Assembly: GCA_963555995.3 (NCBI GenBank) | Contig: OY821641.1 | Location: 3,584,001 to 3,648,000 of the forward strand | Source of the DNA: Vicinamibacteria bacterium | GTDB lineage: Bacteria > Acidobacteriota > Vicinamibacteria > Marinacidobacterales > Marinacidobacteraceae | DNA: 64,000 bases | Direction of reading: 5' to 3' | Shown: in pieces, positions 1-64,000 of the stretch | How positions within the stretch are numbered: the first letter of the stretch is position 1 | Layout of the letters: each line of letters begins with the position of its first letter | Made by a program: the position numbers and the translations under genes | The notes under the pieces: generated by a model | What the model was told of the DNA's origin: nothing | Databases searched by the model: none | What the model saw: only the letters and a program-made list of their open reading frames with translations

Positions 1-37
1 CCGGCCTGCGGGCCGGCGCCCCTTTTTGGTTGGGCTT

Positions 38-95
38 GGACCGCCGGTCTCCAGACCGGCACGCGCGGTGCTCCGCACGGCGCACGTCACCACGT
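38..95. repeat. REP-like palindrome plus adjacent small hairpin
   Basis: GGACCGCCGGTCTCCAGACCGGCAC (stem GCCGGTC/GACCGGC, loop TCCA) followed by GCGCGGTGCTCCGCACGGCGCAC; similar units at 35778-35828, 48628-48680, 60701 and 60941. Confidence 0.8.
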
Positions 96-185
96 CACGC
101 GAGCAGGGTGGCCCCACCTCGGCGTGAAGCTCAAGCGCGGGGGCGGGCACGTACACTCGAACCCGTTCCCATCGAGGAGAGACCC

Positions 186-1460
186 ATGAAGCAGCACGAA
201 GACCGCAGCGCATTGAATCGGCGACGCTTCCTTCAGACCGCGACTGCCGGGGCGGCCGCCGGATTGGCCGCGCTTCCCGGGGCCGGCGCGCCCGCGAGTC
301 CGCTCCGTCAGCCGGGTTCGCCCGGAGTGGGCTTCAACCCGGCTGATCCGCTCGGCGTCCGGTCCAGCTTTCCGGTCACCGAGGAACTCGCCTACCTGAA
401 CAACGCCGCCGTGGGGCCGCTGCCGATACCCGTCCGCGACGCCCTCCACGCCTACGCGGACAACAAGACGCTCCGCCGCGACGGCGCGTCGGGCGGCAAG
501 GCGGTGGCGGGCGCGCGCTCCCGCTTCGCCGGCCTGTTCGGCGTCGATGAGGACGAGGTCGCCCTCCTCTACTCCACCAGCGGGGCCGAGAACATCATCG
601 TGAACGCGATGGAGTGGCGGCCGGGCGACAACGTGGTGGTGGACGAGTTGCACTTCGTCACCACCTTCGTGCTCTACCGGGAGCTCGAGCGCCGGGCGGG
701 GGTCGAACTGCGGATCATCCCGTCACGGGACGGGGTCGTGACGGTCGACGACTTCGCCGCCCGGACCGACGACCGGACGCGGCTCCTCAGCGTGGCCTGG
801 GTGTCCAACCGCAACGGCTTCCGCTACGACCTGCCCCCGCTGGCCGACCTCGCGCACGCCCACGGGGCCTACCTCTACGCCGACGCCATCCAGGCGTGGG
901 GCACGTTCCCCACCAACCTTCACGAGGAGAAGGTCGACTTCGCCTGCGGCAATGGCTACAAGTGGCTGCACGCGGACTTCGGCTGCGCACCCTTCTACGT
1001 GCGCCGCGAGCACCTGGACTGGATGACCGCCGACCGGCACGGACATTTTCAGGTCGCCGAGTCGCTGCCCGGGAATCGCTTCCGCCTCAAGACCAGCGCT
1101 GGAAAACTCGAATACGGGGGCCCGGCCTACGGTCCGGTCGCCGCGATGGACGCCGCGCTCGCGTTCCTCGGCGAGGTGGGGGTCGACCGCATCGCCGCGC
1201 ACACGCAGGCGCTCGCGGGCGAACTGCGCGAGGGAGCGGCGGCGCTCGGGATGCGGATGTTCACTCCTCCGAAGAACCCCTCCGCGATCGTCAGCTTCTA
1301 CCACGGGCTCGATCACGAGCGGCTGAGCCGGGCGCTCGCCGACGAGGGCGTGGCGATCACCTTCCAGGAGGACGGAGCCCTGCTCCGCGCCGGCGTCGGG
1401 ATGTTCAACAGCCGCGACGACGTCGACCGGCTGCTGGGGGTGATCCGCCGGCTGGTCTAG
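186..1460 (+). CDS. Class V PLP-dependent aminotransferase / cysteine desulfurase-like protein with Tat signal peptide
   Basis: ATG at 186 after GAGGAGA; N-terminal NRRRFLQ twin-arginine motif; YLNNAA, ADAIQA and GNGYKWL (PLP lysine) motifs. Confidence 0.85.
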   Translation: MKQHEDRSALNRRRFLQTATAGAAAGLAALPGAGAPASPLRQPGSPGVGFNPADPLGVRSSFPVTEELAYLNNAAVGPLPIPVRDALHAYADNKTLRRDGASGGKAVAGARSRFAGLFGVDEDEVALLYSTSGAENIIVNAMEWRPGDNVVVDELHFVTTFVLYRELERRAGVELRIIPSRDGVVTVDDFAARTDDRTRLLSVAWVSNRNGFRYDLPPLADLAHAHGAYLYADAIQAWGTFPTNLHEEKVDFACGNGYKWLHADFGCAPFYVRREHLDWMTADRHGHFQVAESLPGNRFRLKTSAGKLEYGGPAYGPVAAMDAALAFLGEVGVDRIAAHTQALAGELREGAAALGMRMFTPPKNPSAIVSFYHGLDHERLSRALADEGVAITFQEDGALLRAGVGMFNSRDDVDRLLGVIRRLV

Positions 1461-1472
1461 CCCGGCCGCCGG

Positions 1473-2735
1473 TCAGCCCGCGAACCGCGCCAGCCCGAAG
1501 AAGGCTTCCTTCTCGCGTTCCCCGAGCGCCTGCCCCGCCAGCATCTCCCCGAGCGACGCGCCCAGCTTGTAGCCGTGGCCGGATCCGCCGCCGGCGATCC
1601 AGACGTTGTCCGCCTCCGGATGGGTGTCCACGATCAGTTCCCCGTCGGCGCTCTGCTCGTACTGGCAGACGCGCGCCTCGATCAGCGGCGCTCCCCGGAG
1701 CCCCGGGAAGCGGTGCTCCATGTACTCGCGCGCCTCGCGGATGCCCTTCGCCGAGGGGGTGCGGTCACCGTCGGTGGGGTCGAAATCGGCGCCGCGCCGG
1801 TCATCCGCGATCTTGAAGCCCCGGAAACGGGTCGCCGGGATGCCGTAGAACGGGCCCTCGATCCAGGTCGGGAACTCCTCCTCGGTCAGGTCGGCGCGGC
1901 CCGCCGGGGGGCCGAAATAGAAGACCTCCTGCCGGGTGGGGCGGACGAGCGGCGGATCGAACTCCGGGAAGAGCTTCGCGAGCCACGGCCCGCAGGCGAA
2001 CACGAAGAGGTCGGCCTCGACCGTGCTGCCGTCCGAGAGGCGGATCTCCCGCATCCGGCCGCCGTCCATCCCGCCCGGCGCCGCCTCCGCCCGCCGGAAA
2101 CTGCCGCCCTCCTCCTGGAACTCCCGGAGCACCCGTTCGCATCCGCGCCGGGCCAGCAGGTAGCCGGCGTTTCGTTCGAACACGCCGTAGGAGAGGCCCT
2201 CGGGGTTGATCTGGGGGAAGCGGCGGGCCAGCTCGTCGCCGTCGAGTTCCTCGACCGGGATGCCGAGTTCCCGGAGGATCGGCACCGCGGCCTTGGTGTA
2301 CTCGTTCTCCCCGGCCCGCATCCGCAGCATGCCGATGGGAAAGAGCAGCCGGTCGTTCCAGCGCGCCTCGTACTCGTTCCAGATCTCGTGCGCCCGGGCC
2401 ACCATCGCGCTGTAGATCCGCCGCGACCCGTAGGAGGCCCGGATCAACCGGCTCTCGCCCCCCGAGCTCGCGCGGGCGTTGCCCGCCCCCCACGCATCCA
2501 CGAGCGTCACCTCGGCGCCCGCGCGGCGGAGCCAGAGCGCCGTCCAGCCGCCGAAGGCGCCGGCCCCGATCACGGCGGCGCGGACGCCGCTTCCGGCTTG
2601 TGGCGGGCTCGTGGCGGGTGTGGCCTCTGGTGTCCCGGTTTCGCCGGCTCCGTTCCCGCAGGCGCCGAACACGGCGGCGCCGGCGAGCCCGGCGGTGATC
2701 GCCTCGCGGCGGGAAATGCGGCGTTCGCTCGTCAT
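1473..2735 (-). CDS. FAD-dependent oxidoreductase, monomeric sarcosine oxidase-like (DAO family), predicted Tat lipoprotein; paralog 1
   Basis: VIGAGAFG Rossmann motif, SSGGESRLIR, EARVCQY (Cys at the MSOX covalent-FAD position), GGSGHGYK; SRREAI plus FGAC lipobox-like signal. Confidence 0.85.
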   Translation of the reverse strand: MTSERRISRREAITAGLAGAAVFGACGNGAGETGTPEATPATSPPQAGSGVRAAVIGAGAFGGWTALWLRRAGAEVTLVDAWGAGNARASSGGESRLIRASYGSRRIYSAMVARAHEIWNEYEARWNDRLLFPIGMLRMRAGENEYTKAAVPILRELGIPVEELDGDELARRFPQINPEGLSYGVFERNAGYLLARRGCERVLREFQEEGGSFRRAEAAPGGMDGGRMREIRLSDGSTVEADLFVFACGPWLAKLFPEFDPPLVRPTRQEVFYFGPPAGRADLTEEEFPTWIEGPFYGIPATRFRGFKIADDRRGADFDPTDGDRTPSAKGIREAREYMEHRFPGLRGAPLIEARVCQYEQSADGELIVDTHPEADNVWIAGGGSGHGYKLGASLGEMLAGQALGEREKEAFFGLARFAG

Positions 2736-2808
2736 GTTCGGATCATACGTTCGGGCCAGTTGGGCGCACCGGGCGAGCGGGTGCAGATGGAGATCGAAAC
2801 GGGATGTC

Positions 2809-3843
2809 CTATGCGCGCGAGCGGAATTCGCGGATAAGCGTGTGCCTGACGAGTTCGTGCAGGTTCTGGAGCGTGAACACCTTCCCCCGGGTGGCGAGAA
2901 GCAGTTTCTTCATGTCCTCCCGCCGCACGCCGAAGCCTCGCCCGGCGATGCACGCCACGACCTCGAATCTCGGTTGGGCGCTCGGCTGACCCTCCACGCT
3001 GAGGGTGGCCAGGTGCTGCACACGGGTGATCTTGTCGCGGGCCGTTCCGTCGTCTTCGGTGAGTTTGGCCTCGATGACGACCTGCGGGTTGAACTCGCTC
3101 GGAACGATGAAGTCCGGGGTCTGGTCGAAACCGGGGACACGCTCGGCTCTTCCGGTCCGGCGAAAGCTGATCCCGGCTCGCGTCAGGATTTCGTCAATGG
3201 CGTTCTCGACGATGTCGCCGATGAGTTCACTCACGGAGTCCCGATGCCCGGCGAACGGCCGGCCCAGCAGCCGTTCGTAGAGCAACATGGAGTACGGCGC
3301 TCCCAGATCCGCGAGCGATTGAACGCTGGGCAGTCCCGCCTTCGTATCGGCCTTGTCGAGACGATGAAGCGTGTCAGGCGGCGTGTCCGGCGCTCCCGAC
3401 TGAAGGAAATGGCACGCGGTGCTGACCAGCGCGTGAACCCGCGCCTCGGTCACGCCGCCGTTCCGGCTCAGCGCGACCTCCGGTTGCATCCGGATGTCCC
3501 GGTCAATGGCTCGCGCGGCTCCCTGCGTGACGGCAACTCCGGTGTGGCGGGTCGCGCAGTAGGCCCATTCGGGCGGGGTGAGACCCAACATGCAGCGCAG
3601 GACGATCAGGGAGATCGGATGGTCGAAGACGACTGGTGCGATTCGATCCGGAGTGACGCAGCGGAATCCGTCGGTGGCTCGTTTCAGCGCCTCGTAGCCG
3701 CCCTCGAATACGGCGAACTCCACGAAACCCCTTCCTTTCGGCATGACCAGAAAGTCCGACTCCAGAGAGCCGAACACCGCATCTACATGAGCATCCAGAT
3801 CTCCTCGGAGTTCATCGAAGGCGACCTCAAAAGGAAACGGCAA
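2809..3843 (-). CDS. PD-(D/E)xK restriction endonuclease-like protein
   Basis: TTG start at 3843 after AAGGAGG, overlapping the MTase 3' end; PDF...VVIEAK catalytic motif; adjacent to a DNA MTase. Confidence 0.7.
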   Translation of the reverse strand: MPFPFEVAFDELRGDLDAHVDAVFGSLESDFLVMPKGRGFVEFAVFEGGYEALKRATDGFRCVTPDRIAPVVFDHPISLIVLRCMLGLTPPEWAYCATRHTGVAVTQGAARAIDRDIRMQPEVALSRNGGVTEARVHALVSTACHFLQSGAPDTPPDTLHRLDKADTKAGLPSVQSLADLGAPYSMLLYERLLGRPFAGHRDSVSELIGDIVENAIDEILTRAGISFRRTGRAERVPGFDQTPDFIVPSEFNPQVVIEAKLTEDDGTARDKITRVQHLATLSVEGQPSAQPRFEVVACIAGRGFGVRREDMKKLLLATRGKVFTLQNLHELVRHTLIREFRSRA

Positions 3844-6016
3844 GCTCAGCCTCCTTGCCGGCGTTCGCCGGTGGGTGCAACAGCCCGGGCCGACGCATGG
3901 CTGCCTGACTTCCGAGCGTCCGTTTCGCCAACATGTCCGGATCCCCACAGAAACGGACGGCCTCGCCGAACCGCGAGAGTTTGTCGCCCGTCGCCAGTTC
4001 GCGCTCCCAGGTCTCCCGAAGCCGCCACACCGCCATGCGGGTCAGGTGGCCGAAGACGACGCAGCGCGTGTCGCCGTAGGTCGGCTTCCTGCCGCCGGAG
4101 GCGAGGAGAGCGAGGTCCGCGCCCGCGATCTCGATGAGTTGTTCGGCGTCGTCGAACAGCCACCGCGCCGGAACGGATCCCGACGCGCGGCAGACGAAGA
4201 CGGTGTCCACGATGGAAGAGGTGGTCCCGTGGATGTGGATGGAGCCGCCCATCTCGGCGGGACAGGGCAGCGATGCGGAACACACGAGCCCGGCATCGAG
4301 AATCGCCGCGCCCACCGCGCCGTAGGTCTCCAGGCGGTTGTGGTGGTAGGTGAACGCGAGCGGTCCGCCCGGCTTCAGCGCGCGGGCCACTCGCGAATAG
4401 ACGCCGGACAGGCCCTCGGCGAAATGCTCCAGACCGCGGCCCTCGGTCACGTTCCCCGCGACTTCGGTCGGTGACCTCGTGGACTCCCGATGGAAGCCGC
4501 TCGCGCCGTTCCCCGCGAGTCGGCGGAGCCAGACGTAGCAGAAGTCCATCAGTTCGGCGTACTGGACGTTCCCGAAGTAGGGAGGGTCGGTGAAGACCGC
4601 GTCCAGTGGCTCGGGGCCGAACTCGTGCTCCGTTGCGCTCGCGCATTGGATCCTGACGTCCCGGCGACGGCCGCGCCGTTCCTCGCCGATCCATTCGTTG
4701 ACCGGGACGCGATGGTTCTGCGCCCCGTTGCGCTCGACCTCGAAGGGAGCATCGCAGTAGTCCTTCGCGCTCCGGTACTTCTGGACGATATTGGCCCAGC
4801 CGCCGGACCCGACTGGGGCGCCGGCGCGGCCGGGGATCCCCAGGATGTTGGACTCGCACTGCACCAGGCCGACCGGAAAGCCGTGCACGGAGAAGATGTC
4901 CAGCGCCTTCAGCGCGCTGGTGTCATAGCGGCACAGCATGTTCTGGTAGCGCAGGAGGTCCGAGAGGTTGGTCGCCAGCGCCCGCCGGATGCGGTCGTCC
5001 GGCACCTCCCGGATCAGGCGGCAACTCAGTTCGAGGCCGAGAAGCTGGCGCGGATTGAAGAGGTCCCGGTAGCGCGCGTATCCCCAGCGGTGCAGGCGGT
5101 CGGTTTCGTCGCCGGGCGGGATCTTCTGGTCGGGGACGAAGCGGGGCGTCAGGCGGTTCCAACGCTCGGTCGCCCGCTCCATCCGGTCGAGATCGCGCTC
5201 GTCGGGCTTCTTGAAGAAGCGGCCCCGGTGCCCCGATTTTCGATGCGGGTTGTGGTACTCGATGGCGAAGAGTCGGTGCGCGGGAGGCCGGCCGCCGCCT
5301 TCGGGATAGCGATTCGAGTGGCCGCAGTGCGGGCAGCCGCAGCGGCCCCGGCGCGCGTCCCCGTGCTCCTTGAGTGACGATCCGCAGCCGGTGCAGGGGG
5401 CCGGGTTGCGGCGGTCCGACACTTCGGCGAGGTCACCGCACACAGCGCACACCAGAACGTGCGCGGGATGCCGGCGGTTGGCCGCGACGAGATAGCCGGG
5501 GAACAGGTCGAAGGTTCGACCGCAACTCTCGCAGTTCCGCTGTTTCACCCAGAGGAAGGACTTCACGGGGACGTCCGGGTCGCCGTAGCGGGGGCAGGAT
5601 GTCCGGTAGTAGGGATCCAGTTCGGTGCGCAAGGCGTCCATCAACTCGGTCGCGGTGCGCCGGTAGGCCCGAACGTCGAGCCGCTCGATCTCCTCGCGGA
5701 CGATCCAGGCGGACATCGGGTTGATGTCGAGACCCTCCACGTCGCAGCCCAGCCGGTTCGCCTCGATCAGTGGCGTGCCGCCGCCCATGAAGGGGTCGGC
5801 GATGCGGACGCCCGGGAGGTCGTTCGCCCGGTAGAAGGTCTCCGGGAGGCGCCCGTCCCCGAACTCGGCGAGGATCAGCCCGCGAAACAGCGTGCCCGGA
5901 CGGCGGGCGAACCACTTGTGGACGCCGATGACGGGGCGGTAGTTCTGCTGGATCTGCTTTTCGCGGAGCGCCAGTCGGGCGATGAGCGGAACGTCGAATC
6001 GCTGCTCGATGCTCAC
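3827..6016 (-). CDS. Adenine-specific DNA methyltransferase with DUF1156-like N-terminus and Zn-ribbon insert
   Basis: GTG at 6016 overlaps the upstream TGA (GTGA); HKWFARRPG, motif I DPFMGGGT, several CxxC pairs, motif IV DPPY. Confidence 0.85.
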   Translation of the reverse strand: MSIEQRFDVPLIARLALREKQIQQNYRPVIGVHKWFARRPGTLFRGLILAEFGDGRLPETFYRANDLPGVRIADPFMGGGTPLIEANRLGCDVEGLDINPMSAWIVREEIERLDVRAYRRTATELMDALRTELDPYYRTSCPRYGDPDVPVKSFLWVKQRNCESCGRTFDLFPGYLVAANRRHPAHVLVCAVCGDLAEVSDRRNPAPCTGCGSSLKEHGDARRGRCGCPHCGHSNRYPEGGGRPPAHRLFAIEYHNPHRKSGHRGRFFKKPDERDLDRMERATERWNRLTPRFVPDQKIPPGDETDRLHRWGYARYRDLFNPRQLLGLELSCRLIREVPDDRIRRALATNLSDLLRYQNMLCRYDTSALKALDIFSVHGFPVGLVQCESNILGIPGRAGAPVGSGGWANIVQKYRSAKDYCDAPFEVERNGAQNHRVPVNEWIGEERRGRRRDVRIQCASATEHEFGPEPLDAVFTDPPYFGNVQYAELMDFCYVWLRRLAGNGASGFHRESTRSPTEVAGNVTEGRGLEHFAEGLSGVYSRVARALKPGGPLAFTYHHNRLETYGAVGAAILDAGLVCSASLPCPAEMGGSIHIHGTTSSIVDTVFVCRASGSVPARWLFDDAEQLIEIAGADLALLASGGRKPTYGDTRCVVFGHLTRMAVWRLRETWERELATGDKLSRFGEAVRFCGDPDMLAKRTLGSQAAMRRPGLLHPPANAGKEAELAVSF

Positions 6017-7329
6017 GTCCGGAAGCCTTCCGGATCGACGATAGCGCCGGCGTTCGTGGCGAACCGGGCCAGGCCGAAGAAGGGTTCCTTGGCGCGCTGG
6101 CCGAGTGCCTGTTCGGCCAGCATCTCGCCGAGGGCGGGTCCGAGCTTGTAGCCGTGGCCGGAGCCGCCGCCGGCGATCCAGGCATTCGGCGCCTCGGGAT
6201 GGGTGTCCACGATGAGGTGGCCGTCGGCGCTCTGTTCGTACTGGCAGACGCGCGCCTCGATCAGGGGGGCGCCGCGCATTGCCGGGAAGCGGCGTTCCAT
6301 GTAGGTGTGGGCCGTGTGGATGGCTTCCGGCGAGGGGGTCCGATCTCCGTTCGTCGGATCGAACGGGGCGCCGCGGGAGTCGTCCGCGACCTTGAAGCCG
6401 CGGAAGTTGCTGCCGGGCACGCCGTAGAAGAGGCTCGCGCCGGTCTCGACCCAGACCGGCAGCTCGGCGTCGGTCAGGTCGGGGCGGCCGGGCGGGGTGC
6501 CGAAGTAGAGGATCTCCTGGCGGGTGGGGCTCACGAGCGGCGGATCGAAGCCGGGGAAGAGCTCGGCGAGCCAGGGGCCTCCGGCGAAGACGAAGAGGTC
6601 CGCCTCGATGGACTCGCCGTCCCCGAGGCGGATGTCGCGCAGCGCGCCGTTCGCGATGGTTCCAGCCTCCGCCTTCGCCTGGCGGTACTCCCCGCCCTCG
6701 GCGAGGAAGCCCTCCAGCACCCGCTGGCACCCGCGGCGGGCGAGGAGGTAGCCCGCGCTCTGCTCGTAGAGGGTGTACGCGATGCCCTCCGGGTTGATCT
6801 GGGGGAAGCGGCGGCCCAGTTCCTCGCCGGTGAGTTCCTCGAAGGGGACGCCGAGGTCGCCGAGGATCGGGACGGCGTCCGTAGCGTAGGGATCCTCGCC
6901 GTCGCTCATCCAGAGCGCGCCGGTCTCGAAGAAGAGCCGGTCGTTCCAGCGCTCGCCCGCGTCCTTCCAGAGTTCGAGCGCCCGCACCACCATCTCGGAG
7001 TAGATGCGGTCGGGCCCGTAGGTGGCGCGGATGACGCGGGTCTCGCCGCCGGAGCTCGCGCGGGAGTTCCCCGGTCCCCAGGCGTCCACCAGGGTGACCC
7101 GCGCTCCCCGCCGGAGGAGTTCGAGCGCCGTCCAGCCGCCGAAGGCGCCGGCCCCGATCACGACGGCGCGGACTCCCGATCCGGACTGCGAGGCGGTGCC
7201 GCTGCCGGCCGCCGGCGACTCCGCCGTTCCGCCGCTGCCGGTCCCGCAGGCGCCGAGCGCCGCGGCGGCGCCCGCGCCGGCGAGCCCGGTGGCGATGACC
7301 TGACGCCGCGTGATCCGTCGCTCGGTCAT
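6013..7329 (-). CDS. FAD-dependent oxidoreductase, sarcosine oxidase-like, predicted Tat lipoprotein; paralog 2
   Basis: Colinear and highly similar to 1473-2735 (VIGAGAFGGWTAL, EARVCQYEQSADG, GGGSGHGYKLG); TRRQVI plus LGAC lipobox. Confidence 0.85.
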   Translation of the reverse strand: MTERRITRRQVIATGLAGAGAAAALGACGTGSGGTAESPAAGSGTASQSGSGVRAVVIGAGAFGGWTALELLRRGARVTLVDAWGPGNSRASSGGETRVIRATYGPDRIYSEMVVRALELWKDAGERWNDRLFFETGALWMSDGEDPYATDAVPILGDLGVPFEELTGEELGRRFPQINPEGIAYTLYEQSAGYLLARRGCQRVLEGFLAEGGEYRQAKAEAGTIANGALRDIRLGDGESIEADLFVFAGGPWLAELFPGFDPPLVSPTRQEILYFGTPPGRPDLTDAELPVWVETGASLFYGVPGSNFRGFKVADDSRGAPFDPTNGDRTPSPEAIHTAHTYMERRFPAMRGAPLIEARVCQYEQSADGHLIVDTHPEAPNAWIAGGGSGHGYKLGPALGEMLAEQALGQRAKEPFFGLARFATNAGAIVDPEGFRT

Positions 7330-7520
7330 GACCGACCGATCCTAACCGGTATTCCCCATTCTTGGAGGTACTGCCGAGTTCCGGCAGTTCGCTTTGAAGG
7401 CGACAATCGTGGTGCGTTTTGCCCGCTTCCGGCGGTCGGCGCCGGTGTGAAGTCCCCAGTGGGAGAAATCTCCATGATCGGGTCCTCCGGCACACCCCGC
7501 CGGTCATGAAATGGCGGAAC

Positions 7521-7686
7521 GGCTGGGAGCGCCGGTGTTCACACCGGCACAGCGAGCCGAAGGCTCGCGGATGTCGTGCCGCTGTTCGTGGTGTTGCACC
7601 GAGAGGAAAGCACGATCGCGCAGATCAGCGACGTGCCGTGCGCTGCTGCGCAGCGCGTGCCGGTGTGAACACCGGCGCTCCCAGCC
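7521..7686. mobile_element. REPIN/MITE-like element with perfect 30-bp terminal inverted repeats
   Basis: GGCTGGGAGCGCCGGTGTTCACACCGGCAC (7521-7550) and its exact reverse complement (7657-7686); interior homologous to copies at 11757, 19175, 39037 and 45244. Confidence 0.8.
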
Positions 7687-7760
7687 CGCGGCGCCATTGC
7701 GGTAGCCGGCGGACCTGCACTCTTGCAGCAACTGGCCGCCATTCCCGGGGCAGCGCTCCG

Positions 7761-8852
7761 TCAGAACGAGAAAAACCGGCTGGACGCTGGCCCGGTGGGC
7801 GTTCCGCACGCGATGTGGACGGCGTCGCGGAGGACCGCGGCGGCGGTGGGGATCGCGTCGCCCTCGGTGGCGACGAGCCGCTGGGTGGAGAAGAGGTCGG
7901 TCTCCCATTCCACCGCCATGTCGAGCGTGCCGATGCCGCCGAAGAAGCTCGCGCGGGGGACCGCCACCGGCGCGACCGTCATCCGCACCGCGTCCCCCTC
8001 GGGGACGGCTTCCGCGAGCAGGCGGACCACCTCGTCCGGGGCGGGCTCCGGCGCGGCCTCGATCCCGGTGCGGACGACCTCGGCGAGGGACGCCTGCTGG
8101 CGCATGACCGTGCGCACCAGGATCAGCAGCTTGAGCGCGGTGTCGGTGCCGTTCAGGTCGTTCGTGGGGTCCGTCTCGGCGATCCCGCGGCGCTGGGCCT
8201 CGGCGACGGCCGCTTCGAGGGTGAGCCCCTCGGCCATCCGGCCGAGGACGAGGTTGCTGGTGCTGTTGAAGACGCCCCGAACCCGCCGGAACTCGGCCGC
8301 CACCAGGTCGCGGCGGCCGGCGTTCACCACCGGGAGGCCGCCGCAGACGGTGGCGCTCCAGCCGAAACCCGCGTCGTTCTCCGCCGCCAGCGCCTCGATC
8401 TCGTCGAACGCGAGCGCGATCGCCGACTTGTTGGCGAAGACGACCGAGGCGCCCCGGCGCAGGGCCGCGCGGGCGGCGCGGAGCCCGATGCCGCCCGTCT
8501 CGATGTCCATCGAGGCGGCGTCGAGCAGGATGCCCCGCGGTCCGGCCGCCGCCAGCGCTTCCTCCAGCGGGACGGGCGCGGCGCCGGGGATCTCCCGGAG
8601 CTTCCGGCCTCCGGCCTTCGCCTCCAGCATGGCGCCGGTGGGAAGGCGGCCTCCCGCGGCGTCCGGTCCGAGGATGAAGCCGCTCCGGTCGGCGCAGGCC
8701 GCGACAGGGAACGTCACCCCGTAGCGGTCGGCGAGGGTTCCGGCCTTCCTGGCGAGGATGCCGAGCAGCTCGCGGTGGACGTTCCCCATCCCCAGCAGGA
8801 CGAGGGGATGGGAGGTGAGGTCGTTGGGGTCGTTCTCGGGGGGCGTTCGCAT
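7761..8852 (-). CDS. Homoserine dehydrogenase family protein (no ACT domain)
   Basis: LLGMGNV NAD(P)-binding motif, VVFANKS, ATVCGGLPV, GVFNSTSN, AETDPTNDLNGTDTALK. Confidence 0.8.
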   Translation of the reverse strand: MRTPPENDPNDLTSHPLVLLGMGNVHRELLGILARKAGTLADRYGVTFPVAACADRSGFILGPDAAGGRLPTGAMLEAKAGGRKLREIPGAAPVPLEEALAAAGPRGILLDAASMDIETGGIGLRAARAALRRGASVVFANKSAIALAFDEIEALAAENDAGFGWSATVCGGLPVVNAGRRDLVAAEFRRVRGVFNSTSNLVLGRMAEGLTLEAAVAEAQRRGIAETDPTNDLNGTDTALKLLILVRTVMRQQASLAEVVRTGIEAAPEPAPDEVVRLLAEAVPEGDAVRMTVAPVAVPRASFFGGIGTLDMAVEWETDLFSTQRLVATEGDAIPTAAAVLRDAVHIACGTPTGPASSRFFSF

Positions 8853-8873
8853 GGGGGACTCTCCCCGGGGACC

Positions 8874-10430
8874 CTACTCCGCGGCGGCGGGGGCGCGGGC
8901 GGCGCGCAGGCCCTTCCAGACGCTGCCGCAGAGGACGAGCAGCAGCAGCGCGATGGGGAAGCCGGTGGTGAGGGCGGCCGTCTGGATCGCCACCAGCCCG
9001 CCGCCGACCAGCAGGGTGATGGCGACCAGTCCTTCGAAGGTGCACCAGAAGACGCGCTGCGCGACCGGCGCGTCGAGCTTGCCCCCGGCGGTGATGGCAT
9101 CAATCACCAGCGATCCGGAGTCGGAGGAGGTGACGAAGAAGAGGACCACGAGGACGATCCCGGCGAACGAGGTGAGTTCGCCGAGCGGCAGCAACTCCAG
9201 CATCCGGAAGAGGGCCAGTTCCGGCTGCCCGGCCTGCACCGCGTCGGCGATGCCGGTCTGCCCGCCGCGGTGGAGCGCCAGCGCGGTGGCGCCGAAGGTG
9301 TTGAACCAGAGCGCGGAGAGGATCAGCGGGACGACCAGCATGCAGCCGACGAGGCTCCGCACGGTGCGGCCGCGCGAGACGCGGGCGATGAACATGCCGA
9401 CGAAGGGCGCCCACGAGAGCCACCAGGCCCAGTAGAAGGTGGTCCAGCCGTGCAGGAAGTCGAGATCGTCGCGGCCCACCCAGTTGCTGAGGGGGCCGAT
9501 CACCGCGAGGTAGCGGCCGAGGCTGCCCGCGAACCCGGCGAGGAGGTCGAGCGTCGGCCCCGCCGCCAGCACGAACGCGAGCAGCACCAGCGCGAGCGCC
9601 ATGTTGGCCTGGCTCAGCCGCTTGACGCCCTTGTCCATGCCCAGGATCACGGACCCGAGCGCGACCGTGGTGATGGCGGCGATGAGCACCACCTCGGTGG
9701 TCACGGTGGCGGGGATTCCGAACAGGTGCTCCAGCCCGGCCGCCGTCTGCCCGGCGCCCAGGCCGAGCGAGGTGGCGAGTCCGAACAGGGTGGCGAACAC
9801 CGCGAGGGTGTCGGTGAGGTGGCCGAACCGGCCCCACACGCGCTCCCCCAGCAGCGGGTAGAACGCCGACCGCAGGCTCATCGGCAGTCCCAGGTTGTAG
9901 GCGGCGAAGGCGAGGGCGAGGGCGACCACCGCGTAGATGGCCCAGGGGTGCAGGCCCCAGTGGAAGACGGCGGCGGCGACCGCCAGTCCCTCGGCGGCGG
10001 CGGTGTCCGCCGGGTCCACCCCGAGCGGCGGGTTGCGGAGGTGGTGGATCGGCTCGGCGACGCCGAAGAACATCAGGCCGATGCCCATCCCGGCCGCGAA
10101 CAGCATCGCGAACCACGACGCACTGGAGTAGTCCGGCCGGGCGTCGGGGCCGCCGAGGCGGATGCCGCCGAGCGGCGTGAGCAACAGCAGCAGGCAGAAG
10201 AGGATGAAGACGTTGGCGGCGGCCAGGAACACCCAGTCGAAGGTCGCGGTCAGCCAGCCGTAGAGCGCGGCGAAGACTCCGGCGGCGGCCTCCCGGAACA
10301 GGAGCACGCCGGCGACGAAGGCGATGACGGTGAGGCTCGAGACGATGAAGACCGGGTTGTGGATGTCGAGTCCGAAGGGACGGATGTTGTCGCGGCCGAG
10401 TCGGTAGCCGCTCGCTCGATCGCTGGACAT
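8874..10430 (-). CDS. BCCT family betaine/carnitine/choline transporter
   Basis: SWFAMLFAAGMGIGLMF, FHWGLHPWAIY, WTTFYWAWWLSWAPFVGMFIARVSRGRT, FFVTSSDSG. Confidence 0.95.
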   Translation of the reverse strand: MSSDRASGYRLGRDNIRPFGLDIHNPVFIVSSLTVIAFVAGVLLFREAAAGVFAALYGWLTATFDWVFLAAANVFILFCLLLLLTPLGGIRLGGPDARPDYSSASWFAMLFAAGMGIGLMFFGVAEPIHHLRNPPLGVDPADTAAAEGLAVAAAVFHWGLHPWAIYAVVALALAFAAYNLGLPMSLRSAFYPLLGERVWGRFGHLTDTLAVFATLFGLATSLGLGAGQTAAGLEHLFGIPATVTTEVVLIAAITTVALGSVILGMDKGVKRLSQANMALALVLLAFVLAAGPTLDLLAGFAGSLGRYLAVIGPLSNWVGRDDLDFLHGWTTFYWAWWLSWAPFVGMFIARVSRGRTVRSLVGCMLVVPLILSALWFNTFGATALALHRGGQTGIADAVQAGQPELALFRMLELLPLGELTSFAGIVLVVLFFVTSSDSGSLVIDAITAGGKLDAPVAQRVFWCTFEGLVAITLLVGGGLVAIQTAALTTGFPIALLLLVLCGSVWKGLRAARAPAAAE

Positions 10431-10481
10431 GGAGAATTCGGGCTACGGGCGCCGGTGGATCTCCTCGGAGGGAGCCGGTTG

Positions 10482-10562
10482 CGTCAAAACGTGTCGGGTA
10501 CGGTCATTCCGGCCGCGGGGGCGCGACTTGCATCGTTCCGGGTTGATCGCCAAAATATGTCA
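10482..10562. promoter_or_regulatory. Two related 15-bp boxes in the divergent BCCT/WYL intergenic region; candidate WYL operator sites
   Basis: CGTCAAAACGTGTCG (10482-10496) and CGCCAAAATATGTCA (10548-10562); both resemble a degenerate YGAC-N7-GTCR palindrome. Confidence 0.4.
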
Positions 10563-10618
10563 TAGCGGCCCGGCGGCGGAGCGACCCGCGTGCGACCGGC
10601 GGCCGCAGGGAGAGTCTA

Positions 10619-11692
10619 GTGGCCAGTTCCATCGCCCGCACCGCAACCCTGTTCCGGAAACTCCTGAGTGGCCGGCGCATCACCTACCGGGACCTGGAGG
10701 AGCAGGAGAACATCAACCGGCGCACGGCGCTCCGCTGGATCAAGGAGGCCAAGCGGATCTTCGGCGCGGCGCTCCAGGAGGAACGGCAGGCAACCGGCGA
10801 AAAGCAGTTCTGGCTGGACTCCGAGGCGGCCCGCTGGATCGGGGGGTTCCGGCACCGGCTGCCCACCCCCGAGGAGATGGCGGCGCTCGACAAGGCGGTG
10901 CAGGTCCTCCGCCGGGAGGGGCTGGCGCACGAGGTGGAAGAGCTCACCGCGCTGCGGAGCAAGGTGCACGGCGTGGTCGAGAAGGCGGAGCAGGCGATGA
11001 AAACGGACACCGACACCGAGGCGATCCTCGACTCCTGGGGGATCGTCTCGCGGCCCGGCCCCCACCGGCGGCCGAGCGAGAACGTGGCGGCGCCGCTGCG
11101 GGACGCCATCCTCAAGCAGCGGCGGATCACCTTCACCTACCGGACGCGAAGCGGCGGGGAGACCGCCAAGACGGCCGCCCCCGCGGGGCTGCTCCACGGC
11201 GGCAACCCCCGGCTGATCGCGCTGGAAGAAGGGAAGGAGCAGCTCGCGCAGTACCGCCTCGACCGGATGAGCGAGGTCACGGTCCTGGAGGAGCCGCACG
11301 CGCTGCCCGAAGACGCCCTCAAGGACTACCTGAACACGCTCTTCGGTTCCTTCGGCGAGGAGCCGGTGAACGTCCAGTGGCGGTTCCACCCGGACGCGCC
11401 CGAGCCGGAGACCTGGACCTTCCACCCGACGCAGAAGGTGGAGAAGGACGCCGACGGGGTGGTGACGGTGACGTTCCGGGCCGGCGGACTCGACGACATG
11501 GCGCGGCACGTCATCGGCTGGTGGGACTGGATCCAGGTGGACAAGCCCAAGGCGCTGCGGAAGGCCATCCTCAGGATGCGGCTGGCCGGGCTGGCGCAAC
11601 TGCTCTACGAGTTCGCCGACCAGCGCACCGCGACCCGCATCTGGAACCTGACCGAACAACTCGGCGCCAACAAGGTGGACTACTGGGAGTAG
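10619..11692 (+). CDS. WYL-domain (wHTH-WYL-WCX) transcriptional regulator
   Basis: N-terminal HTH (INRRTALRWIK), LRDAILKQRRITFTY, YRLDRMSEV, C-terminal FHPTQ...WWDWIQVDKP. Confidence 0.85.
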   Translation: MASSIARTATLFRKLLSGRRITYRDLEEQENINRRTALRWIKEAKRIFGAALQEERQATGEKQFWLDSEAARWIGGFRHRLPTPEEMAALDKAVQVLRREGLAHEVEELTALRSKVHGVVEKAEQAMKTDTDTEAILDSWGIVSRPGPHRRPSENVAAPLRDAILKQRRITFTYRTRSGGETAKTAAPAGLLHGGNPRLIALEEGKEQLAQYRLDRMSEVTVLEEPHALPEDALKDYLNTLFGSFGEEPVNVQWRFHPDAPEPETWTFHPTQKVEKDADGVVTVTFRAGGLDDMARHVIGWWDWIQVDKPKALRKAILRMRLAGLAQLLYEFADQRTATRIWNLTEQLGANKVDYWE

Positions 11693-11756
11693 CGGCCCGG
11701 CAACTCCGGAGCGGAGGTGACGCGCCGGCTGGGAACGCCGGGTAGGCGCGCCGCCT

Positions 11757-11914
11757 GGGAGCGCCGCTCTTCAGAGCGGCACAGCGGGCCGAAGGCCCGC
11801 GGATGGCGTGTCGCTGATAGCGGTGTTGTCCAGAGCGGGGAGCGTCATCGCGCAGCTCAGCGTCGTGCGGTGCGCTGCTGCGCAGCGCGTGCCGGTGTGA
11901 ACACCGGCGCTCCC
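11757..11914. mobile_element. REPIN/MITE-like element
   Basis: GGGAGCGCCGCTCTTCAGAGCGGCAC ... GTGCCGGTGTGAACACCGGCGCTCCC; interior homologous to the 7521 copy. Confidence 0.8.
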
Positions 11915-11956
11915 GGCCTGGCTCAGGCCACGGTATCCACGGGGTGCTGAGACCCT

Positions 11957-12691
11957 TCAGCGTTTGCCGGGCACCATGGGGACGAAGGCCACGCCCCCGT
12001 GGTCCTGCATCTCGATCTCCCCGTCCTCGCCCCGCGCCGCGACCACGAGGCGCTGACTCCACGGGTCCGGGCCGACGGGCGCCACCAGCCGCCCCCCGGG
12101 AGCGAGCTGGTCGAGGAGCGCCTGGGGGATCTCGGGCGGAGCGGCGGTCACCACGATCCGGTCGAAGGGGGCCGCCTCGGGCCAGCCGAGGTAGCCGTCG
12201 CCCACCCGCAGGTGGATCCGGTCGTAGCCGAGGTCGCGGAGGGTGGCCTCCGCCCGCGCCCCGAGTCCCGGGAGCAGCTCGATGGACCAGACCTCGGCCT
12301 CGAGTTCGGCGAGCACCGCGGCCTGGTAGCCGGAGCCGGTGCCGATCTCGAGCACCCGCTGGCCGGGCGTGATCCGCGCCAGCGAACTCATCAGGGCGAC
12401 GATGTAGGGCTGGGAGATGGTCTGCCCCTCGTCGATCGGTAGCGGCCGGTCGGAGTGGGCGCGGCTCCGTTCCGACGCCGGCACGAACTGCTCCCGCGGA
12501 ACGTTCCGCATGGCGCGCAGCACCGCCTCGTCGCGGATGCCGCGGCGTTCGATCTGGTTCCGCACCATCAGGATCCGTTCCGCCCGGAAGGCGTCCTCCT
12601 GTTCCCGGTTGCCGGTGGCTTCGCCGCTGCCGCAGGTTGCCGAGAAGAGAACAAGGGCCGCGAGGGCAGCCGTTCGCGAACCGCTCCTCAT
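11957..12691 (-). CDS. pcm: Protein-L-isoaspartate O-methyltransferase with signal-peptide-like N-terminus
   Basis: [46 protein letters not shown]; GGAGGA RBS. Confidence 0.92.
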
Positions 12692-12784
12692 GGAGATTCC
12701 TCCCGATGCGCCAAGTGTAAACAGACGGTGGAACGGGGTTCCAAGCCGTTTACGACTTGAGGCGGATCAGCGATTGTGTGCTCT

Positions 12785-12827
12785 GCGGGCCTGCGGCCCG
12801 CGTGCCGGTCTGAAGACCGGCGCTCCC
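12785..12827. repeat. REP-like palindrome plus GCGGGCC/GGCCCGC hairpin
   Basis: GCGGGCCTGCGGCCCGCGTGCCGGTCTGAAGACCGGCGCTCCC. Confidence 0.8.
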
Positions 12828-12874
12828 GGCCGCCTCCGCCTCCCCCCGGCTGGAGTGTGATGGAATGAGCGGCC

Positions 12875-13666
12875 GTGGAGCGGGTGCGAAGGGTCTGTTG
12901 GTGGGCCGTCCTTCTCGGATTGGCGGTCCCGGCGTCTGCCGGGGCGCAGGGGTTCAGCCGGACCGAGTTCCAGTACCAGGGCGGGTCGGCGTGGGTCGCG
13001 GGCGACCTCAGTCCGCCGAGGTTCCAGCACGTCTTCACCCTCCAGCACGCGAGCGCGTGGAGCCGCGGGTCGAACTTCTTCTTCGTGGACATGGTGTGCT
13101 GCGACGAGCCGGTGTCGAACCGGAACATCTACCTGGAGTGGTTCCCGACCCTCAGCCTCGGGGCGCTCCGCGGCGGGGACCTCGCCTTCGGCCCGGTCCG
13201 GGACATCCAACTGATCGGCGGGTTGAACTGGGGCGCGCAGGCCCGGATGGTGAAGCTCACCCCGGGAATCCGGTTCGCGCTCGACCTGCCGGGATTCGCG
13301 TTCGCCAACCTGGACTGGACCTGGCTCGTGGACCGCGGCGCGGGTCTCGCGGGGGGCGGGGCGCCCAAGGCCGATCCCATGCTCGGCGTGGATTTCAACT
13401 GGAGGTATCCGTTCCGGATCGGGGAGGGCGTCTTCTCCGTCGAGGGGCACGGCGAGTGGCAGAGCGCCGCCGACAACGAGACCGGGGCGCGCCAGCCGTA
13501 CCAGGTGCTCCTCCAGCCGCAGATCCGCTACGACCTCGGCAGGGCGATGTCCGGGGCCGAGAACCGCCTGCTGGTCGGGACGGAGCTGCAGGTGTGGCGC
13601 AACAAGTTCGGGGTCGAAGGGGCGCACGAATTCCTCCCCCAGCTCCTGGTCGTCTTCGGCTTCTGA
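12875..13666 (+). CDS. Outer-membrane channel, Tsx/OmpK-like nucleoside-specific porin family
   Basis: Signal peptide (ASAGAQ), TLQHASAWSRGSNFFFVD, QPQIRYDLG, GTELQVWRNKFG, terminal Phe. Confidence 0.7.
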   Translation: MERVRRVCWWAVLLGLAVPASAGAQGFSRTEFQYQGGSAWVAGDLSPPRFQHVFTLQHASAWSRGSNFFFVDMVCCDEPVSNRNIYLEWFPTLSLGALRGGDLAFGPVRDIQLIGGLNWGAQARMVKLTPGIRFALDLPGFAFANLDWTWLVDRGAGLAGGGAPKADPMLGVDFNWRYPFRIGEGVFSVEGHGEWQSAADNETGARQPYQVLLQPQIRYDLGRAMSGAENRLLVGTELQVWRNKFGVEGAHEFLPQLLVVFGF

Positions 13667-13674
13667 GGGGGGCC

Positions 13675-14451
13675 TTGCGGCCGTTCGCGGTCCCGCTGCT
13701 GCTGGCGTTCGCGGCCTGCGGCGAGCCCGCCGGGCCGCCCGGGACCGTACGGATTCCGCCCGGTGACGAACTCGCCGGCTTCTTTCTCGAAGCCGGGGAG
13801 GTCACCACCGCCCGGTTCGCCGCCTTCGTGGCGGAGAGCGGGTACGAGACCGACGCGGAACGCTACGGCTGGTCGCTCGTCTTCCACGCGCCCGGGACCG
13901 AGCCCGAGAATGCGCGGGTGGTGGCCGCCACCCCCTGGTGGGTCCGGGTGGAGGGGGCCGACTGGCGGCGGCCCCGCGGGCCGGACCACCCGGCCGCCGA
14001 GGACGACCACCCGGCGACCCAGGTGAGCTGGAACGACGCGGCGGCGTTCTGCGCCGCCGCGGGCGGCCGCCTGCCCACCGGGGCCGAGTGGGCGCACGCG
14101 GCGCGGGGCGGACGAGATGAGAGTCCCTTCCCCTGGGGCGACCGGTCGCCGTTCGCCGGCGAGCCGCCCGCCAACCTCTTCGACGGCCTCTTTCCCAACC
14201 ATCCCGGTCCCGGGGACCGCTTTCCCGGCCTCGCCCCGGTGGGCGTCTTCCCGCCGAATCCCTACGGGCTCTTCGACATGGCGGGGAACGTCTGGGAGTG
14301 GGTGGACGGCGGCGCCCCGGACGACCGGCGCCTCCGGGGCGGGTCCTTCCTCTGCGCCGAGAACTCCTGCCAGGGCTACCGGATCGCCTGGGAGAACCGG
14401 GCCACCGCCGACTCCGCCTGGGACCACACCGGCTTCCGCTGCGCGTTTTAG
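13675..14451 (+). CDS. Formylglycine-generating enzyme (SUMF1/FGE-sulfatase family), predicted lipoprotein
   Basis: TTG start, lipobox-like FAAC; HPATQVSWNDA, RLPTGAEW, GLFDMAGNVWEW, RGGSFLCAENSC, GFRC. Confidence 0.85.
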   Translation: MRPFAVPLLLAFAACGEPAGPPGTVRIPPGDELAGFFLEAGEVTTARFAAFVAESGYETDAERYGWSLVFHAPGTEPENARVVAATPWWVRVEGADWRRPRGPDHPAAEDDHPATQVSWNDAAAFCAAAGGRLPTGAEWAHAARGGRDESPFPWGDRSPFAGEPPANLFDGLFPNHPGPGDRFPGLAPVGVFPPNPYGLFDMAGNVWEWVDGGAPDDRRLRGGSFLCAENSCQGYRIAWENRATADSAWDHTGFRCAF

Positions 14452-14491
14452 CCGCAGCGTCGCGCCGTCTCCGGCGGTACACTGCGGCGTC

Positions 14492-15298
14492 GTGCCGACC
14501 GTCGCTGGAGCCCTTCCCGAGCAGCAGGGGTTCGGCGCCACCCGTCGGCGGGACAACTGGTGGGTCGTCCCGGCGGCCACCTTCGCGGTGCTCTCCGGGT
14601 TCATCGTCTATTCGACCTGGGCGGCCTTCCAGAACGCGCACTACGAGTTCGGGAACTACCTCTCGCCGATGTACTCGCCGGTGCTCTTCGGCGATTCCCA
14701 GCACGCCTGGTTCGGCGGCAAGCCGAGCATCTGGCCCGACTTCCTGCCCTGGTCGCCGGCCCTCCTGATCCTCTGGGCGCCCGCCGGCTTCCGGCTCACC
14801 TGCTACTACTACCGCGGGTCCTACTACAAGGCGTTCTGGGCCAGCCCCATGAACTGCACGGTGGGGAAGCCCTGGAAGACCTACCGCGGCGAGAACAGCC
14901 TGCCGCTGATCCTGCAGAACGTGCACCGCTACTTCCTTTACCTCGCGGTGGCGTTCATCGGCATCCTCTCCTGGGACGCCTGGATGGCGATGTGGTTCGT
15001 GGACCCGGTCACCGGCGCGGAACAGTTCGGTATCGGGGTCGGCACCCTGGTCCTCACGACCAACGTGGTCCTGCTGGGCGGCTACACCTTCGGCTGCCAC
15101 TCCTTCCGCCACCTCGCCGGGGGGATCCTCGACAAGATCTCGGGCAAACCGGCGCGCCAGTGCGCCTACCAGTGTTCGAGCTGGCTGAACGTGCGCCACA
15201 TGAAGTTCGCCTGGAGCAGCCTCTTCTGGGTGGCGTTCTCGGACGTCTACGTCCGGCTCTGCTCGATGGGCGTCTGGACCGACTACCGGATTCTGTAG
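14492..15298 (+). CDS. Membrane anchor of Sdh1-type succinate dehydrogenase (Rv0249c-like)
   Basis: Multi-TM protein with FRLTCYYYRG, QNVHRYF, GCHSFRH and NVRHM, directly upstream of the flavoprotein; GTG start inferred. Confidence 0.8.
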   Translation: MPTVAGALPEQQGFGATRRRDNWWVVPAATFAVLSGFIVYSTWAAFQNAHYEFGNYLSPMYSPVLFGDSQHAWFGGKPSIWPDFLPWSPALLILWAPAGFRLTCYYYRGSYYKAFWASPMNCTVGKPWKTYRGENSLPLILQNVHRYFLYLAVAFIGILSWDAWMAMWFVDPVTGAEQFGIGVGTLVLTTNVVLLGGYTFGCHSFRHLAGGILDKISGKPARQCAYQCSSWLNVRHMKFAWSSLFWVAFSDVYVRLCSMGVWTDYRIL

Positions 15299-17122
15299 AT
15301 GCAGGTCGCGGAGCACGACGTTCTGGTCATCGGCGCCGGGGGCGCCGGGCTCCGGGCCGCCATCGAGGCGTCGGCCGCCGGAGCGACGGTCGGCCTCGTC
15401 ACCAAGTCGCTGCTCGGCAAGGCGCACACGGTGATGGCGGAGGGCGGGATCGCCGCCGCCCTCGCCAACGTGGACGGCCGGGACGACTGGAAGACCCACT
15501 TCGCCGACACCATGCGCGGCGGGCAGTACGGGAACAACCCCACGATGGCCGAACTCCACGCGAAGGAGGCCCCCGCCCGGGTCCGGGAGCTGGAGGCGTG
15601 GGGCGCGGTCTTCGACCGCACGAACGACCAGAAGATCCTCCAGCGCAACTTCGGCGGCCACAAGTACCCCCGGCTCGCCCACGTCGGGGACCGGACCGGG
15701 CTCGAGATGATCCGCACCCTCCAGGACCACGGCATCCACCTCGGGATGGCTGTCCACATGGAGTGGACGGTCACCCGCCTGCTCACCGACGGCGGCCGGG
15801 TGGTCGGGGCCTTCGGCTACGACCGGGAGAAGGGGCGCTTCCAGGTGTTCCGGGCGTCGGCGGTGGTGCTCGCCACCGGCGGGATCGGCCGGGCCTACCG
15901 GATCACCTCGAACAGTTGGGAGTACACCGGCGACGGCCACGCGCTCGCCTACGAGGCGGGGGCCGAGCTCATCGATATGGAGTACGTCCAGTTCCATCCC
16001 ACCGGGATGGTCTGGCCGCCGAGCGTCCGCGGCATCCTGGTGACCGAGGGCGTGCGGGGCGAGGGCGGCGTCCTCCGCAACAGCGAGGGCCAGCGGTTCA
16101 TGTTCGACGACATCCCCGACCTCTACCGGGGATCCACGGCGAGCGACCCGGAGGAGGGCTGGCGCTACACCCAGGGCGACAAGGAGGCCCGCCGGCCGCC
16201 CGAACTCCTGACCCGCGACCACGTCGCCCGCTGCATCGTGCGGGAGATCAAGGAGGGCCGGGGCAGCCCGCACGGCGGGGTGTTCCTCGACATCGCCTGG
16301 ATCAAAGAGAAGCTGAAGGACAGCGAGGCGCACATCCGGCGCAAGCTCCCCAGCATGTACCACCAGTTCAAGGAGCTGGCGGGGATTGACATCACCGGCG
16401 AGGCGATGGAGGTCGGCCCCACCACCCACTACGTGATGGGCGGGGTCAAGGTGGACGGGGAGACCCAGATGTCCCGGGTGCCGGGCCTCTTCGCCGCCGG
16501 CGAGTGCGCCGGGGGCCTCCACGGAGCGAACCGCCTCGGCGGGAACTCGCTCTCGGACCTGCTGGTCTTCGGGAAGCGCGCCGGGGAGCACGCCGCGGAG
16601 TTCGCGGGCGCGAACCCGCGCGGCGGGGCGTCGGGCGCCGAGGCCGAGCAGGTCGAGGCCGCGACCCGGGACGCGCTCGCGCCGCTCGAGCGGCAGGACG
16701 GCGGCGGCGACGGCGTCGGTTCCTACGCCATCCAGAGCGAGCTGCAGGACCTCATGCAGGCGAAGGTCGGCATCGTCCGCAGCCAGGCCGAACTGGAGTC
16801 CGGGCTGGAGGGCGTGCTCGCCCTCAAGGAGCGCGCCGAGAACGTCAGCGTCGGCGGCAACCGCGCCTACAACCCCGGCTGGCACACCGCGCTCGACCTG
16901 CCGAACCTGCTGCTGGTCTCCGAGGCGGTGGCGCGGACCGCCGCGCTCCGCAAGGAGAGCCGGGGCGCGCACTTCCGCGAGGACCACACCGCCAAGGACG
17001 AGCACTGGGGCCGGACCACGCTGGTGGTGCGCAAGGGCGCGGACGGCGGGATGGAGATCGAGGAAGAGGCCGTCACGCCGCCGCGCGACGAGTTGCAGCA
17101 GATCATCGAGGAGAACCGCTGA
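15299..17122 (+). CDS. sdhA: Succinate dehydrogenase/fumarate reductase flavoprotein subunit
   Basis: IGAGGAG, AHTVMAEGG (covalent FAD His), QFHPTG, THYVMGG, HGANRLGGNSL, ESRGAHFR. Confidence 0.95.
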   Translation: MQVAEHDVLVIGAGGAGLRAAIEASAAGATVGLVTKSLLGKAHTVMAEGGIAAALANVDGRDDWKTHFADTMRGGQYGNNPTMAELHAKEAPARVRELEAWGAVFDRTNDQKILQRNFGGHKYPRLAHVGDRTGLEMIRTLQDHGIHLGMAVHMEWTVTRLLTDGGRVVGAFGYDREKGRFQVFRASAVVLATGGIGRAYRITSNSWEYTGDGHALAYEAGAELIDMEYVQFHPTGMVWPPSVRGILVTEGVRGEGGVLRNSEGQRFMFDDIPDLYRGSTASDPEEGWRYTQGDKEARRPPELLTRDHVARCIVREIKEGRGSPHGGVFLDIAWIKEKLKDSEAHIRRKLPSMYHQFKELAGIDITGEAMEVGPTTHYVMGGVKVDGETQMSRVPGLFAAGECAGGLHGANRLGGNSLSDLLVFGKRAGEHAAEFAGANPRGGASGAEAEQVEAATRDALAPLERQDGGGDGVGSYAIQSELQDLMQAKVGIVRSQAELESGLEGVLALKERAENVSVGGNRAYNPGWHTALDLPNLLLVSEAVARTAALRKESRGAHFREDHTAKDEHWGRTTLVVRKGADGGMEIEEEAVTPPRDELQQIIEENR

Positions 17123-17868
17123 TGGCCAGCAGGACCTTCCGCATCTGGCGGGGCGACCAGGGCGGCGACGGCGCGTTCGCCGAGTACGTCACCGACATCA
17201 CCGAGGGCATGGTGGTGCTCGACGCCGTCCACCAGATCCAGGCGGAGTCGGCGGGCGACCTCGCCGTCCGCTGGAACTGCAAGGCGGGGAAGTGCGGCTC
17301 GTGCAGCGCCGAGGTGAACGGCAACCCGCGGCTCATGTGCATGACCCGGATGAGCGACCTGCCGGAGGACCGGCCGGTCACCATCGAGCCGATGCGGGCG
17401 TTCCCGCTGCTCAAGGACCTCGTGACCGACGTGAGTTGGAACTTCGAGGTCAAGAAACGGATCAAGAAGTTCAAGCCCCGCGCGCCGGACGCCGCCGACG
17501 GCACCTGGCGGATGGACCAGCGCGACGTGGACCGGGTGCAGGAGTTCCGGAAGTGCATCGAGTGCTTCCTCTGCCAGGACGTCTGCCACGTCCTCCGGGA
17601 CTCCCACAAGCACGACGAGTTCATCGGCCCCCGGTTCTTCGTCCACGCCGCCGCTCTTGAGATGCACCCGCTGGACACCGAGGACCGGCTCGAGGAGCTG
17701 AAGGAGACCCAGGGCGTCGGCTACTGCAACATCACGAAGTGCTGCACCCGCGTCTGTCCCGAGCACATCACGATCACCGACAACGCGATCATCCCGCTCA
17801 AGGAGCGGGTGGTGGACCGCTTCTACGACCCGGTCCGCAACCTCTTCCGCATCGTCACCGGCCGCTGA
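17122..17868 (+). CDS. sdhB: Succinate dehydrogenase/fumarate reductase iron-sulfur subunit
   Basis: ATG overlaps the sdhA TGA; CKAGKCGSC, CIECFLCQDVC, CNITKCCTRVCP. Confidence 0.95.
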   Translation: MASRTFRIWRGDQGGDGAFAEYVTDITEGMVVLDAVHQIQAESAGDLAVRWNCKAGKCGSCSAEVNGNPRLMCMTRMSDLPEDRPVTIEPMRAFPLLKDLVTDVSWNFEVKKRIKKFKPRAPDAADGTWRMDQRDVDRVQEFRKCIECFLCQDVCHVLRDSHKHDEFIGPRFFVHAAALEMHPLDTEDRLEELKETQGVGYCNITKCCTRVCPEHITITDNAIIPLKERVVDRFYDPVRNLFRIVTGR

Positions 17869-17952
17869 TCCGGACCCCGCCTCGTTGGCCGCGGGGTCCA
17901 TGTCGCCGGGCCGGTTTCGGCATTCGCAGGTACCGGCGACGCCGATTTCGGG

Positions 17953-18218
17953 TTAGGGGAGAACCGGTAGATGTCCCGCCGGTGGAGGAATCGGACGAAA
18001 CGAACCGTGGCCCCTTCCGTCTCCAGGCCAACGCGGTAGTCGCCGATCCGAATCCGATAGCGATTCCCGGAGCCTTGCAGACGACGGAGCGCAGCGACCT
18101 CCTCAAGGTCGGTTGCCGCCTCTACTTCACGGATTTTCTTCGCAAGCCTCGTCAGCAGTCGCCGGTTCCGGATTCGGCTGAGATCGCGCTGGAAGGCGGC
18201 GCGAAACGCCGTCTGGAC
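17953..18218 (-). pseudogene. RelE/ParE-family toxin remnant (absent from the ORF track)
   Basis: Manual translation VQTAFRAAFQRDLSRI...LRRLQGSGNRYRIRIGDYRVG...FVRFLHRRDIYRF; no in-frame ATG/GTG/TTG back to a TGA at 18345-18347; the nearby TAA is out of frame by 1 nt. Confidence 0.7.
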
Positions 18219-18388
18219 AGCCTGTGGTGAAACCCCCGTGAGCGCCGAGAGCGGCGAGGCGCTCGGCTGACAAGGCGCGTGAGGGAGGAATACCGAGCGT
18301 ATTCCGACCGAAACGCAACGCCGAGCGCCGCAACGCGGCGCGGTTCAGCCGGGATGCATCGCCGCTCGAACGCCGCGAGGGTTTTGCC

Positions 18389-18607
18389 TCAGGCTGTCGG
18401 CTTCGGATCCTCGAGGATCTCCATGATCGTGTCGCGGGGGACATCGCCGGACTGCTGGCCCTGTCGAATGGCTTCGCCGAGCGCCATGTCCTCGATGACC
18501 TGAACCACCACTTCCGCGAGCAGTTCCCGCTGCTCCGAGAGGGTCTCGGCGAGCGCCTCCTTGCACACCTGTTTCAGTGCGGCGTCGGTGAGTGCTACGG
18601 GCGGCAT
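18389..18607 (-). CDS. Small acidic antitoxin-like protein upstream of the RelE remnant
   Basis: 72 aa, MPPVALTDAALKQVCKEALAETLSEQRELL...IEDMALGEAIRQG; GGAGA RBS; position typical of a RelE partner. Confidence 0.6.
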   Translation of the reverse strand: MPPVALTDAALKQVCKEALAETLSEQRELLAEVVVQVIEDMALGEAIRQGQQSGDVPRDTIMEILEDPKPTA

Positions 18608-18796
18608 CGTGGTGTTCTCCGTCCCCGCGGAGGGTTGTCGCCAGTGTACTGCGCGCGGCGTCGCGCGAGCCGGCGGCCTGGAGACCGGGCCATCCGCGGT
18701 GGCCTCGGCGGCCGTGGGTTGAGATTGTGCGGCCCCGTCCGGCAAGATGCAGAATCCGCTTCGGGTCCGGCGGATTGGGAGGAGAGGAGAAACCCC

Positions 18797-19168
18797 ATGA
18801 ACACTGCGGGAATCATCAAGGGCGGCCTGGTGGCCGGTCTGCTCATCAACGTCAGCGAGTTCGTGCTGAACGTCTTCGTCGTCCCCGTGCCCGAAGACGC
18901 GGGCGGCTCGATGGCCTTCTGGGTGGTGTACGCCTTCGTGCTCGGCATCGCGGTCGCGTACATGTACGCGGCGATGCGGCCCCGCTGCGGCGCGGGCCCA
19001 AAGAGCGCCGCCTGCGCCGGGATCACGGTCTGGGCGCTCCACACCCTGCTCCCGACGGCCGGCGCGGTCAACATGGGGATGATGGAACTCCCGATGGTCG
19101 GCCTCGTCTGGTCCCTCGCCGAGATGGCCCTCGCCGGCATCCTCGCCGGAATGCTCTACAGCGAATAG
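18797..19168 (+). CDS. Small integral membrane protein (about 4 TM), unknown function
   Basis: Strong RBS GGAGAGGAG, hydrophobic segments, GC-rich third codon positions. Confidence 0.7.
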   Translation: MNTAGIIKGGLVAGLLINVSEFVLNVFVVPVPEDAGGSMAFWVVYAFVLGIAVAYMYAAMRPRCGAGPKSAACAGITVWALHTLLPTAGAVNMGMMELPMVGLVWSLAEMALAGILAGMLYSE

Positions 19169-19174
19169 GGAGCC

Positions 19175-19337
19175 GGGAGCGCCGGTCTTCAGACCGGCAC
19201 GCGCTGCGCAAGCGCGCAGCGCACGGCACGACGCTGGCCGGCGCGGTGGCGCTCTGCTCCCGGTTCATCGCCAAAGGCAGCGACACGGCATCCGCGGGCC
19301 TTCGGCCCGCTGTGCCGCTCTGAAGAGCGGCGCTCCC
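19175..19337. mobile_element. REPIN/MITE-like element (opposite orientation to the 7521 and 11757 copies)
   Basis: GGGAGCGCCGGTCTTCAGACCGGCAC ... GTGCCGCTCTGAAGAGCGGCGCTCCC. Confidence 0.8.
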
Positions 19338-19491
19338 GGCCATCTTCGCTGTTTTCGTGCCCGGCGGGGTGTGCAGGAGGACCGATCATGAGGGTTTCGC
19401 GCTGCCGCGCGATGCCGGCCAGAGGCCGGCGCTCCGAGGCGGCGCCATCACGGCTGTTGGCCGATCCGCGGAACTGGCGGCAAAATGCCCG

Positions 19492-22400
19492 CTAACCCCC
19501 TCCCAGGACCTCGCGCGCCCGCCGGACCTGCTCCGCATCCCCCGCGCGGGTCGCGGCCTCGAGGAGCCCCCGGTAGGCGGTGAGGTTCGAGGGGTCGCGG
19601 TCCACCGCTTCCCGGTAGAGGCGCACCGCTTCGGGCGCATTCTCGGCCGCCGCTTCGAAGGCCGCGAAGTTGGCCCAGTGGAACGCGAGCCCCGGGCTCT
19701 CCCGGACGAGGGCGCCGAACGCTTCCCGGGCTGCCGCGGTGCGGCCGAGTTCCGCGAGCGCCACGGCGCGGACGCGGAGCGCCCGCACCGTGCCGGGCCG
19801 CTCGGACAGGATCGCCGCCGACCGCTCGGCGGCCTCTTCGAGCCTGCCGCGGCGGACGCTCAGCTCGGCGAGCCAGGCGGCGGCCTGCGCGTCCTGCGGG
19901 TCGGCCTGAAGGACCGCCAGCGCCAGCGCCTCGGCGGAGTCCGGGTCGCCGCGCTCGATCTGCACCTCGGCGGCGAGGAGCAGCGCGTCCCGGTCCGCGA
20001 CGAGCGCGGCGGGGCCGCGCTCCAGCACCGCCGCCGCCTCGTCGGGTTGCCGCGCGCCCAGCAGCAGCCGGGCGAGCGCGACGGTGAGCCCCGCCGCCGC
20101 TTCGCCGTCCGCGGGCACCGCGCCGAGCGCCATCCGGAGCGCCGCCGCACCGTCCTCGGCACGGCCGCTCGCCAGCGAGGCCCGGACGACGGCGTCCGCG
20201 GCGCCCGGTTCGTCGGGATCGAGCTCCAGTGCCTGCCGCGCCAGCTCCAGCGCCCAGTCCGGGTTCTGCGCCGCGAGCAGCGCGCCGGCGCGGCCCACGA
20301 GCGCGCCGGCGGCGGGCGGCGCCGCCGGTCCGAACGACCCGAAGCCCGGCTCGGCGGCAAGGCTCTCCAGCGCGCGGCGGTTCCGGAACGCGGTCGCCGC
20401 GTGGACCGAGAGAGGCGCCCGGAACTCGAGGATCGGATGGTCGTCCCGGTGGCGGGGCGCGGCGGCCGCCCAGTCGGCGAGCGACGGGGTCGTGGCGGTG
20501 AGCCAGCCGCGCAGCGCCGGGAAATCGGTGATCCCGTAGGGACCCAGCTCGTCGGCCAGCCGGACGATCCGCTCCTCGATCCGCGAATGCGGTACCGCGG
20601 GGAACGCGCCCTTCGACCCGATCAGCAGCGCGTCGCCGTCGTGCAGCACGAAGAGCGCGGTTTCGGGGAAGACGTCGGTGAACCCGCCCACCACCGTCCG
20701 CAGGTTCTCCTCGGCGAGGTTGTAGAGGTGGACCCACTGGCAGAAGAGGCCGCCGTCCGCGAGCCGGGAGCGCACCAGCTCGAAGAACTCGACGGTGAAC
20801 AGCGGCGAGACCCCGCTCATCCACGGGTTCGAGGGCTCGGAGATCACCACGTTCAGCGGGTCGTCCGAGAAGAGCAGGTGGTTCCGGGCGTCCACCTCCC
20901 GCAGGGTGAAGCGTCCGTCCGTCCACGGCGCGCCGTTACTCGCCTCGAAGAGTCGGGAGGCCCGCGCGACGGCGGGCGAGATCTCGGCGGCGGTCACCCG
21001 CTCCACGTCGTGCCGGAGCGCGGACCCGGCGGTCACCCCGCTACCGTGGCCCACGACGAACACCGACTCCGGCGCGGGATGGAGCAGCAGCGGCAGGTGC
21101 GCGAGCATCCGCTGGGTCAGCATGTCCGCCCCGTCGGTGGCGTCCACCTTGCCGTCAATCGCGAGCGACAGCTCGCCGGCCACCTCCTTCACGGAGACGG
21201 TCGCACCGGCGTCCTGCTCCAGGAAGCGCAGCCGCCCCCGCCGCAGGAAGTCCCGGTGGCGGGACGCCTCCAGTTGCGGCGCGGCCTTGTAGAGCCCCCC
21301 GGAGAGCGCCTCCCAGTCCCACGACCCGGTGGCGAAGACCCCGGCGGCGGCGAGCGCGCCCGCCGGCAGGAGCGCCGGCGCCCGCGGCGCGGCGACGAGC
21401 GCCGCCCCGAGCTGGGCGAGCACCGCGGCGAGGAGCGCCGCCTCGATCCCGAACCAGGGGATGACGAGGAAGCCCGCCGCCAGCGCGCCCGCGACGTTGC
21501 CGGCGGCGTTCGTCGCGTAGATCGTCCCGGTGGCGCGCCCGGCGTCCGCCGCCCCCTTCCGGGCCTCCGCCGCGCCCGCCACCGCCAGCGGGAAGGTCGC
21601 GCCGAAGGCGACCGCGGGCAGGAGCAGGACGGCCGCGGCGCCGAGGAACTGGAGGTCGAGCAGGCGCGGCGCGTCCGCCGCGTGGCGTGCCACGAGTTCG
21701 CCGACCGGGAGCGCGAGGCGGCTCCCCAGCCACGCCACCCCGGCGGAGGCGGCGGCGCCGCCGAGCTGGACGGCCGCGAGCCAGGCGCGCGCGCCCGCCC
21801 CTCGCGCCGCGAGCCGTCCGGCGGCGGCGCTGCCGAGGGCCACCCCCAGGATCACCGAGGCCACCACGCACGCGAAGGTGTAGATGGTGGGGCCGAAGAG
21901 CAACGCCGCGAGCCGCGCCCAGGCGACCTCGGCGCTCATCGCCGCGAACCCGGAGAGCGCCGCGATCCCGCCGAAAGGAAGCATCGCCCGGCCGCCGAAC
22001 CATGGCGTGCGTGCGGTCCTTGCGGGAGGCGCGGCCGGCGCGCGGCGGAAGGGGAGGAAGACCAGGGCGGCGGCTGCCAGGTTCGCCGCGATGCCGCAGA
22101 GCGACGACCCGGTCAGCCCCAGTTCGGGAAGCAGCAGCCGGGCCGCCGCGACGCTGCCGAGGAGCGCCCCGGCGGTGTTTGCGGCGTAGAGCCAGCCCGC
22201 CGCGCCCGCCTCCCCGCGGTCCCGGACGCGCCGGGCCAGCGCGGTCAGCGTCGGCAGGGTCGCGCCCATCAGGGTCGCCGCCGGGAGGAGGAAGAGCGCG
22301 GCGGCGGCTCCGGCGGGGAGCAGTGCGCCCTCGGGACCGGCGACGGCCCGGACGAACGGCAGGGCGCCGTCCAGGTAGAGGGGCAGGCCCGCCGCGAAAC

Positions 22401-22641
22401 CGGCGGCGCCCAGCTCCAGCAGGAGGAAGCGGCGGGCGAGGCGCGCGGTCCCGAGCCCGCCGCCCGAGCGTCCGGCGAGGAGCGCCCCGAGGCCGAGCCC
22501 GCCGAGGAACATGGCGAGCACCAGCGTCACCGCGGCGTTCGTGGTGCCGAGCACCACGGCGAAGCGCCGCACCCAAACGATCTGGTAGGTCAGCGACGCG
22601 AACCCGGACAGCAGGAGCGCGACCGGGAGCGGCGCGACCAC
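19492..22641 (-). CDS. Fused membrane domain / spermidine synthase-like protein with C-terminal TPRs
   Basis: LLSGFASLTYQIVW, LMGATLP, LYAANTAGA, IDGKVDA, VGHGSGVT, VISEPSNPW, GGLFCQW, TPR-like tail; start uncertain (up to 22728). Confidence 0.8.
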   Translation of the reverse strand: MVAPLPVALLLSGFASLTYQIVWVRRFAVVLGTTNAAVTLVLAMFLGGLGLGALLAGRSGGGLGTARLARRFLLLELGAAGFAAGLPLYLDGALPFVRAVAGPEGALLPAGAAAALFLLPAATLMGATLPTLTALARRVRDRGEAGAAGWLYAANTAGALLGSVAAARLLLPELGLTGSSLCGIAANLAAAALVFLPFRRAPAAPPARTARTPWFGGRAMLPFGGIAALSGFAAMSAEVAWARLAALLFGPTIYTFACVVASVILGVALGSAAAGRLAARGAGARAWLAAVQLGGAAASAGVAWLGSRLALPVGELVARHAADAPRLLDLQFLGAAAVLLLPAVAFGATFPLAVAGAAEARKGAADAGRATGTIYATNAAGNVAGALAAGFLVIPWFGIEAALLAAVLAQLGAALVAAPRAPALLPAGALAAAGVFATGSWDWEALSGGLYKAAPQLEASRHRDFLRRGRLRFLEQDAGATVSVKEVAGELSLAIDGKVDATDGADMLTQRMLAHLPLLLHPAPESVFVVGHGSGVTAGSALRHDVERVTAAEISPAVARASRLFEASNGAPWTDGRFTLREVDARNHLLFSDDPLNVVISEPSNPWMSGVSPLFTVEFFELVRSRLADGGLFCQWVHLYNLAEENLRTVVGGFTDVFPETALFVLHDGDALLIGSKGAFPAVPHSRIEERIVRLADELGPYGITDFPALRGWLTATTPSLADWAAAAPRHRDDHPILEFRAPLSVHAATAFRNRRALESLAAEPGFGSFGPAAPPAAGALVGRAGALLAAQNPDWALELARQALELDPDEPGAADAVVRASLASGRAEDGAAALRMALGAVPADGEAAAGLTVALARLLLGARQPDEAAAVLERGPAALVADRDALLLAAEVQIERGDPDSAEALALAVLQADPQDAQAAAWLAELSVRRGRLEEAAERSAAILSERPGTVRALRVRAVALAELGRTAAAREAFGALVRESPGLAFHWANFAAFEAAAENAPEAVRLYREAVDRDPSNLTAYRGLLEAATRAGDAEQVRRAREVLGGG

Positions 22642-22708
22642 GGCAACGCCGCCGGATGTCCCGCTGGTTCTCCGCCCCACGGAGGCCGAGCGACGAGTGC
22701 CCGTGGGC

Positions 22709-23200
22709 TCAGTCCTCCCGGTCCGCAAGGAGGACCCGGAGGGCGAAGTCGCGGAGGTCCGCCTCCGGAGCGTCTTGCAGGGCTCGGATGAGTTCCTCCG
22801 CCTGATCCACGCTCTCGCGTGCGTCGGACGCGTTGAAGGTCGCGGAAGGATCGTAGTCGGCGCGGTGTCGTTTTCTCTGCAACTCCGCGAAACCGCTCGC
22901 GAAGATCTGGATTGCCTCCGGGTATGGGGCGATGACCCGCGGGTTGATGCACCGGCGCTTGGCGCGCCCGTGTTGAAGCGACCGGTAAACGGATTGCCGC
23001 GTTGGGGGCCGCAGGGGAACGCCCCGGTTCACGGCGAGCCGGTCGGCGCACATCCGGGCGAGGCAGTGGAACATCGCGTAGTACGCCGTGCTTACCGCCC
23101 GGCGGGCCGAGGCGCTGTCCTGTTCGTCCCGAGCGGCTTCGAGCAGCAGGCGGGCCGCAGCGAGGAGCTCCTCGGCGCGGAGTCCGTCAGTCCCGGGCAT
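22709..23200 (-). CDS. HEPN domain protein
   Basis: RRAVSTAYYAMFH and RHRADY (R-x4-Y) motifs. Confidence 0.75.
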   Translation of the reverse strand: MPGTDGLRAEELLAAARLLLEAARDEQDSASARRAVSTAYYAMFHCLARMCADRLAVNRGVPLRPPTRQSVYRSLQHGRAKRRCINPRVIAPYPEAIQIFASGFAELQRKRHRADYDPSATFNASDARESVDQAEELIRALQDAPEADLRDFALRVLLADRED

Positions 23201-23474
23201 CGCTGGCGCGAAGAAACTCCGGATGCGGGAAACGGGTTTCGCCAATGGCCCAGAGGCGGTCCTGCATGTCCCTGATGAGTGGTACCGCCAAGCCCATCTT
23301 GCGACGGAGATCCTCGTCTTCCGGCCGGAAGAAGATCTCCACCACCAGGACCGGGTCACCGTCGTGATCGAGCTCGGGCCGGAGCCGGACGGCGGGAAAC
23401 TCGGTCCCCGGGAACCGGGAGCGCACTACCCGCGCCACCACATCCTCCAACTCGCGCCGCCGTTCCTCGGTCAT
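23187..23474 (-). CDS. Small protein coupled to the HEPN gene (possible degenerate MNT-like antitoxin)
   Basis: 95 aa, GGAGG RBS, overlaps the HEPN start; DHDGD acidic motif but no GS-x10-DxD. Confidence 0.55.
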   Translation of the reverse strand: MTEERRRELEDVVARVVRSRFPGTEFPAVRLRPELDHDGDPVLVVEIFFRPEDEDLRRKMGLAVPLIRDMQDRLWAIGETRFPHPEFLRASDARD

Positions 23475-23535
23475 CCGGAACCATCCTCCAATTCGGGATC
23501 GGCAGCTTAGCAGTCCGAAACGGCGCGCGGGCGCC

Positions 23536-24615
23536 TCAGCGCGCGCCGCCCGGGTCCGCGCCGCCGCCCGGCCGGTGGAGGTAGCCGCTCCGGGCGCGGA
23601 CGTTCGCTCCCTCCCGGTTCACCGTCACCCGCAGGCTCCGCCAGCCCGGAGGCTCGTTCGGGTCGGGCGCGAAGGCGAGCACGTAGCGGGACCGCATCTC
23701 CTCGAGGATCTCCCCGTAGGCGGCGAGCAGCCGCCCCTCGTCGCGGCTCTGGACCAGCCGGCCGCCGCTCAGTTCGGTGACGTGCCGGAGCAACTGGAGT
23801 TCCGAGGGGGCCCGCATCCCGGCGCGCGGCCGGCTGGCGCGGCGGGGGCCGTCGAGCAGCATCTCGAGTTCGTCGGTGGCGATCCCGCCGTTCATCCGCC
23901 GGATGCCGATGCGCCGGCGGCGGGCCACCGATGGCGGGACGTAGTCGTTGTTCCGGTAGCGGTACTGTCGGCGGGTGGTGCCGCGGGCGTCGGGGGGAAT
24001 TACCGTGTAGAGCAGCGCCTCGCTGCCCAGGAGCGCGGGCTCGACAAAGCCCTCCGGGGTCCAGCTCATGGTGTCGTCGCCGTCGGTGAAGACGATGACG
24101 ACGGTCCGGCCCGGTTCTCCCTCGACGAGCGCCGTGGAGAGCAGCAGCGCGTCCCAGAGCGCCGTCCCGCCGATGACGGCCTCTTCGGGGAACGGGTTCG
24201 GAGGGAGCTCGGAGCAGCCGGTGAAGTCATGGGTGAGTTCGGGCTGCGAGCTGAACGTCATCACCGCGCAGCGGTCGGTCCCCGCCAGTTGGCCGGAGAA
24301 CTGCCGGGCCGCCGACGCCAGCAGTTGCCGCCGTTCCCGCGTCACGCTCTCGCTCATGTCCATGACGAAGAGCACCGAGACCGGCAGGTCCTCCAGCGGC
24401 ACCAGCCGGACCTCCCGCGGCGCGCCTCCGTCCAGCAGGACGAAATCCGCCGCGCTCAGCCCCGCCAGCGGGCGGTTCCCCTCAGTGACCACCACGTCCA
24501 CGAGGACCTCTTCCACGGTCACCCGGAAACGGACCTGCGCGGGCGCGGCGATGGCCGGCAGGAGGAAGAAGCCGGCGGCGATCAGCAGTCGCCGCGTGAC
24601 GGAGTGCATCCTCAT
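23536..24615 (-). CDS. Exported VWA domain protein (acidobacterial VWFA-related type)
   Basis: ATGA overlap with the upstream gene; signal peptide; VLVDVVVT, MIDAS DMSES, TALWDAL, FTDGDD, YVLAF, VRARSGY. Confidence 0.85.
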   Translation of the reverse strand: MRMHSVTRRLLIAAGFFLLPAIAAPAQVRFRVTVEEVLVDVVVTEGNRPLAGLSAADFVLLDGGAPREVRLVPLEDLPVSVLFVMDMSESVTRERRQLLASAARQFSGQLAGTDRCAVMTFSSQPELTHDFTGCSELPPNPFPEEAVIGGTALWDALLLSTALVEGEPGRTVVIVFTDGDDTMSWTPEGFVEPALLGSEALLYTVIPPDARGTTRRQYRYRNNDYVPPSVARRRRIGIRRMNGGIATDELEMLLDGPRRASRPRAGMRAPSELQLLRHVTELSGGRLVQSRDEGRLLAAYGEILEEMRSRYVLAFAPDPNEPPGWRSLRVTVNREGANVRARSGYLHRPGGGADPGGAR

Positions 24616-25607
24616 TCCCGCGGCAACAGGACCAGCCCCCGGAGCAGGTCGAGGCGCCCGGTCTCGTCCGCGAGCGACTGCACGAGGAAGTGCCACCAGG
24701 TGTCCTGGCCGTTGGTCCCGGAAAGGAAGCTGCGGACGGCTTCGGCGGCGCGGCGACCGTCCCCGCGTGTCTGGCGGGCCGCGGCGAGTCCGGCGGCGGC
24801 GGATACGGAGCCGACGTGGATCGCCTGGGCCTGCTCGAAGGCGCCTTCCGCCTCCGCCGTCCGGTCGAGCCAGAGCAGGGTCTCGCCGCGCAGGAGCAGG
24901 GACACGTAGCGATGCCGGGCGCTCAGGTCGTTCCCGGCCTCGTCGAGCCGCTGGAGGGCTGCTTCCGGGTTGCCCTCGCGCAGCGTGAGATGGGCGATCC
25001 GCAGCCGGAGTTCCGCCGCGTCGCCGATGCCCTCGTCCACGAGGTCTCCGTATCGCTCCTGGGCCTGGTCGAGGAAGCGCTCGTCGTGGATCCCCCAGCC
25101 GATGAACTCGGCGAGGCGCGCGAGGCTGATGCGCACCACGGGGTGGTCCGCGTACTCCACCCGGAGGAACCGGGCGACCCGCACCGCGTCGTCGAGCCGC
25201 CCCTGGTCCACGTAGATCCCGAGCAGCCCCAGGTGGGCGTCGCGGGTCCAGGGGTCGCGCCGGGCGTCGCCGACCCGGTCCAGCAGACGCCGTCCGTGGC
25301 TCTCGTTCTTCTCGGGCTCGAGTTCGGCCGCCCACGCGAGATCGAAGTGGATCATGGCGCCGGCGAGCAGAGCGACGTCGGATCCGCCGCCGCTCCCGGG
25401 CAACGCATCGAAGTGCGCCGTGGCCTGATCGCGCAGCCGGTCGGCCGGGAAGGCCATGCTGGCGCGGAGCGCCGCCGCGAAGTCGCCGCTGCGGTACACG
25501 GCGAGCCGCGACGCGTAGGCGTCGAGGTTCCGCTGCTGCGCGTCCGCCCCGGCGGGGATCAGGCAGGCGAGGGCCGCCGAGGCCGCGAGGCTCGCGATGT
25601 TCCGCAT
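24612..25607 (-). CDS. Exported TPR-containing protein
   Basis: Signal peptide MRNIASLAASAALACLIPAGADA; helical TPR-like repeats; coupled to the VWA gene. Confidence 0.7.
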   Translation of the reverse strand: MRNIASLAASAALACLIPAGADAQQRNLDAYASRLAVYRSGDFAAALRASMAFPADRLRDQATAHFDALPGSGGGSDVALLAGAMIHFDLAWAAELEPEKNESHGRRLLDRVGDARRDPWTRDAHLGLLGIYVDQGRLDDAVRVARFLRVEYADHPVVRISLARLAEFIGWGIHDERFLDQAQERYGDLVDEGIGDAAELRLRIAHLTLREGNPEAALQRLDEAGNDLSARHRYVSLLLRGETLLWLDRTAEAEGAFEQAQAIHVGSVSAAAGLAAARQTRGDGRRAAEAVRSFLSGTNGQDTWWHFLVQSLADETGRLDLLRGLVLLPRE

Positions 25608-25734
25608 CCGATCTCCGATCGTTTCGCAAGCAAGGACGGAGCCATTCTCCCACCCGCACCGCTGGGTCGCGGTACCATCGCCTGTTGTCCCGGTTGCCGT
25701 TTCAACGGCCCTGGCCCGGGACCCAGGAGGCCCC

Positions 25735-27027
25735 ATGTCCCTCGAACATCGTTCCTTTCGCCTGGCCGGCGGAGTGCTGGCCGTGCTGGTCGCCGCCCTT
25801 GCCGCCGGTTGCGGCGGCGGCGCCGAAGAGCCCGCCCCGATGACCGAAGAAGAGCGCGTCGAGGCCGAGGCCCGCCGCATCCACGACGCGGTGATGACCC
25901 TCTGCACCCACATTGACATCCCCTTCACCTACGCGACCGAGGAGGTGGACCCCGGGAACGTCAACGAGGACTACCAGGTGGACTACCCCCGGATGCAGGA
26001 GGGCGGCCTCGACGCGGGGTTCTTCGTCGTCTATTTCGGCCAGCGGGAGCGGACCCCGGAGAACTACGAGGCGGCCCGGGAAGGGGCGATGACCAAGTTC
26101 GACGCCATCCACCGCGCCACCTCGATGCACGCGGACGTGATCGAACTCGCCTACAGCGCGGACGACGCAGAGCGCATCCACGCCGAGGGGAAGCTGGTCG
26201 CCATGATCGGCACCGAGAACGGCTTCGTGATCGGCAAGGACCTGTCGCTCATGGAGAGGTACCACGAGCTCGGCGCCCGCTACTTCGGCCTGGTCCACAA
26301 CGGACATAACGACATCTCCGATTCCTGCAATCCGCGGGAGGACCTCGGGGACGCCGAGGCGGAGCACGGCGGGCTCAGCGAGTTCGGCCGGGACGTGATC
26401 GCCGAGGCGAACCGGCTGGGCATCCTGGTGGACGTCTCGCACGCCTCCAAGGACGCCATCCTGCAGGCGGCGGAGGTCTCGGCCGCGCCGATCATCGCCT
26501 CGCACTCGAGCACCACGGCGGTCGCCGACGTCTCCCGGAACATGGACGACGAGCAGCTCCGCGCGCTCGCCGCAAACGGCGGGGTGATGCAGACGGTGGC
26601 GCTCCGCAGTTTCGTCAAGACCGACCCGCCCGAGAAGACCGCGGCCATCGCCGACGCCATGGCGGAGTTCGGCGTCTCCTCCTTCGGCGAGATCGGCACG
26701 CTGAGCGAGGAGGACCAGGAGGCCCTGCGGACCCGGCTGACGGACATCAGCGCCGAGTTCCCGGTCACCGTGGGTGACTTCGTGGACCACATTGACCACG
26801 CGGTCGAGGTGATGGGGATTGATCACGTCGGCATCTCGTCGGACTTCGACGGCGGCGGCGGGGTGGACGGCTGGGACGACGCGTCCGAGACCTTCAACGT
26901 GACCCTCGAACTCGTCAAGCGCGGTTACACCGAGGACCAGATCGCCCAGCTCTGGAGCGGGAACACCATGCGGATCCTGCGCGAGGCGGAGCGGATCGCG
27001 GCGGAGATGCAGGCCGAGGGTTCGTGA
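25735..27027 (+). CDS. Membrane (renal-type) dipeptidase, peptidase M19, lipoprotein
   Basis: AGGAGG RBS; LAAGC lipobox; THID, GTENG, VDVSH, IIASHS, HVGISSDFDGG. Confidence 0.9.
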   Translation: MSLEHRSFRLAGGVLAVLVAALAAGCGGGAEEPAPMTEEERVEAEARRIHDAVMTLCTHIDIPFTYATEEVDPGNVNEDYQVDYPRMQEGGLDAGFFVVYFGQRERTPENYEAAREGAMTKFDAIHRATSMHADVIELAYSADDAERIHAEGKLVAMIGTENGFVIGKDLSLMERYHELGARYFGLVHNGHNDISDSCNPREDLGDAEAEHGGLSEFGRDVIAEANRLGILVDVSHASKDAILQAAEVSAAPIIASHSSTTAVADVSRNMDDEQLRALAANGGVMQTVALRSFVKTDPPEKTAAIADAMAEFGVSSFGEIGTLSEEDQEALRTRLTDISAEFPVTVGDFVDHIDHAVEVMGIDHVGISSDFDGGGGVDGWDDASETFNVTLELVKRGYTEDQIAQLWSGNTMRILREAERIAAEMQAEGS

Positions 27028-28199
27028 GCAGGGAGCGCCGGTCTTCAGACCGGCACCGTCGCCCGCAGGGCGACGAACGCACTCCGCTATCCGCCCATAC
27101 AGCGCCGCGTTCCACCCAGTCCCCCGCGGAGTTCAACCAGGAGCTCCGCGCCTACGAACAGGTCGCGAAGCTCCAGCGCTACCGGCTCGCGGAGGACGCC
27201 GCGGAGGAGTTCGACGAGGACTTCGTCCTGCGGCCCTGCGATCTCTCGCTGCTGGACGCGCCGGGCGCCGCCGGCCGCGAACGGTTCATCCGCGACCTCG
27301 GCGAATCGCTTGAGGACACCGGCTTCGCCATCCTCACCGGCCACGGCGTGCCTCCGGCGCTCTACGCGGAGGCCCACCGCCGCACGCGGGAGTTCTTCGA
27401 GGCTCACCCGCTGGAAGTGAAGCAGCGCTACCGGGCGCGGCGGCAGGGGTCCGTGAACCAGGGCTACTTCCCGATGCGGGAGACCACGGTGATCCACCCG
27501 GACCTCGTGGAGGGCTGGGTCTTCTGCCGCCGCGCCTTCGATCTGGGCGAGAACCCGGAATGGGACGAGGCGCCGTTCTGGCCCTCACCGGGCTGGGAGG
27601 CCTTCTTCCGGCAGGTGGTGGTCGCCCACGAGCGGCTGATCCACCCGATCATGCGGTCCATCCTTGGCTACCTGGGCGAGGCCCCCACGCTCTTCGACGA
27701 CCGGCTCACCGCCACCAACTTCGGCTTCCGGCTGAACTACTACCCGCCGCTGACCGACGTTCCGGAAGGAACCACCGGCAGGATGCTCGGCCACGAGGAC
27801 GTGGACCTCTTCACCATCCTCCCCGCCGCCGAGACCGAGGGCCTGCAGCTTCTCCACCGCAAGACCATGAAGTGGGTGCGGGTCGCCGCGCCGCCGGGCG
27901 CCATCGTCCTGAACACCGGCGACTACATGCAGCGGATCACCAACAACCGGCTCCCCTCCACCACCCACCGGGTGAGCGCGCCCCGCGACCCGGAGCAGCG
28001 GCTCCGCCCCCGCACCTCCTTCCCCATGGCGATCTACGTCTGGGAGGACGAGATCCTCGAAGTCCTCCCCAACCAGGGCGCCCCGCTCTACCCCCCGGTC
28101 CGCGCCGAGGACTTCCACACCCGCATCACCAGCAAGTACTACGGCGACAGCTACCACACCACCGGCGAGGAAGGCCCCGTCTCCCACCGCACCCGGTAG
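27024..28199 (+). CDS. 2-oxoglutarate/Fe(II) oxygenase, isopenicillin N synthase family
   Basis: GTGA overlap; RLNYYPP, HEDVD (HxD), GLQL, STTHRV, RTS; REP at codons 3-11; start uncertain. Confidence 0.85.
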   Translation: MSRERRSSDRHRRPQGDERTPLSAHTAPRSTQSPAEFNQELRAYEQVAKLQRYRLAEDAAEEFDEDFVLRPCDLSLLDAPGAAGRERFIRDLGESLEDTGFAILTGHGVPPALYAEAHRRTREFFEAHPLEVKQRYRARRQGSVNQGYFPMRETTVIHPDLVEGWVFCRRAFDLGENPEWDEAPFWPSPGWEAFFRQVVVAHERLIHPIMRSILGYLGEAPTLFDDRLTATNFGFRLNYYPPLTDVPEGTTGRMLGHEDVDLFTILPAAETEGLQLLHRKTMKWVRVAAPPGAIVLNTGDYMQRITNNRLPSTTHRVSAPRDPEQRLRPRTSFPMAIYVWEDEILEVLPNQGAPLYPPVRAEDFHTRITSKYYGDSYHTTGEEGPVSHRTR

Positions 28200-28277
28200 C
28201 GCCCCGGGACCGCCGGCCAGTTGCCGTGAAAGTCGGTTCCGCGCGTTCTCCAACAGCCGTGATGGCACCACCGGCTT

Positions 28278-28479
28278 GGAACGCCGGCTTCAGCCGGCAC
28301 CCGCTGCGCGAAGCGCAGCGGAACGACGTACGGCTGCTGCCCGCGTGGTGCGTGGTCAGGCGAGGCGCCACCGAAAGAACGGGTCTCCGGCGTTTCCTGC
28401 ACTTCGTGCCATCCGGGCGGATGAGATCCTTCCCGCCGCCCGCCTTCGGCGGGCTGTGCCGGCTGAAGCCGGCGCTCCC
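28278..28479. mobile_element. Second REPIN subtype (short-stem REPs, different interior)
   Basis: GGAACGCCGGCTTCAGCCGGCAC ... GTGCCGGCTGAAGCCGGCGCTCCC; related right arms near 54940-54985 and 60577-60620. Confidence 0.7.
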
Positions 28480-28517
28480 AGCCGTTTCGCCGCTCTCCAT
28501 GACCGGCGGGTTGCGCA

Positions 28518-28564
28518 GGAGCAATGGTCAAACCCGCCGGAGCAATGGTCAAAGCAATGGTCAA
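28518..28564 (+). repeat. Three direct copies of (GG)AGCAATGGTCAA
   Basis: Copies at 28518, 28539 and 28553; a 10-bp perfect inverted repeat CCGGCGGGTT/AACCCGCCGG (28503-28540) surrounds the first. Confidence 0.85.
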
Positions 28565-28697
28565 TTCGCCCCGAGCTCCGGATCTCGCGAGGGTCGAGCT
28601 TCTCGGTAGCGTGACTCTTCGAGTGGGCGGGTCCCGCGAAAGGCGGGCGCTTGTGGATCCGGAGCAAACCGGCCCGATTCGCGGTGGGCTCGCCAGG

Positions 28698-29612
28698 CTA
28701 CTGCCTGCGCCGATCCCGGGTGACAGCTGGTGCCTCGTGCGGCTCCGGCCGGGGGAGGGTTGTGATTGCGACTTGCGTGTCAGGATTCGGGTCCCGATTG
28801 GGGTCGACAAGATGGCCGGCCGGGAATGTGACGGAGACGGCCGGGTCGGCCGTGTCGAGGCACAAAAGGTGGTTGTTGTCATTGTCGCCGAGCTCCGCGA
28901 GCGCCGCCGGGGCGGTCTCGTCGCGCGTGCCGTCTGGACGCTCCACGGTCACGCGATAGAGCACCCGCTCGGCGTCGCCGGGGTCGTCGCCGTTCGGCAG
29001 CCGGACGCCGCCGGCCCAGGTCACCCGGACCACCTGTCGGGCGCCTGCCGGACAGGCGGACCCGCGGCCCGACACGGACCATTCGTCCTCGGGGACGACC
29101 TCCGCCAGCACGAGGGTGGGCCCGGCCTCAAGCGGAATGACTTGCGTCCCCGTACCGCGAAAATTCACCGGACGGCCCGTCATGCCGTCCGAGAGCAGGT
29201 CAGCGACAACGAGCACCTTCACCGGAGGGTCGTTGGCAGCGTCGCCGAACTCGCCGATGAGGAGCACGGTTCTGAGCTCGCCGGGATCGCGGGCCGGCGC
29301 GAGCGTCACGCACAAGGGCGTGCGTTCGGCCCCGGACCGCGTGAAAACGCGGAAGTCCTCGGGCTGGAGGGATTCCGGGGCGATCGTATGAGACAGCACG
29401 ACCGGCATGCCGTCCTGTCCGGTCGCGCCCGGGCAGATGAGATTGATCCCGACGCCTAGGCCGTTGTCCAGTCCGTAGAAAGCCGACAGCAGGCGCGCAG
29501 GCCTCGTTACGGCTGGCCGGGGCTCCTGCGAACGGCACGGCGCCGCAGCCAGGCTCGCGGTTGCCAAGACCACGGCGGCCCGCCATGGAGCACGGCCGGA
29601 GGGCTTCATCAT
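28698..29612 (-). CDS. Exported hypothetical protein
   Basis: Signal-like N-terminus, ordinary globular composition (LLSAFYGLDN, GQDGMPVVLS, DNDNNHLLCLD); no family recognised. Confidence 0.7.
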   Translation of the reverse strand: MMKPSGRAPWRAAVVLATASLAAAPCRSQEPRPAVTRPARLLSAFYGLDNGLGVGINLICPGATGQDGMPVVLSHTIAPESLQPEDFRVFTRSGAERTPLCVTLAPARDPGELRTVLLIGEFGDAANDPPVKVLVVADLLSDGMTGRPVNFRGTGTQVIPLEAGPTLVLAEVVPEDEWSVSGRGSACPAGARQVVRVTWAGGVRLPNGDDPGDAERVLYRVTVERPDGTRDETAPAALAELGDNDNNHLLCLDTADPAVSVTFPAGHLVDPNRDPNPDTQVAITTLPRPEPHEAPAVTRDRRRQ

Positions 29613-30060
29613 GATCGAGACTCAGATTTCCGCTTTGGTCCGCCGGTCGGGCTCAAGATACCGGAACCACATCTGTGATTCACAGGATCTTAGCAGCGTG
29701 TTCACTTGCCGTCCTCTTTCTGCCAGCTGTCGCGACCGTCGAAACGGGGCCGCCGTTGACTTCGCTCCGAGCAGAATTGCGCCGCGAGCCTGCTGGCCGC
29801 TCGAACAGGCTAGGTTTCGGGAATGCACGAAATACGAACCTCGCCCAGACGCAATCAGGCCTGTTGTTGAAGCGGCGCGACAAATTGCACACATCTGGAG
29901 GGAGATCCGCCGCGGGTTGCGCGGACTCCCCCTTGCGTTGCGATGGGGATTGATTGTCGGAAGCCGCGTTACAAGACGCTCGCTCCAGCGGCGGCGCCCG
30001 GCACGGCGCATGAGGACGCGCCCCCAGCGGCTACCAAGAATCCGCAAGTCAAACCGCGCG

Positions 30061-30094
30061 GGAGCAATGGTCAAACGCTCCCGAGCAATGGTCA
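30061..30094 (+). repeat. Two direct copies of GAGCAATGGTCA
   Basis: Copies at 30062 and 30083; same motif, orientation and 21-bp period as at 28518/28539. Confidence 0.85.
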
Positions 30095-30197
30095 TTCCCG
30101 TCGGTCAGGCGACAGATAAAACTGGGCCACCCCAGCCGGTGATGCGGGACGACGGCTACCCGGCCGGCGCGGGATCCCGGGCGGGCGGCGGCCCGAA

Positions 30198-30599
30198 TCA
30201 GCGGACGGTACGGACCTCGATGCCGGGCAGAGCGAGTTCGAGCCAGATGCGGTCGGCGGTGAGCGCCGGGACGCCGAGCGCGGCAGCGGTGACGAGGCAG
30301 GCCCGGTCTCCGAGGCCAAGCCCGAACGCCGCCGTCGCCGGCCGCAGAGCGCCGCTTTGCAGCCCGGCTTCGGCATCGAAGGGGAGGAAGGCCACGCCGA
30401 AGTCGCTCCGCAGAGTTCGCACCATGACTTGCACATCCTCCGAGGGCCATTCCTGTTGATGGAGCCGCGCGGCGACCTCCGCGAGGTTCACCGTCGAGAT
30501 CGCCGCGCCGTCCCGCAGGGCGTCCGCGACGACGTCCGCTCCGGGTTCGTCGTGAATCAGGGCCAGGAGCGCCGAAGCGTCGAGGACCCAGCGCGCCAT
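30198..30599 (-). CDS. vapC: VapC/PIN toxin
   Basis: VLDASALLA, STVNLAEV, GLGDRACL, LTADR; AAGGA RBS. Confidence 0.9.
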   Translation of the reverse strand: MARWVLDASALLALIHDEPGADVVADALRDGAAISTVNLAEVAARLHQQEWPSEDVQVMVRTLRSDFGVAFLPFDAEAGLQSGALRPATAAFGLGLGDRACLVTAAALGVPALTADRIWLELALPGIEVRTVR

Positions 30600-30600
30600 G

Positions 30601-30906
30601 TCATTCCTTCGCCGCTTCCGCGCGCCGCTCAGCGAGAAAGGCATCCACCTCCCGACGCCTGCCTCCGCCGTGTTTCCGGGCGAGCGCCTGGAGCGTCGTT
30701 ACCGCCGTGTCCATCGCCGCCTCGGCCGTCGTCAGCCGCAGGCTCGATCCTTCGAGAGTGAGGCGCACCTTCTGGCGTTTGGCGAAGCCGAGAGCGGCGC
30801 GGAGATGCGTGGGGACGACCAGCCGCCCCGCCGAATCCACGACCGCCCAGTCGGTATTCGTCCTGGCTCTCGATCTTGTCGTGCCAGATCGTCTCTTATC
30901 TACCAT
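30601..30906 (-). CDS. AbrB/MazE-type antitoxin
   Basis: VDSAGRLVVPTHLRAALG swapped-hairpin motif; VDAFLAERRAEA tail; immediately upstream of VapC. Confidence 0.85.
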   Translation of the reverse strand: MVDKRRSGTTRSRARTNTDWAVVDSAGRLVVPTHLRAALGFAKRQKVRLTLEGSSLRLTTAEAAMDTAVTTLQALARKHGGGRRREVDAFLAERRAEAAKE

Positions 30907-31030
30907 GACACTTGGACCCTACCATGAAATACCTTGTGCCCCAGCTCGGGCTTCCTGTTCCAGATGACGTTTGGCCGGGAGCTCCCCCGGGGATGGCGCT
31001 CGGCAGCTTGCAACGCCGCCCCGGCGCCGC

Positions 31031-32317
31031 TCAGAAACGGCGGCGACGGAACCGGTTGTTCACCACGTTGTTGAAGATGGACCCGAACCGGAACTCGAAG
31101 CCGACCTCGACGCCGTAGTCGAACTCGGTCGCCCGCGCCTGCAGCCGCAGCAGGGCCTCCTCGTCGGTCGCTTCCTCGGCGGCGAGGTAGATCTGGTCGT
31201 TCACCGACGAGATGTTCCCGGACACTTCCAGCGAGAGACCCCGGAAGATCCGGAACTCGAGGTCCCCGCCGAGGCGGATCAGGCGCTGGCTGAAGTCGTG
31301 CAGGAAGTGCGATCCGCTGACGTTGACGGAGGCGTTGCCCCAGGGCTGGCGCTGGCTGAAGCGCACGTCGAGGGCCTGTTCCCAGCGGGTCTCCTCGGTC
31401 TCCCCGTAGATCGTGGTTTCGGCGTAGTCGCGGTACGCGGGGCCGATCGCGTAGTGGAAGATGAAGCTGCGCCGGGTCGCCTCCTCGTAGGGGAAGATGC
31501 TGTATTCCAGCGCGGGCGCGACTTCGATCCGGAACCGCTGGTTGTAGGTCAGGTTCCGGCTGGTGTTCGTGTCGAGGCCGACCGACCAGTGATCGAGGAG
31601 GGCGTACACGACGCGGGTATCCAGGCTCCAGCCGGTCCGCGTGTCGGTGAACGTCCCATCCGAGAGTTCAATCGAGAAATGGTCGTTCTGGATGTCTCCC
31701 CACAACCGGACCCGCCAGTCGGGGGTGACCCGGGAAGCGGAGAACCCACCTTCCAGGCTGGTGCGCCGCTGGGTGGTCTCGCCGTCAATCCCCACTTCCC
31801 CGTCAATGCGGAACACCCAGAGGTTCCACGGGTCCTCCACCTCGTCGCGGGCCACCACCCCGCGGGCCACCGCCGCCTCCTCGCGGTCCGTCGGGCTGAG
31901 GACGACGAGACCCCGGAATCCGGCCTCGTCCGCGAACGTCGCCAACCCGAGCCCCATGCTGTGGACGATCCCGTCCAGCGTCTCCCGGTCGGTGTCGGTC
32001 GGCAGCGACCGGTAGCCGTGCTCGTCGTCGTAGCTCGATTGTTCGCCGGCGCCGATGAAGTGGAGGAGGTATTCCCGTCCCCCGGCGCCGGTCGTCTGGC
32101 TGGTCATGATCAGGTGGACGTTCGCGTCCTCTTTGTCGTTGACCCAGTTCACCCAGGTGATCTCGGTGCGGTAGTAGCGGGAGTCGCACCGCGGCCCGGA
32201 GCAGTCGAAGAACACGTTGGGCCGCCCGTTCCCGTTCTGGGCGGCGGCGGGGTGCGCCGCGCCGAGAAAGAGGCTTGCCGCCGCGAGCAGCCCGAGGCCG
32301 AGGCGGCGATAGGTCAT
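31031..32317 (-). CDS. Outer-membrane beta-barrel-like protein of unknown function
   Basis: Signal peptide, N-terminal FFDCSGPRCD domain, amphipathic beta strands, FGSIFNNVVNNRF tail. Confidence 0.7.
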   Translation of the reverse strand: MTYRRLGLGLLAAASLFLGAAHPAAAQNGNGRPNVFFDCSGPRCDSRYYRTEITWVNWVNDKEDANVHLIMTSQTTGAGGREYLLHFIGAGEQSSYDDEHGYRSLPTDTDRETLDGIVHSMGLGLATFADEAGFRGLVVLSPTDREEAAVARGVVARDEVEDPWNLWVFRIDGEVGIDGETTQRRTSLEGGFSASRVTPDWRVRLWGDIQNDHFSIELSDGTFTDTRTGWSLDTRVVYALLDHWSVGLDTNTSRNLTYNQRFRIEVAPALEYSIFPYEEATRRSFIFHYAIGPAYRDYAETTIYGETEETRWEQALDVRFSQRQPWGNASVNVSGSHFLHDFSQRLIRLGGDLEFRIFRGLSLEVSGNISSVNDQIYLAAEEATDEEALLRLQARATEFDYGVEVGFEFRFGSIFNNVVNNRFRRRRF

Positions 32318-32431
32318 GCGGGCGTGACGAAGGGCAGCGAACAGCGCACCGGGAAGCGGTGAATCCTAGCCGCGCGCGATCATTTCCACGCGGCTTCCGC
32401 TCGCCGCTCCGCGACCGAGGCGCCGCGCGGC

Positions 32432-33154
32432 TCAGGCAAGGGGCTCGAAGTCCTCGCCGCTCATCGGCTTGTGCTTGTCCCACCGGCTCCGCATCTCCAC
32501 GAGCACGCTCAGGCTCCAGGGGTGCGGTGCGGGGTTGACGCGCACGACCGTGGCCTCGTATGCGCCCCGCGACTCCAGCAGCGCCATCCGGACATCCTCC
32601 GCAAAGCAAGGGGGTACCCACCCGACAAGACGCTGGTTGGCAGTTCGGACCGGAACCGCCGCTCCGTTCCCGTCATCCCGGTTGTCAGCGGTGAGTCGGA
32701 GGCTTTCCCCCGGCCTCAACGCGTCCGCCCGCCGATCGTCCGTGCCGGCGGGAAAGAAACGGCAGACGAAACTCCCGTCCGACTCCTTGACCAACTCCGG
32801 GAAGACATCGAGGCGATCGGTCATGCGGCGCCCGCCGTCCACCCACAGGGCTTCGATGGGTTCCGCTGCCGGGCTCAGGTCCAGGATCTCCAGGTACTCC
32901 GCGAAGTCAGGACGACGGGGCGACAGGACGCGGTTTCGGAAAACGGGAAACAGCGCTGCGGCGCCATAGTCGCCGCGCAGTTCCGGGAAACCCGGGACCA
33001 GATCGAACCTGCCGGTGCTCCGGGCGCGCTCCGCGCCTTTCAGATGGCGGAAGCGGTACCACGGCTTTCCGAGATCCACGTCCAGACGGCCTACCGGGAA
33101 CCAGGCGTTTCCGGCGGGGTCGCGCCAACCCACGAACAGCGTGTTTCCCTTCAA
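32432..33154 (-). CDS. HipS/HipA-N-like plus HIRAN domain protein
   Basis: TTG overlaps the kinase TGA; LFVGWRDP...WFPVGRL, LFPVFRNRVLSPRRPDF, HIRAN-like LRPGESLRL...DN..D..AV...VGWVP. Confidence 0.7.
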   Translation of the reverse strand: MKGNTLFVGWRDPAGNAWFPVGRLDVDLGKPWYRFRHLKGAERARSTGRFDLVPGFPELRGDYGAAALFPVFRNRVLSPRRPDFAEYLEILDLSPAAEPIEALWVDGGRRMTDRLDVFPELVKESDGSFVCRFFPAGTDDRRADALRPGESLRLTADNRDDGNGAAVPVRTANQRLVGWVPPCFAEDVRMALLESRGAYEATVVRVNPAPHPWSLSVLVEMRSRWDKHKPMSGEDFEPLA

Positions 33155-34056
33155 TCCAGACACCGGGTGATCTCGGCCGCATTGTAGGCGAGCAGCGTCG
33201 CTGCGAAGTCCCGCGCCGGCCGAGACATCCAATCCGCCGGAACACGGCGCACGACCGCTGTCAGGGAGTCGCCGGACAGCGCCGTCACCCGGCGGATCGG
33301 CTTTTGAAACAGGGCCGGATAGCGCGAGGCGGCGTGCCGGACCAGGTCCAGGGGGCTCGGTCCGTACCGGCCGCCGGTCGACCAGTAGATGCCGCCCCGC
33401 CCCTTTTCGGCGTATCTGCCGACTGTGCCCTCCCCCAGTCGCGCCGTGCGTTTCCGGTCGGGAAGCTCCCTGCCGAGGGAAGACCCGTGATCGAAGGACG
33501 GCGCCAGCGAGCGGCGGCCCGCCGAGGGTGCATCGGACTCGATCAATCCCCAGTTGTCGTGGTGCCGGTCCGTATTGCCGATCAGGGCGTCGAGGACGAC
33601 ATAGCCCGCGAACTGAAGTTTCGCCTCGGCCGCTTCGTCTTCCAGGAACCGTTCCAGTGCCTCGAAGATGTTCGAGAGCGTGTGCGCCGACTGACCGAAG
33701 CGGCGCTGACGGTCGTAAGGCATCGTGCGGGCAAGGACTTCGCCGCCATGCAACAGCGTGGGCGCCTCCGGCGAAAGGAGGGATCGCGTCGTGGACCCGC
33801 GTCGCCCCTCCACCTCGGCCAGTTCGACGGCGGCGTGCGGTACCTCGATGGCGCGCGCCACTTCGGCGGCGACCTTCTCCGCCCAGTGCTGACCGGTTCC
33901 CGCTTGCGGGTACTTGAAGAGCCAATCGGATTGACCGGATGGCTCCCGGTACCAGAACTTCGGCTTGCTGCCCATCGCCTCCTTCAGCGCTTCTCGGGGA
34001 GCGCGGATCTTCAGGATGGGGTAAGGGTCGGGCGTTCCCGTCCCAGGCTCGCTCAC
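33151..34056 (-). CDS. HipA-like kinase (C-terminal domain only)
   Basis: MGSKPKFW loop, WLFKYP, AEKVAAEVA, DALIGNTDRHHDNWG, APSFDHGSSL; GTGA overlap with the upstream gene. Confidence 0.85.
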   Translation of the reverse strand: MSEPGTGTPDPYPILKIRAPREALKEAMGSKPKFWYREPSGQSDWLFKYPQAGTGQHWAEKVAAEVARAIEVPHAAVELAEVEGRRGSTTRSLLSPEAPTLLHGGEVLARTMPYDRQRRFGQSAHTLSNIFEALERFLEDEAAEAKLQFAGYVVLDALIGNTDRHHDNWGLIESDAPSAGRRSLAPSFDHGSSLGRELPDRKRTARLGEGTVGRYAEKGRGGIYWSTGGRYGPSPLDLVRHAASRYPALFQKPIRRVTALSGDSLTAVVRRVPADWMSRPARDFAATLLAYNAAEITRCLD

Positions 34057-35687
34057 CGCTCCACGTACCCCGGGCCCCGGAGCACCTGGCCCGGCAGTTC
34101 GCCGGTCGGTTCGCCCTCGGCGATGATCGCGACGCCGTTCACGAAGACCCAGGGGATGCCGGTCGGGTAGCGCTCCGGCTCCTCGAAGGTGGCCTCGTCC
34201 TGGACCGTGTCCGGGTCGAAGAGGACCATGTCGGCCTTCATCCCGGGACGCAGCACCCCGCGGTCGGACAGGCCGAGGCGGTTCGCGGGCGCCGAGGACA
34301 TCTTGCGGATGGCTTCTTCCAGCGTGAGGAGTCCCTCCTCGCGGACGTACTTCGCGAGGACCCGCGGATAGGTGCCGAAGGAGCGCGGATGCGGCTTCCC
34401 CATCGGCGTTCGCATCCCGGCGGCCAGCGCGCTGCCGTCGGAGCCGATGTGGGTGAAGGGCTGGGCGAGGGCCTGGACCAGGTTCACCTCCTCGTTCCCG
34501 AAGGAGATCTGGAATCCCTCGCCTTCCTGTTCGATGAGGAGGTCGAGCAGCCCCTCTTCGGGCGTGGTTCCCCGCGCTTCTCCGAGGTCGAGGATCGAGA
34601 GGCCGTCCACCTCGTCCCGGAAGGAGCTCACGAACGTGCGTCCCCAGCGGGACCGCCGGGCTTCGGACTCCCGGAGCTCGGCGAGCAGCCGTTCCCGCTC
34701 GGCCGGGTCCGTCAACCGCCCGAGCATCCGGTCCACGCCGCCCTCCTGCGCCCAGGCGGGCAGGAGCGAGCGCAGGTAGGTCCAGCCCGCGATGTAGGGA
34801 TAGACGTTCCCGGTCACGTCCACGCCCGAGGCGCGGGCCTCGGCGATCATCGCCGCGTACTGCGGGATGCGGGCGCTGGAGGTGGAGTTCAGGTGGTGGA
34901 TCTCGAGCGCCGTTCCCGCCTCGCGGGCGATGGTGATCCCCTCGGCGAGCCCTTCGAGTCCGCCGCGCAGGTGGCTGACGTAGATGCCTCCGTACCCGGC
35001 GGCCACCCGGGTCAGCCGGATCAGTTCCCCGGTGCTCATGAAGGCGTTCGGGATGTAAGCCATGCCGCTCGCCAGCGCGAACGCCCCCTCCTCCATCGCC
35101 TGCGCCACGAGCGCCTCCATCGCCTGGAGTTCCTCCTCGGTCGGGTCCCGCTCCTCGTACCCGACGACGGAGGCGCGCACCTGTCCCGAGCCGACGTAGG
35201 AGACGACGTTCGGGCCGACCCCGGCGAACTCCAGCCGGTCGAGGTAGCCGCCGAGGGTGGTCCAGTCGCGCTCGATGGGCGGGGCGACCATCATCGGGTC
35301 GTCCACCGCCGGGCCCAGCACCGGCCCCGCCGAGAGGTGCTCTCCGAGCACCTCGGTGGTCACGCCCTGCGCGGTCTTGCTCAGGGCGCGGGGGTCCACG
35401 ACCAGTCCGTACTCCGAGTGGGCGTGCATGTCAATGAAGCCGGGGGCGAGGACCAGGCCCTCGGCTTCGATCTCCTGGAGCGCGTCCGGTTCTTCCGGCC
35501 CGACGCTCACGATGGTGTCCCCGGCGACCGCGAGGTTCCCCCGGAACCAGGGGCCGCCGGTCCCGTCCACGATGCGCGCCCCGCGGATCAGCAGGTCGGC
35601 GGGGGCCGGCGCCTCGGTGGGAGGGGCGGTGCACCCGGCCAAGGCCAATGCCGTGAGTACTGCCGGAATCCGTGGAGTGCGTCTCAT
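34053..35687 (-). CDS. N-acyl-D-amino acid deacylase (D-aminoacylase), lipoprotein
   Basis: LAGC lipobox; IVDGTG, APGFIDMHAH, SHLR, GSDG, HPRSFGTYPR, FVNG. Confidence 0.9.
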   Translation of the reverse strand: MRRTPRIPAVLTALALAGCTAPPTEAPAPADLLIRGARIVDGTGGPWFRGNLAVAGDTIVSVGPEEPDALQEIEAEGLVLAPGFIDMHAHSEYGLVVDPRALSKTAQGVTTEVLGEHLSAGPVLGPAVDDPMMVAPPIERDWTTLGGYLDRLEFAGVGPNVVSYVGSGQVRASVVGYEERDPTEEELQAMEALVAQAMEEGAFALASGMAYIPNAFMSTGELIRLTRVAAGYGGIYVSHLRGGLEGLAEGITIAREAGTALEIHHLNSTSSARIPQYAAMIAEARASGVDVTGNVYPYIAGWTYLRSLLPAWAQEGGVDRMLGRLTDPAERERLLAELRESEARRSRWGRTFVSSFRDEVDGLSILDLGEARGTTPEEGLLDLLIEQEGEGFQISFGNEEVNLVQALAQPFTHIGSDGSALAAGMRTPMGKPHPRSFGTYPRVLAKYVREEGLLTLEEAIRKMSSAPANRLGLSDRGVLRPGMKADMVLFDPDTVQDEATFEEPERYPTGIPWVFVNGVAIIAEGEPTGELPGQVLRGPGYVER

Positions 35688-35777
35688 CTGCCTTGCCTCC
35701 CGGGCTCTCGCCCGCGTCGGTTCGGGGAGGGGACAGGCTAGCAGTCGGTGGCTGCTGGTTTCGGGTGGGGTTGCGCC

Positions 35778-35828
35778 GTGCGCGGCGCGGAGCGCCGCGG
35801 TGCCGGTCTGGAGACCGGCGTTCCAAGC
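35778..35828. repeat. REP-like palindrome with adjacent hairpin
   Basis: GTGCGCGGCGCGGAGCGCCGCGGTGCCGGTCTGGAGACCGGCGTTCCAAGC. Confidence 0.75.
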
Positions 35829-35892
35829 CGGTGCGATGTCTCCGCTGTCTAGTGCGGCGACCTAGAATTTCCGTGTGGGTTGCGCGGCCGGA

Positions 35893-38800
35893 ATGACGAG
35901 GGGACAGGGACCATTCCGGCCGTGGGCTGGGTGGTTCCTGCTGCTGGCCTGCCTGCATGCGCCTGACCTCGCGGCGCAGGCGGGGACGACCACCGGCGTC
36001 ATCCGGGGGGAGGTGAGCGATCCGCTGGGGAACGCGGTGCCGGGTGCGGTCATCCTGATCCAGCACCGGGGTACCGACCTGGTGACCGCGGTCGAGACCT
36101 CGCGCGACGGCAAGTTCGTCCGCAGCCTGCTGCCGCCGGGGACCTACGACCTGACCGTGACCGCCGCCGGCGGGTTCGGGACCGAGCGGATCGAGGGCGC
36201 GATCCTGCGGGTGGGGGAGGTGCTGCACTTCCACCTCGACCTGCGGATCGTGGCCACGGAAACGGTGACGGTCTTCGGCGAGCTGCCGTCCCCGGTGGAG
36301 ACCACCGACTTCACCCGCTCGCAGCGCCTGCGGGAGGAGGTGGTGGACGCGGTGCCGAGCAACGGGCGGAACTTCCTCGACCTGACGCTGCTCACCCCCG
36401 GGGCTTCGGTGTCCCAGGGGCCGGACGGCGACGAGCTGAACATCAACGGCCAGCGCGGCATCTTCAACAACTTCATCGTGGACGGGGCCGACTTCAACAA
36501 CCCCTTCTTCGGGGAGCAGCGCGGCGGCCAGCGGGCGGCGTTCACCTTCAACCAGGACGCGGTCGCGGAGCTGGTGATCGTGAACCAGGGCGCCCCCGCC
36601 GAGTTCGGCCGCTCGGCGGGCGGCTTCATCAACGTCGTCACGAAGTCGGGGACGAACGAGTTCGCGGGCTCCGGCCACTACTTCGGCCAGTGGGACGAGA
36701 TCGCCGCCGAGTACTCCGCCGACCGGGGCGGAGGCAAGCCCGACTTCGGGCGGAACCAGTTCGGCGCGACCGTCGGCGGCCCGCTGGCGCGCGACCGGGC
36801 GTTCTTCTTCGTCGCCTACGACCAGCAGGCGGCCGCCGAGACGAAGCAGGCCGTCCGGCGGGTCGCGAACCCGGCGAACCTCGAACGGCTGGGCGCCTTC
36901 CTGAACACCCGCTGGCCGGGCCTCTTCGAGGACGAGTTCGGTCCCATCCGCCGCACCGACGACGCCCGGGCGCTGCTCGTGAAGCTGGACCTCAACCTGA
37001 GCGGCCGGCACCAGGCGTCGCTCAAGTACAACGCCACCTGGTCGGAACAGGTGAACGGCACCTTCGACGTGGACTCGTGGGGCGCCTCCATGAACGGCAT
37101 CGAGCGCGACCGCTCGCACGCGGTGAACGGCAGCCTGCGCTCGCTGCTCACCGGCGCGCTGTCGAACGAGCTGCGGGTCCAGTGGGCGCGGGAGGACCGG
37201 CCGCGCTGGTACGACGGCCCGTTGCTGCCGGGGGCCGTCCATCCGGGGCAGCCGCAGTTCGACCGGCTCGGGGGGCGTCCGTTCCCCGACATCGCCATGG
37301 ACTTCGCGGACGGCTTCCGCATCGGGCTGCCGTTCTTCCTCCCCATTGACCCCTCCTTCGACGACCGGTTCCAGTTGGTGGACAACGTGTCCTACGCGGC
37401 CGGGGCGCACCTGTTCAAGGCCGGGTTGGAATACAACCGCACGCGGGCGAAGCAGCAGTTCATCGGGATGGCGAACAGCCGCTACCTCTTCGACTCCGTC
37501 GAGGGCTTCATCGGGTTCGCCACCCACGGCGGCGGCTACGTCCACTGCTCCGACGGGTCGTCCGCCACTTCCGGGGCCTGTCCGGCGGGCGCCTCCATCA
37601 CCGGTCCGGTGCTGCTCTACCTCCAGTCGGCCACGGTTCCGGGGATCCCGGCCGCCGAACTCGGCGTCCAGGAACTTCCGATGCAGGAACTGGGGGTCTT
37701 CGTGCAGGACACCTGGCATCCGGGCGAGCACCTGACGCTCGACCTGGGCCTCCGCTGGGACGGGACCTGGCATCCGGACGTGTTCGTCGAGCCGGAGGAC
37801 ACCTTCTTCGCGCCGTACCTCGGCAATCCGGCGTTCCCCTCGGACGGGCGAATTCCCGACGACCTCGACAACTTCCAGCCGCGCTTCGGGGTGGCGTGGG
37901 ACGTCGCCGCGGACGGGCGCACGGTGGCGCGGGCGGCGGCCGGGTCCTACGTCTCCCGGATCCCGATGCTGGTCTTCGCCCAGCACCGCTCCACGAACGG
38001 CGCGTTCCAGCAGACCCTGTTCCGCAGCAGCGCCGACACCGTCCTCGGCCCGGTGCCGGAGCTGGACCGCCAGCTCGACGCCTCGGGAGCGCCGCCCTTC
38101 CTGCCGGACATCCAGGTCGCCGACCGGAACCTTGCACTGCCGCGCACCTGGTCGTTCAGCCTGGGGCTGGATCGGGACCTGGGGCGGGGGATGGCCGCCA
38201 GCGCCAACTTCGTGTACGCCCGGACCGACCAGCTCTTCCGCTACCTCAACCGCAACGATCCGGCCTTCGGCGCCCCCTTCGGCATCGGCACCCACCCCGG
38301 CGGGGGCGGGATCAACACCCTCACCGTCGCCGAGAGCACGGCGCGGTCGCGCTACCAGGCGCTGACCCTCGGGCTGCGCGGCTGGAGTTCGCTCGGGGAC
38401 CGGCCGCTGACATTCGAGGCCCACTACACCCTCGCCTTCGACCGCTCCGACGACGACAACGAGCGGGACCCGTTCACCTTCCGCTATGCCGACCCGTCGA
38501 ACCTCGGCCCCGAGTTCGGCTGGTCGGACCGCGACCGCCGCCACCAGGTGAGCGGCTACCTGCTCGTCACGCTTCCGGGCGATGTGAACTGGAACAACGT
38601 GTTCCGGTATCTGTCGGCTTCGCCCGCCTCCGAGGCGTGCGCCCGGCCCGGCGAGCGGGCGAACCAGCCCTCGGACCGCATCTGCGCCGACGGCTCCATC
38701 CTCACCCGGAACACCCTGCGGCGCGACAACGCGTTCTTCACCTGGGACCTCCGCATCTCACGCCGCTTCGCGCTGCCGAACGGCGCGACCGTCGAACCCA

Positions 38801-38943
38801 TCGTCGAGGTGTTCAACCTCACCGGCGCCGACAACTTCCTCGACAGCCACACCGGCTCGCTGCTCTTCAACTTCGACGGCACGCTCCGCAGCGGCCTCGG
38901 CGACACCCGCCGCGGCCAGTTGGGCCTCAGCCTGCGCTTCTGA
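35893..38943 (+). CDS. TonB-dependent receptor, Oar-like, with carboxypeptidase-regulatory N-domain
   Basis: Signal peptide, GEVSDPLGNAVPGA, NGRNFLDL, EFGRSAGGFINVVTKSGTN, RNQFGATVGGP, NFQPRFG, terminal LRF. Confidence 0.9.
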   Translation: MTRGQGPFRPWAGWFLLLACLHAPDLAAQAGTTTGVIRGEVSDPLGNAVPGAVILIQHRGTDLVTAVETSRDGKFVRSLLPPGTYDLTVTAAGGFGTERIEGAILRVGEVLHFHLDLRIVATETVTVFGELPSPVETTDFTRSQRLREEVVDAVPSNGRNFLDLTLLTPGASVSQGPDGDELNINGQRGIFNNFIVDGADFNNPFFGEQRGGQRAAFTFNQDAVAELVIVNQGAPAEFGRSAGGFINVVTKSGTNEFAGSGHYFGQWDEIAAEYSADRGGGKPDFGRNQFGATVGGPLARDRAFFFVAYDQQAAAETKQAVRRVANPANLERLGAFLNTRWPGLFEDEFGPIRRTDDARALLVKLDLNLSGRHQASLKYNATWSEQVNGTFDVDSWGASMNGIERDRSHAVNGSLRSLLTGALSNELRVQWAREDRPRWYDGPLLPGAVHPGQPQFDRLGGRPFPDIAMDFADGFRIGLPFFLPIDPSFDDRFQLVDNVSYAAGAHLFKAGLEYNRTRAKQQFIGMANSRYLFDSVEGFIGFATHGGGYVHCSDGSSATSGACPAGASITGPVLLYLQSATVPGIPAAELGVQELPMQELGVFVQDTWHPGEHLTLDLGLRWDGTWHPDVFVEPEDTFFAPYLGNPAFPSDGRIPDDLDNFQPRFGVAWDVAADGRTVARAAAGSYVSRIPMLVFAQHRSTNGAFQQTLFRSSADTVLGPVPELDRQLDASGAPPFLPDIQVADRNLALPRTWSFSLGLDRDLGRGMAASANFVYARTDQLFRYLNRNDPAFGAPFGIGTHPGGGGINTLTVAESTARSRYQALTLGLRGWSSLGDRPLTFEAHYTLAFDRSDDDNERDPFTFRYADPSNLGPEFGWSDRDRRHQVSGYLLVTLPGDVNWNNVFRYLSASPASEACARPGERANQPSDRICADGSILTRNTLRRDNAFFTWDLRISRRFALPNGATVEPIVEVFNLTGADNFLDSHTGSLLFNFDGTLRSGLGDTRRGQLGLSLRF

Positions 38944-39439
38944 GGGACCGCCGGCCTGGAACGCCGGTCTCCGGCCAGTTGCTGTGAAAATGCAGATCCG
39001 GTGCGATGTCAACCAGCGCAAGTGGCGACGCCGGCCGGGAGCGCCGGTCTTCAGACCGGCACGCGCTGCGCGACCGCGCAGCGCACGGCAGGACGCCGCC
39101 CCGCGTGATGGCGTTCGACTCTTGCTCCATCACGGCAAAGAGCGGTACGACGTCCGCGGGCCTTCGGCCCGCTGTGCCGGTCTGAAGACCGGCGCTCCCA
39201 GCGGGGCTCGCAGCCGTGTCCGTCATTTTCGTGCCCGGCGGGATGTGCGGGAGGACCGCACATGACGGTTTCTCCCGGTGGGAGCCGTCAGACCGGCACG
39301 CGCTGGGCGACCGCGCAGCGCACGGCAGGACGCCCCCCGCGTGATGGCGTTCGACTCCTGGTACATCATCGCAAAGAGCGGTACGACGTCCGCGGGCCTT
39401 CGGCCCGCTGTGCCGGTCTGAAGGCCCCCACCGGGAGAA
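38944..39439. repeat. REP cluster with two tandem REPIN copies
   Basis: Copy 1 at 39037-39199; copy 2 at 39270-39439 has a near-identical interior but ends TTCTCCCGGTGGGAGCC / GGCCCCCACCGGGAGAA. Confidence 0.85.
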
Positions 39440-39524
39440 CTGGCCGGCGCTCCCGGCGGCGCCATCACGGCGCCTGGCCGACCCGCGGGACTGCATTTGC
39501 CGAGCAGACCAGCCTGCCTCCGCC

Positions 39525-41834
39525 CTAGAAGAACCTGAGCGAGTAGCTGATCCGGAAGCCGCGGCCCATCTGGGGGGCCATGTCCTTGATCAGCGAATTG
39601 TGGTGGCTGTACTCGGCGTCGGTGATGTTGTAGGCGCCGAGCGAGATGTTCGAGGTCGTGCTCGCTCGGACGAACACGTAGGAGGCGGTGAAGTCGAACA
39701 CCGCGTATCCGTCGGTCGGGGTCTCGTCCCGGTAGAGACGGTCCATCCGGGCGGCCCAGCGTAGCCGGGGCGCGAGGCGCAGCTTGCCGACCGGGACGTC
39801 GAGCCGCAGGTGACCGCCGAGCGGGGGGATGCGCGGCACGTACTCGCCGCTCGCGAGCTTGGCGTCCACGTAGGCGGCGTTCGCCACCAGCTCGGCGGCG
39901 CCGAGGCTCAGGTGTCCCTCCGCTTCGAAGCCCTGGTAGGTCGCGTCCGATTGCTGGAACAGCCAGACGGGCAAGCCGCTGATCCTTCCGCCCAGCACCT
40001 CTCCGAAGACGAAGTTGGAGATGTCGTAACGGAAGACGCTGAGGCTCCCGGTGAGCGCTTCCGAACTCTGCCGGAGGCTCAGGTCGAATCCCAGCGACCG
40101 TTCCTGGTCGAGTTCGGGATTGCCGATCTCGTACGCCAGGTTCCCGATGTGGGGGCCGAAGTTGTAGAGCTCCTCGAGCGAGGGGGCGCGGGTCGCGAGG
40201 CTCGCCACGCCGACCAGGGCGGTGGAGCCGCCCACCGCGAGCCGGGCGCCGGTGCTCGCCGACGCGGTGAGGAAGTCGCGGTCCCGGACCTCCGCCGGCC
40301 GGAGCGGGTTCGTGTCTTCCCCGACGTCGTAGGCGTTTCGCTCGGCGCGCGCGCCGAGCAGCAGATCGAGTCGCTCGTTCGCTTCGATCTCGTTGTAGGT
40401 GAAGACCGCGAACGCGTTCTGCCGGGTCTCCGGCGCCAGCGCTTCGTGGCCCCAGGCTTCGTAGTCCCGCACGTTGCCCCAGACCCCGACCCGGCTGTTC
40501 ACCCGCCCCGCCGGTTTCCTGAGCTCACCGCGGAAGACGACCGACCGGTTGTCGAAGTGGGTCGCCACGATCTCTTCCCCACTGGCCTCGAAGGTCTCGA
40601 TCTCGTCCTGGTCGTAGTCGGCGTAGCGGACCGTGAACTCCGCCTCGTCGAACACGAAACCGAGGCCGCGGAACCCGAAGTCGGTACGGAACTGCCGCCG
40701 GTTCATCGTGACGTCCACCGTCAGTTTTTCGTCGTCGCCAACCGGCCCATGGTCGTGCCCCACGTGGCTGCCGTGGAAGTCTCCGGCGAACGGAACCCCG
40801 TAGCGGGCGTCATCGAGGCGCACGGTGCCCGAGAGCCAGGCCCGCTCGCCGAAGAGACCGAACCCCGCCTCTCCCTGATTCATGGAGCTTTCGGTGTTCT
40901 CGACCACCCCGGCGGGGGTGTTGTAGTCCTCGGTCCGGTTCGCGTTGCCCCCGCCCCAGGCGAACCAGTTCCCGCCGGACGCCTGCGCGCGAACGCCGCC
41001 CCGGGTCCCGGCGTCGTTGGTCGAGTAGTCGAGGTTGGCCTGCCCCCGGAATCCGGGCGGCGGCGAGTGCGCGAGGTGGGACGCCATGGAGATCACGTTC
41101 ACCGTGCCGCCGATGGCGTTCGACCCGTAGAGCAGCGTCGCCGGCCCCCGCACGACCTCGATCCGCTCGGCCTGGAGCGGGTCCACCGGCACGCCGTGGT
41201 CCGCCGACTGGCTGCCCAGATCGCTGGTCCGCACGCCGTCCTCCATGACGAGCACCCGGTCTCCGTCGAAGCCGCGCACGATCGGGCGCGCCGAGCCGGG
41301 TCCGAAGCTGCGCATGGCCACGCCGGTCGTGCCCTCGAGCAGCTCCGCGAGGGTGCGCGCCGACTCGTTCTGGAGGTCGAGCCCCTCCATCGCGTGCACC
41401 GAGCCGAAGGTCTCGAACGGCGACGAATCGCTGGCCGAGGCGGTGACCGTGACCCGTTCGTGCATCCGGTGCCGGGACCCGAGCACGATCGGCTCGCCGA
41501 TCTCGAGGTCCTCCTCCTGTTCGATATCGATCGCCACGGTCCGGACCGCGCTGAGGAAGCCGAGGTCCACATGGAGGGTGACGGAGCCGAGGTGGTCCAC
41601 GTCCACGAACGCGAAGCGGCCGGCCTCGTCGGTATGGACCACCTGGTCGGTCTCGATCAGCAGGACTTCGGCGTCGCCCGCCGGTTCGCCGGTTTCGGCG
41701 ATGAGCACCGTGCCCGAGATCGTCGGATGCGCCCAGGCGGCGGTCGCGAAGGCGAGGCAGGCGGCGAGCGGACCGGCCCGCCGGAAGCCGCGCATGAGAA
41801 GCAAGAAGGGTGGAAGGAGAGCATTCCGCAGCAC
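39525..41834 (-). CDS. TonB-dependent receptor, ZnuD-like metal uptake type, with His-rich loop
   Basis: GTG after AGGAGG; SFGPGSARPIVRG, SQSADHG, IEVVRGPATLLYGSNAIGG, HGSHVGHDHG, ELYNFGPH, terminal RFF. Confidence 0.9.
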   Translation of the reverse strand: MLRNALLPPFLLLMRGFRRAGPLAACLAFATAAWAHPTISGTVLIAETGEPAGDAEVLLIETDQVVHTDEAGRFAFVDVDHLGSVTLHVDLGFLSAVRTVAIDIEQEEDLEIGEPIVLGSRHRMHERVTVTASASDSSPFETFGSVHAMEGLDLQNESARTLAELLEGTTGVAMRSFGPGSARPIVRGFDGDRVLVMEDGVRTSDLGSQSADHGVPVDPLQAERIEVVRGPATLLYGSNAIGGTVNVISMASHLAHSPPPGFRGQANLDYSTNDAGTRGGVRAQASGGNWFAWGGGNANRTEDYNTPAGVVENTESSMNQGEAGFGLFGERAWLSGTVRLDDARYGVPFAGDFHGSHVGHDHGPVGDDEKLTVDVTMNRRQFRTDFGFRGLGFVFDEAEFTVRYADYDQDEIETFEASGEEIVATHFDNRSVVFRGELRKPAGRVNSRVGVWGNVRDYEAWGHEALAPETRQNAFAVFTYNEIEANERLDLLLGARAERNAYDVGEDTNPLRPAEVRDRDFLTASASTGARLAVGGSTALVGVASLATRAPSLEELYNFGPHIGNLAYEIGNPELDQERSLGFDLSLRQSSEALTGSLSVFRYDISNFVFGEVLGGRISGLPVWLFQQSDATYQGFEAEGHLSLGAAELVANAAYVDAKLASGEYVPRIPPLGGHLRLDVPVGKLRLAPRLRWAARMDRLYRDETPTDGYAVFDFTASYVFVRASTTSNISLGAYNITDAEYSHHNSLIKDMAPQMGRGFRISYSLRFF

Positions 41835-41926
41835 GGTGGGACCTCCTGTGGTCTCTGGGTGCGGAGGAACCGGACGTTCAGAGGCGCCGGCGGGGCCGAA
41901 CGGTTCCCGACCTGGAGTGCCGACGG

Positions 41927-42205
41927 TCAGGCGGGCGGCGCGCGGGGGACCGCCGGAGTCGGAGCCGGCTCCGAGGTGGCGAAAGGCACCACCGGGGCGC
42001 GGGGCTTCGACTCGTGCCGTGGGAAGGGCAACTCCGGCCGACCCTCGAGCGCGGGAACTCCGGTTTCCGCGACCTTGCAGACCCCGCAGGGGTTGTCCGT
42101 CTGGTCCGGATGCTCGTGCGCCGGGACGGCCAGCGGGGTGGCCAGCACCAGGGCGGCCACGGCCGCACCCGCCAGAAATCGAGACCGGAGGCTGACGTGT
42201 TTCAC
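41927..42205 (-). CDS. DUF2946-like (CruR/CutF-type) upstream ORF: signal segment, HxH, CxxC, Pro-rich linker, C-terminal RAPP
   Basis: MKHVSLRSRFLAGAAVAALVLATPLAVPAHEHPDQTDNPCGVC...PAPTPAVPRAPPA*; ends 92 nt upstream of the TBDT start. Confidence 0.8.
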   Translation of the reverse strand: MKHVSLRSRFLAGAAVAALVLATPLAVPAHEHPDQTDNPCGVCKVAETGVPALEGRPELPFPRHESKPRAPVVPFATSEPAPTPAVPRAPPA

Positions 42206-42262
42206 CGCTGTGGAACCTGCAACCGGCCATGCTACCACCGGGAGTCGAAGCCCCGGAATCCG

Positions 42263-42305
42263 GGAACGCCGGGTCCAGACCGGCACCGCGGGCCGCAGGC
42301 CCGCG
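42263..42305. repeat. Degenerate REP plus GCGGGCC/GGCCCGC hairpin between the second TBDT and the uORF
   Basis: GGAACGCCGGGTCCAGACCGGCACCGCGGGCCGCAGGCCCGCG. Confidence 0.7.
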
Positions 42306-42325
42306 AAACGCCTGCTTGGCTCGCC

Positions 42326-44617
42326 CTAGAAGAACCGAACGGAGTAGCTCACCCGCACCCCCCGCCCCATCTGCGCCGCCACGTCCTTGATCACCGACGT
42401 GTGATGCCGGTACACCGCGTCCGTCAGGTTGTGTCCCACCAGCGACAGGTGGTGGGTCGCGTTCCCGGTAAGGAGCAGCCAGGACACCGTCAGGTCGAGC
42501 ACCGCGTAGCCGTCGGTCGGCGTCTCCCCGGCGTGGAAGCGGTCCATCCGCGCGGCCCAGCGCAGCCGCGGCGCGACCCGCAGCCCCCGGAACGGGACAT
42601 CCAGTTTCACCTGCCCGTTCAGCGGTGGGATCCGGGGCGCGTGCTGGCCGAGTGCAGGGAACTCCGCGTCCACCCACGAAGCGCTCGCGGTCAGGTCGGC
42701 GCTCCCGACCCGGACGCGGCCGTCCGCCTCGAACCCGAGGTGGCGGGAGTCGGCCTGTTCGGTCGAGATCACCGTGACCCCGCCCCGGCCTCCGGCGGTG
42801 GCCCCGTAGGTGAAGTTGTCAATGCCGTACCAGAAGACGGAGGCGCTGCCGGCGAAGACGTCGGCATCGCGCCGGAGGCTCAGGTCGAAGCCGCGCGACC
42901 GCTCGCGTTCGAGGAGGGGGTTGCCGATCTCGAACGCCTGGATGCCGGCGTCGAGGCCGAAGTTGTAGAGCTCTTCGAGCGCCGGGGCGCGGGTCGAGAG
43001 CGTCGCGGTCCCGACGAGGGCGTGTTCCTCGTCCAGGTCCAGCCGCAGCCCCGCGTTCGCCGAGGCTCCGAGGAACTCCCGGTCCACCACCGCGGGCGGT
43101 TCGAACTCCTCGCCCTCCACTTCCAGTTCTTCCTCCTCATCGTCGTCGTCATCGCCCTCCCCGGGTGCCGGGCGATCGTCCGCGTCATACGCGTTGTTCT
43201 CCAGCCGGGCGCCGAGCAGCACGCTGAGCCGGTCCGTGGCCTGGACCTCCCCCAGCGCGAAGGCGGCGAGCGCGGTGTGGCGGGTGTCGGGAGCCAGCGC
43301 TTCCGGGCCCGCGGAGGTGAACTCCCGGAGGTTCGCCCACGCTCCCACCCGGCTCTGGAAGCGCCCCCGCGATCCCTCCAACTCGCCGCGGAAGACGAGC
43401 GATTGGTTCTCGTGGTGGGTTTCGAGTTCGGGGGGCCCGTCGCCCTCCATCTCGATCTCGTCCTGGACGAACTCGCTGTAACGAACTGTAAAGGCCGCCG
43501 CCTCGAAGAAGTCCCCGAGGTCTTTGAGTCCGAAATCCGCGCGCAGTTGCCGCCGCTCCATGGTCACGTCCACGGTCTCCTCCTCCCCCTCGTCGGCGCC
43601 GTGGAGCATTCCCGCGAGCGGGACCCCGTAGCGGCTGTCGTCGAGGCGGACGCCCGCCGAGAGCCAGGCGCGGTCGCCGCGGAGTCCGAGACCGGCTTCG
43701 CCCTGGTCCAGCGCGGTGTCGGAGCCGTCCACGTCGCCGAGCGGCGACCGGTAGTCGCCGGTCCGCCGGGTGTTGCCGCCGCCCCAGGCGAACCACCCGT
43801 CCCCGCCGGCATGCACCCGCGCGCCGGCGTAGCGGCCGTCGTCGGCGCTCCCGGCGCCGAGGCTGGCGCGGCCCTCGAACCCGGAGGTCGCACCGTGCGC
43901 CAACTGCGAGCCGGCGGAGACCACGTTCACCACGCCCCCGACCGCGTTTGTGCCGTAGAGCAGCGCCGCCGGTCCGCGCACGACCTCGATCCGCTCCGCC
44001 TGGGTGGGGTCCGCGATCGTTCCCTGCTCGGCCGCCTGGCTGCCGATGTCGCCGGTGCGCACCCCGTCTTCGGTGATCAGCACCCGGTCGCCGTCGAACC
44101 CGCGGATGATGGGACGCGCGGCGCCGGGACCGAGACTGCGGATCGCCACGCCGGGGGCGCCTTCGAGCAGCTCCGCGAGGCTGGGCACGCCCTCGATCAG
44201 GTCGAGGCCCTCGACGGAGGACGCCGACCCGAACTCCGCGAGTCCCGACGACGCGCCGGAGGCCGCGGTCACCGTGACGTGCTCGTGGGTGGTTCCGCGG
44301 AACGTGATCCGGACCGCGTCCGGGAGGACGATCTCGGGGCCGGGATCGGTGTCCAGCGTCAGGCCGGCTTCGCCCCACAGGAACCCGAGCTGGGCGTGGA
44401 TCGTGATCCGCGAACCCACGCGCACGCCTTCGAACGTGAAACGGCCCTCCGCGCCGGCGCGCGTCGTCGCGCCCGTTTCGCGGAGGGTCACCTCGGCGCC
44501 GCGCGCCGGAGCCCCGGTGGCGGCCACCAGGACCAGGCCGGCGATCCTCGACTGCGCGGCCCCGGTGGTCGCGATCAGCGCGCCCGCGAGCGCGAGACCG
44601 GCGGTGCGGGCTGTCAA
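42326..44617 (-). CDS. TonB-dependent receptor, paralog of 39525-41834, with acidic loop
   Basis: TTG overlaps the upstream TGA; GPGAARPIIRG, IEVVRGPAALLYG, DDDDDEEEE loop, terminal RFF. Confidence 0.9.
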   Translation of the reverse strand: MTARTAGLALAGALIATTGAAQSRIAGLVLVAATGAPARGAEVTLRETGATTRAGAEGRFTFEGVRVGSRITIHAQLGFLWGEAGLTLDTDPGPEIVLPDAVRITFRGTTHEHVTVTAASGASSGLAEFGSASSVEGLDLIEGVPSLAELLEGAPGVAIRSLGPGAARPIIRGFDGDRVLITEDGVRTGDIGSQAAEQGTIADPTQAERIEVVRGPAALLYGTNAVGGVVNVVSAGSQLAHGATSGFEGRASLGAGSADDGRYAGARVHAGGDGWFAWGGGNTRRTGDYRSPLGDVDGSDTALDQGEAGLGLRGDRAWLSAGVRLDDSRYGVPLAGMLHGADEGEEETVDVTMERRQLRADFGLKDLGDFFEAAAFTVRYSEFVQDEIEMEGDGPPELETHHENQSLVFRGELEGSRGRFQSRVGAWANLREFTSAGPEALAPDTRHTALAAFALGEVQATDRLSVLLGARLENNAYDADDRPAPGEGDDDDDEEEELEVEGEEFEPPAVVDREFLGASANAGLRLDLDEEHALVGTATLSTRAPALEELYNFGLDAGIQAFEIGNPLLERERSRGFDLSLRRDADVFAGSASVFWYGIDNFTYGATAGGRGGVTVISTEQADSRHLGFEADGRVRVGSADLTASASWVDAEFPALGQHAPRIPPLNGQVKLDVPFRGLRVAPRLRWAARMDRFHAGETPTDGYAVLDLTVSWLLLTGNATHHLSLVGHNLTDAVYRHHTSVIKDVAAQMGRGVRVSYSVRFF

Positions 44618-45219
44618 CGTGGAATCAGCTCGATCACGATGTTCCGGAGGGGCGCGTCCCCGATGTTCCTGACGACGTGCACCACCGGCGGGTTGAACTT
44701 AATGGTGCCGGGGATCTGGGTCTTGAACACCTCGTCGGCGCCGTCCGGCCACTGCTGCAGCTCGGTGGCGCCCATCACGAGCACCACCCGCTGCGCGTGC
44801 GAGTGCCGCTCCCGGGTGTCCCCGGGTTCAAGACGCTCCTCGAACACGAAGTAGCCCTCGGCGTCGTGGAGCCGTTCGTTCTTGCCGGCGGGAATGGCGA
44901 CCGCCGGCCCTTCCACCGAAGGGGGATCCGGCTTCAGGTTCACCTCCGCGAAGTCGCCCTCGATCTCGTAGGAGGTCCCCGCCTCCGCCACGAACACCTC
45001 GGCGTAGCCGAGTTCGACGGTCGAACCGCCTGCGGCGACCTTCACGTCACCGAACGCGACCACCACCCGGTCCCCGCAACCGGGACCCGCCTCGGCGCAC
45101 GGCGCGGCGTTCCGGTGCACGGCGGCGTAGTCGTTGTCGAGCACGAGGGTCCCGTCCTCGCCCGCTGCGGGTGCAGCCAGCAGAACGGTCAGCGAAAGAA
45201 GTCCCAGACGGCGCATCAC
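44614..45219 (-). CDS. Exported cupin-like protein
   Basis: Signal peptide; LEPGDTRERHSH ... PVVHVVRNIG cupin motifs. Confidence 0.65.
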   Translation of the reverse strand: MMRRLGLLSLTVLLAAPAAGEDGTLVLDNDYAAVHRNAAPCAEAGPGCGDRVVVAFGDVKVAAGGSTVELGYAEVFVAEAGTSYEIEGDFAEVNLKPDPPSVEGPAVAIPAGKNERLHDAEGYFVFEERLEPGDTRERHSHAQRVVLVMGATELQQWPDGADEVFKTQIPGTIKFNPPVVHVVRNIGDAPLRNIVIELIPR

Positions 45220-45243
45220 CGCAATCTAACAGGGTTCACCGCC

Positions 45244-45407
45244 GGGAGCGCCGGTCTTCAGACCGGCACAGCGGGCCGCAGGCCCGCGGATGTCGCGTCG
45301 CCTTGCGCGGTGATGAACCGAGAGCAGACCGTCACCGTGCAGGTCAGGCGTCGTGCCGTGCGCCGCGCTGTCGCGCAGCGCGTGCCGGTCTGAAGACCGG
45401 CGCTCCC
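45244..45407. mobile_element. REPIN/MITE-like element
   Basis: GGGAGCGCCGGTCTTCAGACCGGCAC ... GTGCCGGTCTGAAGACCGGCGCTCCC. Confidence 0.8.
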
Positions 45408-45471
45408 AGCCGTCGCAACCCCCGCTACCATTCGAGCCGGAATTTGTCGCAGACGGTCTGGAGAAGAGGCG

Positions 45472-47679
45472 TTGACAGGGCGAAGTGAAACCCCCCGGCC
45501 GCTGGTCATCCTGTTGGCTGCGGGAGCGCTGTGCGCGGGTCCGTCCTCCGCCGTCGCCCAGGAAGCCCCGGCCCCCGACCGGTCCGACTGGGGCGCCCCC
45601 GGCCTCCACCGCGTCGCCCTCTATCCGACCCCGGACCTCGCCCCCGCCGGCGGCACCGCCTTCCTGCGCTGGGACCCGAGCCCCTTCGGGGTCTCGGTGA
45701 CCCGCGACGGCAGCCAGCGCTACCGGCTCGACCTCGAGATCGAGGGACTCCCCGACCCCGGTTCGCTCGGCGACTACCGCACCTACGTCGCCTGGGCGAC
45801 GACGCCCATCATGGACCCGGTGGTGCGGCTGGGAGAGGTCGGCAACGGGACCTTCGCGGACCTCGGCCCCGTCGCCTTCGACAAGTTCGTGATCCTGGTG
45901 AGCGCCGAGCCCTCGGCGGCAGTCGAGACCCGCACCGGCCGGCTCGCCCTGCGCGGGGCCTCGCCGTCCACCCGGATCCTCCCCGACAACCACCTCATGG
46001 TCCCGGTGACCGGCACCGGCGAGAGCGCCGCGCTGCCCATGGACCACGGCGTGATGGACCACGCGGCCATGGGGCACGGACCGGCGTCCGACGAGCCGGC
46101 GTGGTCGCATCCGCCGATGCTTCCGGAGACTCCCATGGTCCCCGGGCTCGGGCATCTGCGGCCGGAGCCGCTTCCGTTCCTGCCGCGGGCGACCGCGGAC
46201 GGAACGCTCCCGGACGCCGTTCCCTCGCAGGTGGTGCGGCTCCGCGACGGGCAGACGCTCGACCTGATCGCGGGACGGGTCCGCCGGACCATCCACGGCC
46301 GCGACTACGTGATGTACGGGTTCAACGGGCAGTACCCGGGCCCCCTCATCCACGTGGACCAGGACTCCACCATCTTCGTCAACTTCGAGAACCAGACGTC
46401 CTGGCCCACCGCGATCCACTGGCACGGAATACGCCTCGACAACGCCTTCGACGGGGTGCCTCACCTCACCCAGGACCCGGTGCCCCCCGGCGGGCGTTTC
46501 GAGTACCGGATCTTCTTCCCCGACGCCGGCCTCTACTGGTACCACCCCCACCACCGCGAGGAGGTCCAGCAGGACCTCGGGCTCTACGGGAACATGCTGG
46601 TGGAGGCGCCGCCCGACGCCTGGTACGCGCCGGTCCACCGCGAGGAGATCCTCATGCTCGACGACCTCCTGATCGCCGACGACGGGGGGCTCTTCCCCTT
46701 CGGGACCGAGCGGGCCACCCATTCGCTCATGGGGCGCTTCGGCAACCTGATGCTCGTGAACGGGGAACCGGAGTACGACCTGACCGTCGACCGGGGGGAG
46801 GTCGTCCGCTTCTTCCTCACGAACGTCTCGAACACCCGCACCTTCAACCTCTCGTTCGGCGAGCCCGGCGCGCACCGCGTCAAGGTCGTCGGGTCGGACC
46901 TCTCGAAGTTCGAGCGCGAGACCTGGGTGGATTCGGTGGCGCTCGCGCCCGCCGAGCGTTACATCGTGGAGGTCCGCTACGAGACGGCGGGAGAGCACGC
47001 CCTCGAGAACCGGGTGCGCCCGCTGGAGCACACCTTCGGCGGCTACTTCTCGCGGATCACCCGGCTCGGGACGGTGACGGTGGGGGACCGGGACGCCGAC
47101 CCCGCGGGAGCGCCGGGCTACGACGAACTGCGGGAGCACGCTCCGGTGGTGGAGGACGTGGCGCGCTTCCGGAGCCACTTCGACCGGGAGCCGGACTACG
47201 AACTCCTGCTCACGATGGATGTGACCGGCCTCGACCCCGCCATCATGCAGCGCATGCGCGCCGACCGGGTTTTCTTCCCGGCCGTCGAGTGGGCGGACAC
47301 CATGCCGATGATGAACTCGGTGGCTACCCCGGAGGAGGTCCGCTGGATCGTGCGCGAGCCTGCGACGGGCCGCGAGGACATGGACATCGCCTGGCGCTTC
47401 CGGGTCGGGGACGTGGTCACGATCCGGATCACGAACGACGCCGCCGCCCTCCACGCGATGCAGCACCCCTTCCACATCCACGGCCAGCGGTTCCTGGTGC
47501 TGCGCCGGAACGGCGCGCCGGTGACGAACCAGGTGTTCAAGGACACCGTGCTCATCGCGGCGGGGGAGACCGTGGACCTCCTGCTCGAGATCACGAACCC
47601 CGGGAAGTGGATGGCCCACTGCCACATCGCCGAGCACCTCGAAACCGGCATGCGCTTCGTCTTCGAGGTGGACCCGTAG
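45472..47679 (+). CDS. Multicopper oxidase with extra N-terminal domain and Met/His-rich linker
   Basis: IHWHG, WYHPH, HPFHIHG and HCHIAEHLETGM copper ligands; MDHGVMDHAAMGHG; signal peptide. Confidence 0.92.
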   Translation: MTGRSETPRPLVILLAAGALCAGPSSAVAQEAPAPDRSDWGAPGLHRVALYPTPDLAPAGGTAFLRWDPSPFGVSVTRDGSQRYRLDLEIEGLPDPGSLGDYRTYVAWATTPIMDPVVRLGEVGNGTFADLGPVAFDKFVILVSAEPSAAVETRTGRLALRGASPSTRILPDNHLMVPVTGTGESAALPMDHGVMDHAAMGHGPASDEPAWSHPPMLPETPMVPGLGHLRPEPLPFLPRATADGTLPDAVPSQVVRLRDGQTLDLIAGRVRRTIHGRDYVMYGFNGQYPGPLIHVDQDSTIFVNFENQTSWPTAIHWHGIRLDNAFDGVPHLTQDPVPPGGRFEYRIFFPDAGLYWYHPHHREEVQQDLGLYGNMLVEAPPDAWYAPVHREEILMLDDLLIADDGGLFPFGTERATHSLMGRFGNLMLVNGEPEYDLTVDRGEVVRFFLTNVSNTRTFNLSFGEPGAHRVKVVGSDLSKFERETWVDSVALAPAERYIVEVRYETAGEHALENRVRPLEHTFGGYFSRITRLGTVTVGDRDADPAGAPGYDELREHAPVVEDVARFRSHFDREPDYELLLTMDVTGLDPAIMQRMRADRVFFPAVEWADTMPMMNSVATPEEVRWIVREPATGREDMDIAWRFRVGDVVTIRITNDAAALHAMQHPFHIHGQRFLVLRRNGAPVTNQVFKDTVLIAAGETVDLLLEITNPGKWMAHCHIAEHLETGMRFVFEVDP

Positions 47680-47747
47680 ATTCGACGGCAAGAAGCGGAT
47701 GGACGCGCGGGGGCCGCTGCGCTGGAATGACGTCGGGAGTTGAACCG

Positions 47748-48683
47748 ATGTTGATGCCATCAGAACCCGACAAGCACCGCCGTCCCGGGGATCCCGAATC
47801 CCGGCTGACGCGCCTGGTCGAAGCCGCCAGGTACATCGAAGCCCACGCCGAGGAGCGCCTGCCGCTCCGCGAGCTTGCGGGGCAGGTGGGCCTCTCGCCG
47901 TCGCGCTTCCAGCGCATCTTCAAGGCCGCGTTCGGCGTCTCGCCCAAGGCCTGGCAGCACGCGGTCCGGATGAAGCGCCTCAAGACGGCGCTCCAGGAGG
48001 GCGACGACGTCACCGGCGCGATCTACTCGGCGGGCTTCGGGTCCCTGAGCCGGGTCTACGGGGAGCGCGTCCGTCACATCGGGATGACGCCGGGCGCCTA
48101 CCGCGCCGGCGGCGCCGGAGAGACGATCGCCTACGCCTCCCGGGAAACGGCGCTCGGCGCCTTGCTGATGGCGGCCACCGAACGCGGCGTCGCCTTCGTG
48201 CAGTTCGGGGAGGACCCGGAGGCCCTGCTCGAGCAGCTCCGCCGGGAGTTCCCGAACGCGGACCTCGTCGCCTCGGACGCACAGGAGGCCCCGGAACTGG
48301 ACGCGTGGATCACGGCGCTGGAGACACACCTCGCCGGAGGCGCCCCGCGCCCCGAACTGCCACTCGATCTGCGCGGCACCGCCTTCCAGATGAAGGTCTG
48401 GCGCTTTCTCCTGAGCGTCCGCGAGGGCGACGTGATCAGCTACGGCGAGCTGGCGGCCGGAATCGAACGACCCCAGGCGGCCCGCGCCGTCGCCGCTGCC
48501 TGCGCCGCGAACCGCATCGCGGTCCTGGTGCCCTGCCACCGCGTCCTGCGGGGGGACGGCAATCTCGGCGGCTACCGCTGGGGCCTCGATCGCAAACGAG
48601 CACTCCTTGACGGCGAGCGGTCCCGTCGGGAGCGCCGGTCTTCAGACCGGCACGCGCGGTGCTCCGCGCCGCGCACGGCGTGA
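47748..48683 (+). CDS. Ada-like AraC-HTH / O6-methylguanine-DNA methyltransferase lacking the N-terminal Zn domain
   Basis: GLSPSRFQRIFK, GFGSLSRVY, GTAFQMKVW, VPCHRV active site; start uncertain (47727/47748/47754). Confidence 0.88.
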   Translation: MLMPSEPDKHRRPGDPESRLTRLVEAARYIEAHAEERLPLRELAGQVGLSPSRFQRIFKAAFGVSPKAWQHAVRMKRLKTALQEGDDVTGAIYSAGFGSLSRVYGERVRHIGMTPGAYRAGGAGETIAYASRETALGALLMAATERGVAFVQFGEDPEALLEQLRREFPNADLVASDAQEAPELDAWITALETHLAGGAPRPELPLDLRGTAFQMKVWRFLLSVREGDVISYGELAAGIERPQAARAVAAACAANRIAVLVPCHRVLRGDGNLGGYRWGLDRKRALLDGERSRRERRSSDRHARCSAPRTA

Positions 48684-48812
48684 CCCCGCCCACCCTCACG
48701 GCGCGTCCGGCCGGGACCGCCGACCTTCAGGTCGGCACCGTCCGCCAGAGGCGGGCGAAGCGCGCGACGATTCTCCGCCACACGCGCGGTCGGCACCCTT
48801 CTTGCCAGGCGC

Positions 48813-49247
48813 CTATTCGGCAACCCTGAACACCAGGGATGACGTTGGTGCCCCTGTCGTGCCCCCGCGGGTCACATGGAGATCGCCCTTGGTGATGATG
48901 TCCATCCCGATCAGGAAATCGACATCGGGCCCGAGTTCTGCTTCCAGGACGGGGATCCGCCACATTGCCGCGCCAAGAGCGCCGTTCGGAATCCGCAGCC
49001 AAACCCAGTACACGGCTGCGTCCCTCTCGTCTCGAATGGAGCGCAGGGGCGAGAAGCCGATGGGAAGCAGTTCAAGTCTCGCGACCATGCGGCTGCTGAT
49101 GAGTGAATGGGTTGCCCCCGTGTCCCAGATGGCCGTCGCCTGAGTCAGTGCCCCGGGAGGAGCTGATGCCGCCCTGCCGTCGCCGATCCCCACCCTCGTG
49201 CGGAGAGCGAGACCTTGATGCGATGACCGGTGCTCGAAACCGGCCAC
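48813..49247 (-). CDS. Single-domain retropepsin-like aspartyl protease
   Basis: AIWDTGATHSLI catalytic motif and FLIGMDII psi-loop motif. Confidence 0.8.
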   Translation of the reverse strand: MAGFEHRSSHQGLALRTRVGIGDGRAASAPPGALTQATAIWDTGATHSLISSRMVARLELLPIGFSPLRSIRDERDAAVYWVWLRIPNGALGAAMWRIPVLEAELGPDVDFLIGMDIITKGDLHVTRGGTTGAPTSSLVFRVAE

Positions 49248-49258
49248 TTAGCAGCCTT

Positions 49259-49561
49259 TCAACCCACTCTGGAGTGGAAGATCGCGGGCTGCTGTTCGCT
49301 GCGGAAGACGCACTCCGCGACCAGGAAGTACCCCGGCTGGAGGCTCCGGCGATACGCCTCGTCCACGGCAGCCTCCATGCTCTCGAAGAAGAGCGCTCCC
49401 GACCGGAGCTGCTCGACCGGATCGGCGCCGGGCACAGTTGCGTCGCGATAGATCAGCGCATACTGGCTGTGGTGACGCTCGGCGAAATCAAACCGCAGGT
49501 GCCTCTCGAAAAGGTCATGCAACTCCCGAACCGGGATCGGCTGGGTCGCGGCCATCGGCAT
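49259..49561 (-). CDS. Small protein upstream of the retropepsin (DUF5678-like)
   Basis: AGGAGG RBS; 100 aa; HHSQYALIY...FFESMEAAVDEAYR...GYFLVAEC; 11 nt from the protease start. Confidence 0.6.
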   Translation of the reverse strand: MPMAATQPIPVRELHDLFERHLRFDFAERHHSQYALIYRDATVPGADPVEQLRSGALFFESMEAAVDEAYRRSLQPGYFLVAECVFRSEQQPAIFHSRVG

Positions 49562-49685
49562 GCCTCCTGACGCAGGATACATTTTGCACCAGCGGCGCCG
49601 GTCCCGACCACTCTCTCGGCGGGGTCCGGAGGGGAAGCTCCCCGAATCGTGGTTCGGGTCGGCTGGGGAGCGGAGAGCCGCGCCT

Positions 49686-50022
49686 GCCGGCCTGAAGCCG
49701 GCGTTCCCAGCCGTACGCGCCACCTGCGCTCTTGCGCGCCGCGCCGAGGGGGGAGCCAACTTTCCGGGTGGGGTTACGACGTGCGCGGTGCGGAGCACCG
49801 CTGTGCCGGTCTGGAGACCGGCGTTCCCAGCCGTACGCGCCACCTGCGCTCTCGAGTTCCACGCCGAGGCCGGAGGCCAATTTTCCCGGGTGGGGTTACG
49901 ACGTGCGCGGTGCTCCGCTCCTGATCTCCGCGCCGGGGTGGGAGTCGGTTTTTGGGGGTGGGGTTGTGCCGTGCGCGGTGCGGAGCACCGCTGTGCCGGT
50001 CTGGAGACCGGCGTTCCAAGCC
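49686..50022. repeat. REP cluster with about 120-bp tandem duplication
   Basis: CCGGCGTTCCCAGCCGTACGCGCCACCTGCGCTCT at about 49698 and 49818; GTGCGCGGTGCGGAGCACCGCTGTGCCGGTCTGGAGACCGGCGTTCC at about 49781 and 49971. Confidence 0.85.
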
Positions 50023-50032
50023 GGTCCGGTCG

Positions 50033-51379
50033 TCAGAACTCGAGGGCGGAGATTGCCACGAGGGCGGTGCGGACCTTGCCATCCCGCCAGGCGACCATGA
50101 GGCGTTCCTGGACATCGAAGACCTCCTCGATGTCCTCGCCTTCCGCCGCCTCTTCCTCGGCGTCTTCCTCGTCCTCGGCCTCTTCGTCTTCCTCCGGCTC
50201 CGGCGGCGGCTCGTTGGCGACCCGGGCGAGCTGCAGGACCCCGGCTTCCCGGCCCGCCGGAGCGTCCGCCACCTTGACGGACGGCCCGACCAGCCCGTCC
50301 GGCCAGACCCGCCGCACCCGCACCTCGCCCCGCCGCGAGCCCGGCGTTTCGAGCCAGGCGGCCACCGCGCTCCCGTCGTCGAGCATCGCCACCGCGGCGT
50401 ATCCGCGCCCGCCGCCTTCGTCCAGCCGGATCGGGGTTCCGAAGCCCTCCCCGCCGTTCTGCGAGAAGGCGAAGCGGACCTCGGGCTCCCCGCTGGCCAT
50501 GGTGAACCAGGCGACCGCCACGGCGCTGCCGGTCGCCGTGATCGCGGGACCGTTCACCGGGCAGGCGTTGATGCCCCAGCCGTCCGCGTGGACCGGCTTC
50601 CCCGGCTCCCAGAGGCCCCGCACCTTGCGGGTGATGGCGATGTCCCGAACGTCGTCCTCCGGGGCGTTCCGCACCCGGTCCCGGTAAACGACGGCCGGAG
50701 CGCCGTCAATGGTCGCCATCGCGGTGGGACAGCAACTGCACACGTCGGGGTCCAGCCGCTGGTTGCCGAGCTGGTAGCCCTGCTCGTGGAAGCGGGCGAG
50801 CCGCAGGGTCATGTCCGCGGGGTCCGTCGCCCCCGGCGGCGGGGTGAGGTAGGCCGCCGAGAAGCCGCCCTGCTCCGGCGTGAAGGAGACGAACCCCGAG
50901 TAGCTCTCGACGTTCCGGAGCCCCTCCGAGAACACCTCGCGCCAAGTGGCGCCCCGGTCCATGGAATAGACGATCTTCAGACCGTAGCCGTAGTGCCCCT
51001 CGGCCTCCGGGTTCCGGACGAGATAGTGGGCGGCGAGGCGGTTCTCCCCGACGAGCGCGATGCTCGGGTGGTCCGCCCAGTTGACGAACCAGCCGGAGCC
51101 CTCGGCGACCGGCTTCGGGTCGCCCCAAGCGTCCTCCGTCACCTCCTCGCTGCTCCCCGGACGCTGGAGTTCCGAGAACCGCAGGGCATGTCCCGCTCCG
51201 GCTTCCTCGATCCAACTCAGGAAGGTGGCGCCCTCGGGAGCGGAGTAGAGCGAGTACATCCCGCTCCCGTCCGGGGCGGGCGTCTCGAGCGGCGAGACAC
51301 CCTCCTGGGCGCTTGCCCCCGCGGCGAGCAGCAGGACGCCGACGAAGCCGGCGAGACGCGAACGGGTCAGGGCGCGCAT
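50033..51379 (-). CDS. Exported BNR/Asp-box (sialidase-like beta-propeller) protein with Cys motifs
   Basis: Signal peptide; FVNWADHPS, SMDRGATW, DVCSCCPT, WGINACPVNGP, SQNGGEGF; acidic insert near the C-terminus. Confidence 0.75.
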   Translation of the reverse strand: MRALTRSRLAGFVGVLLLAAGASAQEGVSPLETPAPDGSGMYSLYSAPEGATFLSWIEEAGAGHALRFSELQRPGSSEEVTEDAWGDPKPVAEGSGWFVNWADHPSIALVGENRLAAHYLVRNPEAEGHYGYGLKIVYSMDRGATWREVFSEGLRNVESYSGFVSFTPEQGGFSAAYLTPPPGATDPADMTLRLARFHEQGYQLGNQRLDPDVCSCCPTAMATIDGAPAVVYRDRVRNAPEDDVRDIAITRKVRGLWEPGKPVHADGWGINACPVNGPAITATGSAVAVAWFTMASGEPEVRFAFSQNGGEGFGTPIRLDEGGGRGYAAVAMLDDGSAVAAWLETPGSRRGEVRVRRVWPDGLVGPSVKVADAPAGREAGVLQLARVANEPPPEPEEDEEAEDEEDAEEEAAEGEDIEEVFDVQERLMVAWRDGKVRTALVAISALEF

Positions 51380-51456
51380 GGGAACCGGTGATTCTCGCAC
51401 GGACGGCCGGATTCGGGATACCGTTCGCCGGTTCCCGCTCCGGCAAGGAGGCGCCG

Positions 51457-52911
51457 ATGTCCGATCTCTCGTTCCGCCGCCCGGCGGCCAGCCAGGCCCT
51501 CGGCCTTCTCGGGGCCATCGCGCTCCTCGCGCTCCCGGCGGCGGCCGCCGCCCAGACCGCCGGCGAACTCACCGAGGACGCCCGGCAGTACGTCCAGTAC
51601 GGCGATCCGGTCATCGCGATCACCGGGGTCCAGGTCGTGGACGGCACCGGCGCCGCCCCCCGCTCCGGCCAGACCGTGGTCATCGCCGACCGCCGCATCC
51701 GGAGCCTGGGCGCAGACGGCGACGTCGCGATCCCCGAGGGCGCGCGCCGGATTGACGGGTCCGGGCACACGGTGATCCCCGGCCTCATCGGCATCCACAA
51801 CCACACCTTCTACACGACGGCGGCGCGCCACTCGCAGATGAACACCACCTCGCCGCGGCTCTACCTGGCGGCGGGCGTCACCACGATCCGCACCACCGGC
51901 AGCTATTCCCCCTACAGCGAGATCAACATGCGGCGCGCCATCGAGGCGGGCGAGATCGTGGGCCCCCGGATGCACATCACCGGCCCCTACATCTCGGGCG
52001 CCGGGGCCAGCACCTACATGACCCAGGTGAACAGTCCCGAGGACGCCCGCCGGGTGGTGGCCTACTGGGCCGAGGAAGGGGCGACCTGGTTCAAGGCGTA
52101 CACGCGGATCTCGCGGGCCGAACTCGGCGCCGCCATCGAGGAAGCGCACAAGCACGGCCTCAAGTTCACCGCGCACCTCTGCTCGGTGACCTTCCGCGAG
52201 GCGGTGGACCTCGGGATTGACTCGCTGGAGCACGGGTTCTTCACGAACACCGAGTACCACGCCGACAAGGAGCCGGACGAGTGCCCGCCTGATTTCCGCA
52301 ACACCCTCCGGGACATTGACATTGATTCGGACGAGGTCAACGCCACCATCGCCCACATGGTGGACAACGAGGTCGCGCTCACCTCGACGCTCGCGGTCTA
52401 TGAACTCTCGGTGCCCGGCCGGCCGCCGCTGGAGGACCGGAACCTGGAGGCGCTCTCACCCGGCGCCCGCGACGAGTACCTGGCCCGCCGCGAGGAGATC
52501 GCCGGCGCCAGTGACGCGGTCATGCAGGACCTCTTCCCGAAGGCCCAGGCGTTCGAGTACCGCTACTTCCAGGCAGGCGGCCTGCTCGCCGCCGGCGTGG
52601 ACCCCACCGGGAACGGCGGCGCGCTGCCCGGCTTCGGCGACCAGCGGAACTACGAGCTGCTCCTCGAAGCCGAGTTCACCCCGGCGCAGGCCCTCCAGGT
52701 GATGAGCCTGAACGGCGCCCGGGTGCTCGGCGTGGACGGCGACCTCGGCAGCATCGAGGAGGGCAAGCTCGCCGACCTGATCCTGATTGACGGCGACCCG
52801 GTGGCGGACCCCTTCCAGATCCGAAACGTGGTGACCGTCTTCAAGGACGGCGTCGGCTACGACTCCCTGAAGCTGATCGCGTCCGTGAAGGGGTTGGTGG
52901 GCCTGGAGTAA
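51457..52911 (+). CDS. Exported metal-dependent amidohydrolase
   Basis: AAGGAGG RBS; signal peptide; IPGLIGIHNH, AGVTTIR, SLEHG, GSIEEGKLADLILIDGDP. Confidence 0.9.
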   Translation: MSDLSFRRPAASQALGLLGAIALLALPAAAAAQTAGELTEDARQYVQYGDPVIAITGVQVVDGTGAAPRSGQTVVIADRRIRSLGADGDVAIPEGARRIDGSGHTVIPGLIGIHNHTFYTTAARHSQMNTTSPRLYLAAGVTTIRTTGSYSPYSEINMRRAIEAGEIVGPRMHITGPYISGAGASTYMTQVNSPEDARRVVAYWAEEGATWFKAYTRISRAELGAAIEEAHKHGLKFTAHLCSVTFREAVDLGIDSLEHGFFTNTEYHADKEPDECPPDFRNTLRDIDIDSDEVNATIAHMVDNEVALTSTLAVYELSVPGRPPLEDRNLEALSPGARDEYLARREEIAGASDAVMQDLFPKAQAFEYRYFQAGGLLAAGVDPTGNGGALPGFGDQRNYELLLEAEFTPAQALQVMSLNGARVLGVDGDLGSIEEGKLADLILIDGDPVADPFQIRNVVTVFKDGVGYDSLKLIASVKGLVGLE

Positions 52912-52915
52912 GGCG

Positions 52916-53045
52916 GGGACCGCCGGTCTTCAGACCGGCACCCGCGGCCCGGAGGGCCGCGGAACGACGTAGCGCTCCGAGCCCGGACGACGCCGCAAGC
53001 TTGGAACGCCGGCTTCAGCCGGCATCGCGGCCGCAGGCCGCGAAT
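52916..53045. repeat. Two REP-like palindromes with hairpins between convergent genes
   Basis: GGGACCGCCGGTCTTCAGACCGGCAC and TTGGAACGCCGGCTTCAGCCGGC. Confidence 0.8.
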
Positions 53046-53078
53046 CCGCCTAACGCTGCGCCCCGATGGCGCGCCGGC

Positions 53079-54104
53079 TCAGGGAAGCCGCTCGATCCTC
53101 GGCCGAAACACGCGGTCCAGCAGGTTGAGCTTCCGGACCAGCCACTCGTGCTGCCGCGCCCAATCGTTCGGATCGTTCAAGACCACGTTCTCCAGCCGCA
53201 CTCCGATCTCCCGCTCGCTCGGCTTCCGGTCGTCCCAGAACATGGCCGATGCCATCGCGGACTCGATGGCATCCCGGTCGCGCATCAACCGCCCGAAGGC
53301 GGGCGCTCGGTGCGTCGACAGGTAGAGGGATGCGGAGATCCGTCCCGCCGCGCGGTGCGTCGTCGCGTAGAGGTAGAACCCGCTTCTGCCGATCGGGAAA
53401 CTCATCCAGTTGTCCTTCCCCGGGGTTCTCCGGGCGAACGGCGCGCGCGCACTGTTTCCGGAAACGGGTCCGCCAATGCGATTGAGTTTGTCGAGGACGG
53501 CGTCCCAGTACTTCCGGTGGAACTCCGGGGCGCTCAAGCCGGCCAGTGACGCGTCCCTCACCCCAGGTGGTCCCGTTCGTGGCGAAGCTGGGGAGCCACC
53601 GGATGCCGGTGACCCCTCCCGGGAGCGATCCGCGCGCTGGCCGGCGCTGTACCAGCCGGCACCGGAGTCCTGAACCTCCGGCAGAGGTCGCGACCCTGCG
53701 TCGGCCCATCCCGGACCAAGGTCTGACCCCAGGTCGCCGATCAGCTTCAAGCCAGCACTCTCGAACCGGCGAAAGTCGGTCAGGTTCGCCGTGGCGAGAC
53801 GCGCCCCGTCATGGATTGCTACCGCCGCGATGACGCAGTCCGGCAGGGAGCCGCGTCGCCGGCCGGACTCGTTGAAGAGACGCGCAGCGACGCCCGCGTG
53901 CTCGATCGTGAAATCGCGGTACGAGTCCACGATGCGCGTTGCCAGCTCCTGCTCCGCGGGTTTGATCGGCCCGCACTGGAACTCGGCCCAGGCGAGCGCG
54001 CTGACGACGATGGACTCGTCCGGATCCATCGTTTCGAGCAGGCGGGTCTCGGGGGCATCCGGGGCGAGAATGCGGATCAGGAAGCTGGTGTCCAGATGAA
54101 TCAC
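53079..54104 (-). CDS. VapC/PIN domain fused through a low-complexity linker to a DUF4268-like domain
   Basis: IHLDTSFL, AWAEF, SLPDCVIAA, LATANLTDF (PIN); RKYW...NWMSFPIGRSGF...DAIE...W...DWARQHEWL...F.PRI (DUF4268-like); single open frame. Confidence 0.8.
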   Translation of the reverse strand: MIHLDTSFLIRILAPDAPETRLLETMDPDESIVVSALAWAEFQCGPIKPAEQELATRIVDSYRDFTIEHAGVAARLFNESGRRRGSLPDCVIAAVAIHDGARLATANLTDFRRFESAGLKLIGDLGSDLGPGWADAGSRPLPEVQDSGAGWYSAGQRADRSREGSPASGGSPASPRTGPPGVRDASLAGLSAPEFHRKYWDAVLDKLNRIGGPVSGNSARAPFARRTPGKDNWMSFPIGRSGFYLYATTHRAAGRISASLYLSTHRAPAFGRLMRDRDAIESAMASAMFWDDRKPSEREIGVRLENVVLNDPNDWARQHEWLVRKLNLLDRVFRPRIERLP

Positions 54105-54385
54105 TCGGGGTCACCGGGAAGACGCGGGAACGAAGCGCGCCGCATTTCACGTGCTTCTCTTTCCCAAGCCGCCAAATCCACGCCGCGCTTTGCCACCGAG
54201 TCCTGAAGTTCTCTGAGGGCCCGCATCCTGGTGTCCCGCCGTGAGGGCTGCCGCTCGAGCTCACTGCGGACCGCTCTGCGCAGCGCCTCGGACTTCGAAA
54301 CACTCCACCGTCGCGCCAAATCCTCCAGAGCGCGCACCGTGCCAACATCGAGCGAGTACGTGGTTTTGATCGTCATAACAGCCAT
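54101..54385 (-). CDS. RHH/CopG-type antitoxin
   Basis: IKTTYSLD...LEDLARRWSVSKSEALRRAV; TGA overlaps the PIN GTG; start 54385 or 54376. Confidence 0.85.
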   Translation of the reverse strand: MAVMTIKTTYSLDVGTVRALEDLARRWSVSKSEALRRAVRSELERQPSRRDTRMRALRELQDSVAKRGVDLAAWEREAREMRRASFPRLPGDPE

Positions 54386-54401
54386 ATATGAACTATATGG
54401 C
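54381..54401. promoter_or_regulatory. Perfect inverted repeat, probable autoregulatory operator of the RHH-PIN operon
   Basis: GCCATATA-TGAAC-TATATGGC overlapping the antitoxin start in an AT-rich patch. Confidence 0.65.
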
Positions 54402-54578
54402 CATATTGATTGTCGATTAACAAGCATCCGCGATCTCTTGCACGCCCGCCGCTACTCGGGTTCGTCCTCGCCAGCCCGGTACAACGGCCGGATCGCCTCC
54501 TTCACGACCGCGGGAACGGTGTGTCTCTGATTGCCTCAAGCCACTGGGCTACATTGTCGTTGTCGAGGAGAGAGGTTC

Positions 54579-54875
54579 ATGGCGAAGCGATCGAGCATCG
54601 GTGTTTCCGTGACGCCACAGCAGGCCGATTTCCTGAACTCGCTCGTTCGGGGCGGCGAATACCAGTCGGTCAGCGAGGCCGTCCGTGCCGCCCTGCGACT
54701 GTTTCAGCACCGTCGCGCGGTGCTGCGGGCCGAGATCGAACGCGCGCGGGGAAAGATCGCGGCGGGCGTGGACGACTTGGACCAGGGCCGCTTCGTTGAG
54801 GGTGAGGTGTTCTTTCGGGAGTGGGACGCTGATCTCGACGAGCGTGAGGAGGCATCCCGGCTCCACACCCCGTGA
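54579..54875 (+). CDS. ParD-like (CC2985 family) antitoxin, orphan
   Basis: GAGGAGAGAGG RBS; VSVTPQQADFLNSLVRGGEYQSVSEAVRAALRL; no ParE downstream. Confidence 0.8.
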   Translation: MAKRSSIGVSVTPQQADFLNSLVRGGEYQSVSEAVRAALRLFQHRRAVLRAEIERARGKIAAGVDDLDQGRFVEGEVFFREWDADLDEREEASRLHTP

Positions 54876-54939
54876 ACCGGCGTGTCTTTTCGGAGGCGGC
54901 GAGCGCAGCCGGGCCCGCCCGGCGAACGAGGTTCGTCCC

Positions 54940-55068
54940 ACCGCCCGCCTGCGGCGGGCTGTGCCGGCTGAAGCCGGCGTTCCAAGCCGTACGCGCCATC
55001 GGGACATATGGCCCGACGCGCTCTGCGGGCCTGCGGCCCGCGTGCCGGTCGGAGACCGGCGTTCCAAG
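54940..55068. repeat. REP cluster
   Basis: GTGCCGGCTGAAGCCGGCGTTCCAAGC and GTGCCGGTCGGAGACCGGCGTTCCAAGC. Confidence 0.8.
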
Positions 55069-55080
55069 CCGTTTCTGCGG

Positions 55081-57111
55081 TCAGCGGTTGTCGCCGGCGC
55101 GGTAGAGGCGGCGGATTGCCTCCTCGAGCGGGCCCGGGAAGGTGGCGTCGCCGATCGCCTGGAGGGCGGCGAGTGCGCCCTCGCGGTCGCCTTGGGCTTC
55201 CGCCACCAGTGCGAGGTTGAAGCGGACCGCCGCCATGTCGAGCGGTGATCCGGGCTCGATCGCTGCGGCGGCGCGGGTGAGGGCCGCGTGCGCCGCCTCG
55301 ACTTCGCCGGCGGCGAACGCGGCCAGGCCTTCAGTCAGGGCGGTTACCTCGGCGGGCTCTGCGCCGCCGTCCACCCGGACCCGGTAGCTTGGCTCGCCGG
55401 CGTCGCTGCCGCCGGGAAGCTGGCTCCGGGATAGGACGATCGCTCCCTCACGGAACTCGGCCGCGCAGTCCTCGGCGAAGGGGCCGTCGGGTGGCCCCCA
55501 CGCGAGACAGGACTCCCCGTCCGTCCGCTCGCGGACGAACACCAGCCCCTCGTCGCGGGCGGTCACGCTCACCGCGCGTCCGGGAACGATTTCGAGCACG
55601 TCGAGTTCCCCCGGGTCTCCCGGCCGGACCACGGCCGACAGCACCAGCGCCGCCCCGGCCGCTCCCTCGTAGTCCCGCTGGATCACGAAGGACTCCCCGA
55701 TGGCCGCGACCCGCAGACGCCCGCCGGGGACGGCCCGCACCACGTCTCCGTCCAGCGCCTGCGCGGCCTGCAGGAGGCGCTCCCCGAAGCGGGGCGCGAT
55801 CCGCGCCAGCAGCGCGAGCCGGGCCGCATCCCCGGCCTCGATCCCGGAAGCCGTCCGGAGCAGGGACACCCCGCGCGCCGCCGGATCGCTCGCCGCCCGC
55901 AGGGTGGTGCGGACCGCGTTCAGCAGGCGGTCCTCGATGTCCCGCACCGGTTCGGCGCCGGCCGCGAGCCGCCGGAGGACCTGGGTCAAGGCCTCGGGGT
56001 CGTCGGGAACCTCCACCAGCGCCGCGGTGCTGCCCTCGACCGGGGAGTCGTCGAGGAACCGGAACAGCGCGGTCAGGTCGCGGCGGACCGAACCGCCGCC
56101 CAGCGGGATGCGCCAGACGGACAGCCCCGCCCGCGCCGCCAGCCAGAGGGTGCCGCCGGTGTCCGCGCCGGGACGGAATTCCACCGTGTCTCGCCGGACG
56201 ACGTGCCCGATGGGCCGCTCCCGGATCCGGGCCCGCGCCGCTGCCGACTGCGGCTCCGGCACGAAGAACCCGCCGCCCGTCAACCCGGCGATCCGGTTCA
56301 GGATGGCGAGGTCGGCGTCGGACACCGCCGCGATCACGTCCGCGGGCTGGCCCCGGAGGGCGGTCTGCAGCTCGTCCAGCACCTCGCCGCAGCGGGGACA
56401 GCCGTCCGCCGGGAAGTAGAGGACGAGCGGCCGGCCCTCCGCGAACGACCGCTCGCTCGACCAGACGCCGCCCTCGACGGCCAGCGACAGGCTCGGGAAG
56501 GTCCCGTCGTAGGGGGTCGTCCCCTCCGGCGGACGCCGCCGCGAGGTCTCGGGAGCCCGGAAACGGAACCGGTCGAGCGCCGCGGCGAGGCCGTTCTCGG
56601 TCCGGAAGGCGCCGGTTTCCCTGAGCAGCTCCAGCGCGTCCTCGTCCGATCCCCCGGACCGCGCCCACGAGCGAAGGAGCGCATCCACCCGCCCGGACAG
56701 CGGTATTCCCGGGAGGTCCGCCAGTCGGCGCCACGTCTCCGCCCGCGGATCCAGCGCGACCGCGCGCCGGTACTCCCGCGCCGCCCCGCCCGCGTCACCA
56801 ACCGCGGCCAGCGCATCCCCCAGCGTCACCCGGTACGCCGCGCGCCGCAGCCGGTACGCGGCATTCGCGGCCCCGGTGAACTCGTCCAGCACGATCCGGC
56901 CCTCGGGCACCTCCTGGCTCCAGTCGGTCGGCTCGAACTCGTCGGACCGGGTGATCGCGGCAAACGCGCTCTCCAGCGCCGCCTCCCCATCGCCGGCCCC
57001 CAGCAGCCGCCGCGCCTCCGCGTGCTCGGCGGACCCCGGCGGCTGCGCCCACGCGGCAGCAACCCCCGCCACCCACACCGCGACCAACGCCGCGCCGACC
57101 CGGCGGGTCAA
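55081..57111 (-). CDS. Exported hypothetical protein with TPR-like ends and central thioredoxin-like CxxC
   Basis: TTG overlaps the upstream TGA; signal peptide; GRPLVLYFPADGCPRC; AREYRRAVALDP. Confidence 0.65.
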   Translation of the reverse strand: MTRRVGAALVAVWVAGVAAAWAQPPGSAEHAEARRLLGAGDGEAALESAFAAITRSDEFEPTDWSQEVPEGRIVLDEFTGAANAAYRLRRAAYRVTLGDALAAVGDAGGAAREYRRAVALDPRAETWRRLADLPGIPLSGRVDALLRSWARSGGSDEDALELLRETGAFRTENGLAAALDRFRFRAPETSRRRPPEGTTPYDGTFPSLSLAVEGGVWSSERSFAEGRPLVLYFPADGCPRCGEVLDELQTALRGQPADVIAAVSDADLAILNRIAGLTGGGFFVPEPQSAAARARIRERPIGHVVRRDTVEFRPGADTGGTLWLAARAGLSVWRIPLGGGSVRRDLTALFRFLDDSPVEGSTAALVEVPDDPEALTQVLRRLAAGAEPVRDIEDRLLNAVRTTLRAASDPAARGVSLLRTASGIEAGDAARLALLARIAPRFGERLLQAAQALDGDVVRAVPGGRLRVAAIGESFVIQRDYEGAAGAALVLSAVVRPGDPGELDVLEIVPGRAVSVTARDEGLVFVRERTDGESCLAWGPPDGPFAEDCAAEFREGAIVLSRSQLPGGSDAGEPSYRVRVDGGAEPAEVTALTEGLAAFAAGEVEAAHAALTRAAAAIEPGSPLDMAAVRFNLALVAEAQGDREGALAALQAIGDATFPGPLEEAIRRLYRAGDNR

Positions 57112-58283
57112 CGGAGTCGCCGGAGCCGCTCGACCGCCTCCACGAGCGTTTCCCGGTTCTTGCAGAAGGTGAACCGGAGCCGCTGCCTGCCCGCCGCGGG
57201 ATCGGCGTAGAAGCTCGACCCCGGCACCGCGGCCACGCCCACCGTCTTCACGAGGTGCTCGGCGAAGGCCACGTCGTCCGGGAAGCCGAAGTCCGAGATG
57301 TCCGTCATCACGTAGTAGGCCCCGCCGGGCTCGAAGCAGCGGAACCCCACCTCGGTGAGCCCCGCGACCATGAGGTCGCGCCGCGCCTGGTACCTCTGCC
57401 GCAGGTCCTCGTAGTAGCTCTCCGGCAGCCGCAGGGCCGCCGCCCCCGCCTCCTGCAGCGGAGCCGCCGCGCCCACCGTCAGGAAGTCGTGCACCTTGCG
57501 GATCGCGGAGCTCAGGTCCTCGCTCGCGACCGTCCAGCCGACCCGCCAGCCGGTCACGGAATACGACTTGGACAACCCGCTGATGGTCACGGTGCGGTCC
57601 GCCATCCCGGGCAGCGTGGCGATCGGGATGTGCCGGGCGCCGCCGTAGGTGATGAACTCGTAGATCTCGTCGGTGAAGGCGATGAGGTCGTGCTCGATGC
57701 AAAGCGCCGCGATCCGCGACAGCTCTTCTTCGCCGAACACCTTGCCGCTCGGGTTCTGCGGGCTGTTCACGATGATCGCCCGGGTGCGTTCGTTGACGGC
57801 GGCCCGCAGTTCGTCCTCGTCGAAGGTCCAGTCCGGCTCGTGGAGGCGGACGTAGCGGGGCACCGCGCCCGAGAGGATGGTGTCCGGCCCGTAGTTCTCG
57901 TAGAACGGCTCGAAGACGATGACCTCCTCGCCCGGGTCCACCACCGCCAGCATCGTGGCGATCATGGCCTCGGTCGAGCCGCAGGCCACCGTGAAGTTCC
58001 GCTCGGCGTCCACGTCCATGCCGTAGAGCGCCCGGTAGCGCTCGGCGAGCGCGTCGCGCAGCGACTTCGCGCCCCAGGTGATCGCGTACTGGTTGATGTC
58101 CCGGCGGATGGCCTCCACGGCGGCCTCCTTGATCTCGGCGGGCGCCGGGAAGTCCGGGAACCCCTGGGCGAGGTTCACGCCGCCGTACTGCATCGAGAGA
58201 CGGGTCATCTCGCGGATCACCGACTCGGTGAACCGGGCGGCCTTCCGGCTGCCGCGGCGCCGCGCGGCCAGGGTCTCGCTCAC
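57108..58283 (-). CDS. Class I/II PLP-dependent aminotransferase (methionine/kynurenine aminotransferase-like)
   Basis: GTGA overlap; NLAQGFPDF, NSPQNPSGK, DEIYE, SGLSKSYSVTGWRVG. Confidence 0.92.
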   Translation of the reverse strand: MSETLAARRRGSRKAARFTESVIREMTRLSMQYGGVNLAQGFPDFPAPAEIKEAAVEAIRRDINQYAITWGAKSLRDALAERYRALYGMDVDAERNFTVACGSTEAMIATMLAVVDPGEEVIVFEPFYENYGPDTILSGAVPRYVRLHEPDWTFDEDELRAAVNERTRAIIVNSPQNPSGKVFGEEELSRIAALCIEHDLIAFTDEIYEFITYGGARHIPIATLPGMADRTVTISGLSKSYSVTGWRVGWTVASEDLSSAIRKVHDFLTVGAAAPLQEAGAAALRLPESYYEDLRQRYQARRDLMVAGLTEVGFRCFEPGGAYYVMTDISDFGFPDDVAFAEHLVKTVGVAAVPGSSFYADPAAGRQRLRFTFCKNRETLVEAVERLRRLR

Positions 58284-60547
58284 TGGCTTGCCTTCGCTTT
58301 CGTCTTGCCGAGCTCGGGGTAGAGGCGGCGGTAGATCTTCTCGTTCCGCATGATGAGCTTCACGTAGGTGCGCGTCTCCGTGAACGGGATCTCCTCGATG
58401 AACACCTCGGCGGGGATCGTCATGTTCATGTCGGTCCAGTCCCGCACCCGGTGCGGGCCGGCGTTGTAGCCGGCGAGCGCCATCTCCGGGCGGCTCGCGA
58501 ACCGGTCGAGGAGCTGCCGCAGGTAGCGCGTCCCGAAGCGGATGCTCACGCCGGGATCGTAGAGCCGCGAGGTCCGGTAGCTGACCCCTTCGAGCCGGGC
58601 GAGCGCCCGGCCGGTCGCCGGCATGACCTGCATCAGCCCGCGCGCCCCCACCGGCGAACGGGTGCGGGGGACGAACACCGACTCCTGCCGGATGAGCGAC
58701 GCGACCCAGTAGGGGTCGAGGTCCCACTGGCCGGAGCGCTCCAGGATCCGCTCCTCGAAGCGCAGCGGATAGAGGATGCGCCAGAAGGCGTCCGGCAGGG
58801 CCTCCCCGGCGGCGGAGGTGTGGAACGGCGCGGCGCGCCGGAGCGCCTGGATGGACTGGACGGCCAGGTTGCCGTCGGCGAGCAGCCAGGCGCGGATCGC
58901 CTCGAACGCCGGGTCGTCGGGCAGCCCGCGCCGGGCGGCGGCCAGCGCCGCGTCCCGGGCGCGCTCGCCGTACCCGGCGGCGTAGAGCTCCTCGATCCGC
59001 GCCGCCTCCGCCGCGCGCCGGACCCGGAACCGCTCGAGGAGCCGGTGGGGCTCGCTCAGCGGGTTGGCGAGGTCCTCCTGCCGGCCCAGCGCCTCGAGCC
59101 GCTCCGCGGCCATCCTCCCGTAGTACGAGTTCTGGTAGCCGACGAAGACCTCCCGGTAGAGCTCCGCCGCGCCGTCCGGGTCCCCCGTCCGCTCCCGCGA
59201 ACGCCCGGCGTAGTAGAGGAACTGGCCGGCCATGAAGTCGCCGGGGTTCTCCCGCGCCGCGCGCTCGAACTCCTCGGCCGTCCCGTCGAGATCCCCGTTG
59301 CGGTACCGGTCCCACAGGACGTGCCAGCGGGCGAAGGGGCCGTGCTGGCCGGTCGGATACGCCTCGGCCAGCCGGGCGAGGAACGGCAGGGCGGCCACGC
59401 GGTCGTTCTGCGCCAACTGCGCCCGGGCCATGCTGTAGAGCGCCCGCTCCCCGAACGGGTGTTCCTGTTCCAGCGCGAGCAGCTCCTCGAGCACCCGCTG
59501 CTGGGTAGTCCGCCGTTCCAGCCGGCGCAGCGACTCGCCGCGGTAGTAGAGAGCTTCCGGCAGGAGGTCCGGACGCCGGATGCGCGCCAGCGTCCGCAGC
59601 GAGGCGCTCAGCCGCCGCCGGTGGTGCTCCGCCACCCCGATGCGCAGCCGCACCAGTTCGGTATCGGCCGCCGCGGCGAACCGCCGCGCGACCTCCAGGT
59701 AGTTCTCATGCGCCTTCCGGTGGTTCCCGGCCCGCGCGAACCCCGCCGCCCGCCGCATCGCCCGCGGATACTTCTCGGCGGCCGACGGGTTCCTGACGTC
59801 CCGCCGCTTGTACAGCGTCGAGAGCTGCCGCCCCGCGGGAAGCGACTCCCCGTGGGTCGGCATGTCGTAGTACAGGACCTCCAGCGTCCGCGCGGCGTCC
59901 TCGCGCCGCCCGAGCCGTTCGAGCGCCGCAGCCTTCGCGGCCAACGCCTCACCCCGCAGCGTGAACCCGCCGTCGGCGATGGCGGCGTCCAGATGGCTCA
60001 GCGCCTCCTCCCGTTCCCCAGCCCGCGCCAGCCGCCGCCCCAGATCGAACCGAAGCCGGTCCCGCTCCCCGTACTCCGGAAACTCATCCAGCACCCGCCT
60101 CAGCAACGCGATCCCATCCCTCCGCCGCACCCCCGGCAAACTCCTCCCCAGCAGATGCAGCGCATCCGCCGTCAGCTCGCTGTCCGCCAGCTCCGGCGCG
60201 GTAAGCCGCTCCTCCGCCTCCGTCCACCGCCCCCGCCGCAACGCATCACCACCCAACCGGTACGAAGCCGCGCCCCGAGCCCGCCCCGGCAACGCGGCGT
60301 CATCAGCAATCGCTTCCAGCGCCTTCTGCCGGTCCACCCGCGACTCGATCATCGCCGCCCGCCGCACCGCCGCCAGCCCGTCCGGCAGTTCCTCCAGCGC
60401 CTCCCACGGAATCCCGGAGAACTCTTCGGACGTTTCCCCGGCCACCCCGAGCGGAACCGCCAGAAAAAACACGAAGGCCCCGACGGCGATGGTCGGAGCG
60501 CCGGCCTCCGGCCGGCATCGCGCGCGCAGCGCGCGAAACGCACGCAA
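58280..60547 (-). CDS. Soluble lytic murein transglycosylase (Slt70-like) with TPRs
   Basis: IRQES, GARGLMQVMP, AGYNAG, FIEEIPFTETRTYVK; start uncertain (TTG 60547 chosen because it precedes the hydrophobic signal). Confidence 0.88.
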   Translation of the reverse strand: MRAFRALRARCRPEAGAPTIAVGAFVFFLAVPLGVAGETSEEFSGIPWEALEELPDGLAAVRRAAMIESRVDRQKALEAIADDAALPGRARGAASYRLGGDALRRGRWTEAEERLTAPELADSELTADALHLLGRSLPGVRRRDGIALLRRVLDEFPEYGERDRLRFDLGRRLARAGEREEALSHLDAAIADGGFTLRGEALAAKAAALERLGRREDAARTLEVLYYDMPTHGESLPAGRQLSTLYKRRDVRNPSAAEKYPRAMRRAAGFARAGNHRKAHENYLEVARRFAAAADTELVRLRIGVAEHHRRRLSASLRTLARIRRPDLLPEALYYRGESLRRLERRTTQQRVLEELLALEQEHPFGERALYSMARAQLAQNDRVAALPFLARLAEAYPTGQHGPFARWHVLWDRYRNGDLDGTAEEFERAARENPGDFMAGQFLYYAGRSRERTGDPDGAAELYREVFVGYQNSYYGRMAAERLEALGRQEDLANPLSEPHRLLERFRVRRAAEAARIEELYAAGYGERARDAALAAARRGLPDDPAFEAIRAWLLADGNLAVQSIQALRRAAPFHTSAAGEALPDAFWRILYPLRFEERILERSGQWDLDPYWVASLIRQESVFVPRTRSPVGARGLMQVMPATGRALARLEGVSYRTSRLYDPGVSIRFGTRYLRQLLDRFASRPEMALAGYNAGPHRVRDWTDMNMTIPAEVFIEEIPFTETRTYVKLIMRNEKIYRRLYPELGKTKAKASQ

Positions 60548-61060
60548 CGCCGTCGTGCGGAGTCGCGCCGCCGGCTGGGACCGCCGGTCTTCAGACCGGC
60601 ACAGCCCGCCGGAGGCGGGCGGAGTCGCGTACGGCCGCTCGCCCAGATCGCGCGAACGCAAGAACCACCAACCTCCCGATCGGCGGGATGTCGCTGCCGG
60701 CTTGGAACGCCGGTCTCCAGACCGGCACGCGCGGCGCTCCGCGCCGCGCACGTCGTGACCCCACCCGGAAACAGGTAGCTCCAGCCTCGGCGCCGACTCG
60801 CCCAGCAGAGATGGCGCCCCCGGCTCGGAACGTCCGGCCTCCGTGATGGCGTGCCGGCTGGGACCGCCGGTCTTCAGACCGGCACGCGGGCCGCAGGCCT
60901 GCAAATCGCGTCTCGCTCCTCCCCCGCATGGCGCCCCCGGCTTGGAACGCCGGTCTCCAGACCGGCACGCGCGGCGCTCCGCGCCGCGCACGTCGTGACC
61001 CCGCTCGGAAACAGGCGACTCCAGCCTCGGCGTGGAGCCGACCAGCGAAGACGGCGCCCC
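60495..61060. repeat. Large REP cluster with 240-bp-period duplication
   Basis: CTTGGAACGCCGGTCTCCAGACCGGCACGCGCGGCGCTCCGCGCCGCGCACGTCGTGACCC at 60701 and 60941; further REPs near 60495, 60577 and 60860. Confidence 0.85.
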
Positions 61061-61235
61061 CGCCTCGCAGCTCCGGCCCCCAGCCGGCATCGCGCGACAG
61101 CGCGAAACCCGCCCTGATGGCACCCCATTCCTCACAACCAGCGGCCCACGCACGAGACGCCCCTCCCAAGCGTCACCCCCACCAAGGGACCGTTCCAGCC
61201 GGGGTAGATCGCCGGTCGTGACGTCATTCACAGGC

Positions 61236-61244
61236 TGCTACAAT
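61236..61244 (+). promoter_or_regulatory. Extended -10 element, probable ssrA promoter
   Basis: TGCTACAAT (TGnTAnnnT) about 100 nt upstream of the mature tmRNA 5' end. Confidence 0.5.
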
Positions 61245-61346
61245 CCTAGCCGATTCGCGACGCGGTCCTGGGTGCGGGGCAACTGTCCCCACCGGGATCC
61301 GGGGCCGGTTTTCGGCCTCGGAATTGCCGCCTGACTCGCGCGAGGA

Positions 61347-61717
61347 GGGGGCGTACTGGGTTCGACGAAGGTACATGAAGCAACGACTGCATGTCGGGGG
61401 TCCATCTCCCGTAAACGGTGGAAAACCAACAAACGCCAACACTGATCTGGCACTGGCTGCTTAAGCCACGTCCTTCCTGACCACGCCTGCCGGGCGGGAA
61501 AGGACGTCGACCAGGCGGGCTTGGCCGGCGGTCCTCCCGAGCCGCCGGTGAGACTCAGGGATAGGTCCTACGGCGCGATTCGCCGGGTTGATGCGCCGCG
61601 GGGCCGAAACAGGGAAAGGCGCCTCCGGGCGCGGGTTCCCGCCACAACCCGGATATGCATGTAGACGTCGTTGTCGAAGGCTTTCGGACGCGGGTTCGAT
61701 TCCCGCCGCCTCCACCA
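61347..61717 (+). ncRNA. ssrA: tmRNA; encoded tag ANTDLALAA
   Basis: 5' GGGGGCG pairs with 3' CGCCTCC-ACCA with a G3:U wobble; T-arm GCGGGTTCGATTCCCGC; tag frame GCC AAC ACT GAT CTG GCA CTG GCT GCT TAA at 61435-61464. Confidence 0.96.
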
Positions 61718-64000
61718 TGAAGCTGGCTTCCTTGGCGCACCCGGAGAGTGTTCCGTGGAATCCCCAATCAATCATCAAACCACTCTAAAGTCATGAAGAT
61801 CTCTCAGCTGACCGTAGAAAACATCCGCGGGATCAATCTCGCTGTCCTAGATAATCTCGGCGACGTAGTTGCCATAGCTGGCGCAAACGGCTGTGGCAAA
61901 AGCTGTCTACTTGACTGTGTACGGCTGTTCAAAAGCCAGTATGGCTCCTACTACGCGAATGAGCAGCAGATGTGGTGGCAGGAAAAAAGTCTGAATATCG
62001 ACGATCGCGCCAGCGCCATTCAGGTTCTCCGCCAAAAAAATCGAAATGGTCGCATACTCGCGGCTGTCAGACTTGAGGAGAAGGAGAAGGACTTCATTCG
62101 CGCCGATAGCCAACGTCTTACGGAACGTCTAGCACTACTGGAGCTATTTCCCGGTTTGCGGCCACAGTACGCAGAAGGTCTTTGGAACTGGAGGAGTGTC
62201 CCCGAGCTAGTTCGCTACGAACGCGAAGTCACAGAGCACACACGGGACATGCAAGCCGATATTCGTAGCGAACTGGAACGGCAAGAGATACAAGGTGAGG
62301 TCACGATCCGCCGCAACGGGACACTCAGTATCCGGCCAAATCGAGCCCTCACGTACATCTTTACGACTTTTGAGCCGGATCACTTGGGCGTCATAGATTT
62401 CCACGCAGCCGACCGAAGCTACACCTACGAGCAGGTGAGCAATGTCAACATTCGCTTTTCTCAAAAGGACGATCAATGGAAGAACTCCGCGATGTATAAC
62501 CTCGCCCAAAAGTACAGTAACGTGAAGTCCGCACTAGCGACTGAGAGTATCCGGAATCTGATCGCCGAGAAAGCCGGCGGTCGAGAGGAAGCCGAGGCTC
62601 AACTTACCTCCACTTTACGCAGCATATTCGGCGAACTCATTCCGGGAAAACGATTCGACGGCCCCACGCCGACTGCTGCGGGAGAGCTGGAGTTTCCTGT
62701 GCACACTGCCGGGACCAGCCACGACCTCAACGACCTGTCCTCTGGGGAGAAGGAGGTGGTTTTTGGCTACCTTCGTACACGCGCAAGGGCGGCCCGTAAC
62801 AGCGTGATTATTGTTGACGAACCTGAACTGCATCTGAATCCCGCCATGATTCGCGGGCTACCGACGCTCTATCAAAAACACATAGGGAGTGCACTTAACA
62901 ACCAGATCTGGCTGGTAACACATTCCGACGTGTTTCTTCGGACCGCCTTCTATGATTCGGACATGGAATTATTTCATATGGCAGTTGGAGTGAGAGAGCC
63001 AGGGACTAACCAGATCACTCGAATATCACAACAATCAGAATTCGACCGCGTATGCATTGAGCTGATCGGAGACATCGCAAACTATCGTCCGGATCAACCA
63101 GTGCTCATTGTCGAAGGGCAGCAACAGTTCGATGTCCTTGTTCTGCGCCGCTTGTTTGCAGAGATGCTTAAGGGTGTGAACGTACTCGAAGCTGGAGGCA
63201 AAGCGCAGGTGCTGCAGAGACAGACATCGCTACGTGACTCTGTGAAAAAATCCGGGCAGTCGAAAACAATTCTCAGCATTACCGACTCCGATGGAGATCG
63301 AAAGAGTGATGAACGCAAAGGTCAATACCAGTGGGCCGCCTACCACATAGAGAACTACCTTATCGAACCGAAGTACATCGGTTTGGCTATGGATTCGATT
63401 GCGGCCAACGCGCCGGGAACTACCGCGATCCCGTACGTAAGAGAACTCGTGCGCACCAGCAAGGACCAGGCGGCTCTGGAAATAAGTCGTCGTAATCTCC
63501 TGAAGCGGATCAAGAGTCGCGTCAACCGAAATTTGCGGCTGGATCCGGGTCGCGCCGATCAAGAGCTCTCCGCGACTGAGCTCCGGGGCCAGCTTGAGTC
63601 GTGCAGGGATGCGATCAATGCAGAATTTTCTAGGACAATGGAGGGCGATAGACTAGAAGATGAACTGCGGAAACAACGACAGGAGACGACGAATTTGCAG
63701 GAGCAGGACACTACGCCCGACACATTGCCCGGTCGTGAGGTGTTGAGAAAGATCGCTGAACGTGCGATACCGAATGGCAACTACGAGACGCTGCGTAATG
63801 CAATCCTCAACGAAATGGCGCGGGATGGGTTTCAACCGCCAGGAATGAGAGTTGTCTTACAGCGTTGTCTTTCGTCGGCTATGGCCACCTAGCAGGCTGT
63901 GCTGAAACTCCGCTGGGCGGAATGAGTGCGCTGGCGGGGCTTTGTAGAATTCTCGCATGGCTATGGAACGTCGGACGACGCGGCAGCAAGGGTTGTGGAT
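61718..64000. mobile_element. Probable left part of a genomic island integrated at the ssrA 3' end
   Basis: Abrupt fall in GC and in GC-ending codons right after the tmRNA CCA; no REPs; defence-type cargo; no integrase or second att site seen in the window. Confidence 0.55.
61793..63892 (+). CDS. ABC-ATPase plus TOPRIM nuclease (OLD/YbjD-like), probable defence protein
   Basis: Walker A GANGCGKS, signature LSSGEKE, Walker B IIVDEPELHL, H-loop VTHS, TOPRIM VEG...D, TDSD, HIENYL. Confidence 0.85.
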   Translation: MKISQLTVENIRGINLAVLDNLGDVVAIAGANGCGKSCLLDCVRLFKSQYGSYYANEQQMWWQEKSLNIDDRASAIQVLRQKNRNGRILAAVRLEEKEKDFIRADSQRLTERLALLELFPGLRPQYAEGLWNWRSVPELVRYEREVTEHTRDMQADIRSELERQEIQGEVTIRRNGTLSIRPNRALTYIFTTFEPDHLGVIDFHAADRSYTYEQVSNVNIRFSQKDDQWKNSAMYNLAQKYSNVKSALATESIRNLIAEKAGGREEAEAQLTSTLRSIFGELIPGKRFDGPTPTAAGELEFPVHTAGTSHDLNDLSSGEKEVVFGYLRTRARAARNSVIIVDEPELHLNPAMIRGLPTLYQKHIGSALNNQIWLVTHSDVFLRTAFYDSDMELFHMAVGVREPGTNQITRISQQSEFDRVCIELIGDIANYRPDQPVLIVEGQQQFDVLVLRRLFAEMLKGVNVLEAGGKAQVLQRQTSLRDSVKKSGQSKTILSITDSDGDRKSDERKGQYQWAAYHIENYLIEPKYIGLAMDSIAANAPGTTAIPYVRELVRTSKDQAALEISRRNLLKRIKSRVNRNLRLDPGRADQELSATELRGQLESCRDAINAEFSRTMEGDRLEDELRKQRQETTNLQEQDTTPDTLPGREVLRKIAERAIPNGNYETLRNAILNEMARDGFQPPGMRVVLQRCLSSAMAT

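Follow-up and report, generated by a model that had tools for sequence, protein, structure and literature searches.

Introduction

Copper is the only metal for which sensing by a nascent peptide has been tested, in CruR (PMC9426467) and in CutF (PMC9973294). CruR (Bp2923, DUF2946/PF11162), which lies before the TonB receptor BfrG in Bordetella pertussis, is a 145-residue peptide that carries an export segment, a CxxC motif and, 45 +/-1-2 residues further on, a C-terminal RAPP (PMC9426467). It acts by blocking Rho-dependent termination, which sets in once metal has relieved the arrest; the arrest has been shown (PMC12992588), and the paper on CruR notes that no riboswitch was described for Cu or Zn (PMC9426467). 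CutF, a small exported leader located less than 100 nt before cutO in Rhodobacter capsulatus, combines CxxxC with PPP and stalls in the presence of copper, by which it opens a single mRNA stem-loop over the Shine-Dalgarno of a detoxifying oxidase gene; disulfides are part of this model (PMC9973294; bioRxiv 10.1101/2025.02.05.636593). Sensing of metals other than copper has already been proposed for His-rich CutF-like proteins, as Ni/Co sensors (PMC9973294).

RAPP peptides were first tied to the export machinery, as in ApdA/ApdP, whose downstream genes encode its components (PMC10951233). RAPP leaders before TonB receptors have since been reported as universal in Gram-negative bacteria, in a survey that also places such leaders before DsbA/thioredoxin genes; for the RAPP/RGPP small ORFs that precede TonB-related genes, its accessible text names neither a metal nor a type of receptor nor an RNA mechanism (PMC12992588). 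With regard to zinc, the receptor ZnuD of Neisseria meningitidis (PDB 4RDR) has four high-affinity ligands, D99, H100, E340 and H499, and a His-rich loop; the same paper cautions that it is difficult to predict what a receptor transports (PMC4557270). In Pseudomonas, ZnuD homologues are controlled by Zur, and an arrangement of a TonB receptor with a CobN-like gene is induced by zinc depletion (PMC4542158). Here we describe a leader of the CruR kind that precedes a ZnuD-like receptor in a member of the Acidobacteriota.

The leader gene and its conservation

The window (the whole stretch of DNA analysed, 64,000 nucleotides) carries on its minus strand a gene of 92 codons with a GTG start (41927..42205), whose product ends in PRAPPA*. 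This reading frame, its motifs, a -10-like box, a His loop in the downstream receptor and two RNA complementarities had been pointed out in a preliminary description, and all were found where it had placed them, on that strand. The hydrophobic export segment (residues ~10-29, 42119..42178; hydropathy of 2.25 over 11 residues) is conserved, with a cleavage after VPA predicted from the A-x-A rule. HEH (residues 30-32, 42110..42118) would form the mature N-terminus and provide metal ligand(s); its first His does not vary among the 70 library homologues aligned, and the second is variable. In CGVC (residues 40-43, 42077..42088), the predicted metal site, both Cys are invariant in alignments A2 and A4, and CxxC is present in 31 of the 32 receptor-linked leaders, L017 being without the second Cys. 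The RAPP arrest motif (residues 88-91, 41933..41944) stands one residue before the stop, and a stall position borrowed from ApdA/ApdP and CruR (PMC10951233; PMC12992588) predicts codon 41938-41936 in the P site.

The leader is under purifying selection (dN/dS 0.24-0.63 in 13 of 13 comparisons). The preliminary description had spoken of a Pro-rich spacer between CxxC and RAPP; it is the length of this spacer that is conserved, and not its sequence. The distance is 44 residues in 28 of the 32 leader homologues found through the receptor, and in 128 of 150 library matches, a count with some circularity, as the spacing is built into the profile. All 32 receptor-linked leaders end in R[AG]PP, one residue and the stop, the motif itself having served to select them. 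The start lies 39 codons 5' of the first Cys in 15 of the 32 homologues, three of these 15 having ATG, and inspection of the sequence revealed no Shine-Dalgarno ahead of the GTG. A longer version starting at 42286 (119 aa) was rejected, as its added part is a repeat-derived stretch 5' of the -10 box that is not conserved. The extended -10-like box TGGTAGCAT (42229..42237) is the predicted promoter of the leader-receptor unit, and G.TA...T occurs 5' of 30 of the 32 leaders, against 5.9 expected from shuffles. In two sponge metatranscriptome runs, 0.10-0.17 of words were matched; the contigs, at 88% likeness, come from a related strain with flat depth, and cannot show transcription, strand or start.

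Comparison with Pfam places DUF2946 (PF11162) as the best match of the leader at 12.8 bits (E 0.2), under the cut-off of 23.7; the best paralogue scores 19.6 bits, and among homologues weak matches were obtained for 14 out of 27 (best E value 6e-4) and for 15 out of 70 (3e-4). Together with the motifs, the 44-residue spacing, the export segment and the position as first gene before a TonB receptor, this best match below threshold supports the proposed likeness to CruR, and we classify the leader, by sequence, as a divergent arrest leader of the CruR/DUF2946 type. Its close relatives are found in the Acidobacteriota, class Vicinamibacteria, with profile matches in 24 of 24 genomes of the same family and in 8 of the 16 genomes from elsewhere in the order. 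The preliminary description had pointed to the same logic in a distant phylum; such a spread is no novelty, given the reported universality of RAPP leaders before TonB receptors (PMC12992588), and our leader lies within that class.

The pattern exceeds chance. Applied to the six frames of the 3.8-Mb genome, its strict version (CxxC, then 40-48 residues, then R[AG]PP, with a stop no more than 7 away) has six matches, five of which include a hydrophobic segment; in the same scan, four decoy motifs gave 0, 0, 1 and 0. With a looser pattern, matches are frequent (35 of 51,983 stop-to-stop frames), and the case is therefore carried by the spacing and the signal segment.

The downstream receptor

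The gene that starts 92 nt 3' of the leader (39525..41834, minus strand, GTG start) encodes a TonB-dependent receptor of 769 aa. Three comparisons agree with its earlier assignment as ZnuD-like. Among NCBIfam models, that of ZnuD (NF038289) is the best of 30 families with 197.7 bits, which is below its cut-off of 950, and the copper receptor model reaches 33 bits. A PDB sequence profile search gives ZnuD as top match (E 3.9e-61; next 3.8e-27; OprC ~1e-17), as does a fold search (E 3.3e-36, against 2.4e-28 for OprC) with an AlphaFold model (pLDDT 76.7, with the ligand loop 206-214 below 50) that was used for this purpose only. Residues D212, H213, E411 and H562 align to the four zinc ligands of ZnuD, and the His loop HGSHVGHDHG (residues 354-363) is at the matching place. 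On the basis of these alignments the receptor is of ZnuD type with all four zinc ligands kept, at ~20% identity to ZnuD and with an extra N-terminal carboxypeptidase-regulatory-like domain.

The relationship between leader and receptor extends to relatives, as indicated by 32 receptor-linked leader homologues, and D-H-E-H is kept in 32 of 32 leader-bearing receptors. In the receptor tree, which is a quick tree with one partial row of less than 600 aa left out, a clade of 11 rows, corresponding to one event, is without both the site and the leader; receptor L029 keeps D-H-E-H and has no leader. Directly upstream of the leader-receptor unit lies a tandem paralogous receptor (42326..44617, minus strand), on which the preliminary description was silent. 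It is 54% identical to the receptor, carries E-Q-E-D in place of D-H-E-H, with three of the four zinc ligands lost, and has no leader. A multicopper oxidase gene, 3.3 kb upstream on the opposite strand, also adjoins the leader-receptor unit in relatives.

Structure of the spacer RNA

The 92-nt spacer contains two conserved, mutually exclusive sets of helices, one of which uses the stop codon of the leader. Element S (CCUGA, 41927..41931, the end of the last codon plus the stop) pairs with B' (41910-41906), and the loop of this hairpin holds element A (GUCGGC, 41919..41924), complementary to element C (GCCGGC, 41891-41886), which itself lies in the loop of an inner hairpin (41883..41897). Element B'/B (UCGGGAACCG, 41901..41910) can have either S or D as partner, and element D (CGGUUCCUCC, 41863..41872) can pair either with B or, through its anti-Shine-Dalgarno CCUCC, with the receptor Shine-Dalgarno GGAGG (41842..41846), which is conserved with a GTG/ATG start behind it. 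All elements are on the minus strand. The two pairings proposed at the outset, GGAACCG (41907-41901) with CGGTTCC (41872-41866) and CCTCC (41867-41863) with GGAGG (41846-41842), are among these and are conserved in homologues. Both lie outside the footprint of a stalled ribosome, and the upstream elements S and A are therefore needed to couple them to a stall.

The following values come from structures read by eye from the same sequences that were scored, which are kin and not independent. In 23 sequences S:B' is paired in 88.7% of cells, with changes on one side only, and A:C in 95.7%, with three of six pairs varying one-sidedly yet still pairing and none two-sided. Two-sided changes are found in three of eight pairs of B:D (90.7% paired), two of four of the inner hairpin (97.8%) and one of five of D:SD (92.7%). 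For the on set, the five pairs with two-sided changes were equalled in 1 of 500 shuffles, and for the off set, the 93.6% pairing in 0 of 500. CCUCC is moreover conserved beyond the needs of the B:D stem. These results suggest that stalling frees the receptor Shine-Dalgarno.

Calculated energies did not reproduce a switch. In nearest-neighbour folding, masking of the ribosome footprint made opening of the Shine-Dalgarno cheaper in only 17 of 30 homologues; B:D was preferred to D:SD in 7 of 23, equally with and without masking, and in 9 of 23 with a trimmed model. The energy models used cannot score the A:C kissing pair. Two further candidates were discarded. One was a hairpin joining element A to the RAPP codons, whose 73.9% pairing was reached in 500 of 500 shuffles. 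The other, in which the Pro codons pair directly with the Shine-Dalgarno, is the RNAalifold consensus; for the leader of this receptor it was no better than synonymous randomisation (-6.2 versus -6.5 kcal/mol). Such a direct anti-Shine-Dalgarno in Pro codons is found in several paralogous leader groups and is strong in some.

Leaders elsewhere in the genome and in relatives

The genome has five such leaders, and all five head transport genes of metal-uptake type. The first genes behind 59 further leaders comprise 19 siderophore-type, 6 ZnuD-like and 2 other TonB receptors, 16 ABC-2 ATPases, most of them with a DUF3526 permease next, 7 MerC-like or binding-protein genes, 2 genes for RND outer-membrane proteins, 1 ADOP permease, and 6 that were unclassified or cut off. 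DUF3526 is probably also carried by Caulobacter ZnuHI. No copper gene was recognised behind any of these 59 leaders, with the provision that the two RND genes could be Cus-like, and among the first genes of the leaders examined, none was identified as a transporter of nickel or cobalt. One of the 59 heads a TonB receptor and a CobN-like gene. A search for OprC-type receptors gave none in 25 genomes, and its control likewise gave none, so that this result carries no weight.

The genome, in an assembly 93% complete, yielded no match to Zur or ZnuA. Its one Fur-family gene reaches 88-106 bits against Fur models and 41 against Zur, below the cut-off of every model, and 19 of 25 genomes of the family have a single Fur-family match.

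Discussion

That the 92-codon gene is a functional arrest leader appears highly probable to us. In the scheme that we propose, a ribosome would pause, as it does in ApdA/ApdP and CruR, once the P site is occupied by the first Pro of RAPP, and the 44 residues between CxxC and RAPP would place the His/CxxC segment just outside the ribosome and probably past the translocon. Metal binding and folding of this segment would pull on the chain and end the stall. With no stalled ribosome, S:B' would pair, A and C would join loop to loop and D would pair with the Shine-Dalgarno; a ribosome stalled under metal scarcity, most likely of zinc, would cover S and the edge of A, so that B:D forms, the Shine-Dalgarno is freed and the receptor is translated. 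We consider this scheme as a whole to be about evenly balanced between right and wrong. As with CruR, the leader is the first gene, with a long spacer and a TonB-dependent importer next, and stalling is predicted to be the on state; the leader differs in its shorter length, its score below the Pfam cut-off, the His at the predicted mature N-terminus, the ZnuD-type receptor, and the lack of a recognised copper-homeostasis gene downstream. As with CutF, the leader is small, has an export segment and is followed by less than 100 nt of spacer, and a stall is predicted to open mRNA structure over the next Shine-Dalgarno, through a multi-helix relay instead of one stem-loop; in place of CxxxC and PPP the leader has CxxC and RAPP, and the gene behind it encodes an importer instead of a detoxifying oxidase.

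That control is exerted mainly at translation initiation, by occlusion of the Shine-Dalgarno, we regard as fairly likely, and as rather unlikely that the leader would instead block Rho-dependent termination in or after itself, in the manner of CruR, the spacer hairpins being pause sites. Rho is encoded in the genome, the leader tail and spacer are C-rich (C/G of 1.5-1.7 versus 90th and 95th genome percentiles of 1.43 and 1.62), and the folding energies speak for this route in yielding no translation switch; the conservation of CCUCC, the strong and conserved structure of the spacer, in contrast to a Rho loading site, and the direct anti-Shine-Dalgarno of paralogous groups speak against it. The two levels of control can coexist. 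A role in monitoring protein export or periplasmic disulfides, as in SecM/Apd, with CxxC as redox or folding element, would agree with the history of RAPP peptides, the disulfides of the CutF model and the DsbA/thioredoxin neighbours of some leaders. We find it very improbable, given the five leaders heading metal-uptake-type genes, the invariant His that adjoins CxxC, and the clade that is without both metal site and leader. It is extremely improbable that the frame is no regulator, whether it arose by chance in GC-rich DNA or encodes a small metal-binding protein for export whose place upstream of the receptor has no meaning. Many off-frames of the genome do have R[AGS]PP close to a stop (570 of 51,983), and the GTG is without a Shine-Dalgarno, but selection on the leader, its fixed spacing and stop position, the near-zero decoy counts and the conserved pairing of stop region and spacer all contradict this.

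With respect to the metal, the preliminary description had suggested Zn, Ni or Co instead of Cu, and of these zinc has gained support and Ni/Co has lost it. Zinc as main signal seems to us somewhat better than an even proposition. We infer this identity from context. His and CxxC do not tell zinc from copper, and a copper signal read by the same leader and RNA switch, with the receptor importing copper or the unit serving copper handling, is an unlikely alternative. In the two family members that have been tested, CxxC or CxxxC serves to sense Cu, the spacing is that of CruR, and the multicopper oxidase gene is a conserved neighbour. After cleavage, the N-terminus would moreover read X-X-His, a Cu(II)/Ni(II) motif, but the third-position His that it requires varies. 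Also opposed to copper are a receptor closer to ZnuD than to OprC in sequence and fold, with the ZnuD ligands kept, the absence of a PCuAC match in the genome, and the 59 further leaders, none of which heads a recognised copper gene apart from the two possibly Cus-like RND genes. Sensing of nickel or cobalt, or of several divalent metals non-selectively, is quite unlikely: it would suit the proposal for CutF-like proteins and the siderophore-type and BtuB-like receptors and CobN-like gene headed by related leaders, but no Ni or Co transporter was recognised as first gene among the leaders examined, the receptor site is the zinc site of ZnuD, and in Pseudomonas the CobN-like operon is under the control of zinc (PMC4542158). 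The evidence thus favours zinc over Ni or Co.

The kind of system is itself known, and what is new here is the link to a zinc site and the RNA relay. In a literature search with most subscription journals outside its scope, we encountered no bacterial zinc-sensing leader by title, and nothing that ties CruR arrest to zinc, RAPP to ZnuD or DUF3526 to zinc. What gives the locus its value is the metal and the RNA mechanism, which are both proposals, and it is well suited to a direct test, with a short leader, an intact ZnuD site, a control paralogue without both, and spacer helices for compensating mutations. A zinc-responsive leader, if true, would reveal how a metal is chosen by a single small His/CxxC scaffold, and would represent a Zur-independent route to zinc control. 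ZnuD homologues are under Zur in Pseudomonas, whereas no Zur match was found in the genome of this receptor, and such leaders may stand in for Zur in this lineage. More tentatively, and as a speculation that we would not bet on, in marine Acidobacteriota Zur would have been replaced by zinc-sensing arrest leaders, five in this genome, that gate the whole zinc-uptake set, the leader of the receptor doing so through a kissing-loop relay in which a stalled ribosome that covers the stop codon of the leader opens the Shine-Dalgarno of the receptor.

A conserved leader upstream of the receptor

All features named in the preliminary description lie on the minus strand where it had placed them. The leader (42205-41927, 92 aa) is separated by 92 nt from the receptor gene (41834-39525, minus strand, 769 aa). 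Off-frame RAPP-like tails are frequent in this 70% GC genome (570 of 51,983 stop-to-stop frames, 35 of them also with CxxC), and the strict pattern, in which the spacing is CruR-like, has six matches. Five of these matches carry a hydrophobic segment and correspond to the window leader and four paralogues; decoy motifs gave 0, 0, 1 and 0 matches in the same genome scan.

Relatives were searched with the receptor and the upstream DNA was then inspected, which yielded 45 receptor rows, 32 of them with a leader. Of the 32 leaders, 28 have 44 residues between CxxC and RAPP, three have 40, 45 and 46, respectively, and one lacks the second Cys. Conservation in the alignment is limited to the motifs and the length, while the residues between CxxC and RAPP drift; dN/dS relative to the window leader was 0.24-0.63 in 13/13 gap-free comparisons, among sequences that share ancestry. 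The start codon lies 39 codons 5' of the first Cys in 15/32 leaders and is ATG in three; in the window sequence, the leader GTG has no preceding Shine-Dalgarno. A G.TA...T box lies 5' of 30/32 leaders (5.9 expected). A profile built from 27 leaders found matches in 24/24 same-family genomes, in 8/16 other genomes of the order and in 881 library representatives at E 0.001. The 19 receptor-found loci among species genomes are all from Acidobacteriota, many labelled Vicinamibacteria.

One relative (G020) carries a one-Cys leader with extra His before a receptor of the window genus's type (L017), and a leader that is not followed by a transporter gene (L107). A dispersed repeat whose ends are inverted is found at 39025-39439, 42276-42305 and 45238-45415, and seems to be present in many copies in a DNA read run; a partial copy lies between the stop codon of the upstream receptor gene and the leader promoter box.

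Relation to CruR and CutF

The leader had been likened to the copper-responsive DUF2946 peptides CruR and CutF. DUF2946 is its top Pfam match, although below the cut-off (12.8 versus 23.7 bits), and weak matches were seen in 14/27 and 15/70 leader homologues, the 70 having been chosen from 150. The CruR features described in PMC9426467, namely CxxC, RAPP, a spacing of 45 +/- 1-2, an export segment and first position before a TonB receptor, are all present. The proposed CruR-type logic thus holds for the defining motifs and not for formal DUF2946 membership, and the leader, judged from its sequence, would work like CruR by anatomy. Arrest of CruR at RAPP was later demonstrated in vitro, and leaders with RAPP in front of TonB receptor genes are reported to be universal in Gram-negative bacteria (PMC12992588), so that this arrangement is of an already published kind.

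Paralogous leaders and their genes

The four further leaders of the window's genome are at G000:C1:478405, 2989304, 2996044 and 3001394 (all minus strand; loci L056 and L057). Three lie within 12 kb, each before its own metal-uptake-type gene set. One of the four heads a second ZnuD-like receptor with DUF3526 ABC-2 permeases, one a siderophore-type receptor with ABC-2 genes, one an ABC-2 set, and one a MerC-like gene with FecCD-type ABC genes. Behind the 3001394 leader (L056:17720-18400), the downstream Shine-Dalgarno opens a remnant of ~30 codons that is similar to the beginning of the ABC-2 ATPase encoded after the 2989304 leader. The stop codon of this remnant overlaps the MerC-like gene's start; the leader cassette seems to have been copied and re-aimed via translational coupling.

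In 60 further loci from relatives, 59 leaders were identified after removal of one false match; two of the loci had no match and two had a pair of leaders. The first genes behind these leaders, classified mostly by BLAST against the window genome's own genes, encode 19 siderophore-type, 6 ZnuD-like and 2 other receptors, 16 ABC-2 ATPases, 5 MerC-like proteins, 2 binding proteins, 2 RND outer-membrane proteins and 1 ADOP permease, with 6 unclassified or cut off. One leader lies in front of a BtuB-like receptor gene and a CobN-like gene, an arrangement as in the Pseudomonas zinc-depletion operon described in PMC4542158. Related leaders precede RND efflux genes in other families (L104 in G028, L112 in G035), and for these the metal logic of stalling would have to be reversed.

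A proposed RNA relay in the spacer

We aligned 23 same-family spacers, excluding a near-duplicate, other families and paralogues. Both pairings suggested in the preliminary description are conserved: stem B:D (41901-41910 with 41863-41872) is 90.7% paired, with both sides changed in 3/8 pairs, and the anti-Shine-Dalgarno pairing D:SD (SD, 41842-41846) is kept in 92.7%. The two are mutually exclusive. An inner hairpin (41883-41897) is 97.8% paired, with both sides changed in 2/4 pairs. By analogy with the arrest described in PMC10951233, the P site of a ribosome stalled at RAPP would be at 41938; such a ribosome would not extend as far as B:D or D:SD, and a linking element is therefore needed. 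Two further pairings were identified, S:B', between the leader's CCUGA (last codon and stop, 41927-41931) and the 5' edge of B (88.7% paired), and A:C, between GUCGGC just 3' of the stop (41919-41924) and a near-identical word in the inner-hairpin loop (41891-41886; 95.7%), in which every tolerated change keeps pairing. No pair is changed on both sides in either. S:B', A:C, the inner hairpin and D:SD are mutually compatible, and as a set hide the Shine-Dalgarno.

Without a stall, this set would form and the Shine-Dalgarno would be hidden. With a ribosome stalled at RAPP, S (+8 to +12) would be covered and the footprint would extend to A (+15 to +20), so that B becomes free for D; this implies a stall-on polarity, the same as for CruR and CutF; in CutF, stalling is described as opening a stem that covers the next gene's Shine-Dalgarno (bioRxiv 2025.02.05.636593; PMC9973294). 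The relay was worked out by visual inspection of the sequences that also supplied the pairing counts. Folding energies, which are close for the two spacer states, fail to reproduce it (expected direction in 17/30, 7/23 and 9/23; the A:C kissing pair is not scorable).

Leaders of several paralogous groups have Pro codons with the sequence CCU CCC G, which matches CGGGAGG. The first Pro codon is CCU in 31/75 leaders, versus 12% expected; some of the automatic Shine-Dalgarno assignments in these groups are wrong. In L005, L006, L064, L071, L079, L081, L082, L086, L089, L095-L100 and L102, the Pro-Pro codons (CCU CCC G in most) pair better with the downstream Shine-Dalgarno than synonymous alternatives do, mostly across spacers of ~200 nt, which would be a simpler form of the logic proposed above.

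The receptor and the candidate metal

The receptor is ZnuD-like, as proposed earlier. The top match was ZnuD in each of three comparisons: with NCBIfam (197.7 bits against a cut-off of 950; 33 for the copper receptor model), with the PDB by profile (E 3.9e-61 versus about 1e-17 for OprC) and by fold with the predicted model (E 3.3e-36 versus 2.4e-28 for OprC). Receptor residues D212, H213, E411 and H562 align with Asp99, His100, Glu340 and His499, the zinc ligands of ZnuD reported in PMC4557270, and D-H-E-H is kept in 32/32 leader-bearing receptors. An 11-row clade has E-Q/H-E-D at the site and no leader, a pattern that counts as one event, not eleven. It includes the tandem paralogue (42326-44617, minus strand, 54% identical; ligands E-Q-E-D), in which an acidic loop replaces the His loop and which forms a separate clade in relatives. 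One receptor has the full site and no leader (L029/L116, G035); the site of one more leaderless row is unreadable. The alignments and the predicted model point to zinc as the metal.

Copper is the main competitor. Two points speak against zinc: a multicopper oxidase gene (45472-47679, plus strand), directly divergent from the leader in locus L055, adjoins the leader-receptor unit also in relatives, and copper can be bound by His plus CxxC. A weakly cupin-like exported protein is encoded at 44614-45219 (minus strand). None of the 59 further leaders has a recognised copper gene as first gene, the two RND cases being possibly otherwise. Ni or Co sensing has already been proposed for some His-only CutF relatives (PMC9973294). 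A model search of the window's genome (3.8 Mb, 93% complete) gave no match to Zur; nor were ZnuA or PCuAC matched, in a search whose ZnuA part also missed Caulobacter. The single Fur-family gene is closer to Fur than to Zur models and above no cut-off; among 25 family genomes, 19 have one such gene, five have two and one has none. The Zur regulon of Caulobacter is described as using ABC-2 genes (PMC4176598). As for the mode of control, CruR-like Rho termination could act at the leader or spacer in place of the relay: Rho is present in the genome, with Rho-like genes at G000:C1:2382117-2383352 and 2733822-2734937 (one above cut-off, 591.7 bits; one below, 446.5 bits), and the region is mildly C-rich.

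Taken together, the sequence comparisons indicate a real, conserved CruR-type predicted arrest leader before a ZnuD-like receptor, for which we infer translation, stalling, metal and polarity. Our literature search retrieved no report of a zinc-sensing member of this leader class. What is new at this locus is that a leader accompanies a receptor whose ZnuD site is intact, beside a paralogue that serves as natural control, in a genome with no Zur match and with a specific RNA relay proposed.
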